NCBI RefSeq assembly: GCF_963921235.1
Contig: NC_086097.1
Location: forward strand, 3,472,001-3,536,000
DNA from: Mobula hypostoma
Lineage: Eukaryota
Direction: 5' to 3'
Length of the DNA: 64,000 nucleotides
Shown one piece after another: positions 1 to 64,000 of the stretch; position 1 is the first letter of the stretch, and each line of letters starts with the position of its first letter. The translations under genes were made by a program, and so were the position numbers. Below the pieces are notes generated by a model, which saw only the letters and a list, made by a program, of their open reading frames with translations, had not been told where the DNA came from and made no database searches.

Positions 1-383
1 TTCCTAAGCCCTTCTGTATTCTCTCTACTTCCCAAACACCTGCCCCTCCACCAGTATTTGTATCATCTGCAAACTTGGCAACAAAGCCATCTATTTCATC
101 ATCTAAATCATTTACATACAGCATAAAAAGAAGCGGCCCCAAAACCAACCCCTGTGGATCATCACTAGTCACTGGCAGCCAACCAGAAAAGGATCATTTT
201 ATTCCCACTCACTGCCTCCTACCAATCAGCCAATCCTCTAATCATGGCAGTAACTTTCCTATAATACCATGGGCGTATAACTTGGTAAGCAGCCTCATGT
301 GTGGCACCTTGCAAAGGCTGTCTGAAAGTCCAAATATACAACATACACTGCATCCCCTTTATTTATCCTACTTGCAATCTCCT

Positions 384-1348
384 GTGTACATACATCTACT
401 GATGCCTCTGGAAACATCTTTAGTGACGTTCCTGGAATCAGTGGGTGTTTCGGGTCTTTCAACATCATACAACCTCCTCCAGGTGACCCAGCCGGGGCTG
501 ATCAGACCCCAGTTTGTGTCCAGATGGCTAGCTACTTATGACTCCATGGCTCCCCTCTTTTGAGCCACAGCCATCTTGAGGCCCTCTCTGCCGTTTCGGT
601 GGTACTGCGGATGGCTCTCCTCTTCCTCTCTCCCTCGATGCCCAAATTGCTGAAGGCTCTAACTAAGGAACGGACGCAAATCCCCTACAACCACCCTCCA
701 CTGGGAGACACCTCGCTCTCCATTCAGCCTGCTGACAGCAGCTGACCAGTCCTGCTTGCAGCTTCTTATCAACCCCTCCCTTCGCCATTGCCTCCAGAAT
801 TTGGTTAACATCTTCATCAAACTGCTTCCACAGTGAAGTCATGATAGCTGCAGGCCATTTGATCCGCCTCCTGTTAGACTTCATGTTAGAGGGATTAGTT
901 TGCAACACTTGGAGGTTCCGGGCACTATGGGGTGACTCTGGGCCTGGCCCCTCCTTCGTCTCACCAGGTTGAATACCTGCGCGTTGTGCTGCTCCTGCTC
1001 CCGCCAAACACTTCATCCTTGCCTGGTGGATCTTCAAGCCGCGATCGTTCTTGCAGATTTTGCCACATGCACACTGCTTCCTCATCATCGTTTGTTCACT
1101 GCCTGGGTCTGATGCCATTATGTCTGTCCGACTGGGGTGCTCTCGGGCACCCCTGGGGGTATCTTTCCCTTAGATTCATCGTAGCTTTTGTGGGGGTCCT
1201 CCTCTCAGAGGACACAGACTGGGTTGCCAGCCCGTTCTGCCCCGGTTGCCGTCTCTCCGGGCTGTCACTGACTCTCCAGTCGTCACCACTCTTTTCACGG
1301 TTGTCACCCAGTCTTTCCTGGTTGTCACTGATGAACTCAGGGTGTAAG
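384..1348 (-). mobile_element. Internally deleted HERO-like (R2-group, restriction-like endonuclease) non-LTR retrotransposon
   Basis: ORF 663-1118 has zinc finger CACGKICKNDRGLKIHQARMKC and RRRIKWP, joined to WRARCLPVEGGCRGF. The neighbouring frame ends RRAIRSTTETAERASRWLWLKR. The insert interrupts CR1 sequence ...caatctcct|caaagaattcc, with cct on both sides. Confidence 0.8.
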
Positions 1349-1649
1349 CCTCAAAGAATTCCAACAGATTAGTCAGGCAAGATTTTCCTATCTATTCCTG
1401 TGTCACCAAGTACTCCATCACCTCATCCTTAACATTTGACTCCAACATCTTCCCATCCACTGAGGTCAGGCTAACTGGTCTATAATTTCCTTCCTGCTGC
1501 CTTCCTCCTTTCTTAGAGTGGAGTAACATTTACGATTTTCCATGCCAGAGTCCAATGATTCTTGCAAGATCATTATTAATGCCTCCACAATCTCTACTGC
1601 TACCTCTTTCAGAACCCTCGAGTGAAGTTCATTGGTCTGGGTGACTTGG

Positions 1650-2215
1650 AAACATAGAAAACCTACAGCACAACACAGGCCCTTTGGCCCACAGAGCTGT
1701 GCCAAACATCTCCTTACCTTAGAAATTACCAAGGGTTACCCCATAGCCTTTTGTTTTTCTTAGCTCCATGTACCTGTCCAGGAGTCTCTTAAAAAACCTT
1801 ATCATATCCGCCTCCACCACCACCGCCACCGCCGGCAGCACATTCCACGCACTCACCACTCTCTGCGTAAAAACTTACCCCGACATCTCCTCTGTACCTA
1901 CTTCCAAGTACCTTAAAAATGTCCCCTCTCGTGTTAACCATTTCAGCCCTGGGAAAAAGCCTCTGACTATCCACACGATCAATGCCTCTCATCAGCTTAT
2001 ACACCTCTATCAGGTCACCTCTCATCCTCCGTCGCTCCAAGGAAAAAAGGCCAAGTTCACTCAAACTATTCTCATAAGGCATGTTCCCCAATCCAGGCAA
2101 CATCCTTGTAAATCTCCTCTGCACCTTTTCCATGGTTTCCACATCCTTCCCATAGTGAGCTGACCAGAACTGAGCATAGTACTCCAAGTGGGGTCTGACC
2201 AGGGTCCTATATAGC
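1650..2215 (-). mobile_element. 5'-truncated CR1 LINE 3' end nested in older CR1
   Basis: ORF 1789-2187 (LFSLERRRMRGDLIEVYK) plus 3' UTR and tail; closely resembles the 3' end of the element at 57050-60283. Confidence 0.9.
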
Positions 2216-2481
2216 TTCCTTATTTTTCCCAGAAACCCCTGCCATTCCTGCCAGCATCTCCTTCCAAGTTACTTTGGCGAAATCCTCTCTTATACCACTG
2301 TAACTTCCTTTACTCCACTGAAAAAGTGTTACATCAGACTTTACTTTCTCCCTATCAATTTTCAAGTTGAACTCAAATCATATTGTGACCACTGGCTCCC
2401 AAAAGTTTTTTTACCTTAAGCTCCCTAATCACCTCTGATTCATTAAATAATACCCAATCCAATATTGCTGATCCCCTAGTT

Positions 2482-3232
2482 CAGTGGTCCCCAACCACCG
2501 AGCCGCAAAGTATGTGCTACCAGGCTGCGAGGAAACGATATGATTTGGCGATATGAAACCATATGAGTCAGCTGCACCTTTCCTCATTCCCTGTCACGCA
2601 CTGTTGCGCTTGAACTGCCAACTGTCCCGTATTAGCCAGGACATTCCGTATATTGGGCTAAATTGGTTTGTCCCATACAGGACCGCCCTTGTCTCATATT
2701 TCCCCCGCTAAGGTAGAGCATTCCTACGAAAGCTTTCGTGCTGAAATGGCGTAAAGCAAAGAAGCAATTACCATTAATTTATATGGGAAAAATTTTTGAG
2801 CGTTCCCAGACCCAAAAAATAACCTACCAAATCATACTAAATAATACATAAAACCTAAAATAACACTAACATATAGTAAAAGCAGGAATGATATGATAAA
2901 TTCACAACCTATATAAAGTAGAAATAATGTATGTACAGTGTACTTTCACTTAACAGAATCGGGAAGATTAAGCCAAAACCGATTTGTAGAAAAAAAAATC
3001 GGCACGTACACGTATGCGCACACTGGTACCCGCGCTAGGCTTCATGGTCATGGTAGTCTTCCTCAGGGTAAACACAAGTGTCCCGTATTTGACTGCTACT
3101 TTTGGCCCTTATTTGGGAGTGAGAAAGTTGGCAACCCTACTTGAACACCCGCACCTCCCCCCGTTGGCCGGTCTGCAAGAATATTGTCAATATTAAACCG
3201 GTCTGCAGTGCAAAAAAGGTTGGGGACCCCTG
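2482..3232. mobile_element. hAT/Charlie-type non-autonomous element (MITE)
   Basis: Terminal inverted repeats CAGTGGTCCCCAACC (2482) / GGTTGGGGACCCCTG (ends 3232); degenerate 8-bp flanks ccctagtt/tcttagta; CR1 resumes on both sides. Confidence 0.8.
2616..3139. mobile_element. Second hAT-type MITE (TAGGGTTGCCAAC termini) nested in the first
   Basis: Right TIR GTTGGCAACCCTA 3127-3139; eroded left TIR TGCCAAC 2616-2622; cttgaac duplicated at 2609-2615 and 3140-3146; subterminal TGTCCCGTATT repeats. Confidence 0.75.
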
Positions 3233-4902
3233 TCTTAGTAGACTCAACGACAAAGCTCTCTAAAAAGCCATTTTGTAGGCATTCAACAAACTCACTCACT
3301 TGAGATCCATTTCTAACCTGATTTTCCCAATTGACCTGCATGTTGAAATCTCCTATGACTATCACAACATTGCCCTTTTGACATGCCTTTTCTATTTCCT
3401 GTTGTAATCTGTGGTCCACCTCCCAGTCACTGTTGGGAGGCCTGTATATAATTGCCATCAGGGTCCTTTTACCCTTTCAGTTTCTTAGCTCAACTCATAT
3501 GGATTCAAAATATTCCAATCCTATGTCACTCCTTTCTTCTGATTTGATGCAGGGCCACGCCACCCCCTCTGCTGACCTTCCTGTCCCTCCAATACAACGT
3601 GTAACCTTGGATGTTCAGCTCCCAACACAGCCATCCTTCAGCCACGATTCAGTGATGGCCACAACATCATACCTGACAATCTTCTGCTCCTATATCTTAT
3701 GGTCTTATTAAGGATACAGAATCAAAAAGGGAAGCAAATACAGTACTTAAAGTGTTGTATCTCAATGCACAGAGTATAAGGAATAAGGTGGATGATCTTG
3801 TTGCACCATTACAGGTTGCCAGCTATGATGTTGTGGCCATCACTGAATCATAGCTGAAGGATAATAGTAGTTGCGAGCAGAATGTCTTAGACTCTATACA
3901 TTGAGATATAACACGTTGAGTACTGTATTTGCTACCCTTTTTGATTCGCATCCCTAATACACTGATTCTCACCCTGCTGTCTGCAATTTTCTCCTATCAT
4001 CTGCCTGTCCTTCCTGACAGCCTGACTGCACACTCTGCTTTTTTATCATCTGACCTATCTGGAGTCCCTTCATTCCGGTTCCCACGCCCCTACTAAATTA
4101 GTTTAAACCCTCCCCAACCATTCTAGAAAACCTTGTCGTGAGAGTGTTGGCTCCCCTTGGGTGCAGGAGCAACCCATCCCTTTTGTATAAGTCATACAGT
4201 ACCTCCCCCAGGAGAGATCCCAATGATCCAACAACTTGAGGCTCTGCCCCCTGTACCAGCTTCTCTGCCACGCATTTATCTGCAAAATCATCCTGTTTCT
4301 ACCCTCAATGGTGTGTGGCACAGGCAGCAATCCAGAAATTACTACCCTGGAGGTCTTCCTTCTCAACTTTCTACCGAGCTCTCTAAATTCTCTCTTCAGG
4401 ACCTCAGGCTGAGAAGTTGGTACAAAATCTCTTTGCTTTTCCTTCCTATGGCATTCGTACCAATATGTACCAAGTTATCCGGTTGTTCTCCCTTCCCCTC
4501 CAAAATGCTGTGGACACGATCCCAGACATCCCTGACCCTGGCATCTGGGAGGCAACATACCATCTGGGTGTCCTGTTCATGTCCACAGAATCTTCTGTCT
4601 GTTCCTCTATTGAGTCCCCTATCACTACTGCTCCTCTCTTCTCCCTCTTTCCCTTCTGCACTACAGACCCATGCTCACTGCCAGTAACCTGGTCTCCATG
4701 CCATTCCCCTGGGAGGCCATCCCCCACAACAGTATCCAAAATGGTATACTTACTATCAAGAGGAATGAACACAGGGGTACTCTGTGCTGACTGCCTATTC
4801 ACATTTTTATTTCTCCTGACACACACCCAGCTACTCGCCTCCTGCAACTTAGGGGTGACTACTTCTCCGTAACTCTGATCGATGATCTCCTCACTCTCCC
4901 AC

Positions 4903-5446
4903 ACAAGTCCTGACTGTAAACCAATAGAAATGTTGTGGAAGGGCCTGAAACAAGCAGTTCATACAAGGAAGCCCACCAACATCCCAGAGTTGAAGCAGTT
5001 TTGTAAGGAGGAATGGCTGAAGTTCCTCCAAGCCGATGTGCAGGACTGATCAAGTTATCGGAAACAATTGGTTGAAGTTATTGCTGTACAACGGGGTCAC
5101 ACCAGTTACTGAAAGGAAAGGTTTACAGATTTTTTCCAACAAATACATGTAATATCTGTCCTGCCAAAGGGTTTTGGCCTGAAACGTCATCTGTACCTTT
5201 TTCCATAGATGCTGCCTGGCCTGCTGAGTTCCTCCAGCATTTTGTGTGTGTTGCTTGTAACATTGGATAATTTTTCTCAATAAATAAATGAACAGTATAA
5301 TGTTTTGTGTTATTTATTTAATTAGGCTCTCTTTATCTACTTTGTAGTTTTTAGGACTTACGTGAAGACCTGTTCATATTTTAGGTCTTATTTATACAGA
5401 AATAGAGAAAATTCTACAGAGTTCATAAACTTCTAGCCCCACTGTA
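4903..5446 (+). mobile_element. Tc1-like transposon, transposase C-terminus and right TIR
   Basis: Encodes PIEMLWKGLKQAVHTRKPTNIPELKQFCKEEW...LVEVIA...HTSY*; ends CACTG+TA at 5440-5446; contains a short Penelope-derived insert (~5157-5256). Confidence 0.85.
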
Positions 5447-6472
5447 TATACTGTACTTTGATAATAAACGTACTTTGAACTTTGACTTTAAATTAAAACT
5501 GCTGGTAGAGACAAAATTCTCTCCACAGATGCTGCCAGACCTGCAGAGTGCCTCCAGCACTTTCTATGTTGCTCCAGATTCCAGCATCTGTAACCTCTTT
5601 TGTTTCCATCCCGAGATTGTTACCGACTACTCAATGTCTACTGGAGATGAAGTTGATTCTAAACCAAAGTGCTTTTACTAAAATGTGGATGCATTAGGTT
5701 CATCTCTGTTGGAATGAGAGCCTTGTCGATGGTGGACAGACTCTGGGGAGTCAGGAGGTGAGTTACACGCCGCAGGATTCCTAGCCTTAACCTGCTCTGG
5801 TAGCCACAGTGTTTATATGGCTGGACAGTTCAGTTTCCTGTCAATGGTAACCCCCAGGATGCTGATAGTAGGGGATTCAGTGATGGTAATGCCACTAAAT
5901 GTCAAGGGACAATGGTTCGAGCCTCTCTTCTTGGAGATGGTCATTGCCTGGCACTTGTATGGCTCGAATGTTACATGCCTTTTGTCAGCCCAAACCTGGA
6001 TATTAGACCATAGACCATAATACAAAGGAGCAGAATTAAGCCATCTGACCCATCGAGTCTGCTCTGCCATTCAACCATGGTTGATCCTTTTTTCTATCTC
6101 CTCCTCAACCCCAGTTCCTGGTCTTCTCCCCATAACCTTTGATGCCATATCCAATCAAGAACTTACCAATCTCTGCCTTAAATATACCCAACAACCTGGC
6201 CTCCACAGCTGCATATGGCAAAAAATTCCACAAATTCACCATCCTTTGACTAAAGAAATTTCTCCATATCTCTGTTTTGAATGGGTGCCCCTCTGTCCTG
6301 AGGTTGTGCCCTCTTGTCCTAGACTCCTCCACCATGGGAAACATCCTTTCCACGTCTACTCTATCTAGGCCTTTCAACATTTGAAAGGTTTCAATGAGAT
6401 CCCTCCTCATCCTTCTGAATTTGAGCAATTACAGACCCAGAGCTATCAAATGTTCCTCGTATGATACCCTTT

Positions 6473-9400
6473 GTTTTTTTTTTGTAATTTATTAATTAAT
6501 TTCTGAGAGGGTGTAATAAAATTTCTTATCAAGTTTTTCCACCCGAACTCCCTCCATTTCTGTGAACTGGTTCACTTCCATTGATACCTCCATATTATTG
6601 TCCAGTCTTCCTCAGATATTATTATCCCTCCTTCCTTCTCCCATTTTGTTTTAATGTATGAAATCAAATGTGTTTTAAGATTTGACAAACCTTTATAAAC
6701 ATTTGAAATTATTCTACTACCATTGTCTGAATTATATGCTTTTCTAAATAGCTCGATCAGACATGTGCTTGCCTTGGTTACATTTTTAAACATCCTATTA
6801 ACATACTGTCGCATCTGTAAATACCAGTAAAAGTTTTGTTTTTCTAATAAGTGTTTCTCTTTGAGCATTTCAAAACTGAACAGTGTTCCTTCTTTCATTA
6901 TATTGCAAATAGCTGTTATTCCTTTAGCTGTCCAGTCCTTAAATCTAGCATCCAGTTTATTCGGCGTAAAATCTGAGTTATATGCACACCATTTAAGAAT
7001 TGCAATGTCTCTCTCTAGTTTATATTCTTTGATAATAGTTTTCCATGTTTTAAGAATCCATTTCACCCATGGGTTGTCAATATTATTTATGTAACTTTGT
7101 AGGTTGTTATCAGCCAAAATTGCCTGTATGGGGATGGAAAGTATCCTCTCCTCAATGTTTTTCCATTGAGCGCCATACGATGGGTTGCACCAGCATATCA
7201 CAGCTCTCAACTGTGCTGCAAAATAGTAATCTCTAAGAGAAGGTAGACCCCATCCCCCCTTTCCTTTGCTAATTGCAAAGTTTTGAGACGAACCCTAGGA
7301 CTTTTACCTTGCCATATATATCTTGATAGCATCTTGTTCCATTCATTGAATTGATTTTGGTTAATCTCTATTGGTAGGGTCTGAAAGAGATATAGTAGTC
7401 TGGGCAGTATATTCATTTTTATAGATTCAATCCTTGAACTGAGACCAAGAAAAGGAATTAGGTTCCATCCTGTTAAATCTTCCTTAATTTTTATATATAG
7501 GCTGATAATTGCATTCTGGTAATTTTGCCAAATCTTTTGGCATAATGATGCCCAAATATTTGCCGGACTCTGGTTTGCCATGCCCAAGGATACCTACTTT
7601 CAATTTCTCTTGGTAGGCTATAGCTATATGAAAGTAGTTGGATTTTATCTATGTTGATCTTGTATTCTGATAATTGGCCATATTGTTCAAAGGATTGCAT
7701 CAATTTAGGTAAAGAGTATGTTGGTTGCCCTAGATAGATCAAAACGTCATCCGCGTAACAGGCCATTTTATGCTCTGTCCCTTTAATAGTAATTCCCCTG
7801 ATATCTTCATTTTGTTTGATGTATTGAGCTGATGGTTTCAGCTATAATGCGAAGAGTAGCGGTGACCATGCACAACCCTGTCTCATGCCCATTTCTAGGG
7901 TAAAACTATTAGATAATTATCCATTGATTTTAATCCTAGCAGTAGGATTGTCATATAGTGCCTGTATAGTTTTAATAATTGTGTCATGTAGACCAAATCT
8001 ATGTAAAACTCTGTAAAGAAAATTCCAAATAACTGAATCAAATGCCTTTTCAGCGTCCACGCTTATCACTACTGCTTCAATTTCATTTTTTTTAATATGA
8101 TCCATAATGTGAAGTGTCCTTCGTATATTGTCTTGTGTTTCGCATTGTTGTATAAAACCCATCTGATCATTATGTATCAGTGTGGATAGAAACTCTTCTA
8201 ATTGTTTGGCCATAATGGAAGTAAATATTCTATAATCCACATTAAGAACAGATATTGGTCGAAATGACCCACATTCCATTTATCCTTGCCTTCGCTCAGT
8301 GTAGCTGAGATTATCGCCTCCTTCCAGCTGGATGGCATTTGAGCCTTTCTTAGGACCCAGTTCAGTGTGGGGAGTAAAACAGGAATTAACTCATTTCTAA
8401 ACTCTTTATACCACTCTGCCGTATATCCATCTGATCCTGGTGACTTGTTTAATTTAAGCCTACTAATTGCAGTTTTTAGTTCAGCTTCAGTTATGTCAGC
8501 AGTCATCGTTCTATTTTGTTCTTTGCTTAAAGTGGGTAACTCTAAAGAATTCAGGAAGGTGTCAATTTGGGTTATGCTTCCCCCTGGAACTTTGGAATAT
8601 AGGGTTTTGTTAAACATTTCAAAAGCTTCTTGAATTTCACTTAACTTATTATTTTTATCACTTTTGTTCTTGGATCCCTAATTCTATGAATTGTATTTTC
8701 TGCTAGCATTTTTTTTCAGTTTCCATGCCAGTATTTTCATTGATTTAGATCCACTTTCATAGTGTCTCTGTTTCAGAAACATTAAATTTTTTCTAATTTC
8801 TTGTGTAGCCAAACTATTAATTTCATTCCTAATTTTTTAAAAATTTCCTCTAGTGTATCCTGTGCCAAACTCAATTTGTGTTTTTTTCTAGTTCCTTCAG
8901 CTTATTTTGTAATTCCTCTAATGTTCTATTCCTTATTTTTTTCTTATATGAAGATATCACTATAATTTTCCCTCAAGACAGCCTTCAGAGTAACCCATAG
9001 AATGGGAGGTGAAACCTCTCCATTATCATTGAACTCTAAGTAAAGACCAATTTCTTTTTTAATTTGTTCCTTAAAGTAGGGATCATTGAGTAGACCTGAT
9101 TTTAATTTCCAAATAGTATTCTTTGGTTGTAGGTCAAAATCAACAGATAAATATATAGGTGCATGGTCACTTACATCTATTGTCCCAATTCCACAGGTCA
9201 TTATTTTGTCTTTATCTTTTCCAAATGCTATGAAATAGTCTATTCTTGTATATATGGAATGTGGGGCAGAATAATGAGTGTAATCCCTTCTGTCGGGGAA
9301 AAAGTCCCTCCATATATCAATTACATCAACATTCTCAAAAAGAGTGTTAACTTTCTTGTGTAAGGACTTTGTTTCCTAAGTTTTTCTATTGGAAGAGTCT

Positions 9401-11563
9401 AACTTTGGTTGTAATCGTAAATTTAAGTCTCCCCCACATTTCAAGAGACCTTCTGTTTCCGTTACCATAATATGAGTAATCTTCTGGAAGAAACTAATAT
9501 CACTTCCTGGGGGTGCATATATATTCAATAAAGTAAATGACTTTCCATCTATATTCCCCCTTACCAGAATATATCTGCCCTCCTTATCTCCCATTTCGAA
9601 TACTGTTTCAAAATTTAGCTTACTTGAGATGAGAATAACAACTCCTCTTCTATGTTCTGATTTATATGAGGAGAAAAACAAATTAGTGAAACCCATTCTC
9701 TTTAATTTTCCATGCTCATGATCACTTAAGTGAGTTTCCTGTAAATATACATGGGCTTGTTCTTTTTTCATTTTTGATAGAATTTTACTGCGCTCGACTG
9801 AATTCAACAGCCCATTGACATTAAAAGAAATTACTTTTACTTTGCCCTTAGACATGTGTATTTATCTAGTATATCATTGAAATTTGCAGACTATAACTTA
9901 ATCGATCTACTCCCTGAACAAATAAGAGCCAAGAAACACGAATAATTAAAAAAAATAATGAAGGTGTGATTCCAAGGCTGGGGTCCCTAGATGACCCTGG
10001 GTTGAGCTAGAAGAAAAGTTTAGCCGTGGGGGATAGCCCCTCCTACCTGTGGTTTGAGGGCCCCCATTGCAGTACCTATAAAAGTAAGTAAAAAGAAACT
10101 ATGTCCATTACACAGAAATAATTTCCCTGTGTATTGCTCCCATGTATATATTCTCATTAGGTGGGTAAAAAGGAATGAATAAATGAATTTTTAAAAATTG
10201 TGTAATATAAAATCCACATATTTCTCGAGATAGGTATATCACCGTCTATTTTTGCTTCCTTTTAGTTTATCAGCACTTTTAAAGTTAGCCAAACCTTATG
10301 GCTCTTCTGAAGGAGGTGAGGGCTGCCCTCGGAGAACTGACAGTCTCTTCCTAAACACATCAAAGTTGCTGGTGAACGCAGCAGGCCAGGCATTCGGGCT
10401 GAGACCCTTCGTCAGGACGCTTGCTGCATTCACCAGCAACTTTGATGTGTGTTGCTTGAATTTCCAGCATCTGCAGAATTCCTCGTGTTTGAGTCTCTTC
10501 CTAAAATCCTTCTCTCGTCCTGCTCCCGTCCCCTGCTTTCTACGTTCTCTTACTATTTCCCAAGCAGTTCGGGATATCTGCTCAGCCAGACTTTCCCTTG
10601 GTTTGACCACGCTAATGGGCAGTCCTCTGTTGTTCATGTCTGTAGTCGCCTCTTCCACCGTTTGGTATAGTCGTATCCCTTCTTAGCAGGAGTTTGGAAT
10701 TTAATCTTTTCTTGCTTTAAAATTCGTTTCGCTTCAGAATACTCCTTCCGTTTCTATAGGACCGCCGGGGGGGGGGGGAGGGGGCGCGGTAATCATGATC
10801 GAAGTATATTAACTTCCCATTCCAAAAAACCCTCTTCTTACCCCAGGTCCTTCATAGAATCTCCGCTTTGCTCTTGAATTCGAAGCAATTTAAGTACTAT
10901 TGAGCGCGGTTTACTTTGTCTGCCTCCAGGAGGCCGCTGGATGAGCTAATGATGTGCCCTCTCAATTTCAATCTCCATACTCTGGGGAATCTCCAGTACT
11001 TCTCGCTGCAACTTGTCTACAAAGTCCATCATCGACAATCCCTCCACTCCTTTGGGAACATTATAAATCCTGATATTTTTCCGTTGCGATCTTCCCTCCT
11101 GGTCAAGCAATTTACTTTCCTGTTGATCTAATATTTTTATCGTTTTACTTAGTATCTGTTCCATGTTTTGCACGCGGTCTTCCACCCTCTCAATTCGAGT
11201 CTCTGCCACCACTATTTTCTGATTGACGTTGGTGAGCTCTGACTTGATATCATTGAGTTGCTGTTTTATATCTTTTTGGACTTCCCTTATCTCTTCCAAA
11301 ATCCTTATCATATTTGCCGCTTCGCCTGCACGAGGCCCCACGTCAGCTTTGCTGCCATGCGCACGTGTAGGAGAGCCGCACGCTGCACCTCTCTCTTCCA
11401 TAGGCTTTTTTTATCTCCATTCTTTTTCCCCATTCTTGCCCCCCTTATCAATTCAGATATTTTCGAAAGATCTTGTATTTGATGGATTAACGGGGCAAAA
11501 TATGCCTTTTTCTAGAGGAGCTGTTGATTTAAGCTGCCATTCTGAACGATGACATCACTGGAA
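6473..11563 (-). mobile_element. L1/Tx1-clade LINE: 5' UTR, ORF1, ORF2 endonuclease and RT; frameshifted and 3'-truncated
   Basis: ORF1 coiled coil + RKNIRIYNVP/IERAH (10946-11401); endonuclease SFNVNGL/LQETHL/NIYAPP/GGDLN/SDHAP; RT SPGSDG, FRPISVLNVD, DAEKAFD, YADD; poly(A) at 6474-6483; ~18-bp TSD cctcgtatgata(a)cccttt at 6455-6472 and 11564-11582. Confidence 0.95.
10356..10491. mobile_element. Short fold-back Penelope-derived insert in L1 ORF1
   Basis: Inverted arms (cacatcaaagttgctggtgaa / ttcaccagcaactttgatgtg); exact 14-bp TSD agtctcttcctaaa at 10342-10355 and 10492-10505. Confidence 0.85.
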
Positions 11564-13132
11564 CCTCGTATGATAACCCTTTCATTCCTGGAATCATCCT
11601 TGTGAACCTCCTCCGGACCCTCTCCAATGCCAGCACATCTTTTCTACTTTGTACAATGAGAGGTCCAAAACTGTCCACACTACTCAAGGTGAGGCCTCAC
11701 CAGTGCCTTATAAAGCCTCAGCATCACATCCCTGCTCTTGTATTCCAGACCTCTTGAAAAGAATGCTAACATTGCATTTGCCTTCCTCACCACCGACTCA
11801 ACCTGCAAGTTAATCTTCAGGGTGTTCTGCACAAAGACTCCCAAGTCCCTCTGTGTCTCAGATTCCTGGATTTTCTCACTGTTTAGAAAATAGTCTGTGC
11901 ATTTATTTCTACTACCAAAGTGCATGACCATGCATTTTGTCCAGGTCCTGCTGCATTTGGATATGAACTGCTTCACTAGCGAGGAGTCACGAATGCTGCA
12001 GGACATTGTACAGTCATCTGCCAACATCCCCACTTCTGACCTTATGACAGAAGGAAAGTCATTAATGAAGCAGCAGAAAATGGTTGGTCCCAGGACACTT
12101 CCCTGAGGAACTCCTGCAGTGATGTCCTGAGGATGTGATAATTGACCTCCAACCACCACGACTATCTTCCTTTGTGTCAGGTATGATTCCAACCAGCAGA
12201 GGGTTTTCCCCCTAATTCCCATTGACTTTATTTTAGCGAGGGCACCTTGATGCCATACTCGGTCAAATGCTGCCTTGATGTTGAGGGCTATCACGCTCAC
12301 CTCACCACTGGTATTTAGCTCTTTGTTCCATGTTTGGACAAAGGAAGTGATGAGGTCAGGAGCTGAGCGGCCTTGACGGAACCCAAACTGGGCATCCGCA
12401 AGCAGGTTATTGCCGAGTAGTTGGTGACCCCTCCCATCACTTTGCTGATGATTCAGAGTAGGATGACAGGCCGACACTTGACTGGGTTGGACTTGTTCTG
12501 TTTCTTGTGTATAGGACATACCTGGGCAATTTTCCACATTGCCGGGTAGATGCCGGTGTTGTAACTGTACTGGAACAGCTTGGTTAATGACGTGACAAGT
12601 TCTGGGCGCAAGTCTTCTGGACTATTGCGGGACTTTGTCTGGGCCCATAGCCTTCGCTAGATACTTAGTGCTTTCAGCTGTTTCTCGACATCACGTATAG
12701 TGAATAGGATTGGTCGCATACTGACATCTGGGATGCTGGGGACTTCTAGAAGATCATCTATTCAGCACTTCTGACTGAAGCTTGTTGCAAATGCCTCAGC
12801 CTTACCTTTTGCACAGGTGTGCTGGGCTCCTCTGTCAGTGAGGATGGGGATATTTGTGGAGCCTCCTCCTCCAGTGAGTTGTTTGATTGTCCACCACCAT
12901 TCACGGCTGAATGTAGAAGGACTACAGAGCTTAGACCTGATCCACTTAGTCCTGTCAATTACTTATTGCTTATGGTGTCTGGCATGAAAGTAGCCCTGTA
13001 CTGTGGTGATGCCTCATATTGACGTTTGTCTGGGCATGCTTCACTGCACTTTTCATTGAACCAGGGTTAATCCCGTGGACGCATGGTAATGTTAGAGTGG
13101 GGGATACGCCGGGCCATGAGGTTACAGATTGT

Positions 13133-13381
13133 CAAAGTTGCTGGTGAACGCAGCAGGCCAGGCAGCATCTCTAGGAAGAGGTACAGTCGACGTTTCAGGC
13201 CGAGACCCTTTGTCAGATTTTGTCTCTTACTAACTTTTCCTTCAGTTAGTCCTGGCGAAGGGTCTCGGCCTGAAACGTTGACTGTACCTCTTCCTAGAAA
13301 TGCTGCCTGGCCTGCTGCATTCACCAGCAACTTTGATGTGTGTTGCTTTAATTTCCAGCATCTGCAGAATTCCTGTTGTGT
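13133..13381. mobile_element. Fold-back Penelope-derived insert with two opposed, mutated hammerhead motifs
   Basis: ~85-bp inverted arms (13133-13216 vs 13250-13336); exact 14-bp TSD aggttacagattgt at 13119-13132 and 13382-13395. Confidence 0.9.
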
Positions 13382-13474
13382 AGGTTACAGATTGTAGTTG
13401 AGTACAATTCTGCTGTTGCTGATGGTCCACAGTGCCTCATAGATGCCTAGTCTTGGGCTGCCAGATCTGGTTGT

Positions 13475-13745
13475 TTATTTTTGTTTATTTAGAGATACAG
13501 TGTAAAGCAGGTCCTTCCAGCCCAACAAGCCACACCACCCAGCAACCCACCTATTTAACCCCAGCCTAATCAGAGGCCAATCCACAATGACCAATGAACC
13601 TACTAACTAGCACGTCTTTGGACTGTGGGAGGAAACCAGATCACCCAGAGGAAACTCACACAGTCACAGGAAGAACAACGCCAGAATTGACCTCTGGACT
13701 GTCCTGAGCTATGATAGTGTCACACTAGCCACTACACTGCCGTGG
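13475..13745 (-). mobile_element. HE1/V-type tRNA-derived SINE
   Basis: Reverse complement of the V-domain text (gtttcctcccacagtccaaagacgt), as in the 25049-25310 copy. Confidence 0.7.
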
Positions 13746-15392
13746 TATCCAGTTTTTTTGGTATTTTCCTTGGTTCACAAATGAAAGGGAGCCAAAGTAA
13801 CTCAAATTTTAAAATCCTGCTTTAGTTTTTCCAACCTACAATGCACCTCCTTAATGGAAAGGCATTTCTCATGAAGGCAGTGATAAACTGAAATGCAGTT
13901 TGCCTGTCCCAAAACAAAGTCCAATTCTTAATTCTAATTATGAATCACTGTCAGTAAGGGCATTTTTATAATGTACAGCAGCAAATATTTATTTCTATAA
14001 ACGCAAGACAGCAGAATCCTTGTGCATGCAAGGGTGAGAGGTGTCTGTCGTGTAGCATGCATCAACCATGCAGGAATGTCTGCAACAAATCACTTGACTC
14101 ATTCCCCAGAGAGGAAGACCTTGAGCAGCTTCAGTATGAACGCTCCTATGCCAGATTTTTTTTAAACATACCATTATTCTATTCCTTATTTTTGAATTTC
14201 ATTAACCAAATTTAGATCTATGGCTGCATTAATTCGAGGTTAAAATCCTGATTTAATTGGTCTTTAGCTCAGCTGATCATCTGTCCAATGAACTTACTCA
14301 TTCCAGGCAGCACTGAAGTTGGCAGAGTTTACACTGCCCAATTAACATACTGATCCAATGTTTTTCCAATAAGACCATAAGATAGAGGAGCAGAATTAGG
14401 CCACTCAGCCCATTGAGTTTGTTCTGCCATCTCATTATGTCTGATTTATTATCCCTCTCAGCCCCATGTGGGAGGAAACCAGAGCACCTGGAGGAAACCC
14501 GGGTGGTCACGGGGAGAGCATACAAACAGCGGTGGAATTGAACCTGGGTATCTTGCACTGTAGTAATGTTATGTTAACCTCTCAAAATTCATGAACCCCC
14601 CACCTATGACATAGCGGAAGTACACAGATAAGTAAGTTAGCAGTGATTCAAAAAGGTGATTCACTGGTGCTTTCGGAAAAACATCAACATTCACATCATG
14701 AAAGTGAATTAATAAAAAGGTCACAGAATCAACCAGCAATCAACATTTAAAACTCCTTTTCATTCAAATGCCTTAACACATGACAGCATAATGTAGGCTG
14801 TAAGATTAATTAACTAAGAAGTATGAATATGCAATAAAGTTAATTATCCTAGTGACTCTGAAATAAAAGAGTTTCTTATAAGATTTCCACAGGATGATAT
14901 TAGTACAACTAATTGCAAAAGTAGCCTCTGACAACCAAGTCCAGTTCCTGGCCTTCGCGTGTGACTTAGCTATTAAGCCCAGTGGGATGGTTTCTACTGA
15001 CAAGAGAAGGGACAGAGGAGGGTTACTGGTGCCGACTTGTCAGCTGTGGTTGGCAGCTGATCTTGGGGAAGGAGAAGTCTGCTGCTTTGTAGCTACACTC
15101 ACTCATGGGAAAGGCTTCAGGAGTAAACGTGAGGAAAAATCCAGAGTTGGAGTTCTTAACGCAGTCCTAAGTCGAGTTCAATGCTAAGTGGCAACTCCTG
15201 CGATGTTGCTGGTGCCAAGCTCAAAGTTTGAAGTAAATTTATCATCACAATATACAACCCTGAGATTCATTTCCTGCAAGTATACTGAATAGATTCGATT
15301 ACCATAATAGAATTAATGAAAGATTGCACCAAGAAGGAGGACAACAAATATACAAAAGGCAACAAACAGTGCAAATACAGAAAGAAGGAAGA

Positions 15393-15458
15393 GAAGATAG
15401 ATAGATAGACAGACAGATAGATAGACAGACAGACAGATAGACAGACAGACAGACAGAC

Positions 15459-15493
<35 letters not shown>

Positions 15494-15530
15494 CAGACAG
15501 ACAAACAGTTAGACAGATAGATAGACAGAC
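15393..15530. repeat. (GATA/GACA)n compound microsatellite
   Basis: Read directly. Confidence 0.98.
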
Positions 15531-15682
15531 ACACAATAGTATCAAGAACATGAGATGATGAGTCCTTGAAAATGAGTCCATGGGTGGTGGGAACAGTTCA
15601 GTAATACTGCAAGTGAAGTTGAGTGAAATTTGAGTGTAATTGTCATTCAACCACATATGAATAGCCACGAACACTGCCAAAC

Positions 15683-18600
15683 TTGTCAAATGCCTCCTGA
15701 CAAAGGTCACTCCATTCAAATCTTTCACTCTTCCCTAGGAGTTTTGTTAGGGGGAGAGCGATGTCAGCAAAGTTCTTACAAAATTTTCTATAATACCCAA
15801 CCATCCCTAAAAACCTTTTCAAAGCTTTCTTGCTAATTGGAACAGGAACTTCAGCAATAGCTTGAACCTTGGCCTGTACAGGAGCCAGCTGGCCTTGGCC
15901 CACCACATACCCCAGATATGTGACTGTGACATGGCCAGATTCACTTTTAGCAAGGTTCACCGTAAGACTGGCCTTGGAAAGTCTGTCAAATCGTTCCTCT
16001 ACAGCTGCAATATGTTCTTCCCATGTGTCACTCCAAACCACTAGGTCATTAATATAAACTCCTGTGCTTCCTAACCCTCCAATCACCAAATTGATCATTC
16101 TTTGAAATGTTTCTGGGGCATTCTTCATCCCAAGGTGTAAAACATTGTGTTCATACAGTCTAGATGGTGTCATAAATGTTGATATCTCTTTAACCCTCTC
16201 TGTTAAAGGAACACCCCGGTATCCTTTTAACAAGTCAATCTTAATAAGGTATTTAGCCTTCCCCACTCTATCAATACAGTCATCCATTCCCTTTCTTAGT
16301 TCTTTCTTGTTTTTAATTCCTTGTTCAACCCTTTTACTTTCCTCGAAGTTCACTCTGTGAAGATGCCATTTCATAAGCTGGGCTAAATTCATAATGATGT
16401 CATGCACTGCACCTGTGCACTATTTCAAAACACCAATTATTCCTTTTACTTGTTTTTTCGGCTTTGGCTCCAACTGGTGGACCTTATCAGTAATATTTTC
16501 CAAAACAATGGAATTCTGACATTTTGGTGAGTCTAGATTCAGTGGGCAAACATGCCTTTCCATTCCATTATCAGATTTCACGACTCCATTTTGTACTTCA
16601 ACAATTCTCCCAGCTGCAATTCTAGTAAACAAGTGTCTTATTTTGACGACCATTTTGTAAACTTTCCTTAGCAAAGTCACAAAGGTTACTATATCCCTTC
16701 CAGAGTTCTCTGAGTAGAGTCAAAGGTCCTTTTGGCTTGTAACTGAACACAGGTTCCAACAAATTACCCTTCACTGCCTTCTGAATCGAATCTCCACCAC
16801 TAAATAAAAGGAGGGGAACCCCCTCATCCCAATTTTCCTCATTTCTCACACAATGATGTCCACCTAAAGGCATACTGTAAGCCATGTTTAAAATTTCAGC
16901 CCTGTAACCTTTCAAGATCACCACGTGACTTGCAAGCACAGTGGCTGGTCTCCACTTCCTCATCAACATCCCATCTTTAAGGTAACATCCCACTGACTCT
17001 CTCTGAACCTCCTCTCCTGTGAGAGCCATCTCCCTTAAAGCCACCGTTTCAGAATCTCGCTTCTGTTCCTTGATACATTCCTTTCTCAACAAAGACAAAC
17101 CTTTCTTATACACCTTACCCTTACCAATTGTACTACGCTCTAAGTCCTGCTGAAATCTGGAAGGTAGAAAAGTCTCTGACAGATCATAATAATTTAAACC
17201 TTTGGTCTTGCTTTAGGCCTCAGCAGCTGCTTTTCTCATTAGCTGAGTTGCTGAAACACTCTTATCCTGGACAGCTGTCAACATGCCTCCATGGTTTATC
17301 AAACTCAGCACCATCATCAGGCTGATCAGAATCATGTATACATCATGAAAGAGTCCAAATATACTACCCATCTGATTACGACCTATACTTCGACTTGTAT
17401 CCATAGCAACTTCCATTCCAAAACCACAACAACTCTTCCTCCTCTCCATAATATTACTCTGAATAACAGCATGACCTTACGGGTGCTTACTTCCAAATGT
17501 CCAAACAAAATTCAACAAACCAGCACATCCTGTCTCAGCAGGCCTTTGTCCTGCAAGCAGGGTCAAAGATCGCGCAAGCAATCCAACCTTTTCCATCACT
17601 TTATCCAAAAGTCCAGGAACAGCACTTTTCCCATTATTTTCAGCAACATTGACCTCACCAGCTTTTAAAACACGGTCAGATACAAATGACTGAGAATCCT
17701 CACATTCCACTGGTACCAAGGTTAACCCCTTACTCACTGAACCAAGATCATCTGACATACTAAAACTGCATTCCTTTTCAACCAAGTCAGCCACCTCAGA
17801 CTTTAACTGAGTTTCAACACAAGGTTCAGAATCTTGTGAACTCACAGGTACTTCAACAACCTGAACACATTCAATCGGAACAGCTGCCTCTTCTGGGCTG
17901 TCATCACTAGTCCCAGTTTCAAATTCAAGGTCATCTCGAACCTCCCAGCTACTCTCTGGCAAACTCTCTTCTGCAGTAAACTCAACCTCATTGGTTAAAA
18001 CTTCTTCGTCTGCTTTCTCTTCAAACCCCTTCAGGGTAGGGGCATCCTCTGCCACTGGGTATGCCCTTACCTCAGCAGGAACACAACTTTTAAATTCATC
18101 ACACAAAACTAGCCCCTCCGAGCTGTAAAAATCATCAGGGTCCGACACTAAACCTCTTTGCTGCAACCTCTCCCTTTTAAACTGTCTCTGCCTTTCTGCC
18201 GCGTGATCTTCACGTTGCCATTTCTCCCTTTCAAGCTATCTCTGTCTTTCTGCCTCCTCTCTCTGTTTTGCTGCTTCTTTTCTCCGTTTCTCTGCCTCTC
18301 TGGCCTCTCTCTCGAGCTGTTTAATTTCACTTCATGCTCCCCCTTTAATATTTCCAACTGAAGCTAAAACACATCCTCAGCAGATTCACCTTCCGCGAAC
18401 AACTCTAACGCCTCCTCATCAAATGTTCCCTTATCTATATAATATTCAACTATTTTCCTTTGAATTTCTACCTTAGTCACACCCTTCTGTACCTCAATTC
18501 TCAATTCTTTATTCTTTATTCTTTAGCAATGTCCCGCAACTCATACTTTTTAGCAAACTTCAAAGTCACCAGGTCTGGTGATTTCAGGAAGTCTCTAACA

Positions 18601-19002
18601 CCCATTTCTGCTGTTTTTCCACACAACCAAATCAAAAGTCCAAATCAAAAGGGATTTTCCCCAATCAATTCAAACCAGCCTCCCGACCAATTTGTTCATA
18701 TCGCGGATGCAGGCCCCAATTAATGTCACGTACCCCGTGACGGGGATAAAGAACCAGCAGAAATAGAAACCACTTTGGAGTCTCATATTGCTATAAACTA
18801 CTAATATTTATTAGTAACTACGCAATACAGTAATATAAATGTAGATAAATCACACAGGTTAGTAATGATTATACATAAAAGTAAGTGTGGAATATATATG
18901 TATGAAAACCAGGCTTCTTTAAGTCTAGGGGTAAAAAGATACAGTCTTACGATGTTGAGTAAAGTTCAGTTCAGTTCAGTTCGTGGTATTGAGTTGAGTA
19001 GT

Positions 19003-19057
<55 letters not shown>

Positions 19058-19123
19058 GAGTCTTCAGGTGAGCTGATGCCGTCGATCTTCTCGTCATCCT
19101 CCGAAATCCTTTACAAGTTAACG
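15683..19123 (-). mobile_element. Gmr1-like Ty3/Gypsy LTR retrotransposon fragment (partial 5' LTR, PBS, gag, integrase remnant upstream of RT)
   Basis: LTR end ...GTGACA at 18724 followed by degenerate tRNA-Pro-type PBS TTGGGGCCTGCATCCGCGAT; gag-like ORFs 17477-18357; integrase pieces (LMRKWRP..PLGGH, WDEGVPLLLF) at 16622-17113 lie 5' of RT (KIDLLKGY, GMKNAPETFQR, YINDL, FLGMVGYYRKF) at 15683-16400. Confidence 0.9.
19007..19054. repeat. (GA)n microsatellite within the Gypsy LTR
   Basis: Read directly. Confidence 0.98.
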
Positions 19124-19204
19124 ACACTGCCAAACGAAACTGCGCTACTCTGGGACCAAGGTGTGAAACACAGTACCACAGCCATACACAACACAAGGCA
19201 CTGA

Positions 19205-19890
19205 CATTGAATTGAACTGACTTTATTTCTCACATCCTTCGCATACATGAGGAGTAAAAATATTCACGTTATGTCTCCATCTAAATGTGCAATGTGCAAT
19301 CATAGTAATTTATAATAATTTATGATAAATAGAACAGTCAACGTAATATAGAGTACACTCAAATCAGCGTGAGTTAATCAGTCTGATGGCCTGGTGGAAG
19401 AAGCTGTCCCGGAGCCTGTTGGTTCTGGCTTTTGTGCTGAGGTACCGTTTCCCAGATGGTAGCAGCTGGATAAATTGTGGTTGGGGTGACTGGAGTCCTC
19501 AATAATCCTTCAGGCCCTTTTCTCACACCTGTCTTTGTAAATGTCCTGAATTATGGGAAATTCGCACCTACAGATGCACTGGGCTGTCCGCACCACTCTC
19601 TGCAGAGTCCTGCGATTAAGGGAAGTACAGTTCCCATACCAGGCAGTGATGCAGCCAGTCAGGATGCTCTCAATTGTGCCCTTGTAGAAAGTTCTTAGGA
19701 TTTGGGGGCCCATACCAAACTTCACCATACCGCCTGAGGTGAAAGAGGCGCTGTTGTGCCTTTTTCACCACACAGCTGGTTATACAGACCACATGAGGTC
19801 CTCGGTGATGTGGATGCCCCAGATCCATTAATGTCTATAGGGGTCAGCCTGTCTCCATTCCTCCTGTAGTCCAGTCCACAACCAGCTCCT
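19205..19890 (-). mobile_element. Rex1/Babar-type LINE 3' fragment
   Basis: ORF 19510-19728: LRTFYKGTIESILTGCITAWYGNC...LQRVVRTAQ, followed by 3' UTR with AATAAA. Confidence 0.8.
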
Positions 19891-20667
19891 TTGCAAACGA
19901 GATATCAAGCACATAAAGATACCAGTAAAATTCAGTCACTCAGCAAAAAACCCCGAGTCCACGAAGTTGTAGCAGTCTACATTCGAACACAATATGCTTG
20001 TTGGAGGTGCTGGAGGGCAGCACGACTCCATCTGGATGTCGTGCCACACCTTCCCTGGCACTCTGGTGGAGTGCACCGACTCCTACATCTCTTTCCCGGG
20101 CAGCTGTAAAGAGGTGGCACCGTGGCCTGAAGCCGAATCCTCCCTACGACCGAGGCCACGCAGCTCCCCCACTGTCTGCCAATGTATCATCAAATCGGAC
20201 TCGCAGCATTCCACATCAACAATGTCCAACAGGGCCTTGCAACCACAACAAAAGCGATTAAGACAACCACTCGCTGTTAGACTACACACCAACTTTGCAC
20301 ACCAACTCCTCTAATACTCTCTGCCACAAGATCCATACCAAGTCCAGCTCGTTTAGTCGCTCTACCCACGGGCAACCACTGAGGTGGCAGAACTGCAGAA
20401 CTTTAACTCCTTGTTGTGCTGCAGGATCTGTGATCATGAAAAATATGTTTACAAAAGACAATAATACCTTTGGTTAGCCCCTTAGAAGCTGCTGCAACTG
20501 AGCACATCACCATCTTACCGGAATCCCCTCTGGTTCAGGAATCTGATGATTGGGGGGTAATAATTGTCCCTGAACCTGGTGGTGTAGGTCCTGAGGCTCT
20601 TACACCTTCTTCCTGATGGCAGCAGGGTGAGCAGAGCATGTCCTGGGTGGGGGAGCGGTCCCTGATA

Positions 20668-22257
20668 TTGAAATTAGTCCTCACTCTTAATAATTTCTCC
20701 TTTGGCTCCTCCCACTTCCTCCAAACTAAAGGTGTAGCCATGGGCACCAGTATGGGTCGCAGCTATGCCTGCCTTTTTGTTGGCTTTGTGGAACAATCTA
20801 TGTTCCGTGCCTATTCTGGTATCTGTCCCCCACTTTTCCTTCGCTACATCGACGACTGCATTGGCGCTGCTTCCTGCACGCATGCAGAACTCGTTAACTT
20901 TATTAACTTTGCCTCCAACTTTCACCCTGCCCTCAAGTTTACCTGGTCCATTTCCGACACCTCCCTCTACTTTCTAGATCTTTCTGTTTCTATCTCTGGA
21001 GACAGCTTATCCACTGATGTCTACTATAAGCCTACTGACTCTCACAGCTATCTGGACTATTCCTCTTCATACCCTGTCTCTTGCAAAAATGCCATCCCCT
21101 TCTCGCAATTCCTCCATCTCCGCCACATCTGCTCTCAGGATGAGGCTTTTCATTCCAGGATGAAGCAGATATCTTCCTTTTTTAAAGAAAAGGGCTTCCC
21201 TTCCTCCACCATCAACTCTGCTCTCAAACGCATCTCTCCCATTTCACACACATCTGCTCTCACTCCATCCTCCCACCACCCCACTAGGGATAGGGTTCCC
21301 CTTGTCCTCACTTACCACCCCACCAGCCTCTGGGTCCAACATATAATTCTCAGTAACTTCCGCCACCTCCAACGGGATCCCACCACTAAGCACATCTTTC
21401 CCTCCCCCCACTTTCTGCTTTCCACAGGGATCGCTCCCTACACGACTCCCTTGTCCATTCGTCCCCCCCATCCCTTCCCACCGATCTCCCTCCCGGCACT
21501 TATCCGTGTAAGCGGAACAAGTGCTACACATGCCCTTACACTTCCTCCCTCACCACCATTCAGGGCCCCAGACAGTCCTTCCAGGTGAGGCGACACTTCA
21601 CCTGTGAGTCGGCTGGGGTGATATACTGCGTCTGGTGCTCCCGATGCGGCCTTCTATATATTGGCGAGACCCGACGCAGACTGGGAGACCGCTTTGCTGA
21701 ACACCTACGCTCTGTCCGCCAGAGAAAGCAGGATCTCCCAGCGGCCACACATTTTAACTCCACGTCCCATTCCCATTCTGATATGTCTATCCACGGCCTC
21801 CTCTACTGTAAAGATGAAGCCACACTCAGGTTGGAGGAACAACACCTTATATTCCGTCTGGGTAGCCTCCAACCTGATGGCGTGATCATTGATATCTCTA
21901 ACTTCCGTTAATGCCCCACCTCCCCTTCTTACCCCATCCCTTATTTATTTATTTATTTATTTATTTGTCTATCTATCTATTTATTTATTCATCCATCCAT
22001 CCTTTTTTCTCTCTGTCCCTCTCACAATCACTCCTTGCCTGTTCTCCATCTTCCTCTGGGCTCCCCTCCCCCTTTCTTTCTCCTTAGGCCTCCCATCCCA
22101 TGATCCTCCCCCTTTTCCAGCCTCGTATCCCTTTTGCCAATCAACTTTCCAGCTCTTGGCTCCATCCCTCCCCCTCCTATCATTTCAGAACTCCCCCTCT
22201 CCCTTTCAAATCTCTTACTATCTCTTCTTTCAGTTAGTCCTGATGAAGGGTCTCGGC
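20668..22257 (+). mobile_element. Penelope-like element (Neptune-type): RT + GIY-YIG endonuclease, 5'-truncated, one frameshift
   Basis: KGVAMGT, RYIDD, FLDL, YYKPTDSHSYL in ORF 20638-21588; Cys linker GTYPCKRNKCYTC (~21495-21535); VIYC...LYIGETRRRLGDRFAEH in ORF 21585-21911; pyrimidine-rich 3' region ending in agtcCTGATGAagggtctcggc. Confidence 0.95.
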
Positions 22258-22482
22258 AGTTTCTGATATACTGAAACCACCCCATCTGGTGCCAACAATC
22301 ATTCCACGATTAAAATCACTCAGATCACATTTCTTCCCCATTCTGATGTTTGGTCTGAACAACAACTGAACCTCTGGACCATGTCTGCATGCTTTTACCC
22401 ACTGAGCTGGTGCCACATGATGGTCTGATTAAACATTTGCATTAAGTGAGCAGGTGTACCTAATAAAGTGGCCACTGAGCGT
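22258..22482. mobile_element. Tc1-derived non-autonomous element fragment (related copy ~55640-56040)
   Basis: Minus strand MGKKCDLSDFNRGMIVG...SISETA (Tc1 HTH start); terminal taataaagtggccactgag. Confidence 0.7.
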
Positions 22483-24469
22483 GTACTCTTTAGTTCATGC
22501 ACTCTACAGATTTCCACTTTAAAACAATGCTCCTGAACTGTTCAATCCCTTTCTGGCAGCAATACGTTTGGAACTAATTGAGGCATTCCATGAGAAATAC
22601 TTTCCCAAACTGACCTCCCAATGGTAAGAGTGATCAGCATGTCAGCCATCCAGGTATAAAGAATACCTGATCCTGCTCCCCCTCAGATGAACTTTAAAAA
22701 AATCGCTGGAGGTCCTCAGTAGATCGGGATCCTCTTTAATGGGAGACAAAGAGTTAATATTTCAAAATGATGTTCTTACGTCAGAACAACCCAACTATTT
22801 CTGTTGGTTTAATGAGCCTTCTCGGAACTGTTTCAAACAGAATCTGATTTACTATTTATTTATGTATTTTACTTTGACATCGAGGCGGAATAGGCCCTCC
22901 CAGCCATTCGAGCCGCGCCGCGCTGCCCAGCAACCGCCAATTTAACCCTAACCTAATCACGGGGCAATTTACAATGACAAATTAACTTGCTAACGGGTAC
23001 ACCTTTGGACTCTGGGGGGAGATCGCAGCACCCCAAGACAACCCATGCATGCCATGGGGAGGATATACAGAGGTTCCTTTCGAGGACTCTCTCAACCAGC
23101 AGGCTCTTAAACTAGAGAGACAACTTCGCTCAACTTCAAAATACATTTATTATCAAAGTACATACACGTCACCATATACAGCCCTGAGAATCATTTTCTT
23201 GCAGGCATACTCAAAGCATCCAAAAACCATAATAATATCAATGAAAGACCACACTAACAGGCAGACAACCAGCATGAAAAAGACAAAAAAACTGTGCAAA
23301 TTTAATAATAATAATAAATAAATGAACAATAAATATCATAAGCATGAGCTGAATAGTCCTTGAAAGTGAATCCATAGGTTGTGAGAATGGTTCAGTGATG
23401 GGGTGAGTGAAGTTATTCCCTTTGCTTCAAGAGCATAATAGTTAAGAGGTAATAACTGTTCCTGAACCTGGTGGTGGGGGTCCTGAGGCTCCTGTACCTC
23501 CTTCCTCGTGGCAGCAGCAGGAAGAGAGCACGTCCTGGGTGCTAGGGGTCCCCTATGATGGATGCTGCTTTCCTGTGACAGTACTCCTAGTAGATGTGCT
23601 CAGTGGGTCACTGAACTGTTCTCACAACCTGTGGACTCACTTTCAATGACTCTTCAGCTCATGGTCTTGATATTTATTGTGCATTTATTTCCTATTATTA
23701 TTAAGATTTTATACCTGCACAGTTTGTTGTCTTTTGCAGATTGTTTGCCCGTCCTGCTGGGGGCAGTCTTTCATCGGTTCTATTGCACTTCTTAGATTTA
23801 CTGTGAACGCCACAACGCTTTACAGTGCAGACGACCCGGGATCAATTCTCGCCGCGGCTGTCTGTATAGAGTTTGTACGTTCTCCCCATGGCCACATGGC
23901 TTCCTTCCAGGTGCTCCGGTTTCCTCGCACTGTGCAAAGTTGGTAGGCTAATTGGTGTTTAGGCTAGGATTAAATCGGAGGATTGCTGGGCAGTACAGTT
24001 TGAAAGATTAGAAGTGCCAATTTGATGCTGTATCTCAACAAATAAACAAACAAATAAAATAAAATGAACCTCAGAGTTGTAAACTGTGACATATATGTAC
24101 TTGGAAAATAAATTTACTTTGAATTTTGAAGAATTTTAACAACCCACAAAAGGAGCATTATGTTAAATATTAGCAGAAGTGGAAAAGCATGGAAGCATGA
24201 GTCTGAACTGTTACAACACGTCTCACGAGCTAGACACTATCCACATAACAATGCCTCATGAATAGGGAACTAATGAATAAAAGACTCCACTTCTTGCTCC
24301 AGACTGGGCAGGAAGAGTGAATCAGGTCATCAGAAACTAGTAAGACTTCTTCCTTCAGTTGCATTGCCAACACATGGTACAACAGGCAGAGAGAGGCTAG
24401 CTTGACAATGGACCTGCTGATTTTTATCTTCTGCTTTCATTGGCAGCACACCCAAAGTGCATTCAGAGT

Positions 24470-24985
24470 CACAGACCACTATAGCATAGGAAAAGGCCCT
24501 TCTGCCCATCTATTCCATACTGAACCATTTATCAGACCAATCCCATTGACCTGACCCAGACCTTCATACCCCTCCCATCTGCACACTTATCCAAACACCT
24601 CCTAAACATTGAAGTTCAACCCACATCCACCACATCAGCTGACAGCTTGTTTCGACACTCTCACCACCCTCTGTATGAAGAAGTTTCCCCTCATGTTCCC
24701 CTTAAACATTTCACTGTTAATCCTTAACCCATGACCTCCAGTTGTAGTCTTATCCAACCTTAGTGCAAAAAGCCTGCTTGCATTTCCCCTATCTATATCC
24801 CTTATAATTTTGTATACCTCCATCAAATCTCCCCTCATTCTCCTACACTCCTGCAAATAAAGTCCGAACCTATTCACCCTTTCCCTGTAACTCAGGTTCT
24901 CAAGTCTCAGCAATGTCCTTGTGAATTTTCTGTGTACCCTTTCAATCTTATGGATATCTGTCCTGTAGGCTGGTGACCAGAACTG
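24470..24985 (-). mobile_element. CR1 LINE 3' fragment
   Basis: ORF 24635-24913 RRMRGDLMEVYKI. Similar minus-strand fragments at ~26425-26890, 31870-32225, 34765-35300. Confidence 0.85.
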
Positions 24986-25048
24986 AAACGCTTCAGGTCA
25001 ATGGTGTAGAACCAGTTTCCATATGGCTGTGGATTTAAAATTCCTGAA

Positions 25049-25310
25049 TGGGTGGCACGGTATTGTAGTGGTTAGCACAACGCTCTACTGTTCCATCGAC
25101 CAAAGTTCAATTCCCACCACTTCCTGTAAGGAGTTTGTACGTTCTCCCCCGTGACTGCGCAGGTTTCTTCCCACAGTCCAAAGACGTACCAGTTGGTAGG
25201 TTAACTGGTCATTGTAAATTGTCCCATGTTTAGGCTAGGGTTAAACCAGGGGATTCCTGGGTGGCGCGGCTCAAATGGGCAGCAGGGTCTATTCTGTGCT
25301 GTATCTCGAC
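25049..25310 (+). mobile_element. HE1/V-type tRNA-derived SINE
   Basis: tRNA-like head (tagtggttagc A box, gttcaattcc B box), then ctgtaaggagtttgtacgttctcccc V-domain. Further copies ~14465-14580, 22860-23070, 23810-24040, 31090-31560, 43100-43290. Confidence 0.75.
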
Positions 25311-27059
25311 AAATAACAATAAATAAACAATAATATTTTAATTCTGCTTTATGATTTTCAACAGGAGAGGGAAGCCCAGAGCCGGTGTTATATCCTTGTC
25401 CCCATCAGCAGGACAGGGAAGCCCAGAGAAGGGTGCAAGGCAGTATTACATTAAGCCCAGTTTAATACCATCTCCAGTAAAACCTTCCGGTAAGATGGCA
25501 GCACATTCAGTCACAGTGGCTTCTGCAGGGTCAACAATAAATGCTACTGTCGTATTGAATCTTAATTTTAATGATCGCACGATTCTGCTGTCAATTAAGA
25601 AGTTAAAGTACTGTAGGTCTACCTCATCAGCGAGTTGCTCGTTGGCAGAGATAATGAAGGAGCTGCACAATGTGCTCCTGCCTGAGTCTAAGGAGGCAAC
25701 CTGTCTAATAGCGAGTGACCATCTTGGTTGATTTTCTTGTGATTACAAGACCCAGTTGGGCATTGTTAATATGGTATGCCGCAAGTTGGATTTACTAATT
25801 TATTGGTGTAGGGCGGGGCGGATGGCAGGAGAGCAGTGTAGCCTCAGTCATAGCAACGACTAGGCCTCCAGCCATAGTGTCGCCTGTTTACACAGTATAT
25901 ATATATTTTTACATGGTTGTATTTTACTGATACCCTATATGTGTTTGCTATCTTGTACATGCAAGGACTCGGCTTCAAGACACGATGCTGCCTGTTTATA
26001 GCCACCACTGGAGAGTTGTCAGAGCCGGTGCGCTCCACCAGGGGCAGTGCGGCACAGTGTTCAGGCTGGAGTCGGAGCGGTCTCCCAGGTGTTTGTCCGG
26101 CACAAGACAAGCTGTGTTGTGGTCCATTGCAGATCTCTGTGGCATTCGATGGCTTGAGCTTGGACTCCTTTACTGCACGGCTGCATCCCTCTATCTTACA
26201 GTGCTTTGTGTGCTTTGTGCTGTGTGTGACTGTTGGTATTGTGTTTTGCACCTTGACCTGAGTAACTCAGCATCTACAGAAATGAATAAACGGTCAACAT
26301 TTTGGGCCGAGACCCTTCTTCAGGACATATTCTTTAAAGCTTTCCTTGATTGAAATGTGTTGAAGAGCACCAAGGCATGAAAGAGAAGCCCAGCCAAATC
26401 TTCACAGAGATTTATGGATAGGCAGTAAGACCATGAGACATTGGAGCAGAATTAGACCATTCAGCCCATCGAGTCTGCTCTGCATTCCATCATGGCTGAT
26501 TTATTATCTCTCAACCCCATTCTGCTGCCTTTTTCCTGTAACCTTTGACACCCTGACTAATCAAGAATCTATCAACTTCCGCTTTAAGTGTACCCAATGA
26601 CCTGGCAATGAATTTCACAGATTCACTGCCCTCTGGCTAAAGAAATTCCTCCTCATCTCTGTTCTAAATGAATGTCCCTCTATTCTGAGACTGCGGCCTC
26701 TTGTTCCCACTATAGGAAACATCCTCTCGACATCCACTCTCTCTGGTCATTTCAATATTTGAAGATTCTTCTAAACTCCAGTGAGTACAGGCCCGAAGCC
26801 ATGAAATGTTCATGAGTTAACCCTTTTATTTCCGGAAGCTTTCTAGTGAACTTTCTCCAGACTCACTCCAACTCCACTACGTCTTTTCTGTGTTGGAGGT
26901 TGCCGTCCGATATTTGTTGATTTTGAGTAACAATAGATCTATTAAACGCCTTAAAGCGATGCTGCTTACTGTAGTGTCCATGGTTGACTGGAGATGAACC
27001 TCGGCTATTTTCCTGAATAGTTTTTATTCTTTAAGAGTTGTCCCAAATAAATGGCTGTA

Positions 27060-27430
27060 TGCTAGCTGTTCCTAGTGATGCGCTCTTCTGGACCGAGATC
27101 TCAAATGTTCCCGGGATTTGTTGGAGCCACCTTCCCGGTTCTTGTGTCATAACTCCAAGTGCTTCTAACACCACCGGGATTACTCTGTCCTTCTCAGGCG
27201 TTTCCCATTTGGATTTGGGAGTGTCCAGTCCACAGCCAGCACAGATGTTTCTGAACACAATTCCTGCAACTTGGTTGTTCAGTGTTTGCTGTCCCTGCTG
27301 CTAGGTGGGGGACGGTTTCAGCAGATTCTTTGCAGTCTGCATCTTGGGTCTTGTCTGGTGTGACAGACCCCTGCTTCTATTGGTCTTGTGCTCAGCACCT
27401 ATTCTTGCACAGCCATAAGCAGTGCCTCAT
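27060..27430 (-). mobile_element. R4/Dong-clade non-LTR retrotransposon C-terminal remnant
   Basis: EALLMAVQE..LSTRPIEAG..HTRQDPRCRL, NQVAGIVFRNIC, PVVLEALG..LQQIPG..EISVQKSA.LGTA across ORFs 27399-27827 and 27031-27258. Confidence 0.75.
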
Positions 27431-28232
27431 ATAGATATACTGTATATATAATATATTGTGCTACTGTAAATATTTTATTGTAATTTATATTACACACTGC
27501 ATTGTACTGCTGCTGTGAAATGACAGATTTCGTGGTATATGCCATTGTGATATAGAAGGTCCCTATCGTTATAAACCAGCACATCCTGAACATATCAATA
27601 CTGCTCGGGGAATTTTTCTGGTAATACAGGAAAACGGCACAATGCTTGTTACACTGTTGAATTTGTAATGGGTATGATTTTGTAGTTACAGACTGCTGCC
27701 CACTCCTCTCCAGGAGCTGAACAAAACAATTAAAATTCTGAGATATCCAACTTCTATTCATCTTATAGCAATTAAACAATTTCCTTGAAATGGATAGAAT
27801 AATACCCAATGCGTTGCATGATAGCAAACCTCTGCATTTACAAATCAGTGCATTTTATGTTGTACATACATTGATATGGAATATCTACCAGAGGTGCATA
27901 ATAAAATGCACGCCGAAAAGGAAGTAATACATACAATCTACTGATGGCGATTTTAATTTAACAGTAAACTAACTCAATTTTTTAAGTGAATCAGTAATAG
28001 GACAAAAATCAATTCTACAATAAAACATTTTGAGACTATTTTAAGTTACATGCTACTTAATAGGACTGATAGTACCAAAGTTCAAAGTAAATTTATCAAA
28101 TTTATTACGTGTCACCATAAATACATTTTCTTGCAGGCATTCACAGTAAATCCATAGAACCAATGAAAGACATTGCAGTATGGACAAACACTAATGTGCA
28201 AAGGACAGCAAGATGTACAAATACAAAATAGA

Positions 28233-28274
<42 letters not shown>

Positions 28275-28283
28275 AAAATAATA

Positions 28284-28590
28284 AAGGCATCCGTTAGTCT
28301 TGCAAGACCATGGATCTGCGCCTGGAAAGTCTTCACTCTCCAGGGCGCAGGCCTGGGCAAGGTTGTATGGAAGACTGACAGTTGCCCATCTGCAAGTCTC
28401 CCCTCTCCATGACACCAATGTTGTCCAGGGGAAGGGCATTAGGACCCATACAGCTTGGCACCAGTGTCATCGCAGAGCAATGTGTGATTAAGTGCCTTGC
28501 TCAAGGACACAACACGCTGCCGCGGCTGGGGCTTGAACTCACGACCTTCAGGTCACTAGTCCAATGCCTTAACCACTTGGCCACGTGCCC
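28284..28590 (-). mobile_element. tRNA-derived CORE-type SINE inserted in a (TAA)n tract
   Basis: Minus strand: A box TGGCCAAGTGG, B box GAGTTCAAGCC, then CCTTGAGCAAGGCACTTAA; flanked by ataataataa on both sides. Confidence 0.75.
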
Positions 28591-28879
28591 ATAATAATAA
28601 GTAAGTAAGCAATAAATATGGAGGAGATGAGACAAAGAGTCCTTGAAAGTTTGTGGGAACAGTTCAGTGATTGGGCCAGGGAGTTTAGTGAAATTATCCC
28701 CTCCGGTTCAGGACTCTGATGGTTGAGAGGTAATAGCAGCTGGTATACGTATACATACTTAAAGGCACTGTTTTGCGGAAGGCAACATTAAATCAAGGGG
28801 GAGATACACCGTGGTTTGTCTGAAAGAGAGCCCAGTGAACTTGCAGTGTAGAACAAAGCAGTGTCCATACAGCAGGTAT

Positions 28880-29185
28880 ATACACAAAATACTGGAAGAG
28901 CTCAGCAGGTCAGGCAGCATCTAAGGAAATGAATAAACAGTCGACGTTTCCGTCCGAGACTCTTCACCAGAACCGGAAAGGGAAAGGAAAACAGAATAAG
29001 AAGGTTGGGAAGGGGTAGGAGTACAAACAAGGAGGTGATAGGTGAAGCCAGGTGGGTGGAAGAGGGGAGATGAAGTGAGAAGCTGGGAAGTGATAGATGG
29101 AAAAGGTAGAGGTCTGGAGAAAAAGATGTTGCCTGAACTGCTGAGTGTGTTGTTCTGGCTTTCCAGCATCTGCAGAATCTCGTGT
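28880..29185. mobile_element. Older Penelope-derived fold-back insert
   Basis: Same terminal text (gatgctgcctgacctgctgag..., ttccagcatctgcagaatct) in both orientations. Related copies ~26260-26330, 43770-43990, 45320-45505, 46048-46290, 61190-61335. Confidence 0.75.
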
Positions 29186-32100
29186 TCATATATCTATTTT
29201 CCACTTGAGTTAATTAGGCAAATTACTGTCATTGCACTGTCCTTTATGTATTCAATGCACGAGTTAAATATATTGCACAGAACCTTTATGTGAGAAAACA
29301 TTTTCTCCCTTTGTTTTACATTTGAAGTCAAACATACTTTACATGAAGATCTAATACTTCCATCCACAAGTTAACAGATTGCATGCTTTCTAAAAGCCTT
29401 TGGTAAAGTAAACAATGCCAACGACCTACAAAGGTTACATTGCTACAAAACATCTCTGCAACAACCGCTGATAAAAATAATCAAAATATTAAGCAATCCT
29501 TTGCAATGGGCTTGCTGAGTAGATGCTCACTGTATTTGAATAATGTGCATCTGACACCACAGCATCATCGGATATTTTAAAGGACCAAGTAACTACCAAC
29601 TCAGCTCCATCAGGGGCACTATCCTCTCCAGCATCAAGGGCATCTTCCGAAGGCAATGCCTCAAAAAGGCAGCAACCATCATGAAGGACCCCCATCACCC
29701 AGGACATGCCCTCTTCTCAACGTTACCATCAAGGAGGTGGTACAGGAGTCTGAAGACACACTCAGCAATTTTGGAACAGCTTCTTCCCCTCTGCCATCGG
29801 ATTCTGAGTGGATAATTAACTCATGTACACGACCTCACAGGAATCATGGTTGGGGAAAGTTGAAGGGAGAGGGAGGGAGTGGAAAGCACCAGAGAGACAT
29901 GCTGTGCCTGGTGTCTCAGGGCTGGGTGTGTCTACATTGTGCCAGCCCCTGCCCCTGGCACTCCTTCTCTGCCATCTGCCCCACACCCATCCCACGGCAC
30001 TCCACCGTCGCCATTCCCAAAACTCTTTTCTCCCACCAGATTTACATATATATATATATACACCCAAGACTTCTGCACAGATATCTACTCTTATTGTATC
30101 TTGTAGCTTTTTAATTCTCATGGATTGCAATGCACTGCTGCTGCATAACAATAAATTTCATGCTACATGCCAGTGATATTAAACCTGATTCTGATACAAA
30201 ACAAAATGAGCCAGGCTATGAAAGATATTATACAAGCTGATCCCACCAAAAAAAAATAATCTTGCTGTGTTCATGTCAAACTATCTGCTACATTTCCTTT
30301 ACCATTATGTTAGCAGAGAAAGAATAAACACAGCCCCCAAGTCTGGGATTATTTGACATTACATAATCTCATGATTACAACGGGATAAATCAGTCTGGCC
30401 GTGCACTGATTTGATCTATTGTTAGTGTAGCCAAAAACCTGAGGCGAGCTTTCACTGACAGCTTGCAGTTCACCATTCACAAAGCTCGCCCATGCACTGA
30501 GTGTTTAATAAATCCCACAACATGTCAGTAAATGCAGAGATGGCTTGACCCAAAAGCAGAACAGTGGAGACAACTTAGCAGTAAGTGTTAACTTTAATAA
30601 TAGATGGCAAAACAACAAGCCATGAGGAGCCACAAGAAAGAACACAACAGGCAATGAGGGAAACTTTAGACAGGGAGAAGGAAAGTTAGAAACAACAGCT
30701 TGAGGCCGTCTGGTTTGACGGGTGAACAAGGGCTGTGGATGAGAACTGGGTTAAAGAAGCTGCCAGTGATGAGTCTGGAATGAGTGGCAGGTGAATCCTA
30801 TTAGCTGGGTGAAGACCAGACACAACAAGGATACTCTGATTAGCTGCCAAAATTATAAAAGGAAAACAGAATTGATGTCTGAGAAGAGCTGTGAAGATTC
30901 GCTGGTGGCTGAGGAAGCCTTCAGGTTGGAAATGCCCTGATACACACAGACCGTTTGCTGAGAATCTCTTGTATTTAACCATTTTAGACTGTACACGAAA
31001 ATAATCATAAAATAGGTTACCGACTTTTATTTTCATTACAATAAATGATCATGAATACTATTTTTAACAAACCGTATCGTTTGTTATAATAGGACAGCAG
31101 AGTAGTATAGTGGTTAGCACTGTGCTTTACAGTGTCAGTGAGCTGGAATCAATTCCCGCTGCTGTCTGCACGTTCATGCCACGACCATGCTGGTTCCCTC
31201 CCACAGTTCAAAGGTGTACAGGCTAGCATGTTAATTGGTCATGTGTGTTATTGGGTGGCAGAGTCTCAATGGGCCGGCATGGCCTGTTATCGTTTCTCAG
31301 TTAGCAGCACTGAATAACCTTTCTGGCCCTTCAAACCACGCCACCCAGCAACCCTCGACAACTCTGACTTAACTCTAACTCAGTCACGGGACAATTAATC
31401 AGTACGTCTTTGGACTGTGGGAGGAAACTGGAGGAGGCAGGGAAACCTCACGCACGACACGGGGAGGACCCACAGAGTCTGCTTACAGAGGGCACCAAGG
31501 TTGAACTCGTAACTCCGGAATGCCTGAGCTGTAACAGCGCCACGCAAACCACTACGCTACTTGGCTGCCTTAAATTCTCGAAATTACCTTATCTCCAAAT
31601 TAAAATTAAATTAAATCTCAGCGATATTCATTATAGCAAAAATACATCCCAACAACTAGGATTTGAATTGTATAAAATATATGTTTATAGAAATTTTAGA
31701 AAATATGACCTACAGCCTAGTATAGTCATTATAAAGATGTTTGCTCTTAAAATAATCACAGTAAAGCTTATGAAGTGGCTCCCCTGATTTCAATGTTTTC
31801 ACAAATGCAAATGGACCTTGGTTGAAGAATTGTGAGCAAATTTAATTTTTTATTACTGTACTTATTTATCATAGAGTCATAGAACACAGAAACAGGCCTT
31901 TCAGCCCATCTCGTCCATGCCAAGCCATTAACCTGCCTACTCCCATTGACTTGCACCCAGACCACATCCCTCCTTTCCACGTACTTATCCAAATTTCTCT
32001 TAATTGTTGAAATCGAGCCTGCATCTGCCACTTGTACTGGCAGCTCAATCTACACTCTCACCACTGTCTGAGTGAAGTTCCCCTTCATGTTCCCCTTGAA

Positions 32101-32496
32101 CATTTCACTTTTCATCTTTAACCCATGACCTCTAGTTATAGTCCCACCCAACTTCAGTGCCTGCTTAGATTTACCCTATCTATAGCACTCATAATTTTGT
32201 GTACCTCTATCAAATCTCCCCTCCCCAATCAGCAATACAAACAATCAAAATCCTAACTCAACTAACCCTAAGATAACCAAAGGGTCTCCTACTGTGCTCA
32301 GTCTCACAGTATTGTAAAACTTTATTTCAAAAGATGTGCCTTTGTTGCAGTTGCCGAGTGGAAGTGGCCAGCAGTGTCACTAGAAACAGCAAAGGCACAG
32401 GGAGCCTGATCCGAGAGGTCTTGTGAAGTTCAAGTTCAATTATCATTCAACCATACCCATGAAGATAACCAAATGAAACAACATTCTTTCAAGGTT

Positions 32497-32973
32497 GTGC
32501 AAAACACAGTACCAACAGTCACACACAAAGTGCAAAACACAGCACCAACAGTCACACACAAGGTGCAAAACACAGTACTGTACCAACAGTCACACACAGG
32601 GTGCAAAACACAATACCAACAGTCACACACAAAGTGCAAAACACAGCACCAACAGTCACACACAAAGTGCAAAACACAGCACCAACAGTCACACACAAGG
32701 TGCAAAACACAGGACTGTACCAACAGTCACACACAGGGTGCAAAACACAGTACCAACAGTCACACACGGTGCAAAACACAGGACTGTACCAACAGTCACA
32801 CACAGGGTGCAAAACACAGTACCAACAGTCACACACAAGGTGCAAAACACAGCACCAACAGGCACACACAAAGTGCAAAACACAGTACTGTACCAAGTCA
32901 CACACAGGGTGCAAAACACAGTACCAACAGTCACAAATAAAGTGCAAAACACATTACCAACAGTCACACACAA
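32497..32973. repeat. Minisatellite, ~14 units of 32-38 bp (GTGCAAAACACAGTACCAACAGTCACACACAAG)
   Basis: Directly visible tandem units, some with a 5-bp ACTGT insertion; no unique spacers. Confidence 0.97.
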
Positions 32974-33288
32974 GAGCACATCTAATTACGATAGCAGTAA
33001 ACATACAGTCACCAAAAAAAACATTACAGCCCAAGTCTCTCAGCCTTGTCAAATGAAGTCGTAAATTGCAACGAATGTGGTCACGTTCAACATTATATTT
33101 AACCTCGGGCTGATAGTAAACTCGTGACCTTACCGAGGATAGATAAACAGGAAAAGGAAAGGGGGGCATCTTGACTAGTCCAGCTGTCTAGAGTGCTTGG
33201 AGCGGGAGGGATTTTCTCTCCCCCCACTCCCTATCTCTCTCTCACACACACACAAACACGCAGTACAAAGGGTATGCTTTCTACTTAC

Positions 33289-33439
33289 TTGGAGACCCCG
33301 ACTGCCTGGGCGGAGGAGGGGGTGGCGGCGGAGGGGGTAACGGGGGTGGTCGACACGAACAGACCTCATGACAGCTGGTAGTCTCCTCCGTCTCAAACAA
33401 CGACTCCCCGCCTGACTTCTGGAGTTCGCCCTGAGAAAG
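33289..33439 (-). CDS. PRIMA1: PRIMA1 coding exon with the proline-rich attachment domain (PRAD)
   Basis: 151 bp between acceptor ...GCTTAAC...TCTTTGGCAG| and donor |GTAAGT. Translates LSQGELQKSGGESLFETEETTSCHEVCSCRPPPLPPPPPPPPPPRQSGSP, matching the GEPQKS...C..VC.CRPPPPLPPPPPPPPPPR motif I recall from mammalian PRiMA; phase 0 in, phase 1 out. Missed by the ORF track. Confidence 0.92.
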
Positions 33440-33558
33440 CTGCCAAAGAGACTCGCGTTAAGCAGGGCGGACGGAGCCAAAAGACTCACATAAGCAAGTA
33501 TGTAAATAATAATTTATGTTCAGACGGACGCCTGCCGCCCTCTGCACGGGTAACTCAC

Positions 33559-33642
33559 CTGAAATATAAATATCAGAGACATTGTAATGTAGCCATTTAG
33601 CGGACAGGGGATTGGAAGCTGCGGAAGTTCAGCCGCCTGCAT
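33559..33642 (-). CDS. PRIMA1: PRIMA1 first coding exon (signal peptide)
   Basis: ATG at 33642; MQAAELPQLPIPCPLNGYITMSLIFIFQ ends at CAG|GTGAGT (phase 0), in frame with the PRAD exon across a 119-bp intron; acceptor TCACAG| at 33664 gives 21 nt of 5' UTR. Confidence 0.85.
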
Positions 33643-33792
33643 TCTCCACACTCCAGTCCCAACCTGTGACTCAAAGTTAAACTGGACGCGATTCCGAGTT
33701 CGGAGGGCGTTAAGTCTTCCAATCGAATTTCTTCGAAACTCTGATGGGAATGGTTTGAAATTTGTTCCCAAAAGTTCTCCCGGGTGACTCAC

Positions 33793-34050
33793 TCTCCGCG
33801 ACGCGAGGCAGGATGGAGTCTCTTGGTAGAGTTTTTGAACTGCGCGTCCGCAAAATCCCGAATCCCGAGACTCTGCTTCCTCCGCGCTGAAGGATGGGGG
33901 GAGAGAGGGTGCTTTTGAGGCACGCCAGGTCTGTCTTAAGATCCCAGAGCCGGGCTGCGATGCGGGGGTGAAAAGTTCCGAGAACCCCCGGAGCGGAGGC
34001 TTCCGCACGTCTCCGAGCTGCAACAGGCGACGGGCACCCGGAGCGGGGAG
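33793..34050 (-). other. Putative non-coding first exon of PRIMA1 (5' end undefined)
   Basis: Donor GA|GTGAGT at 33792-33787, 129 bp upstream of the exon-2 acceptor, inside the CpG island. TSS not determinable from sequence. Confidence 0.45.
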
Positions 34051-34112
34051 CTGACTGAAGCAGTGGGGCCGTTGAGTGTAGGGGTTCTCCCGGCGCAGCC
34101 ACCCAGTTCGGA

Positions 34113-34152
<40 letters not shown>

Positions 34153-36974
34153 GGGGGGGGGCTATACCTCGGTACAGCTCCTGCCTCTGAGGGACATGTC
34201 TGAACAGCGGCGTCGTTCGCAAGGATCCGTCCACCCTCCCGCCCCTTCTTATCTAACCTTGGTAAACGTAGGAATGACAGCAGGATATTTTTTTTTCTCT
34301 CACACACGCGTCCCGGGAGCTCTGAGATGGGTTTCGCCGTTGTCAGCCCACCCCGGAGCGGGCACGATCATCCCTCGCTCTGGATCTGCGAACAAACTTG
34401 GCTCCGGATCTGGTCTCGGCTCGGCTCGGCACGCTGCAGCGATTTTTCATCCCGGTGTAGCGTGTCCATTGTGCGCTGCCCCTGAGTGAGACACCGCGGC
34501 TCGGATTTATTCCGCTGTCACATCTCCGTTCGGGAGTGAGGCACCGGGACCGAGTCCGTGCTTTTCCACTGCCCACTCCATCTCACAGTTACACTAAGGC
34601 CCTGTTTTCCCTGGTAGAGATCGATCTGAACAGTACCGAAGGCAGACATACACAGTGAACAGACTAGAACCCTTCTGCGCCGTATCTAGTGCCCGCCATG
34701 TTGTATAAATTGCACCATCGTGTCTGCACTGACTGAAGGAACTGTGGACCCACGGCTCTGTAATAGGTAGGACATAGGTGCCGTGACCATTCGGGCCATC
34801 GAGTCTGCTCAGCCATCCTATCGTGGCTGATTTATTATCCCTCTCTACCCCATTTTCCTGTCTTCTCCCCGCAATCTTTCACGCCCTGACTGATTAAGAA
34901 CCTCTGTATTCAATAACTTGGTCTGCACTGTGTTTGTGGCAATGAATTCCACGGATTCTCTACCCTTTGGCTACAGAAATGCCTCCTCAGCTTTATTCTA
35001 AAAGACTGCTCCTCTATTCTGAGACGGCGCCCTCTGGTCCTAGACTCTCCCACTAGGGGAAATATCTCCACATCCATTCTATCCAGACCTTCCAATATTC
35101 GATAGGTTTCAATGAGGTCCCCCCTCATTCTTCTAAACTCCAGCGAGTACAGGCCTAGCGACATCAAACGCTTCTCATCCGATAACCCCTTCATTCCCGG
35201 AATCATTCTCGTGAACCTTCTCTGGACTCTCCAATGTCAACACAAAGGACCCGCAACCGCTCTCAATACTCCAAGTGAGACCTGACTAATGCCTTATCTT
35301 CAGGTACCTGTAAGTTCAGGTACTGTACCAGTAAGTTCAGGTTCCAGTAAGTTCAGGTATTGGAAACATTCCTCTCCATGCTGACCTTTGACAATTCCTT
35401 TGTATCACTGCATTTTTAATACAGCAACAAAAATAAAGCTTTGTATATTAAAGGTGCAGACTTCTCACAATACTTTTTAAGACACGCAGTCTTTTAACTG
35501 GGATTTGTAACTCTTGAAAACATTAGAATGGTAAAGAAAAGTAATGAAAATTGCTAAAACAAGAGTTGCCAAATGAAGAGGAATGGACTAGGTACATGGA
35601 TGGGAGTGGGGGGGGGTATAGAGAGCTGTGGTTTGGATGCAAATTGATGGAACTAGGTACATGGTATTAGGTACATGGATGGGAATGGGAGGGGTATGGA
35701 GAGCTGTGATTCGGATACAAACCGATCGACTAGGGGACTAGGGCTGCTGAAACGGTTTGCACGGACCAGACAGGCCAAAGAGTCTGTCTCCGTGCTGTTG
35801 GTTTCTATTACAGTATTCTGTGACTTGAACAGAAAATGTAGGAAAAAACCTGTGGACAAGGCACTGTGCAGAGAGAGAGTCAATATTCCTGGTGAATGAT
35901 TCTTTAACAGCTCCTCTGCCCAACCAGCTCTGTGTTTTTGGTATTAGTTTTTTTTGTTTCAGATTTATAGCATCTGCAGTTTTTCTATTAATTAGGATTA
36001 CCAACACATTTTTTGCCATTTTACCAAGAATGGTGAGGCTAAAATTGGGGTATTGTGTGCAGTTTTGCTCATTTCTCTACAGGATTAGATTGAAAAAGTG
36101 CAGAGAAAATTTGCAGGGATGGTGCTGGGACTGGAGGACCTGAGGTATGGGGAAAGATTTAATATCATTCCCTGGAACGTAGAAGACTGAGAGGAAGTTT
36201 GAGAGAGGGATACAAAATCATGAGGCATATAGACAGGATAAATAGAAGCAGTCTTTTTTCACTGAGGTTGGGTGAGACTAGAACTAAAGATCATGAGTGA
36301 AGCGTTTAAGGGGAACATGAGGGGAAACTTCACTCAGTGGTAGTGAGAGTGTAGGGTGAGCTGCCAGTGGAGTGATGGATGTGGATTTCGACATTAAGAG
36401 AAGTTTGGATAGTACATGGATGAGTGCGTTGTGGAGGCTGTGGTCCAGGTGCAGGTCAATGGGATTATGCAGACTAATAGTTTGGCATGGACTAGATGGG
36501 CCAAAGGGCCTGTTTTGATGCTGTAGAGTTCTATGACTCTATCACAGTTCTGAACATTTAATTTTCCCTGGTCGCCTTGGCTTCAGGGAAGATGCGACCT
36601 GAGATAAGTTGGCATGATCTGTTGCATGACAATATGCTCCTTTCATTCTGAGCCAATTATTCTTTTGGAACGTTGTTTTAATTTTGCCTTTGTTCTTTTG
36701 GGATTGATGTTTGTCAAAAATATAAGTCTCAGAATTTGAAATGCTTTACTGCGCAAGTTTAAAAAATCCTTTGATTATTAAATGGGTTTTCAGTATTCAG
36801 AAAGCGTGAAATAGACTGATAGACACACTCATGCATTGACCATCTAGGTAATGGTTTCATTAAAATAGTGACAGAACTGTGCATGGCTGGATGGTTTAGA
36901 AGTGGAGTGTGAGTAGTTAGTTTCTGCAATTCTTGTATTACCACAGTTTAATTTGCATTCCCTAGGTGTCCTAG

Positions 36975-37740
36975 AACACAGAACATAGAACAGGAACAGT
37001 CCCCTCAGCCTACAACGTTGTGCCTAACCTATTAAATTTGTAATCAAATGGTGAACTAAACTAATCTCTTCTGCTTACACAATGTCCATATCCCTCCATT
37101 TTCCTCATATTCATGTGCTGACCTAAACATCCCTTAAAAGTCCCGAATGTATCTGCCTTCAACCACCACCCAAGGCAGCACTTCCAGGCACCCACTGCTC
37201 TGTGTCAAAAACCTGCCCCTCACATCTCCTTTGAAACTGCCTCTTCTCACCTTAAATGCGTGCCCTCTGGTATTTGACATTTCACCCCTGGGAAAAGGAT
37301 ACTGTCTGTCTACTCTACCAAGGGTTCCCAGTTGGAATTCATGGACCCCATGCATAGTGGTCTTGGCCCATGACATAAAAAGGTTGGGAAGCCCTGAATG
37401 CCTCTCATAATTTCATAAACCTCTATCAGATCTTCCCTCAGCCTCACTTCTCCAGAGAAAAACAACTCAACTTTGTCCAATCTCTCGTTATGGTTCATGC
37501 TCTCTAATCCAGGCAGCATCCTGGTAAACCTCTTCAGCACTCTCTCCAAAGCCTCAACGTCCTTCCTATAAAAGAGGCGACCAGAACTATATGCAATACT
37601 CCAGGTGTGGCGCAACTAGAGTTTTATAAAGCTGCAACATAACTTCCTGACTTTTGAACTCAGTGCCTTGACTAGTAAATGCAAGCATGCTTTATGCCTT
37701 CTCAATCACCTTATCAATCAGTGTAGCCATTTTCAGACAG
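36975..37740 (-). mobile_element. CR1 LINE 3' fragment containing a tiny hAT-type insert (37319-37396)
   Basis: ORFs 37134-37376 and 37310-37615 (RLREDLIEVYEIMRG). A related plus-strand copy lies at ~44430-45115. Confidence 0.85.
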
Positions 37741-39294
37741 TTGTGAATTTGGTCCTGCCTTCATGTAGATGAATATTGCTACATTTATTCAAGTAAATAT
37801 GTTTATTTGTCTTCTGCAATAGACAGTTTCATTTTTCACTTTAAAACTAAATGTCTATCTTCAGTTTCATTATCATTAATACTTAATTACATCTATCAGC
37901 ATATATGCTCATCTTGCTTTGCTCCAGTGAATAATTAGAAATTCTAACGAAATTCTGATTAACTGTGCTGACTAGCTTCCAAAGATATACAGGGTTGACA
38001 TTGTAAATAGTTTCAGTTCTCTAACTGTTTCTCTAATGTGAGTATCACTGTTTTTAACTACTTGAGGCCATTTTCCCAGCTTGTTAACAGGCAGGAGTCC
38101 AACAGAAATCTGTACGTTCCCAAATAACTTTTGTAGATCTCATTAACTTCTGTACAAATTCCCAAAGTAAGCATTGCTATAATGACTCCATGTAATTGTC
38201 ATGGAGAAGCGAGAGGAGATGCTTACATCTCTAAGAAACATTATCTCTACAACCGAAGAACCAATGGGGAAAAATTCTGGGGTGTTTAGTGAAACTAATT
38301 TAATTCACTTACCACCCAGATGAGAATATGTGTGGGAACTTCTTCACTCAGAGGGTGGTGAGAGTGTGGAATGAGCTGCCAGAGCAAGTGGTGGATGTGA
38401 ATTTGATTTCAACATTTAAGATAACATTTAAGAGGAATAGATAGAGTGGGCAGCCAGCACTCTTCCCCAGGGCACCACTGCTCAATACATGGCTTAAAGT
38501 AAGGGGTGGGAAGTTCAAGGGGGATATTAGAGGAAGGTTTTTGACTCGGAGAGTGGTTGGTGCGTGGAATACACTGCCTGAGTCAGTGGTGGATGCAGAT
38601 ACACTAGTGAAGTTTAAGACACTACTAGACAGGTATATGGAGGAATTTAAGGTGGGAGCTTATATGGGAGGCAGGGTTTGAGGGCCTGTACTGTGCTGTA
38701 CTATTCTGTATTCTATGTTCTATAAATCTGGATATGTACAGGGATGTGAAGGGTATGGGACTAGGCTGAATGATGGTTTGGCATGGGCTAGATGGGCTGA
38801 ATGGTCTGTAATGTTCTATGACTCTCTAACAGTGAAAATCTGAGAAGAGCAATCACCCTATTTATGTAAGGATGCAACTCTTTCAGTATTATTGTCATTT
38901 TACTTGCCTGTGGTCAGTTGCATTAATTATATCCAAGCAGTAATGACAGCAAAAATAAAGCTCGATCAGATGTTGCAGTTTGAAGGCAATGCGAACATTG
39001 CAGACAAGGCACAACCAGAACATCTTCAAAAGGCAATGCTTCAAAACAGGCACCATATATTATTAAGGATGTCCATCACCCAGCATGTGCCCTCTTTTCA
39101 TTATTACCATCAAGGTGGAGGTGCAGGAGTGTGAAGACACACACTCAACATTTCAGGAACAGCTTCTTCCCCTCTGCCATCAGATTAATGAATGGACTGT
39201 GAACCTCACTATTTTCTTTTCTTTTGCTGTCTTGTTGCACTACGCATTTAATTTAATTTTGCACCACTTATTTCACAGTTGAGCTTACAACTTC

Positions 39295-40725
39295 CTGGAG
39301 GCATTAGTAGTAATCTTTCAAGAATCACTAGATTGTGAAATTGTTCCAGAGGGCTGGAAATTTGCAAAATGTCACCCCACTCTCTAAGAAGGGAGGGAGG
39401 CAGAGGAAAGGAATTGATAGGCCACTTAGCCTGACTTCAGAGATTGGGAAGATGTTGGAATCTATTATTAAAAATGAGGTTTCAGGGTACTTGGAGGCAC
39501 ATAACAAAATAGGCCAAAGTCAGCATGGTTTCCTTAAGGGGAAATCTTGCCTGACAAAGCTGTTGGAATTCTTTGAGGAAATAACAGGAAGGATAGACAA
39601 AGGAGAGTCAGTGGATGTTGTTTACCAGGATTTTCAGAATGCCTTTGGCAGGGTGTCACACATGAGGCTGCTTAACAAGATAAGAACCCCTGGTATTACA
39701 GGGAAGGTACTATCATGGGCAGCACATTGTTCGACTGGCAGGAGGAATACAGGGAGCCCTTTCTCATTGGCTGCCAGTGACTAGTGTGGTTCCATAGGGG
39801 TCAGTATTGGGGCTGCTTCTTTTCACGTTATATGTAAACAATTTGGGTGACAGAAGTGATGGCTTTGTAGCCAAGCTTGCAGATGATACAAAGATAGGTG
39901 GAGGGGCGGGTAGTGTTGAGGAAGTGGGGAGGCTGCAAAAGGACTGGCAGATTGGGAGAATGGGGAAAGTGGCAGATGGAATATAGCACAGGAGGTGTAT
40001 GGTCATGCATTTTGGTAGAAGGAATAAAGGAATGGACTATTATCTAAATGGAGAAAATTCAAAAACCAGAGATTCAAAGGGACTTGGAGTCCTTGTGCAG
40101 TGATTCCCTAAAGGTTAACTTGCAGGTTGAGTTGGTGGTGAGGAAGGCAAATGCAATGTTAGCATTTATTTCGAGAAGTCCAGAATGTAAGAGCAAGGAT
40201 GTAATGCTGAGGCTTTATAAAACATTGTCAGACCACACTTCGAGTAATGTAAGCAGATTTGGGCCAACCTATCTAAAAAATGATTAACATACGAGGAGTA
40301 TTTGATAGCTCTGGGCTTGTATTGCTGCAGTTTAGAAGAGTGGGGGGATTTCATTAAAACCTATTGAATATCGAAAGGCTTAGGCAGGGTGCACATGGAG
40401 AGGATGTTTCCTCTAGTGGGAGACTCTAGGACCAGAGGGCACAGCCTCAGAATAGAGAGACATCCATTTGGAACATAGATGAGAAGGGATTTATTTAGCC
40501 AGAGAGCGGTAATCTGTGGAACTCCTTGCCATAGAATGCTGTTAATGCCAAACCATTGTGTATATTTAAAGCAGAGGTGGATGGGTTCTTGACTAGTCAG
40601 GGTGTCAAAGGTTACAGAGAGAAGGGAGGAGAATGGAGTTCAGAGGGATAATAAATCAACCATGATGGAATGGCGGAGCAGACTTAATGGGCTGAGTGGC
40701 CTAATTCTACTCCAATGTATTATGA
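39295..40725 (+). mobile_element. CR1 LINE RT and 3' end, decayed
   Basis: SQHGFLKGKSCLT, DFQNAF (ORF 39335-39784), AKLADDTK, 3' UTR. Other plus-strand CR1 pieces ~36030-36545, 38335-38830, 51900-52345. Confidence 0.9.
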
Positions 40726-41519
40726 TGTTATAAATATTGCTTGTTATTATCTTACACAAGACAGTGCATTTGTGGAAAATATCATCTGGCAAGACCCTTC
40801 CCTTAATTTGTTTAAGGATAGTTTTTATTTTTTTTTATTTATTTACAGATACAGCAGAGTAATGCCTCCTTCTGTGCCACCCAGCAGCACCCATGTGACC
40901 AACTTCCAGAGGAAACCAACACGGTCACGGGGAGAATGTATAAATTCCTTATCGATAGCGGCTGGATCTAAAAAGAAAATTACAATTATTCAAGAAGACA
41001 TAGCAGAGGCTTTCTTAATTTGACTCAAGCTGCTGGAACTTAATAAGATTTGCTCTATTATGCAAGTCTTCCAGGAAATCAGACTGAATGTAAAACAGTT
41101 AGCTCAATCTTGTAGAAGTCCTTATAGAGAATCATAGCTACTAGTGAAGGAAGACCAGGAACACAGGAGTCCCCTGTGGCTATATCCTCTCTAACTCGTA
41201 TAAAAAATTGTATTCTGGTATCTAATTACTATAAAGAGTTGGAAACTCAGGGAGCTCCATCAAGGGTACTAGCCTCCCCAGCATTGAGGACATCTACTAA
41301 AGGCAATGCCTCAAAAAGGTGGCATCAGTCATTAAGGACCCCATCTATCAGGACAAGCCCTCTTCTCATTGCTATGATCAAGGAGGTGGTACAGGAGCCT
41401 GAGGCCACACACTGAATGTTTCAGAACAGCATAATAATAGACAAACACCTAATTCACAGTTGGAGACCTCTTCCCAGAAATGGAGGGGTTCCCTGTGGCA
41501 AGATAGGACCAGGTGGTAT

Positions 41520-42340
41520 TTGAGCTATGCCTAGCCACACAGCCATGAATGTAGAGCAAGTAGAGCAGTGGGTTAAGCACACATCCCTGAGTGCACCTGT
41601 GTTGATTGTCAGTGAGGTGGAGATGTTATTTCCAATCTGCTCATATTGTGGTCAAGGAAGTCAGGGATCCATTTGCAGAGGGAGGTACAGAGGCCCAGGT
41701 TCTGGAGCTTTTCAATCAGAATTGTAGGAATGATGGTGTTAAACGCTGAGCTATAGTTGATAAACAGCATCCTGACATTGGTACAGTATTTGTATTGTCC
41801 AAGTGATCCAAGATACCATAGAGAGCCAGTCAGATTGCATCTGCTGTAGACCTATTGTGACAATAGGCAAATTGGAGTGGGTGTAGGTCCTTGCTGAAAC
41901 AGGAGTTGATTCTAGCTATAACAAACTTTTCAAAGTACTTCATCACCATAGATCTGAGAACAACTGGATGATAGTCATTAAGACAGCTCACCCTGCTCCT
42001 CTTGGCCGCTGGTATAATTGTTGCCCTTTTGAAGCCGGTGGGGACTTCCAACTGTCGCAGTGAGAGATTGAGAATGGCTTTGAACACACCCACCAGCTGA
42101 TTTGCACGGGTTTTCAGAGCCTTCCCAGCTCCATGGTGGCCTGTTGCCTTGCTCGGGTCCACCAACCTGAAAGACAGCCTGATGTCAGCCTCTGAGATGG
42201 ACCCCACGGTCACGGGGTGTCACAGGGATACACATAACTGTAACTGTAGTTTTATTGCCCCTTTCAAAGCGAGCATAAAAGGAGTTGAGCTCGTGTGGAA
42301 GTGAAGCATCCCTGCCTCTTATGATGTTGTGGGAAGTAAT
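41520..42340 (-). mobile_element. Rex1/Babar-type LINE RT fragment
   Basis: ORF 41830-42213: CLNDYHPVVL...[19 protein letters not shown]. Confidence 0.8.
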
Positions 42341-42895
42341 GACCTGTAGTTTGAGGTTTGTCAATAGATTACTTTGAAAGGCCTGTAAAAAGCACATTGC
42401 AGGAATCTAGTCTATTCAAAATAAAGGTGTGAATTAGTTTAAATTTGAAAGAGCACGGACAGAGGTCAAAACAAGTGAGTCCAGTCAGCAGGACAGACAG
42501 GGGCAAGGTGCGGCGGTCTCATCAGCTGAACTGAACTTACTTTAATGCAAGAAGTCTCACAAGGAAGCCGATAAACTCAGTGTGTGGATTGGGACTTGGA
42601 ATTGTGAAATTATAATTATTACGGCAGCAAACTTGAGGGATGTGCAGGATTGGTCGTTTAACATCCTGGGTGTCAGTGTTTCCTGAGGTATGAAAGGAGG
42701 AGGAGTTGCACTTTTCGACCACCAGGCAGAATTAGGCCACCTTCTGTGATTCTTATAGTGAAATAATCTAGTGTCCTTTATTTTTACAGGCAGGGTACCA
42801 TATCATTAAAATTTCATTTTAGAACCAAGTTAATAGTGTTTTCAGACAATTTATTTACATTTGAAAACAAGCAATTCAGACAGAATAATCAGGAT

Positions 42896-43048
42896 CACTA
42901 AGTCTTTCTTCAGTTAGTCCTGACGAAGGGTCTCGGCCTGAAACGTCGACTGTACCTCTTCCTAGAGATGCTGCCTGGCCTGCTGCGTTCACCAGCAACT
43001 TTGATGTGTGTTGCTTGAATTTCCAGCATCTGCAGAATTCCTGTTGTT
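42896..43048 (+). mobile_element. Short Penelope-derived insert with intact hammerhead motif
   Basis: Begins with the same cttcagttagtcctga text that ends the Penelope element at 22228-22257; 14-bp TSD agaataatcaggat (42882-42895) / agagtaatcaggat (43049-43062). Confidence 0.88.
42916..42951 (+). ncRNA. Minimal type I hammerhead ribozyme motif
   Basis: AGUC-CUGACGA-AGG(GUCUCGG)CCU-GAAA-CG-UC^GACU: stem I AGUC/GACU, complete catalytic core, stem II, palindromic ACGU replacing stem III, GUC cleavage triplet at 42945-42947. Confidence 0.8.
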
Positions 43049-44206
43049 AGAGTAATCAGGATAATGCTTAACCAAAGCTGAATGACTGTATTTTTGGGTG
43101 ACACTACTACAGCTCCGGACATCCCAGAGTTCAGACTCCATTCTGTAAGGAGTCTCTGTAAGTCCTTCCCGTGGAAGCTGTGGGGTTTCTCCAGAGTGCT
43201 CCAGTTTCCTCGCACAGTCCAAAGACTTGCTGGCACATTAATAGGTCATTGTAAATCGTCCTGTGATTAGGTTAGGGTTAATCGGGCTTGTTGGCGGTAA
43301 ATCTAAGTAAATAAAACCAATTACAAGTCAGTGCAGTACAGTGAGACACGGAGTGCAGTTATTAACCCAGATGCAAAACACTTCAAGGTTTTCTGAAACC
43401 TGCTTTTATACTACTGTAGTATTTGTCTTGAAAACATTTTCCCAATTCTCTGAAGTAGACTTGTTCAACATTACAAAATATTTACAACTTCAAAACTTAT
43501 TTAACATTTTAAGCAAAATGCTTTGTTATTTTTTGTTCTGTGGACCTATCCTTCTCTCCTGACAGCAGTGAAGGCTGACGAGAAAGGTCAGAAATGTCTG
43601 AAATATCTATGATGGTAACTGTTATGTAAATGCATTGTTAAATCTCCATGTTTTCAAGAAGCTGTGATGGACAGCTCTCTTGTTGCAAGCAGAAAGAAGG
43701 AGGAGTTTTCATGCCTCTTTCCCATGCTGCTGGTCTCAGATTTACATTTCAGCTGCCAGTGCCTTAGAGCAACACACACACAAAATGCTGGAGAAACTCA
43801 GCAGGTCAGACAGCATCTATGCAAATGAAAAGCAGTGACGTCTGGAGCCAAGATCCTTCATCAAGACTGGAAAGGAAAGAGGAAGATGCCAGAATTCATT
43901 TCTATAGATGTTGCCTGACCTGCTGAGTTCCCCCAGCATTTTGCATGTGTTGATCTGGATTTCCAGTATCTGCAGAATCTCCTGTGTTTACAATGTCTTA
44001 AGATCTTCAAGGCACTAAAATTCTTCACCTCTAAACTTCTTTCTCCTTCTTAAAGTCCACATACTTGCCCAGGAATTTCAAAAGTTTAAAGTTCAAGGTA
44101 TATTAATTATCAAAGTATGGATATCTCCATATCCAACCTTGAGATTTATTTTTTTTTACAGGTATTCATAGTAGAACAAAGAAATATAATCAAATCAATG
44201 AAACAC

Positions 44207-44255
<49 letters not shown>
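44207..44255. repeat. (CA)n microsatellite
   Basis: Read directly. Confidence 0.98.
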
Positions 44256-44261
<6 letters not shown>

Positions 44262-45589
44262 GGACAAACAACCAAAGAAGAAACTATGCAATTAAATAAA
44301 TAAATCCTACTGGGAACACAGGTTGTAGAGATCTTGAAAGTGAATCCGTGACTTGTGGAAGCATTTGAGAGGTAGGATGAGTGAAGTTATGCATGATGGT
44401 TCAGGAGCCTAACACTGCCTAAATAACATTAAATGTGAAAGTGGCTACACAGGTTGATAGGGTGGTTAAGAACCTATGCTTACCTTATTAGTCGAAGCAT
44501 TGAGTTCAAAAGTCAGGAAGTTACGTTGCAACTTTATAAAACTCTAGTTAGGCTGCATCTGGAGTATTGCATACAATCTGGTCACCCCATTATAGGAAGA
44601 ATGCCAAGGGTTTTGAGAAGTTGCAGAAGAGTTTTATCAAGATGCTGCCTGAATTAGAGGGCATGTGCTATAACGAGAGGCTGGACAAACTTAGGTTGTT
44701 TTCTCTGGACTGGTTGAGACTGAGGAGAGATCTGATAAAGGTTTATAAGATTATGAGAGGCATAGATATGGTAGACAGACAGTTCTTAAAACCAGAGTTG
44801 AAATGTCTAATAGCAGAGGGCATGCATTTAAGGTGAGAGGAAGCAATTTGAAAGGAGATGTGAGGGACAAGTTTTTTTTACAGAAACTGGTGGGTGCCTG
44901 GAATGTGCTGCCTGGGGTGGTGGTAGATGCAGATACATTAGAGAGATTTAAGAGATGTTTAGATAGGCACATGAATGTGAGGAAAATGGAGGATGTGGAC
45001 ATTGTGTAGGCAAAAGAGATGAGTTTATTTAGTCATTTGATTACTAAATTTAATTGATTCAGCACAACATTGTGGGCTCAAGGGCCTGTTCCTGGTCTAT
45101 AAAGTTCTATGTTCTAAATATTTCCTCACATAGCTAGGTATTGATTTTCACTTGAGAACACCAAACACTCTACAATGCTTTACTAAATTAAGCATACCAA
45201 TTGTTATTGGATATCACTGTCAGTTCTAAGGGCAAGTCTGCTTTGTGTATTTTGAATATAGAATTTAGGCAGAGGAAGGAAAGCAAAGCTGACAAAAATG
45301 GTGTTTGAATACAAGGGTGTTCACCTGGCCTCACCTACCAACTTCTAGCTTTCCTTCTTCCCTCCCCCTGTGTCTTTTCTACTCTGGCAATTTCCCCCTT
45401 CCTCTCCATTTCTGAAGAAAGGTTTCAGCCTGAAATATCAACTGTTTAGACATTTCCGTAGATTCTGCCTGAGCTTCTGAGTTCCTCTGGCATTTTGTGT
45501 GTGTCGTTGAGAAGACTTTTGGTGTTACTCTATTTGGCTGAGGTATGAACCTCAGAATCAGAATCAAGTTTAATATCATAAGACCATAA

Positions 45590-47270
45590 GTACTTAGAAA
45601 CAGTCTTCACTAGCAGTATGGTGGAAGTTCCAGGCGCCAGGGAGCATGAAGTGTGTTCAGGTTCTTGGGAAATTGAAAGATCTGAAGGTAGATAAATCAC
45701 CTGGACCAGATGGTGTACACCCCAGAGTTCTAAAGAGGTGGCTGAAGAGATCATGGAGGCACTCGTAATGATCTTTCAAGAATCAGGAGAATAGTTCCAG
45801 AATACCGGAAAATCACAAATTTCACTCCACGCTTCAAGAAGGCAGAGAGGCAGAAGAAAGGAAATTATAGGCCAATTAGTTTGACCTCAGTGGTTGGGAA
45901 GATGTTGGTATCGATTGTTAAGGATGAGGACTCAGGGTACTTGGAAGCCATGATAAAATAGGCTGATTGGCATGAAGGAAGCCTTTTCTGGCTGGCTCCT
46001 GGTGGCTGGTGGTGTTCCACAGAGGTCTGTGTTGGGGCCGATTCTTCACAAACAGAAGAAAATCTGCAGATGCTGGACATTCAAGCAACACACACAAAAT
46101 GCTGGAGGAACTCAGCAGGCCAGGCAGCATCTATGGAAAAGAGTACAGACAACGTTTCATGCCGAGACCCTTTGTCAAGACTACGGGGCTATTTCCTGCT
46201 GAAGGGTCTCAGCCCAAAATGTCAACTGTATTCTTTTCCATAGATGCTGCCTGGCCTGCTGAATTCCTCCAGCATTTTGTGTGTGTTGCTGGGACCAATT
46301 CTTTTTACATTATATGTCAATGATTTGGATGATGGAATTGATGGCTTTGTTGCAAAGTTTGCAGATATGAAGATAGTGGTGGGGCTGGTAATTTTGAGGA
46401 AGTAGAGAGGCTACAAAAGGACTTAGATTAGGAGAATGGGCAAAGAAGTGGCAGATGGAATACAGTGTCAGAAATTGTATGGTCATGCACTTCGAAGAAA
46501 TGAAAGGGTTGACAATTTTCTAAATGGAGAGAAAATACAAAAAAAACCTGACATACAAAAGGACTTTGGAGACCTCGTGCAGGATTCCCTAAAGGTTAAT
46601 TTGCAGGGTGAGCCTGTGGTGAGCAAAGCAAATGTGACGTTCGCATTAATTTTAAGAGGATTAAAATATAAAAGCAAGGATGTAATGTACTGGTGAGGCC
46701 TCATTTATAAAGCACTGGTGAGGCCTCACTTGGAGTATCGTGATCAGTTTTGGTCCCCTTAGAAAGGATGTGCTGAAACTGGAGAGGGTTCAAAGGAGGT
46801 TCATGAAAATGATTTCAGGCTTGTCATATGAAGAATGTTTGATAGCTCTGGGCCTGTATTCACTAGAATTCAGAAGAATGAGGGGTGAACTCATGGAAAC
46901 CTATTGAATAGTGAAAGGCCTTGATAGGGTGGATGTGGTGAGGATGTTTCCTATGGTGGGAGAGTCTAAGACCAGGGGACACAGCCTCAGAGTAGAGAGG
47001 TGCCCTTTAAGAATAGATATGCGGAGGAATTTCTTTAGCCAGAGAGTGGTGAATCTGTGGAATTCTTTGCCACAGGCAGCTGTGGAGGCCAAATCTTTAT
47101 GTATATTTAAGGAAGAGGTTGATAGATTCTTGATTGATCAGGGCATGAAGGGATAGGAGGAGAAGGCAGGAGATTGGGGCTGAGAGGAAAATTGGATCAG
47201 CCATGATGAAAGGACGGAGCAGACTCAATGGGCCAAATGGCCTAATTCTGCTCTTATATCATATGGTCCT
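45590..47270 (+). mobile_element. CR1 LINE RT and 3' end, interrupted by a fold-back Penelope insert (46048-46290)
   Basis: KSPGPDG, NYRPISLTS, GVPQ.SVLGP and the CR1 C-terminal domain (ORF 46911-47156). Confidence 0.88.
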
Positions 47271-47494
47271 GTGGTGTTGATGCAAATTGGGTTACAGATG
47301 AGGTTGCTAAACTGGGCATCTACAATTTTCGTCATTAGATTATGACTGAGTGGCTATAAGTGGGATCAGGTTTGATCTTGGGCCGGTATAAAGGCTAAAT
47401 ACTTTGAGAAGGGGTAAGGGATCAAAAAGAAGTGTGTGCAATATAGATCAGGGGTAATAATACAGTTGTACAAAAATACAGTTGTTATATGCAC

Positions 47495-47735
47495 AATCTC
47501 TCCCATCTCAGCCACTCCTCCAGAGTTGTCATAGGTCCCTTGGTGGCCTCCCTCACTAGTCCCCTTCTTGCACAGTCACTCAGTTTTTGAGGATGGCCTG
47601 CTCGAGGCAGATTTACATCTATGATATATTCTTTCCATTCCTTGATGATTGACTTAACTGTACTCCAAGGGATATTTAGTGACCTGGAAATTTTCTTGTG
47701 TCCATCTCCCAACTTGTGCTTTTCAATAACTTTAC
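47495..47735 (-). mobile_element. Tc1-like transposase N-terminal (HTH) fragment
   Basis: ORF 47485-47712: GHKKISRSLNIPWSTVKSIIKEWKEY...LPRAGHPQKLS..ARRGLVREATK.P. Confidence 0.85.
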
Positions 47736-49659
47736 TTTATAACCCGGTGCTGTGAGTCTTGATGTTCCTGTACCCTCTTCCTGAAGGCAGCAGCAAGAAG
47801 AGAGCATGTCCTGGGTGGTGGAGATCCCCGATGATGGGCTCCAATGCCATCTCCAAATGTTCTGCCACCACTGTGGTTGTTGTTGTGTTACAGGTGGGTG
47901 ATGAGCCAGTACACAGGAATGAGATAGGACACCTCGTTGAGTGGTACTGTGGCAACAACCTCTTGTCCAATGTCAGTAAAACTAAGTAACTGATTGTTGA
48001 TTTCAGGAAAGGGAAGGAGAGTGAACATGTGGCATTTCATTGGTGGATCAGTGGCAGAAAGTCAGCTAAGCAACTGGCTGATGGGATAGTCTTGCAGTAT
48101 TTGGTGCTGCCCTCTGGTGTTCATTCCATGAAAGAACAAGCTGGACCAGGACAATCTAAAGTCATGCCACGCAGGCACCTGGGCTATATATATTTTCTTT
48201 CTGCCTTCACATTTGTCTGAAATCATAGCCATACTGCTATTTGTGCTATGTGCTATTTACAGTGTGCTGTGTGCTGTTGGTGATGTGTTTTGCACCGTGA
48301 CCCTAGAGGAATACAGTTATGTTTGGTTACATTCATATATGGTTGAATGATAATTAAAGCTGAATTTAATGGGCGTTAACATATCTGAATATCTGTCCTA
48401 GGCCCAGCTACAGATGCAGTCATAAGGAAGGTATATTAGTAGCTCTACTTTGTTGGAAAGTTAAGGTAGTTCAGCCTGCCGGTGAACACTCTCAGAAACT
48501 TTTGCAGATGTGCTGTTGAAAGTGTTCTGCCTGGTGGCCTTGGGATCTGAAAAGGCAATAGAAATGTGGTGGATGCAATATAAATGTAGTGGATGCAATT
48601 ATTATCGTGCAGGAGGTACAGAAACCTGAAGTTCCCACCATCAGGTTCAAGTATTTTGTTTAACTATCCAGATGTTGAACTAACCTGTACACTGTCTCAG
48701 CACAGCACACTACTACCACTTCAAGCACTCTGCATTGCAATGAACTTCGTTTATCCTTTCTGGTTCAAATTGTGCTCTTTCTTGCGCTATTCTTGGATAA
48801 TTTATGTTTTTCCTTTGGACTAATGTGCCATTAAAATTATGTACATGTGATTCTATTGCGGGCAAATTTTTCATTGCCTTGATATGACAAGTAGGTCGGA
48901 AATTAAAAGCCAGCCTTTCCAACAATGGCTACAGTCTGCAATCAATCTCATCTATATCCTGACATACCAGAAGGTGTTTAACCATCATCCCTTTGCATGC
49001 TGCCTTGGCCCCAGGCCGGTAGTGTCACAGAGATAGATACTGCCACAGAGGCTGGGCCCTCTCGCAGGCGGGCAGCTGAAAGAAGATGGCAATCTCGCAC
49101 GTGAGAATGCATACATTCCAGCTAATTAGGAATTTTTGTAATCTTATTTAACTCCCTTCCTTTTGTTTCAGTCTTGATCGAAGCACAGTGATGACACTGC
49201 TCCCTGCTTTCCTTAGTGCATGTTCCGGGAAAGAAACCTAATGATTTAGATAGACACTATTAAAAGAGTGGTATTAATTTAGTTCTCAGTTGTTGCTTTC
49301 AAGCTGCAGTGATGTAGTTAATTTTTAACTAGTTTGAGAGTTTTTAGTTAGAGGTCCTGTTGGCCTAGCATTTATTATTTTCGCTTGTCTCTGTAGTTCT
49401 TTTTAAAGCTCAGTGAATTGTTTGTTCCGTGTTGGTGTCTCGCTCTCTACACTTGGACCATCACTGAACTCTTGTCACGGAGCAGCTCCATTTTAACATT
49501 TTCATCACTGATTTCAAGTTTTCCAGTTGCCTTTCTTCACCCCTACAACTACCTTCAACCTTTTACACTCCTTCCATTCTGTCTGCGGCATTCCCCAATT
49601 AGCAGTTGACAGCTTAACCAGCCAGATTCTGGAATATTCCCTTGCTCCTCCTTTAATAA

Positions 49660-50215
49660 TATGAATAATAACTTATTTATAGAGCACTTTTCGTATAGAT
49701 GATGTAGTTCAGTGTTTTACAATGGGATAAAGTGCAAACATGAAAATAAAAGACAAAAGGATATCAGTTAAAAGCAAGATAAAATAAATTGATTTTCAGC
49801 TGCTGTTTGAATGTCAATTGAGACTCCATCCTTTATACTTGTAAATATTGAGTTTCACAGCTTAGGAACATATTTCAAAAAGATGACCTTTTTTTGAGGG
49901 AGATTGTTTAAGTTCAAACCACTGGCTGAAGAAGTCCTGAGAGCTCGAGCAGGATTATACAGCAAAAATGATTTGGTGATGTACACCGGTCCCAGACCAT
50001 TGAGAGCTTTAAAAATGTAAGGGAATTTTAAAATTAATTCTAAAAGATACAGGAAGCCAATGCAGAACAGTTAGGACAGGAGTGATATACTCCCTCATCC
50101 TGGTTTTGGTTAAAGGTCTAGCAGTGGCGTTCTGAATGAGTTGAGGTTTGTCAGTAGATTGTTTACAAGGTCACTAAAATGTGCATTGCAGTGATCTAGT
50201 CTATTAGAGATAACA
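49660..50215 (-). mobile_element. L2-like LINE 3' fragment (related copy 52730-53270)
   Basis: Two diverged copies; ORF 52739-53083 has SAFLNYALKWRNSIPKTIRNADS.EAFKHQIRTYLF, an L2-type C-terminus. Confidence 0.7.
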
Positions 50216-51110
50216 AGTCCTTAAAGCCTACATCTTTGATCAAGCTGCCCTGATTGCTCTAGGATGGTTCAGCATCGTTTTGGTGAATAATGGATCTTCT
50301 ACAAGGTCATTGTGGTTACAGCTGTTATTTTTTGCTTCATAATGTACTGTTGTAAATGGTGCTGAGTAATGTTTCCTGTTCAATTAAGTTATACATCTGA
50401 TATTTAGAGTTATGTTGGAAAACAGACACCAGAGACAAAGCGTTGTGATAAATTATCTAAGATATGTCTGATTTCTTATTCTGACTGATGCTGATCCCTG
50501 AGATATATATTGGTGAATTTAACTCTGTTAGATCAATCTTCTAATACCAGCTGGGAGCAATAGTCAAATGATGACTAGAATGAGAAATGGATCTACGATA
50601 GTGTAGCACTAATTCTTTAAGCCATGGTAGCTGCTAGAGTTGCTTCTTGCTGGAAGAGAGAAACTGGTGTATATATGCATATATTTCAGCTAGGGTGAAA
50701 GGCATCACTGAATCTAAATTCCACATTGCCATCTGTATTTCAAGATTCAGGATAGTTTAATGTCATTTCCAATACACAAGCGAGAAGGAGAATAAAGTAA
50801 TTGTTACTCCAGATCTGATGCAGCACAAAAAAATAATATGATAAAGAACACAATAATAAAAACCGCAATACATATAAATACATAAGACAGCTTACATCCG
50901 TGAATTCATTGTATGTCCATGAAGTGATGCTAGGCACAGGAGTGTCTGTACATAAGGTGACTGACAGGAAATGATAAAGTAGTGGTGGTTGGGGGTGTGG
51001 AGGGGTGGGTCAGTGGGTGGAGGTGTTGATCAGCCTTGTGCTTGGGGAAAGTAACTGTTTTTGAATCTTGTCCTGGTGTGGATACTTCATAGCCTCCACC
51101 CTGATGGACT

Positions 51111-51785
51111 GAGGAGGAGAAGATGGCGACGCGACGGCAGCGCGCACGGCCTCTCTGGTGAATGATATCTGTAATCTGTCAAGTAGGGGACTGTGCGCAA
51201 TTCTGATTTGATGGAGACAGATGTGAGAGTACGGAGGAACATCTGGAGAAACTTCTGAAATGCCCGCTTCGCTGCCGCTGCTACTGTGTGGTAACCAGAA
51301 TCTCTGGAGCAGAAGGCCCCGAATCCTCAGCTTTGCTTGTTTCAGCGGCCGGGGCGAGGTTGAAGGCGCTCAGCAGAGGATGGCGCTCGGGAGGCTGTAT
51401 CGGAGGGGCTGGTCGAAGGCTCAAAGTTTTCGGATGGATGGACTCAATGTCGGCTGTGGTTGGCTGCTTCCAAGGCATCGGCAAGTTGACGGTGCCTGGA
51501 GGTTTATGGCGGGGAGTTTCTCCCTTTTGCCGCCTGCTATCGGGCACTCGGGAGTCGATTGACTTGGGGATTTTGAGACTTTTTTTTTACCATACCCATG
51601 GTTTGTTCTTCATCAAATTATGGTATTGCTTTGCACTGCTGTAGTTATGTGGTTCTGTCAGTGTTAGTCTTTGGTTTGTCCTGTTTTTCTGTGATATCAC
51701 TCTGGAGAAATGTATCATTTCTTAATGCATGTATGCATTTCTAAATGACAATAAAAGAGGACTGAGTATTCTCATAATCTAAATT
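51111..51785 (+). mobile_element. Non-coding, CpG-rich retroposon-like element
   Basis: Abrupt start at gaggaggagAAGATGGCG, GC-rich body, T-rich 3' part ending atgacAATAAA like LINE-type tails elsewhere in the window. Confidence 0.6.
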
Positions 51786-53271
51786 GAAAAACTCAAAAAT
51801 TAAAAAAATCAGGACTGATTTAATACATTGTGTTTTCTGCAGATGAAGAATCCTGATCATTCCAAATGAGCATTTCACTTTTAAATTTTTTTGTAAGAAA
51901 CAAGTTACAGAGAAAGGTTGAACAAGTTGGGTCTTTATTCTTTGGATTGTAGAAGGTTGAGGAGGGACTTGATAGAGGTATTTAAAATTATGAGGGGGAT
52001 AGATAGAGTTGACTAGAGTTGATTTTCCATTGAGAGTGGGGGAGATTCAAACAAGAGGACATGAGTTGAGAGTTAGGAGGCAAAAGTTTAGGGGTAACAT
52101 GTGAGGGATCTTCTTTACTCAGAGAGTGGTAGCTGTGTGGAATGAGCTTCCAGTAGAAGTGGTAGAGGCCGGTTCGATATTGTCATTTAAAGAAAAATTG
52201 GATAGGTATATGGACAGGAAAGGAATGGAGGGTTATGGGCTGAGTGCAGGTCGGTGGGACTAGGTGAGAGTAAGAGTTCGGCACGGACTAGAAGGGCCGG
52301 GATGGCCTGTTTCCGTGCTGTAATTGCTAAATGGTTATATGGTAATTGTTAAGATGCCTCTCATAGTGAAATCTATACCAATACTAAATATTTAACAGTG
52401 AACAAAGTAAATAGATTGTGCATAATATCCACTTAAACTAACCAACAGTCTAGACGAGCACTGATTGATCCACAGTGTAATGAAATCATAAGGTATGAGT
52501 CAGCATTCTTTATGGAGGATGTGAGCACTAATCTCAGTAAGGGACCATTAAGTCATATTAGACATTTATTTTGGGAAATGTGTGGCATTTGATAATCTAC
52601 GTACAGTTTGCGACAATTAAGAAAAAGGACAAAATGACACAGTAAAAGTTTTAGTACACTGGCTGAAACAGCATATCACACTTTCTAGTTTGGATTTAAT
52701 TTTAATGCTTATATTTACTGTATTTAATAATATCTTATTTATCGAGCTCTTTTCATGCAGATAATGTGACTTACAATGGGATAAAGTGCAAACCTGAAAA
52801 TAAAATTAAAAAGTTGTTGGTTAAAAGCAAGGTTAAATAAATAGGTTCTGATCTGGTGTTTAAAAGCTTCACCTGAGTCTGCATTCCTTATAGTTTTAGG
52901 TATTGAATTCCTCCATTTAAGAGCGTAGTTCAAAAAAGCTGACTTGCCAATTATCTTTTGAGGGCGATTGTTAAGATTTAAGAGACCCAGGGGAAGAAGA
53001 CCTGAGAGTTCGAGCAGAATTATAAAACAAAAGTGATACTGTGATGTACTCCAGTTCCAGACCATTGAGAGCTTTAAATACAAGTGAACTTTAAAACCAG
53101 TTCTAAAACATATGGGAACCCTATGCAGAGCAGCTAGGACAGAGTGGTATGTTCCCGCGTCCTGGTTTCAGCAGCTGCATTGTGAATGAGTTGCAGTTTG
53201 TCAATAGGTTGCTTCAGAAGGCCAGTAGAAAGAGCACTGCAGTAAACTAGGCTATTTGATATAAAGGTGTT

Positions 53272-55240
53272 TATTTACAACAGTGGTGCCATCTGACAGG
53301 CTTCAGTCTTGGAATGTTTGAAATGTGTTGGTGACACCCTAAGTTTAACAGATGTTACAGACATGTGTCGACACAGAGTCGTACTCCAGTTTGTAACAAC
53401 TTGATCAGGCAAGCTGCCCGGCATTACTGGAAGTTACTCAACCAACTGGTTAATGGTTTAATTTCAAAGAAATGTCCCTTTGTTCAGCTTTAAGGAGGAG
53501 AAAAGGATTAACGACAGGCAAGTTAATTAACAATCTTTAGCAGTATCTTCTCCAATTAGTGGCAGAATTCATATTCTTGTGATTGAAATTGATCTGATTT
53601 ATCAATTATAGAAGCAAAATTAGGAAATGATTGGACAGTTATAGATGTTGGGCTCAGTTCAAGAATAATTCATTTACTGACTTTAAGAAATAAGAAATAT
53701 TGCCCTCATTCCCCCTATTATTTTCAAAGCTGTTTTTGCTTTCAAAGGCCAATTGTTTCAGATAAGAACTGGATACAAGAACCTGTCCCTGAAATTAAAG
53801 CATTTACTAGTCAGTTGAACGACTTGCAGTAATGCCAGGCAGCTTGTCTGATCAAATTGCTACAAGCTGGAGTGTCACTCTCCGTCAATAACAGCCGTTA
53901 AACAGATAATGACACCAACAGATCTCAAACATTCCAAAATTGCAGACATCCCACCTCTCCTGGAAGTTCCGGGAGTCTCCCATATGTCGACAGTGGTTCC
54001 CTGACGTCCACAAATTATATACAATCTCCCGGAAATCGATTTTTTTGAAAGAGAGAGAGAGAGAGAGGGAGAGAGCGGGAGGGAGGGAGAGAGGGAAAGC
54101 CGAGAGGGGGAGAGGGAGGGAGAGAGAGAGAGTGACAGAGAGAGCATCCTGATTGGTCTGTCTTTGTGCCAAGTAGACCTATCAATTTTCTCTGTGGGCG
54201 GGCTTTACAGTCGATTTAAAGGGGATTAGAGCGGTGTTTAAATTGGAGTGAAATTCCAAAATCGTCCGCAAAAACATCTTTAAAAATGCACTCGCAGCTA
54301 GCAAATTCTTCGGGGTTTTTTCCCTGAATCACTTCCACTTACAGGTACATGGAAGCCCGCGATGGGTTGTGTTTAAGCGCAGCCGTTTTCAGAAGAAAAA
54401 CTGATTTTAATAAATACCCGGCCACCGCCGAGGTCTCGTCATTAGGACAGTGAACTGTTTACCTGTGCTGTGCACTTTATATGCATTTTGAATTACACTT
54501 TATTAAATAATGTAATATATTGTTTATGTGGTGTGTATGACCTATGTATTGTGGCTACACTGTGGTCCAGACAGAGGTGGTTTTGTTTGTGGACAATCAG
54601 CCAGTTGACAATAAACTTGATCTTGAAGATACAGAACTTCTAAATGACTCATTTAAAATCCCTCATTTCGATGTAAAAAAGTAAGTTCTGATCCCGACTA
54701 TTGCAGACAGTGTGTGTGTGTGTGTGACTACTGACGTTTATGCGATCGGTGGTTGTCCGAATGGACGTTAAGCGGTGCACACCTGTAATAAGGAAACACT
54801 TTATGCTTTTATTTCTTTTAGAGACCACAACATATCAGGGAGGCTAAGCACAGGGAAGGCTGCTCAAGTATTTCACAGTTCTTTTCAGCAGGAAACCAAA
54901 GTCTGACAGAGAAGGTCACTAGAGCTGAGATGTACTTTACATCTTGAGCATGACCTGCCATTCCAGGTGTGGAAGCACACAGGCAAGCTATTCAGGAAAA
55001 TGTTTCCTGATTCAGAAATAGCAAAAAACTATGCTTGCTCATCAACCAAGACAGCAGCTATTGTGAACATGGCACATTAAGACAGAATTCAGAAGTCAGC
55101 TGTCTCTGTGAATCTGATGTCTTACAAAATTAACAAATTCGTTGACACAGACTGCTATGAGGTTGAGACTTCCCTGAAATGAGTTTTTGCAGGGTGGGCT
55201 GTCTGAGATTGAAACCTGTCAGGCAGCACCACTGTAAATA
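53272..55240. mobile_element. Fold-back MITE with ~220-bp inverted arms; right arm split by a hAT element
   Basis: 53272-53490 is the reverse complement of 53765-53942 + 55206-55240 (e.g. ttgatcaggcaagctgcccggcattactg vs cagtaatgccaggcagcttgtctgatcaa). Confidence 0.8.
53943..55205 (+). mobile_element. Internally deleted hAT-superfamily transposon with transposase remnants
   Basis: TIRs CAGACATCCCACC / GGTGGGCTGTCTG; remnant KVTRAEMYF...GKLFRKMFPDSEIAKNYACSSTKTAAIVN at ~54910-55070; 6-bp flanks aaattg/agattg. Confidence 0.85.
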
Positions 55241-57049
55241 CAATTATTAAAATTTAAATTAAATCCATATGAAGAAATGGCTGTTTTGTTTTATTGTTAA
55301 TAAATAAAATAACTATAATTAAAATTAAATCCAAACTAAGAAAATGGTGCAACGTTCAGCCACAATAACTGATCCATATGTAGAAATCTGAAAAATTAGC
55401 AGATATGCAAATTGACATTAGTGCAATCATATAACAGTAATTACTGGCAACACAATCAGCAGTTACTCAATCTATTCCCAGACCTGCACACATGAAAGAA
55501 ATAGAAAGATGTTAAAAATTCTGGAATTGTAATTCCATATAAAGAGAAACAGGGAATACTGGAAGCACCTAGAATTCCCTGTTTTATTTTAGATTTGCAA
55601 CCTGCAGCTTTTTGCTACAAGTTAAGAAGACATTTTATTAGTGTACGTATTTGAGTTACTGTCACCTTCCTGTCAGCTTGAACCAGTCTGGCCATTATCC
55701 TCTGACCTCTCTCACTAAGAAGGCGTTTTCACCCACAGGACTGTCCCTCCGCTGGATGCGTGTTTTGTTTTTCACGCCATCCTCTGTAAACTGTTGTGTG
55801 TAAAAGTCCCAGGCAATCATCAGTTTTTGAGACAGTCAAACCACCCCATCTGGCACCAACAATCATTCCACAAAGTCACTTAGATCACATTTCTGACGTG
55901 TTTCTGTTGCTTAGTCTGAACAACAGCAAATCTCCTGACCACGTCTGCACGCTTTCATGCACTGAGTTGCTGCCACATGATTGGCTGATTAGATATTTGC
56001 AAAACTGAGCAGGTTTACTGGAGGACCTAATTAAGTGGCGTCCTAGTACATCTTGCCAAATATCCATCCTCTTCTGTCTCAGAAACGTAGTAGAGAAACA
56101 GGCTCAGACTAGCTATCAACCACTTATTTACATTAAAACTACATTAACCCAGGTTTATTCTCCAACATTCCCAGCAACTCCATAATCCCACCTCCCCTTC
56201 CCAAATCCTATCCTCACCATTGCACAAGAGTAGATTTACAGCAGCCGGAATCAGAATCAGAAATGGAATCGGAATACCGCAGGCATATGTTGTGATGGTT
56301 CTCGGATTTATTGAGTATGCCCACAAGAAAATGAATCTTAGGGTTGTATACGGTGATATATATATATGTACTTTGACAATACAATTTACTTTGAAATTGG
56401 AAGCTTGTTGTTTTGTGCCAGCAACATATTGAAATGCATAATAATGAGGGAGTGTATGTGGGTTCATTGCTCAGAAATCTGATGGTGGAAGGGAAGAAGC
56501 TGTTTCAAAGATGTTCAGTGTTCCACCGACTTGATGGTAGGAAAGAGAAGAGGGTGTCTCTGGGGTACGGGGTCCTGAATGATGGATGCTGCCTTTTTGA
56601 GGAATTGCATTTTGAAGGTGTCCTGGATGCTGCGGAGGCTAGTGCCCACGATGGAGCTGACTGAGTTTACACGTTCCTGCAGCTTTCCCAGCACTGTGCG
56701 GTGCCCCCATACCCAGCGCTAATACAACCAGTTAGAATGGTCTCCACAGTCATTTTGCACATCTTTGGCATACGGGCTGAAACTGGTGTTCCAAGGCAGA
56801 AGTCCCATCTGCTGTGATAGTGTGCTGATTGCACCGCAGGGTGATAGAACTGAAATTGCTTTATATTCCCATTCATAAATAATGGCAGCTCTGTACTGTA
56901 CACTACAATGACACTCTGTACTATGCACCACAGTGATGGTCAGTGCTGTACACCACACTGGTGGTAAGTACCGTACTCCACAGTGACTATTAGTATTGTC
57001 CACTGCAGTGACGGTCAGTACTTTTCACCACAGTGACTGTCTGTACTGG

Positions 57050-60000
57050 TGCGGCGAGCTGCAGCTCCTTAGGGACTGTGTTTGAGAACTGGAGATGCAG
57101 CTTGATCATCTTCGTCTGGTCAGGGAGAGTGAGGAGGTGATGGAGAGGAGCTAGAGGCAGGTAGTCACACCGGGGCCTCAGGAGACAGACAAGTGGGTAA
57201 CAGTCAGGAGAGGGAAGGGCAGGAGTCAGAGGCTAGAGAGTATCCTGGTGGCTGCCCCCTTAACAGTAAGTACTCCTGTTTGGCCTTCCTGGGGGAAGCA
57301 ACAGTGGCCATGCCTCTGGCACAGAGTCTGGCCCTGTAGCTCAGATGGGCAGGGAAAGGAAGAGGATGGCAGCAGTAATAGGGGACTCTATTGTGAGGGG
57401 GTCAGACAGGCGATTCTGTGGACGCGGGAAAGAAACATGGATGGTAGTTTGCCTCCCAGGTGCCTGGGTCCAGGATGTTTCTGATTGTGTCCATGATATC
57501 CTGAAGTGGGAAGGTGAACAGCCAGAGGTTGTGGAACCTATTGGTACCCACGATATAGGTAGGAGAAGGGAGGAGGTCCTGAAAACAGACGACAGGGAGT
57601 TAGAAAAGAAGTTGAGAAGCAGGACCTCAAAGGTTGTAATCTCGGGATTACTGCCCGTGCCACGTGACAGTGAGTATAGAAATAAAATGAGGTGGAGGAT
57701 AAATGCGTGGCTGAGGGATTGGAGCAGGGGGCAGGGATTCAGATTTCTGGATCATTGGGACCTCTTTTGGGGCAGGTGTGACCTGTACAAAAAGGACGGG
57801 TTGCACTTGAATCCCAGGGGGACCAATATCCTGGCGGGGAGGTTTGCTAAGGCTACTGGAGAGAGTTTAAACTAGAATTGCTGGGGAGTGGGAACCGAAC
57901 TGAAGAGACTGGGGAAGAGGCAGTTGGCTCACAAATAGAGAAAGCCTGGAGACCGTGTGTGAGGGAGGATAGAGAAAGGATACATTCAGACTGAAGGTTT
58001 GAGATGTATCTATTTTAATGCAAGGAGTATCATGAACAAAGCGGATGAGCTAATAGCGTGGATCAGTACTTGGGGCTATGATGTTGTGGCCATTACAGAG
58101 ACTTGGATGGCTTGGGGGCAGGAATGGTTACTTCAAGTGCTGGGCTTTAGATGTTTCAGAAAGGACAGGGAGGGAGACAAAAGAGGTGGGGGCATGGCAG
58201 TGTCAGAGATAGTGTCATGGTTGCAGAAAAGGTGGACGTCATGGAGGGATTGTCTACGGAGTCTCTGTGGGTGGAAGTTAGAAACAAGAAGGGGTCAATA
58301 ACTCTACTGGGTGTATTTTATAGACCGCCCAATAGTAACAGGGATGTCGAGGAGCTATTAGGGAGACAGATTCTGGAACGGTGCAATAATAACAGGGTTG
58401 TCGTGATGGGAGATTTTAATTTCCCAAATATTGATTAGCATCTCCCTAGAGCAAGGGGTTTCGATGGGGTGGAGTTTGTTCGGTGTGTTCAGGAAGGTTT
58501 CCTGACACAATATGTAGATAAGCCTACAAGAGGAGAGGCTGTGCTTGATCTGGTATTGAGAAATGAATTTGGTCAGGTGTCAGGTCTCTCAGTGGGAGAA
58601 TATTTTGGAGATAGTGATCACAATACTATCTCCTTTCCCATAGTCATGGAGTTGACTTGCAGCAGACTGAAAAGCTTGAGCATATAGACATTAAAAAAGA
58701 GAATATGCTGGAGCTTTTGGAAATTGGTCACCGGTCACCGGGACCGGATGAGATGTACCCCAGGATACTGTGGGAGGTGAGGGAGGAGATTGCTGAGCCT
58801 CTAGCAATGATCTTTGCATTATCAGTGGGGACGGAAGAGGTTCTGGTGGATTGGAGGGTTGCAGATGTTGTTCCCCAAGAAATGGAGTAGAGATAGCCCA
58901 GGAAATTATAGACCAGTGAGTCTTACTATGGTGATTGGTAAGTTGATGGAGAAGATCCTGAGAGGCAGGATTTATGAACATTTGGAGAGGTATAATATGA
59001 TTAGGAATAGTCAGCAATGCTTTGTCAAGTGCAGGTCATGTCTTACAAGCTTGATTGAATTTTTTGAGGATGTGACTAAACAGATTGATGAAGGAAGAGC
59101 AGTGGATATAGTATATATGGATTTCAGCAAGGCATTTGATAAGGTACCCCATGCAAGGATTATTGAGAAAGTAATTAGGCATGGGATCCAAGGGGACATT
59201 GCTTTGTGGATCCAGAAATAGCCTGTCCACGGAAGGCAAAGGGTGGTTGTAGCCGGGTCATATTCTGCATGGAGGTCGGTGACCAGTGGTGTGCCTCAGG
59301 GATCTGTTCTCGGACCCCTTCTCTTTGTTATTTTTATAAATGACCTGGATGAGGCAGTGGAGAGATGGGTTAGTAAATTTGCTGATGACACAAAGGTTTG
59401 GGGTGTTGTGGATAGTATGGAGGGCTGTCAGAGGTTACAGTGGGACACTGATAGGATACAAAACTTGGCTGAGAAGTGGCAGATGGAGTTCAACCCAGAT
59501 AAATGTGAGGTGGTTCATTTTGGTAGGTCAAATATGATGGCAGAATATAGTATTAATGGTAAGACTCTTGGCAGTGTGGAGGATCGGAGGGATATTGGGG
59601 TCCGAGTCCATAGGACACCCAAAGCTGCTGCGTAGGTTGACTCTGTGGTTAAGAAGGCATACGGTGAATTGGCCTTCATTAACTGTGGGACTGAGTTTAA
59701 GAGCCGAGAGGTAATGTTGCAGCTCTATAGGACCCCGGTCAGACCCCACTTGGAGTACTGTGCTCAGTTCTGGTCGCCTCGCTACAGGAAGGATGTGGAA
59801 ACCATAGAAAGGGTGCAGAGGAGATTTACAAGGACGTTGCCTGGATTGGGGAGCATGCCTTATGAGAATAGGTTGAGTGAACTTGGTCTTTTCTCCTTGG
59901 AGCGACAGAGGATGAGAGGTGACTTGATAGACGTGTATAAGATGATGAGAGGCATTGATCGTATGGATAGTCAGAGTCTTTTTCCCAGGACTGAAATGGC

Positions 60001-60283
60001 TGTAACGAGAGGGCACAGTTTTAAGGTGCTGGGGAGTAGGTACAGAGGAGATGTCAGGGGTAAGTGTTTTATGCAGAGAGTGGTGAGTGCGTGGAATGGG
60101 CTGCCGGCAACGACAGTGGAGGTGGATACGATAGGGTCTTTTAAGAGACTTTTGGATCGGTACATGGAGTTTAGAAAAATAGAGGGTTATAGGTAAAGCC
60201 TAGGTAGTTCTAAGGACTTGTTCAGCACAGCTTTGTGGGCCAAAGGGCCTGTATTGCGCTGTAAGTTTTCTATGTTTCTATGA
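57050..60283 (+). mobile_element. Near-complete CR1 LINE (ORF1 SGNH esterase, endonuclease, RT), with stops, frameshifts and an internal deletion
   Basis: VIGDSIVRG...CLPGA...DGLHLNPRGT (57345-57875); YFNARSI/VAITETW/YRPPN/GDFN/SDH; RT NYRPVSLT, DFSKAFD, GVPQGSVLGP, FADDTK; (TTCTATG)-type tail. Confidence 0.95.
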
Positions 60284-62090
60284 CGGTAGGTACTGTAACT
60301 GTCTGTACTGTACAGTACAATGACAGTCTGTACTGTGTACTACAGTGACGGTTGGCACTGTACACAGTACTTCAGAAACATGTTCTTCCAACCTGATGAT
60401 CGTTTGAAGTCCACTCCCTGCCATCAAGGCATGAAGAACATGAAGGTGCTGGGAAAAGACCAGTAAGATCATGGAAGTTTGCACCCACCTTTTCATGAAC
60501 TGTCAGGATGAAGTCTTTGTAGCATCGACACCAGCTTATGAGACTCAGAAGCAGTAACGGTAATGACTACCTGCACCCTCTAACCCACCTCTACACACCC
60601 CCCGACTACCCCTACTTCACCTTCCTGTCAGTCACCTCCTGTACAGTCACTCCTGGCCTAGCATCACTTTCTGGGCATGCAATCAATCTACGGATTTTAG
60701 CTCTTTATGTATTTATTGCAGTTGTGTGTGTGTTTTTATTATTGTGTTCTTTATCTTACTGGTTTATTTTGCTGCTTAGGATCCGGAGTAACAATTATTT
60801 TGTTTTCCTTTACACTCGTGTACTGGAAATTGCATTAAATAATCTTGAATCTCGAATCTTCAGGAAGCATCAATCAGGCTGTGACAGAAATCAAGGTATA
60901 ATTAGTCAGTGTTCCAATTTGTGCAACCCAGTTCCTAAGGAAGCGTAGTCTTGAGATGAAGAGGTTACTGTAGTTACATCAGTCTACATAAGAGCATGAA
61001 GTATAATCAACGCAGATCTGATTGCCTCCGACAGCTGAACGCCTTTGTAGCTGGCTCCGTGAACAAGTAGCAGAACTCAGACTTACACTTAGGCTGAGCA
61101 TATTCCAGAAATAACTCCAGATCTGTTTTTCAAACTGAATAGTGAAACAAAAAATAAGCACACAAAAATTAATAAACTTATGATGGTTTGGGCATAGACC
61201 CTTCATCAGGACAGCCTAAATAAGGACTATGGCCTCTTTATACCGCTCCATGGATGCTGCCTGACCTGCTGAGTTCCTCCAGCACTTTCCGTGTGTTGCT
61301 CTGGATTTCCAGCATCTGCAGAATCTCTTGTGTTTATATAAAATTAAAATGTTTTTCTCTGTTCCAAATTATAATATATTAGATGTAGGTGATTGTCTAA
61401 TTGTAATAACAGATTGAAATTACTGAGTTTTCCGTCAGAGGAAGCTGGCTCTGTTCTCTTTTCACTGATCTCTGAAAAGAGGAGAGTTCATCTGTCATTG
61501 ATTAATTAGTAAGAATTCAAGTACCATTTTACTTTTCCTGGCAGAGATGTAACTTCTACCAGGAGGAAGTGTCAGGCTTCTTCGGAGGTGAGCTGCAGTA
61601 AATATTGAATGTTGTCCATAAAACAACAAGTCTCCATTTAGACCGAGCTCCAGACACAACATATAATGACTCTGAATTTCACCAGAATTTTACAGTATGG
61701 CAGTGAAATGGTGATAGTTTCTGTGGATATTGCTGCATTAGTGACTTTTGTGGAATATACAGAGGAATTTCTCTAACAAGTTCCAAAATCATTTACACTC
61801 CCCCAAAGTTACTGAAAGACCAGTGAATTCATTTACAGCGTCTCATCCTCATGTCAAAATTATTGCCCTGCATATGGGCTTGGTTTAAGTAGATTTAATG
61901 GATTCACATATGAAGCACTAGTAGTGTAATACTGTTTACTCTTCAACTCGTGTCATAAATGCATCATCATCATCATTATATTATGTCGTGTGATGATGTC
62001 AGTGATAATGATCAGGAATAACCAGGAATGATCTTGGCAGATTTTTCTGCAGAAGTGGCTTGCCATTGCATTCTTCTGGGCAGTGTCATT

Positions 62091-62370
62091 CATCGTCATC
62101 GTGGCTATCCCTCGAGGTCGAGGATGATGGTCTTCGTTCTGAAGAAGTGGCCCACAGAGTGAAGATGCCTGTGCGTGTAGTTGTTTAATGTGTACTTGAT
62201 GTTGCACTCCAAGAAGCACACGATACTTCACAATCAACCAACTGATTCCAATGGCATGGAAACCACGACAATTGGAGCTGATGGATTTGTTGCAGCCTTT
62301 ATCCGCCTTCACAGCCGTTGAGTTCGAAGTAACTTCGTCCGCCTGTTCCACCTTTGAGGTCTTGGTTGGA
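62091..62370 (-). mobile_element. 280-bp retroposon with RTE-like 3' end, nested in another short repeat
   Basis: Exact 12-bp TSD ggcagtgtcatt (62079-62090, 62371-62382); minus-strand 3' end CCTCGACCTCGAGGGATAGCCAC followed by a short GAT/GAC tail. Confidence 0.7.
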
Positions 62371-62719
62371 GGCAGTGTCATTACAAGGTGATTGAATCCA
62401 GCCATTATCAATACTCCTCAGAGACTGTCTGCTTGGCACCAGGACTTGTGATATGTACCAGCTACCCATACAACCATCTATCACCTGCTCCCAGGGGCTC
62501 ATGTGACCCTAACAGGACAGATTATAATATAATTTCAGATCTATAGAGTAATAGTGCGGATTGGTGTGGATTTGTTCCTTGCCCTTTTGTTAATACTGCT
62601 TCTTTCACCGTGCTCATGGGTACATTCTTCCCTCAGAAGGCTCATTGGGTAGGCCCCATGCACCAAACCTTTCATTCTAATTGGCCAGACGCATTCGCAG
62701 GCATAGTCATAGATTCCTT

Positions 62720-64000
62720 AAGACCATAAGATATAGGAGTAGGATTATGCCAATTGGCCTATCGAGTCTACTCTGCCATTTCATCAAGCCTGATCCATTT
62801 ACCCTCTCAGTCCCAATTTCCTGCCTTCTGGTAACCCTCACGCTCTGACTGATCAACAATCTATCAGACTCTGCTTAAATATACCCAATGACTTGGCCTT
62901 CACAGGCTCAGGTGACAATAAATTCCATAGATTTTCTACTCTCTGGCTAAAGAAATTCTTCCTCATTACCATTCTAAAAGGATGCCCCTCTATCTTGAGG
63001 CTGTGTCCATGAGACCGTAGGACACAGCAGCAGAATTAAGCCATTCACCCCATCGAGTCTTCTCCACCATTAAATCGTGGCAGATCCTGGATCGCACTCA
63101 ACCCCATACACCTGCCTTATCACCATATCCTTCGATGCCCTGACCAATCAGGAAATGATCAACTTCCGCCTTAAATATATGCATGGACTTGGCCCCCACC
63201 GCAGTCTGTGGCAGATCATTCCACAGATTCACTCCTCTCTGGCTTTAGAAAATCCTCCTTACCTCTGTGTCCCCTCAATTTTGAAGCTGTGTGCACTGGT
63301 TCTGGATACCCCCACCATAGGAAACGTCCTCTCCACATCCACCCTATCTAGTCCTTTCAACATTCAGTAGGTCTCAATGAGATCCCCCCCCCTACAGTCT
63401 TCTAAATTATAGTGAGTACAGGCCCAAAGCTTCCAAATGCTCCTCATATGTTAACCCCTTCATTCCTGGAATCACCCTCATGAACCTTCCCTGGACTCTC
63501 TCCAATGACAACTCGTCCTTTCTGAGAAATGGAGTCCAAAACTGTTGACAGTTCTCTAAAAGCGGCCTGGCTAGTGTCTTATAAAGGTTCAGCATTACCT
63601 CCTTGCTTTTATATTCTATTCCCCTTGAAATAAATCCCAACATTGCATTTGCCTTCTTTACCACAGACTCAACCTGTAAATTAACCTTCTGGGAGTCTTC
63701 AATGAGAACTCCTAACTCCCTCTGCACCTCTGATGTTTGAACCTTCTCCTTACTTAGATAATAGTTCGCACTGTTGTTCCTTTTACCAAAATTCATTATC
63801 ATACATTTCCCAACACTGTATTCCATTTGCCGCTTTTTTGCCCATTCTTCCAATTTGTCTAAGTCCTGTTGCAATCACATTGCTTCCTCAGCATTACCTA
63901 CCCCTCCACCTATCTTCATATCATTTGCAAACTTTGCCACAAAGCCATCAATTCCATTATCTAAGTCATTGACAAACAATGGGAAAAGCACCAAAGCATC
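62720..64000 (-). mobile_element. Two adjacent CR1 3' fragments, the second running off the window
   Basis: ORF 63407-63874 (LYKTLARPLLE) plus two 3' UTRs starting ~62720 and ~63010. Confidence 0.9.

Follow-up and report, generated by a model that had tools for sequence, protein, structure and literature searches.

A lone minimal hammerhead motif in Mobula hypostoma as a probable 5′-truncated insertion of an abundant Penelope-like element

The closest described relatives of the locus considered here are the minimal hammerhead motifs of Penelope-like elements (PLEs), most of which, in the available part of the account of Cervera and de la Pena (2014, PMC4209133), stand alone and are judged "probably related to truncated PLEs", and for which a G10.1-C11.1 pair and an unpaired base after A9 have been described. 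The elements themselves, in the portion of Craig et al. (PMC8557442) drawn on here, are typically marked by a high degree of 5′ truncation, by an adjacent inverted 5′-truncated copy, by a hammerhead within the pseudo-LTR (pLTR), and by a tail of 30–40 bp that is often present at one end only; a CX2-5CxxC linker before the GIY-YIG domain is also described, its Cys-X4-Cys-X2-Cys form being linked to Neptune. In PAc, the Poseidon-clade PLE of Anolis carolinensis (Frangieh et al., 2024, PMC11167929), reverse transcription starts internally, 85–92 nt downstream of the hammerhead cut, the RNA beyond the start site is required, and cleavage is assisted by the protein. Lastly, the idea that the animal retrozymes derive from the pLTRs of PLEs is already in print, in the parts available of Cervera and de la Pena (2020, PMC7229834) and of Li, Clavereau and Pollet (2026, bioRxiv 10.64898/2026.07.22.740005).

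The 64,000 nucleotides of contig NC_086097.1 of Mobula hypostoma that were analysed (the window) contain a motif of this minimal kind inside a repeat of 153 bp (Table 1), which in our judgement is probably a dead-on-arrival, extremely 5′-truncated insertion derived from a PLE that is young, very abundant and equipped with an endonuclease and a Neptune-type linker, the qualification "dead on arrival" being drawn by analogy from one PLE of another clade (Poseidon, in Anolis). In the repeat numbering used throughout, C17, the base before the predicted cut, is position 0, and upstream positions are negative.

Table 1. Coordinates of the features discussed (positions in the window, unless a contig is named)
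Feature	Position	Strand	Remarks
153-bp insertion, about −51 to +101	42896..43048	+	probably an extremely 5′-truncated PLE copy; BLASTN and sequence reading
Left target-site duplication copy	42882..42895		exact part 42886–42895, TAATCAGGAT
Right target-site duplication copy	43049..43062		exact part 43053–43062
Minimal type-I hammerhead	42916..42951	+	sequence reading, pattern counts, energies, descriptor scan
Helix I, 4 bp	42916–19 with 42948–51		AGUC pairs with GACU
CUGACGA box	42920–26	+	
Bulged A	42927		between A9 and helix II
Helix II, 4 pairs	42928–31 with 42936–39		GGGU with GCCU
Helix II loop	42932–35		CUCG
GAAA box	42940–43		
ACGU palindrome in the place of helix III	42943–46		
Predicted cleavage site	after C42947		C17
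Broken coding PLE copy	20617..22257	+	RT fragment, frameshift, linker and GIY-YIG ORF, CT-rich 3′UTR, hammerhead start
RT fragment	20617–21588		no Pfam match
Cys-rich linker and GIY-YIG ORF	21390–21911		Pfam GIY-YIG, E=6.8e-5, 23.5 bits (cut-off 22.6)
Start of hammerhead region in the broken PLE	22217–22257		ends mid-hammerhead
Head-to-head inverted pair	13132..13382		one 13-bp target duplication, GGTTACAGATTGT; minus arm −27..+57, plus arm −56..+103
Head-to-head inverted pair of 5′-truncated units	10355..10494		one 14-bp target duplication, AGTCTCTTCCTAAA
Older decayed head-to-head pair	46050..46290		80–85% identity; arms end at +102 and +68
Decayed head-to-head pair	43768..43990		73–81% identity; arms end at +68 and +103
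Mini-PLE array L080	C2:157816300-157817900		4.1 units of 310 bp, 99% identity, −33..+277; one 13-bp target duplication
Mini-PLE array L081			2.5 units of 285 bp; one 12-bp target duplication
Mini-PLE array L082			units of 435 bp

The initial annotation had read a full hammerhead core at this place with ACGU standing for stem III, and the letters are as it said: AGTC / CTGACGA / short hairpin / GAAA / CG / TC^GACT, in which C3 U4 G5 A6 N7 G8 A9, G12 A13 A14, A15.1, U16.1 and C17 can all be read directly, both catalytic boxes, CUGANGA and GAAA, followed by U16.1 and H17, being present at 42920–42947. The core, helix I, the ACGU and the position at a PLE terminus also uphold its assignment to the minimal type-I hammerheads of the PLE kind. 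The palindrome that replaces helix III (positions 15.1–16.1) offers a pairing that would permit a dimer. Helix II, which had been drawn as AGG/CCU closing a loop of 7 nt, is indeed present, although in another register, as the one with the bulged A42927 is better (−6.0 vs −4.6 kcal/mol) and also fits an abundant core variant, with C for U before GAAA, in which G10.1 and C11.1 form the canonical pair and the base that follows A9 is unpaired. In the window copy this pair is G-U (A-U in the other register), and likewise in the 46,306 exact cores of the genome. The minimum-energy fold calculated for the monomer is a hairpin that pairs core bases with one another (GACG with CGUC; −12.2 kcal/mol vs −5.4 for the hammerhead shape); such a fold would be inactive, and it agrees with what is reported for motifs of this type, whose in vitro activity is low and depends on dimers or protein. 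The octamer CTCTTCCT forms a direct repeat around the hammerhead in most copies, at −45..−38 and +9..+16 (the region of 42903–42910, and 42956–42963, in the window), and could favour template slippage across the ribozyme.

When set beside the minimal hammerheads of PLEs in the available part of PMC4209133, the motif shares with them both catalytic boxes, the lack of helix III with a palindromic 15.2–16.2, a short helix I (4 bp, with a G-U that may extend it), one additional base left unpaired after position 9 and before helix II, its place in the terminal repeat of a PLE, the mostly single and truncated-PLE-linked occurrence, and the existence of close dual motifs on opposite strands. It differs from those of Schistosoma in a helix II of 4 bp instead of 7–8 bp, and from those with a conserved G10.1-C11.1 in having G-U in the window copy, the G-C being found in the variant of 9,280 copies. 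Across copies the motif is near invariant, as in D. virilis, whereas in most animals it is reported there as highly variable. The Rfam hammerhead models give no match in the whole window, either at the gathering score (at which no family of any kind is found) or at E≤10, and none against 42880–43070 at E≤10, an outcome to be anticipated for a motif without helix III, as those models expect a closed one. Below the gathering score there is a tRNA-like match at 28523–28585 on the minus strand (21.8 bits, E=5.7), possibly the head of a tRNA-derived SINE.

In the 3.48-Gb genome (200 contigs) an exact search for the 28-nt core gives 46,306 matches (23,109 + 23,197), while its reversed control gives 0 + 0, and the variant with C before GAAA contributes 9,280 exact copies (4,627 + 4,653), with at least 55,586 exact copies retaining all the conserved catalytic bases, several-fold above the approximately 4,000 of coelacanth and 9,000 of Xenopus given in the available text of PMC4209133. 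The very large family suspected from the window is therefore real, and so are the roughly ten related copies that had been counted there, as BLASTN finds 16 matching segments that group into about 11 insertion units; the copy at 42916–42951 is the only one in the window to keep the exact core. Of the genome scan that had been proposed for the motif, the search with the exact core was fruitful, and the search of the window with the Rfam models returned no hammerhead. It had also been expected that the core would be more conserved than its flanks: in a small sample of 23 copies not selected via the motif, the reference itself among them, the hammerhead has a non-CpG mismatch of 1.2% to that natural reference copy, and the flanks have 5.7% and 5.4%, so that the expectation stands for the figures as such, but the excess in the flanks comes mostly from subfamily-diagnostic sites, and the exact core is retained in 14 of the 23. 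This lower mismatch is mild evidence that the source elements would keep the hammerhead motif.

The unit of about 150 bp is the coding PLE's own last 146 bp or so, because the ORF and the 3′UTR run straight into it: at all of the other 19 PLE loci, chosen through the GIY-YIG ORF (L010–L028), the ORF and the CT-rich 3′UTR continue into unit positions 6 to 110–153 with 90–98% identity. The window's own coding copy is 5′-truncated, frameshifted between 20617–21588 and 21390–21911, and stops mid-hammerhead at 22257; the match to its 3′ end noticed earlier at 22228–22257 is genuine and extends over 22217–22257, with 87.8% identity over 41 bp to the first part of the 153-bp unit. In its second ORF the linker C-KRNK-C-YT-C (Cys-X4-Cys-X2-Cys) precedes the GIY-YIG domain, and from this linker alone the PLE would be of the Neptune type, in agreement with the Neptune-type RT/GIY-YIG protein that had been proposed. 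A search of the genome with the GIY-YIG ORF, in which 150 matches were scored out of 201,312 first-look candidates, gave 92–100% identity in all 150; in the N-terminal part of the ORF all 150 scored matches are 95–100% identical, many of them lying within an open frame of 1043 codons, and by this identity and these many long open frames the PLE is young and intact. Exact cores stand to ORF-leader sequences as 46,306 to 804 genome-wide. One further copy, at L069 (3795–6029, minus strand), has an open frame of 745 codons; 123 bp are duplicated in tandem internally, close to its start, and by an internal deletion the RT region directly abuts the terminal 28 bp of the tail. The window also holds an ORF with a GDSL/SGNH esterase-like domain (57270–57875, plus strand) and two ORFs with RVT_1 reverse-transcriptase domains (15643–16419 and 11680–12621, both minus strand), which probably belong to LINE-type retroelements unrelated to the PLE.

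Where the PLE is found in direct tandems, with periods of 3,515–3,518 bp, its complete order can be followed: at the junction of L079 (3,518 bp) the 3′UTR is succeeded by the hammerhead, the tail end at +102, about 37 nt, and the ATG of the long ORF, which places the hammerhead at the pLTR–ORF junction, approximately 139 nt upstream of the next ATG. This is the place it has in PAc (PMC11167929), with the difference that the ORF of PAc starts inside the hammerhead, while in this family about 139 nt separate the cut from the downstream ATG, and that the clade here is Neptune-type by its linker and is known from sequence alone, PAc having been studied in vitro.

The anatomy of the copies was read mostly from samples selected by exact core or by ORF, among them 48 loci centred on exact cores that yielded 52 distinct copies (L003, a repeat of L002, being left out), together with an unselected sample of 62 segments; the unselected segments lie in about 354 kb, on which the end-point statistics rest. 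The 5′ ends of the 52 core-centred copies fall at −27..−75 in 24, at −140 and −157 in two, at −277..−497 in 10 and at −530..−822 in six, and the remaining 10 reach −927, the limit of the reference. The 3′ ends, by contrast, are bimodal, as of 127 copies that reach the tail about 50 end at +60..+77 and 63 at +100..+103; these two alternative PLE 3′ ends, some 36 nt apart, constitute the "tail", and the 153-bp unit has the longer one. As in PAc, two reverse-transcription start sites, tens of nucleotides apart and about 65–100 nt past the cut, would explain this genomic tail (PMC11167929).

Close pairs number 13 among the first 100 cores listed, 12 of them head-to-head and one tail-to-tail, and among those same 100 there are no same-strand neighbours within 3.5 kb. 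The inverted pairs sit within a single target duplication, and in 14 of 15 one arm ends at +100..+105 (long tail) and the other at +57..+73 (short tail); the exception, L055, has arms ending at +22 and +102, and in none of the 15 do both arms end at the same site. The extension of both target strands found in PAc would fit such pairs (PMC11167929). In the pair at 13132–13382 both hammerheads are mutated, the one at 13248–13283 by A6 to G and its inverted partner by G8 to A. The pair at 10355–10494 accounts for a mir-2-like Rfam match at 10351–10454, which was discarded as a microRNA gene, since it scores 36.9 and 36.1 bits on the two strands, below the cut-off of 45.5, and corresponds to the two inverted PLE arms.

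The target duplications of the PLE are 10–15 bp long. That of the 153-bp unit had been given as 14 bp; the duplication is real, exact over the 10 bp TAATCAGGAT, but when extended to the full 14 bp it matches at only 13 of 14 positions, and it encloses a single copy, not a tandem. Heavy 5′ truncation, head-to-head inverted partners in one target duplication and alternative 3′ ends, the hallmarks of PLEs, are accordingly present, and the earlier view that the unit was mobilised by PLE machinery is confirmed by its target duplication, by a 3′ end of the PLE type and by its identity to the PLE terminus. Compared with the canonical endonuclease-positive PLEs, as far as the available part of PMC8557442 describes them, the family has the same 5′ truncation, partial tandems forming pLTRs, inverted 5′ partner, one-end tail, hammerhead in the pLTR, and CX2-5CxxC linker before GIY-YIG, and nothing essential differs. 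Two traits can be set against that description: the combination of a long-tail and a short-tail arm in 14 of 15 pairs, and the clustering of 5′ ends at the edge of helix I, of which the same part of the source makes no mention.

This clustering deserves a closer description. The 5′ ends accumulate from about +31 to −59, beyond which their number falls more than 10-fold; when pooled they peak at −31..−35 with 20 per 10 nt, against 0.3–0.5 per 10 nt beyond −76, and nine of the 24 short copies, read by eye, start at −31..−33. The peak coincides with the 5′ edge of helix I; only one of 127 copies has its end at the cleavage site (−2..+3). Among the unselected segments 51 of 62 reach the tail, and of these 51 16 start at −59..−26, 21 at −25..+31 and 12 further upstream. 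The pile-up at the first base of helix I is seen at L030, L054, L058, L055, L066, L053, L034, L039 and L040 and in the window arm 46050–46183, and it is made up of the 5′ ends of short copies and of the inner junctions of inverted pairs, with no pile-up at the cleavage site; L055 is a perfect palindrome centred at −31..−33. The sequence just before these positions resembles a branch point followed by a polypyrimidine and CAG tract. Contigs from four sequencing runs of uncertain library type have loose ends at about −44, −33..−30, +66..+68 and +99..+107, which agree with the copy boundaries and may be just the same genomic copies. A full-length RNA starting just upstream of the hammerhead was considered as the source of the short copies and rejected, as the counts of upstream anchors fall only gently: of the leader-keeping copies 400 have the hammerhead, 332 the anchor at −43, 314 that at −64 and 271 that at −107, from which the upstream repeat of the long copies must run well beyond −107.

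Elsewhere in the genome the family includes mini-PLE arrays with tandem units of 310, 285 and 435 bp, each unit consisting of the hammerhead, the tail, the leader and the first 75–150 nt of the ORF. These arrays were inserted as multimers, in one event each; the 310-bp and the 285-bp arrays lie within single target duplications of 12–13 bp. All three retain at least −33..+215, with the leader and the ORF start, which are absent from the 150-bp unit. The 310-bp type of junction is found six times at only two loci, the second being C50:58412484; it joins +277 to −33, and the segment removed begins with GT and ends with AG after a good polypyrimidine tract. An origin by splicing was nevertheless set aside, given the weak donor GTATCC, the presence of the type at only two loci and the junctions of the other arrays (+215/−66 and +290/−158), which are without GT-AG; the GT-AG ends are possibly a coincidence.

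[quoted passage not shown] Unlike them, it is single and not a head-to-tail tandem of hammerhead units of 150–450 bp, and its hammerhead is the minimal PLE type without helix III, whereas the canonical type has helix III and contacts between loop 1 and loop 2. The rare tandem arrays of 285–435 bp fit the definition of a retrozyme well, and it is these mini-PLE arrays, not the window's unit, that are the retrozyme-like members of the family.

If the anatomy of the copies is read together with the published PLE mechanism, the insertion would have begun with a staggered cut of the target by the PLE protein, giving the duplication of 10–14 bp; reverse transcription would then have started at the internal site, some 101 nt downstream from the hammerhead's cut, and only about 150 nt would have been copied before the cDNA was joined to the other end of the target. 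The hammerhead would be a passenger at 42896–43048, its place in the parent element being the junction between the 3′UTR or pseudo-LTR and the next ORF, where it would be active only as a dimer, since it is without helix III, through the ACGU palindrome and probably with the help of protein. As the window holds no intact same-strand partner for the motif at 42916–42951, the lone genomic copy is most likely catalytically silent. Moreover, a unit that ends at the reverse-transcription start site of the PLE is without the downstream RNA that the Anolis PLE needs, and for this reason would be unlikely to serve as a template again. There are points against this reading: the 5′ ends are not smooth, and a discrete short template RNA could give the same shape; one marker set is commoner among the short copies; and, against the notion of dead on arrival, a copy ending at +101 still holds the inner start site near +66.

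The first two of these points could lead back to the distinct, non-autonomous and retrozyme-like RNA of the initial annotation, that is, to a hammerhead–tail module of about 150 nt that would be a true SINE- or retrozyme-like element with its own template RNA, copied in trans by the PLE protein. It would account for short copies being in excess and having their 5′ ends bunched at −27..−59, and in particular for those that start at −31..−33; the mini-PLE arrays indicate that short hammerhead-bearing RNAs can be templates, and dispersed genomic monomers of retrozymes have been described (bioRxiv 10.64898/2026.07.22.740005, in its available part). As to the markers, the set GCG/TAT is carried by 13 of 24 short copies vs 5–6 of 28 longer ones, which is compatible with age differences and no private lineage: each of the three sets defined at +6/+7, +18 and +28, including that of the window unit (TA, G, C), occurs in both short and long copies, so that there are no private diagnostic sites. 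The 5′ ends are moreover heterogeneous, from −27 to −75 in the short core-centred copies and, for the wider samples, upstream from +31, the unit is single, none of the first 100 cores listed having a same-strand neighbour within 3.5 kb, the mini-arrays keep the leader and ORF start that it lacks, and their 310-bp junction is confined to two loci. With the colinearity to the PLE end in 19 of 19 loci, the shared subfamily markers and an end at the reverse-transcription start, such an independent element is improbable, and the claim of the initial annotation in this respect is not sustained. Quite unlikely too, in our estimation, is that a programmed end, instead of a random truncation point, lies at −31 to −33, where helix I has its 5′ edge, whether a discrete 5′ end of the template RNA or a telomerase-like boundary set by a protein-bound hammerhead.

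A different question is whether the motif, although hammerhead-shaped, was selected in the PLE for something other than self-cleavage, as a protein-binding fold or a template boundary for a telomerase-related RT, or is a hammerhead that parasitises the PLE. The near absence of 5′ ends at the cleavage site, with their peak at the edge of helix I, and the monomer fold that ties up the core would agree with it, as would the Anolis PLE, where mutating the hammerhead left in vitro insertion unaffected and RNA-seq gave no reads ending at the cut (PMC11167929), and the statement, in the portion of PMC8557442 available, that clades without hammerheads proliferate well and that hammerheads may "simply parasitize PLEs". 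However, all the conserved catalytic bases persist in the at least 55,586 exact copies, the hammerhead shows the lower mismatch in the 23 copies (reference included), and in that same Anolis PLE cleavage is protein-assisted and follows a C3/G8 rescue logic (PMC11167929); a role apart from cleavage is consequently doubtful, though to be taken seriously. A mere chance match without ribozyme meaning, for which one could invoke the silence of the Rfam models and the thermodynamic preference against the hammerhead shape, is effectively refuted: the pattern CTGANGA-N6-30-GAAACGTC is found once in the window vs 0.02 expected and was matched in two of 100 shuffles, the full 36-mer with up to three mismatches is found twice vs 0 expected, the reversed control is empty against 46,306, and the position is exactly that of the published PLE hammerheads, at the pLTR–ORF junction. 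A descriptor scan of the collected DNA gave 83 matches vs none in shuffles, all from one hammerhead family with seven distinct core sequences, which leaves nothing to compare between families for covariation. The extremely 5′-truncated PLE insertion is therefore the reading that we retain.

In summary, a lone hammerhead repeat of 150 bp with a target duplication is expected PLE debris and should not be counted as a retrozyme. Three usable facts about the family are added here, namely that the 5′ edge of helix I, unlike the cleavage site, is marked by the 5′ ends of copies, that nearly all inverted pairs combine a long-tail with a short-tail arm, and that short mini-PLE multimers are inserted in one event. 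Were the programmed end, unlikely as it is, to be true, hammerhead–tail modules of about 100–135 nt would be a regular product of the PLE, and the mini-PLEs of 285–435 nt would be copied either in multimeric form or from small circles by rolling-circle reverse transcription. With at least 55,586 exact cores, the 3.48-Gb genome of Mobula hypostoma has among the largest sets of intact hammerhead motifs seen in one genome, and the coexistence of so many hammerheads with a PLE that has many long open frames makes it good material on the purpose of the hammerhead in PLEs.
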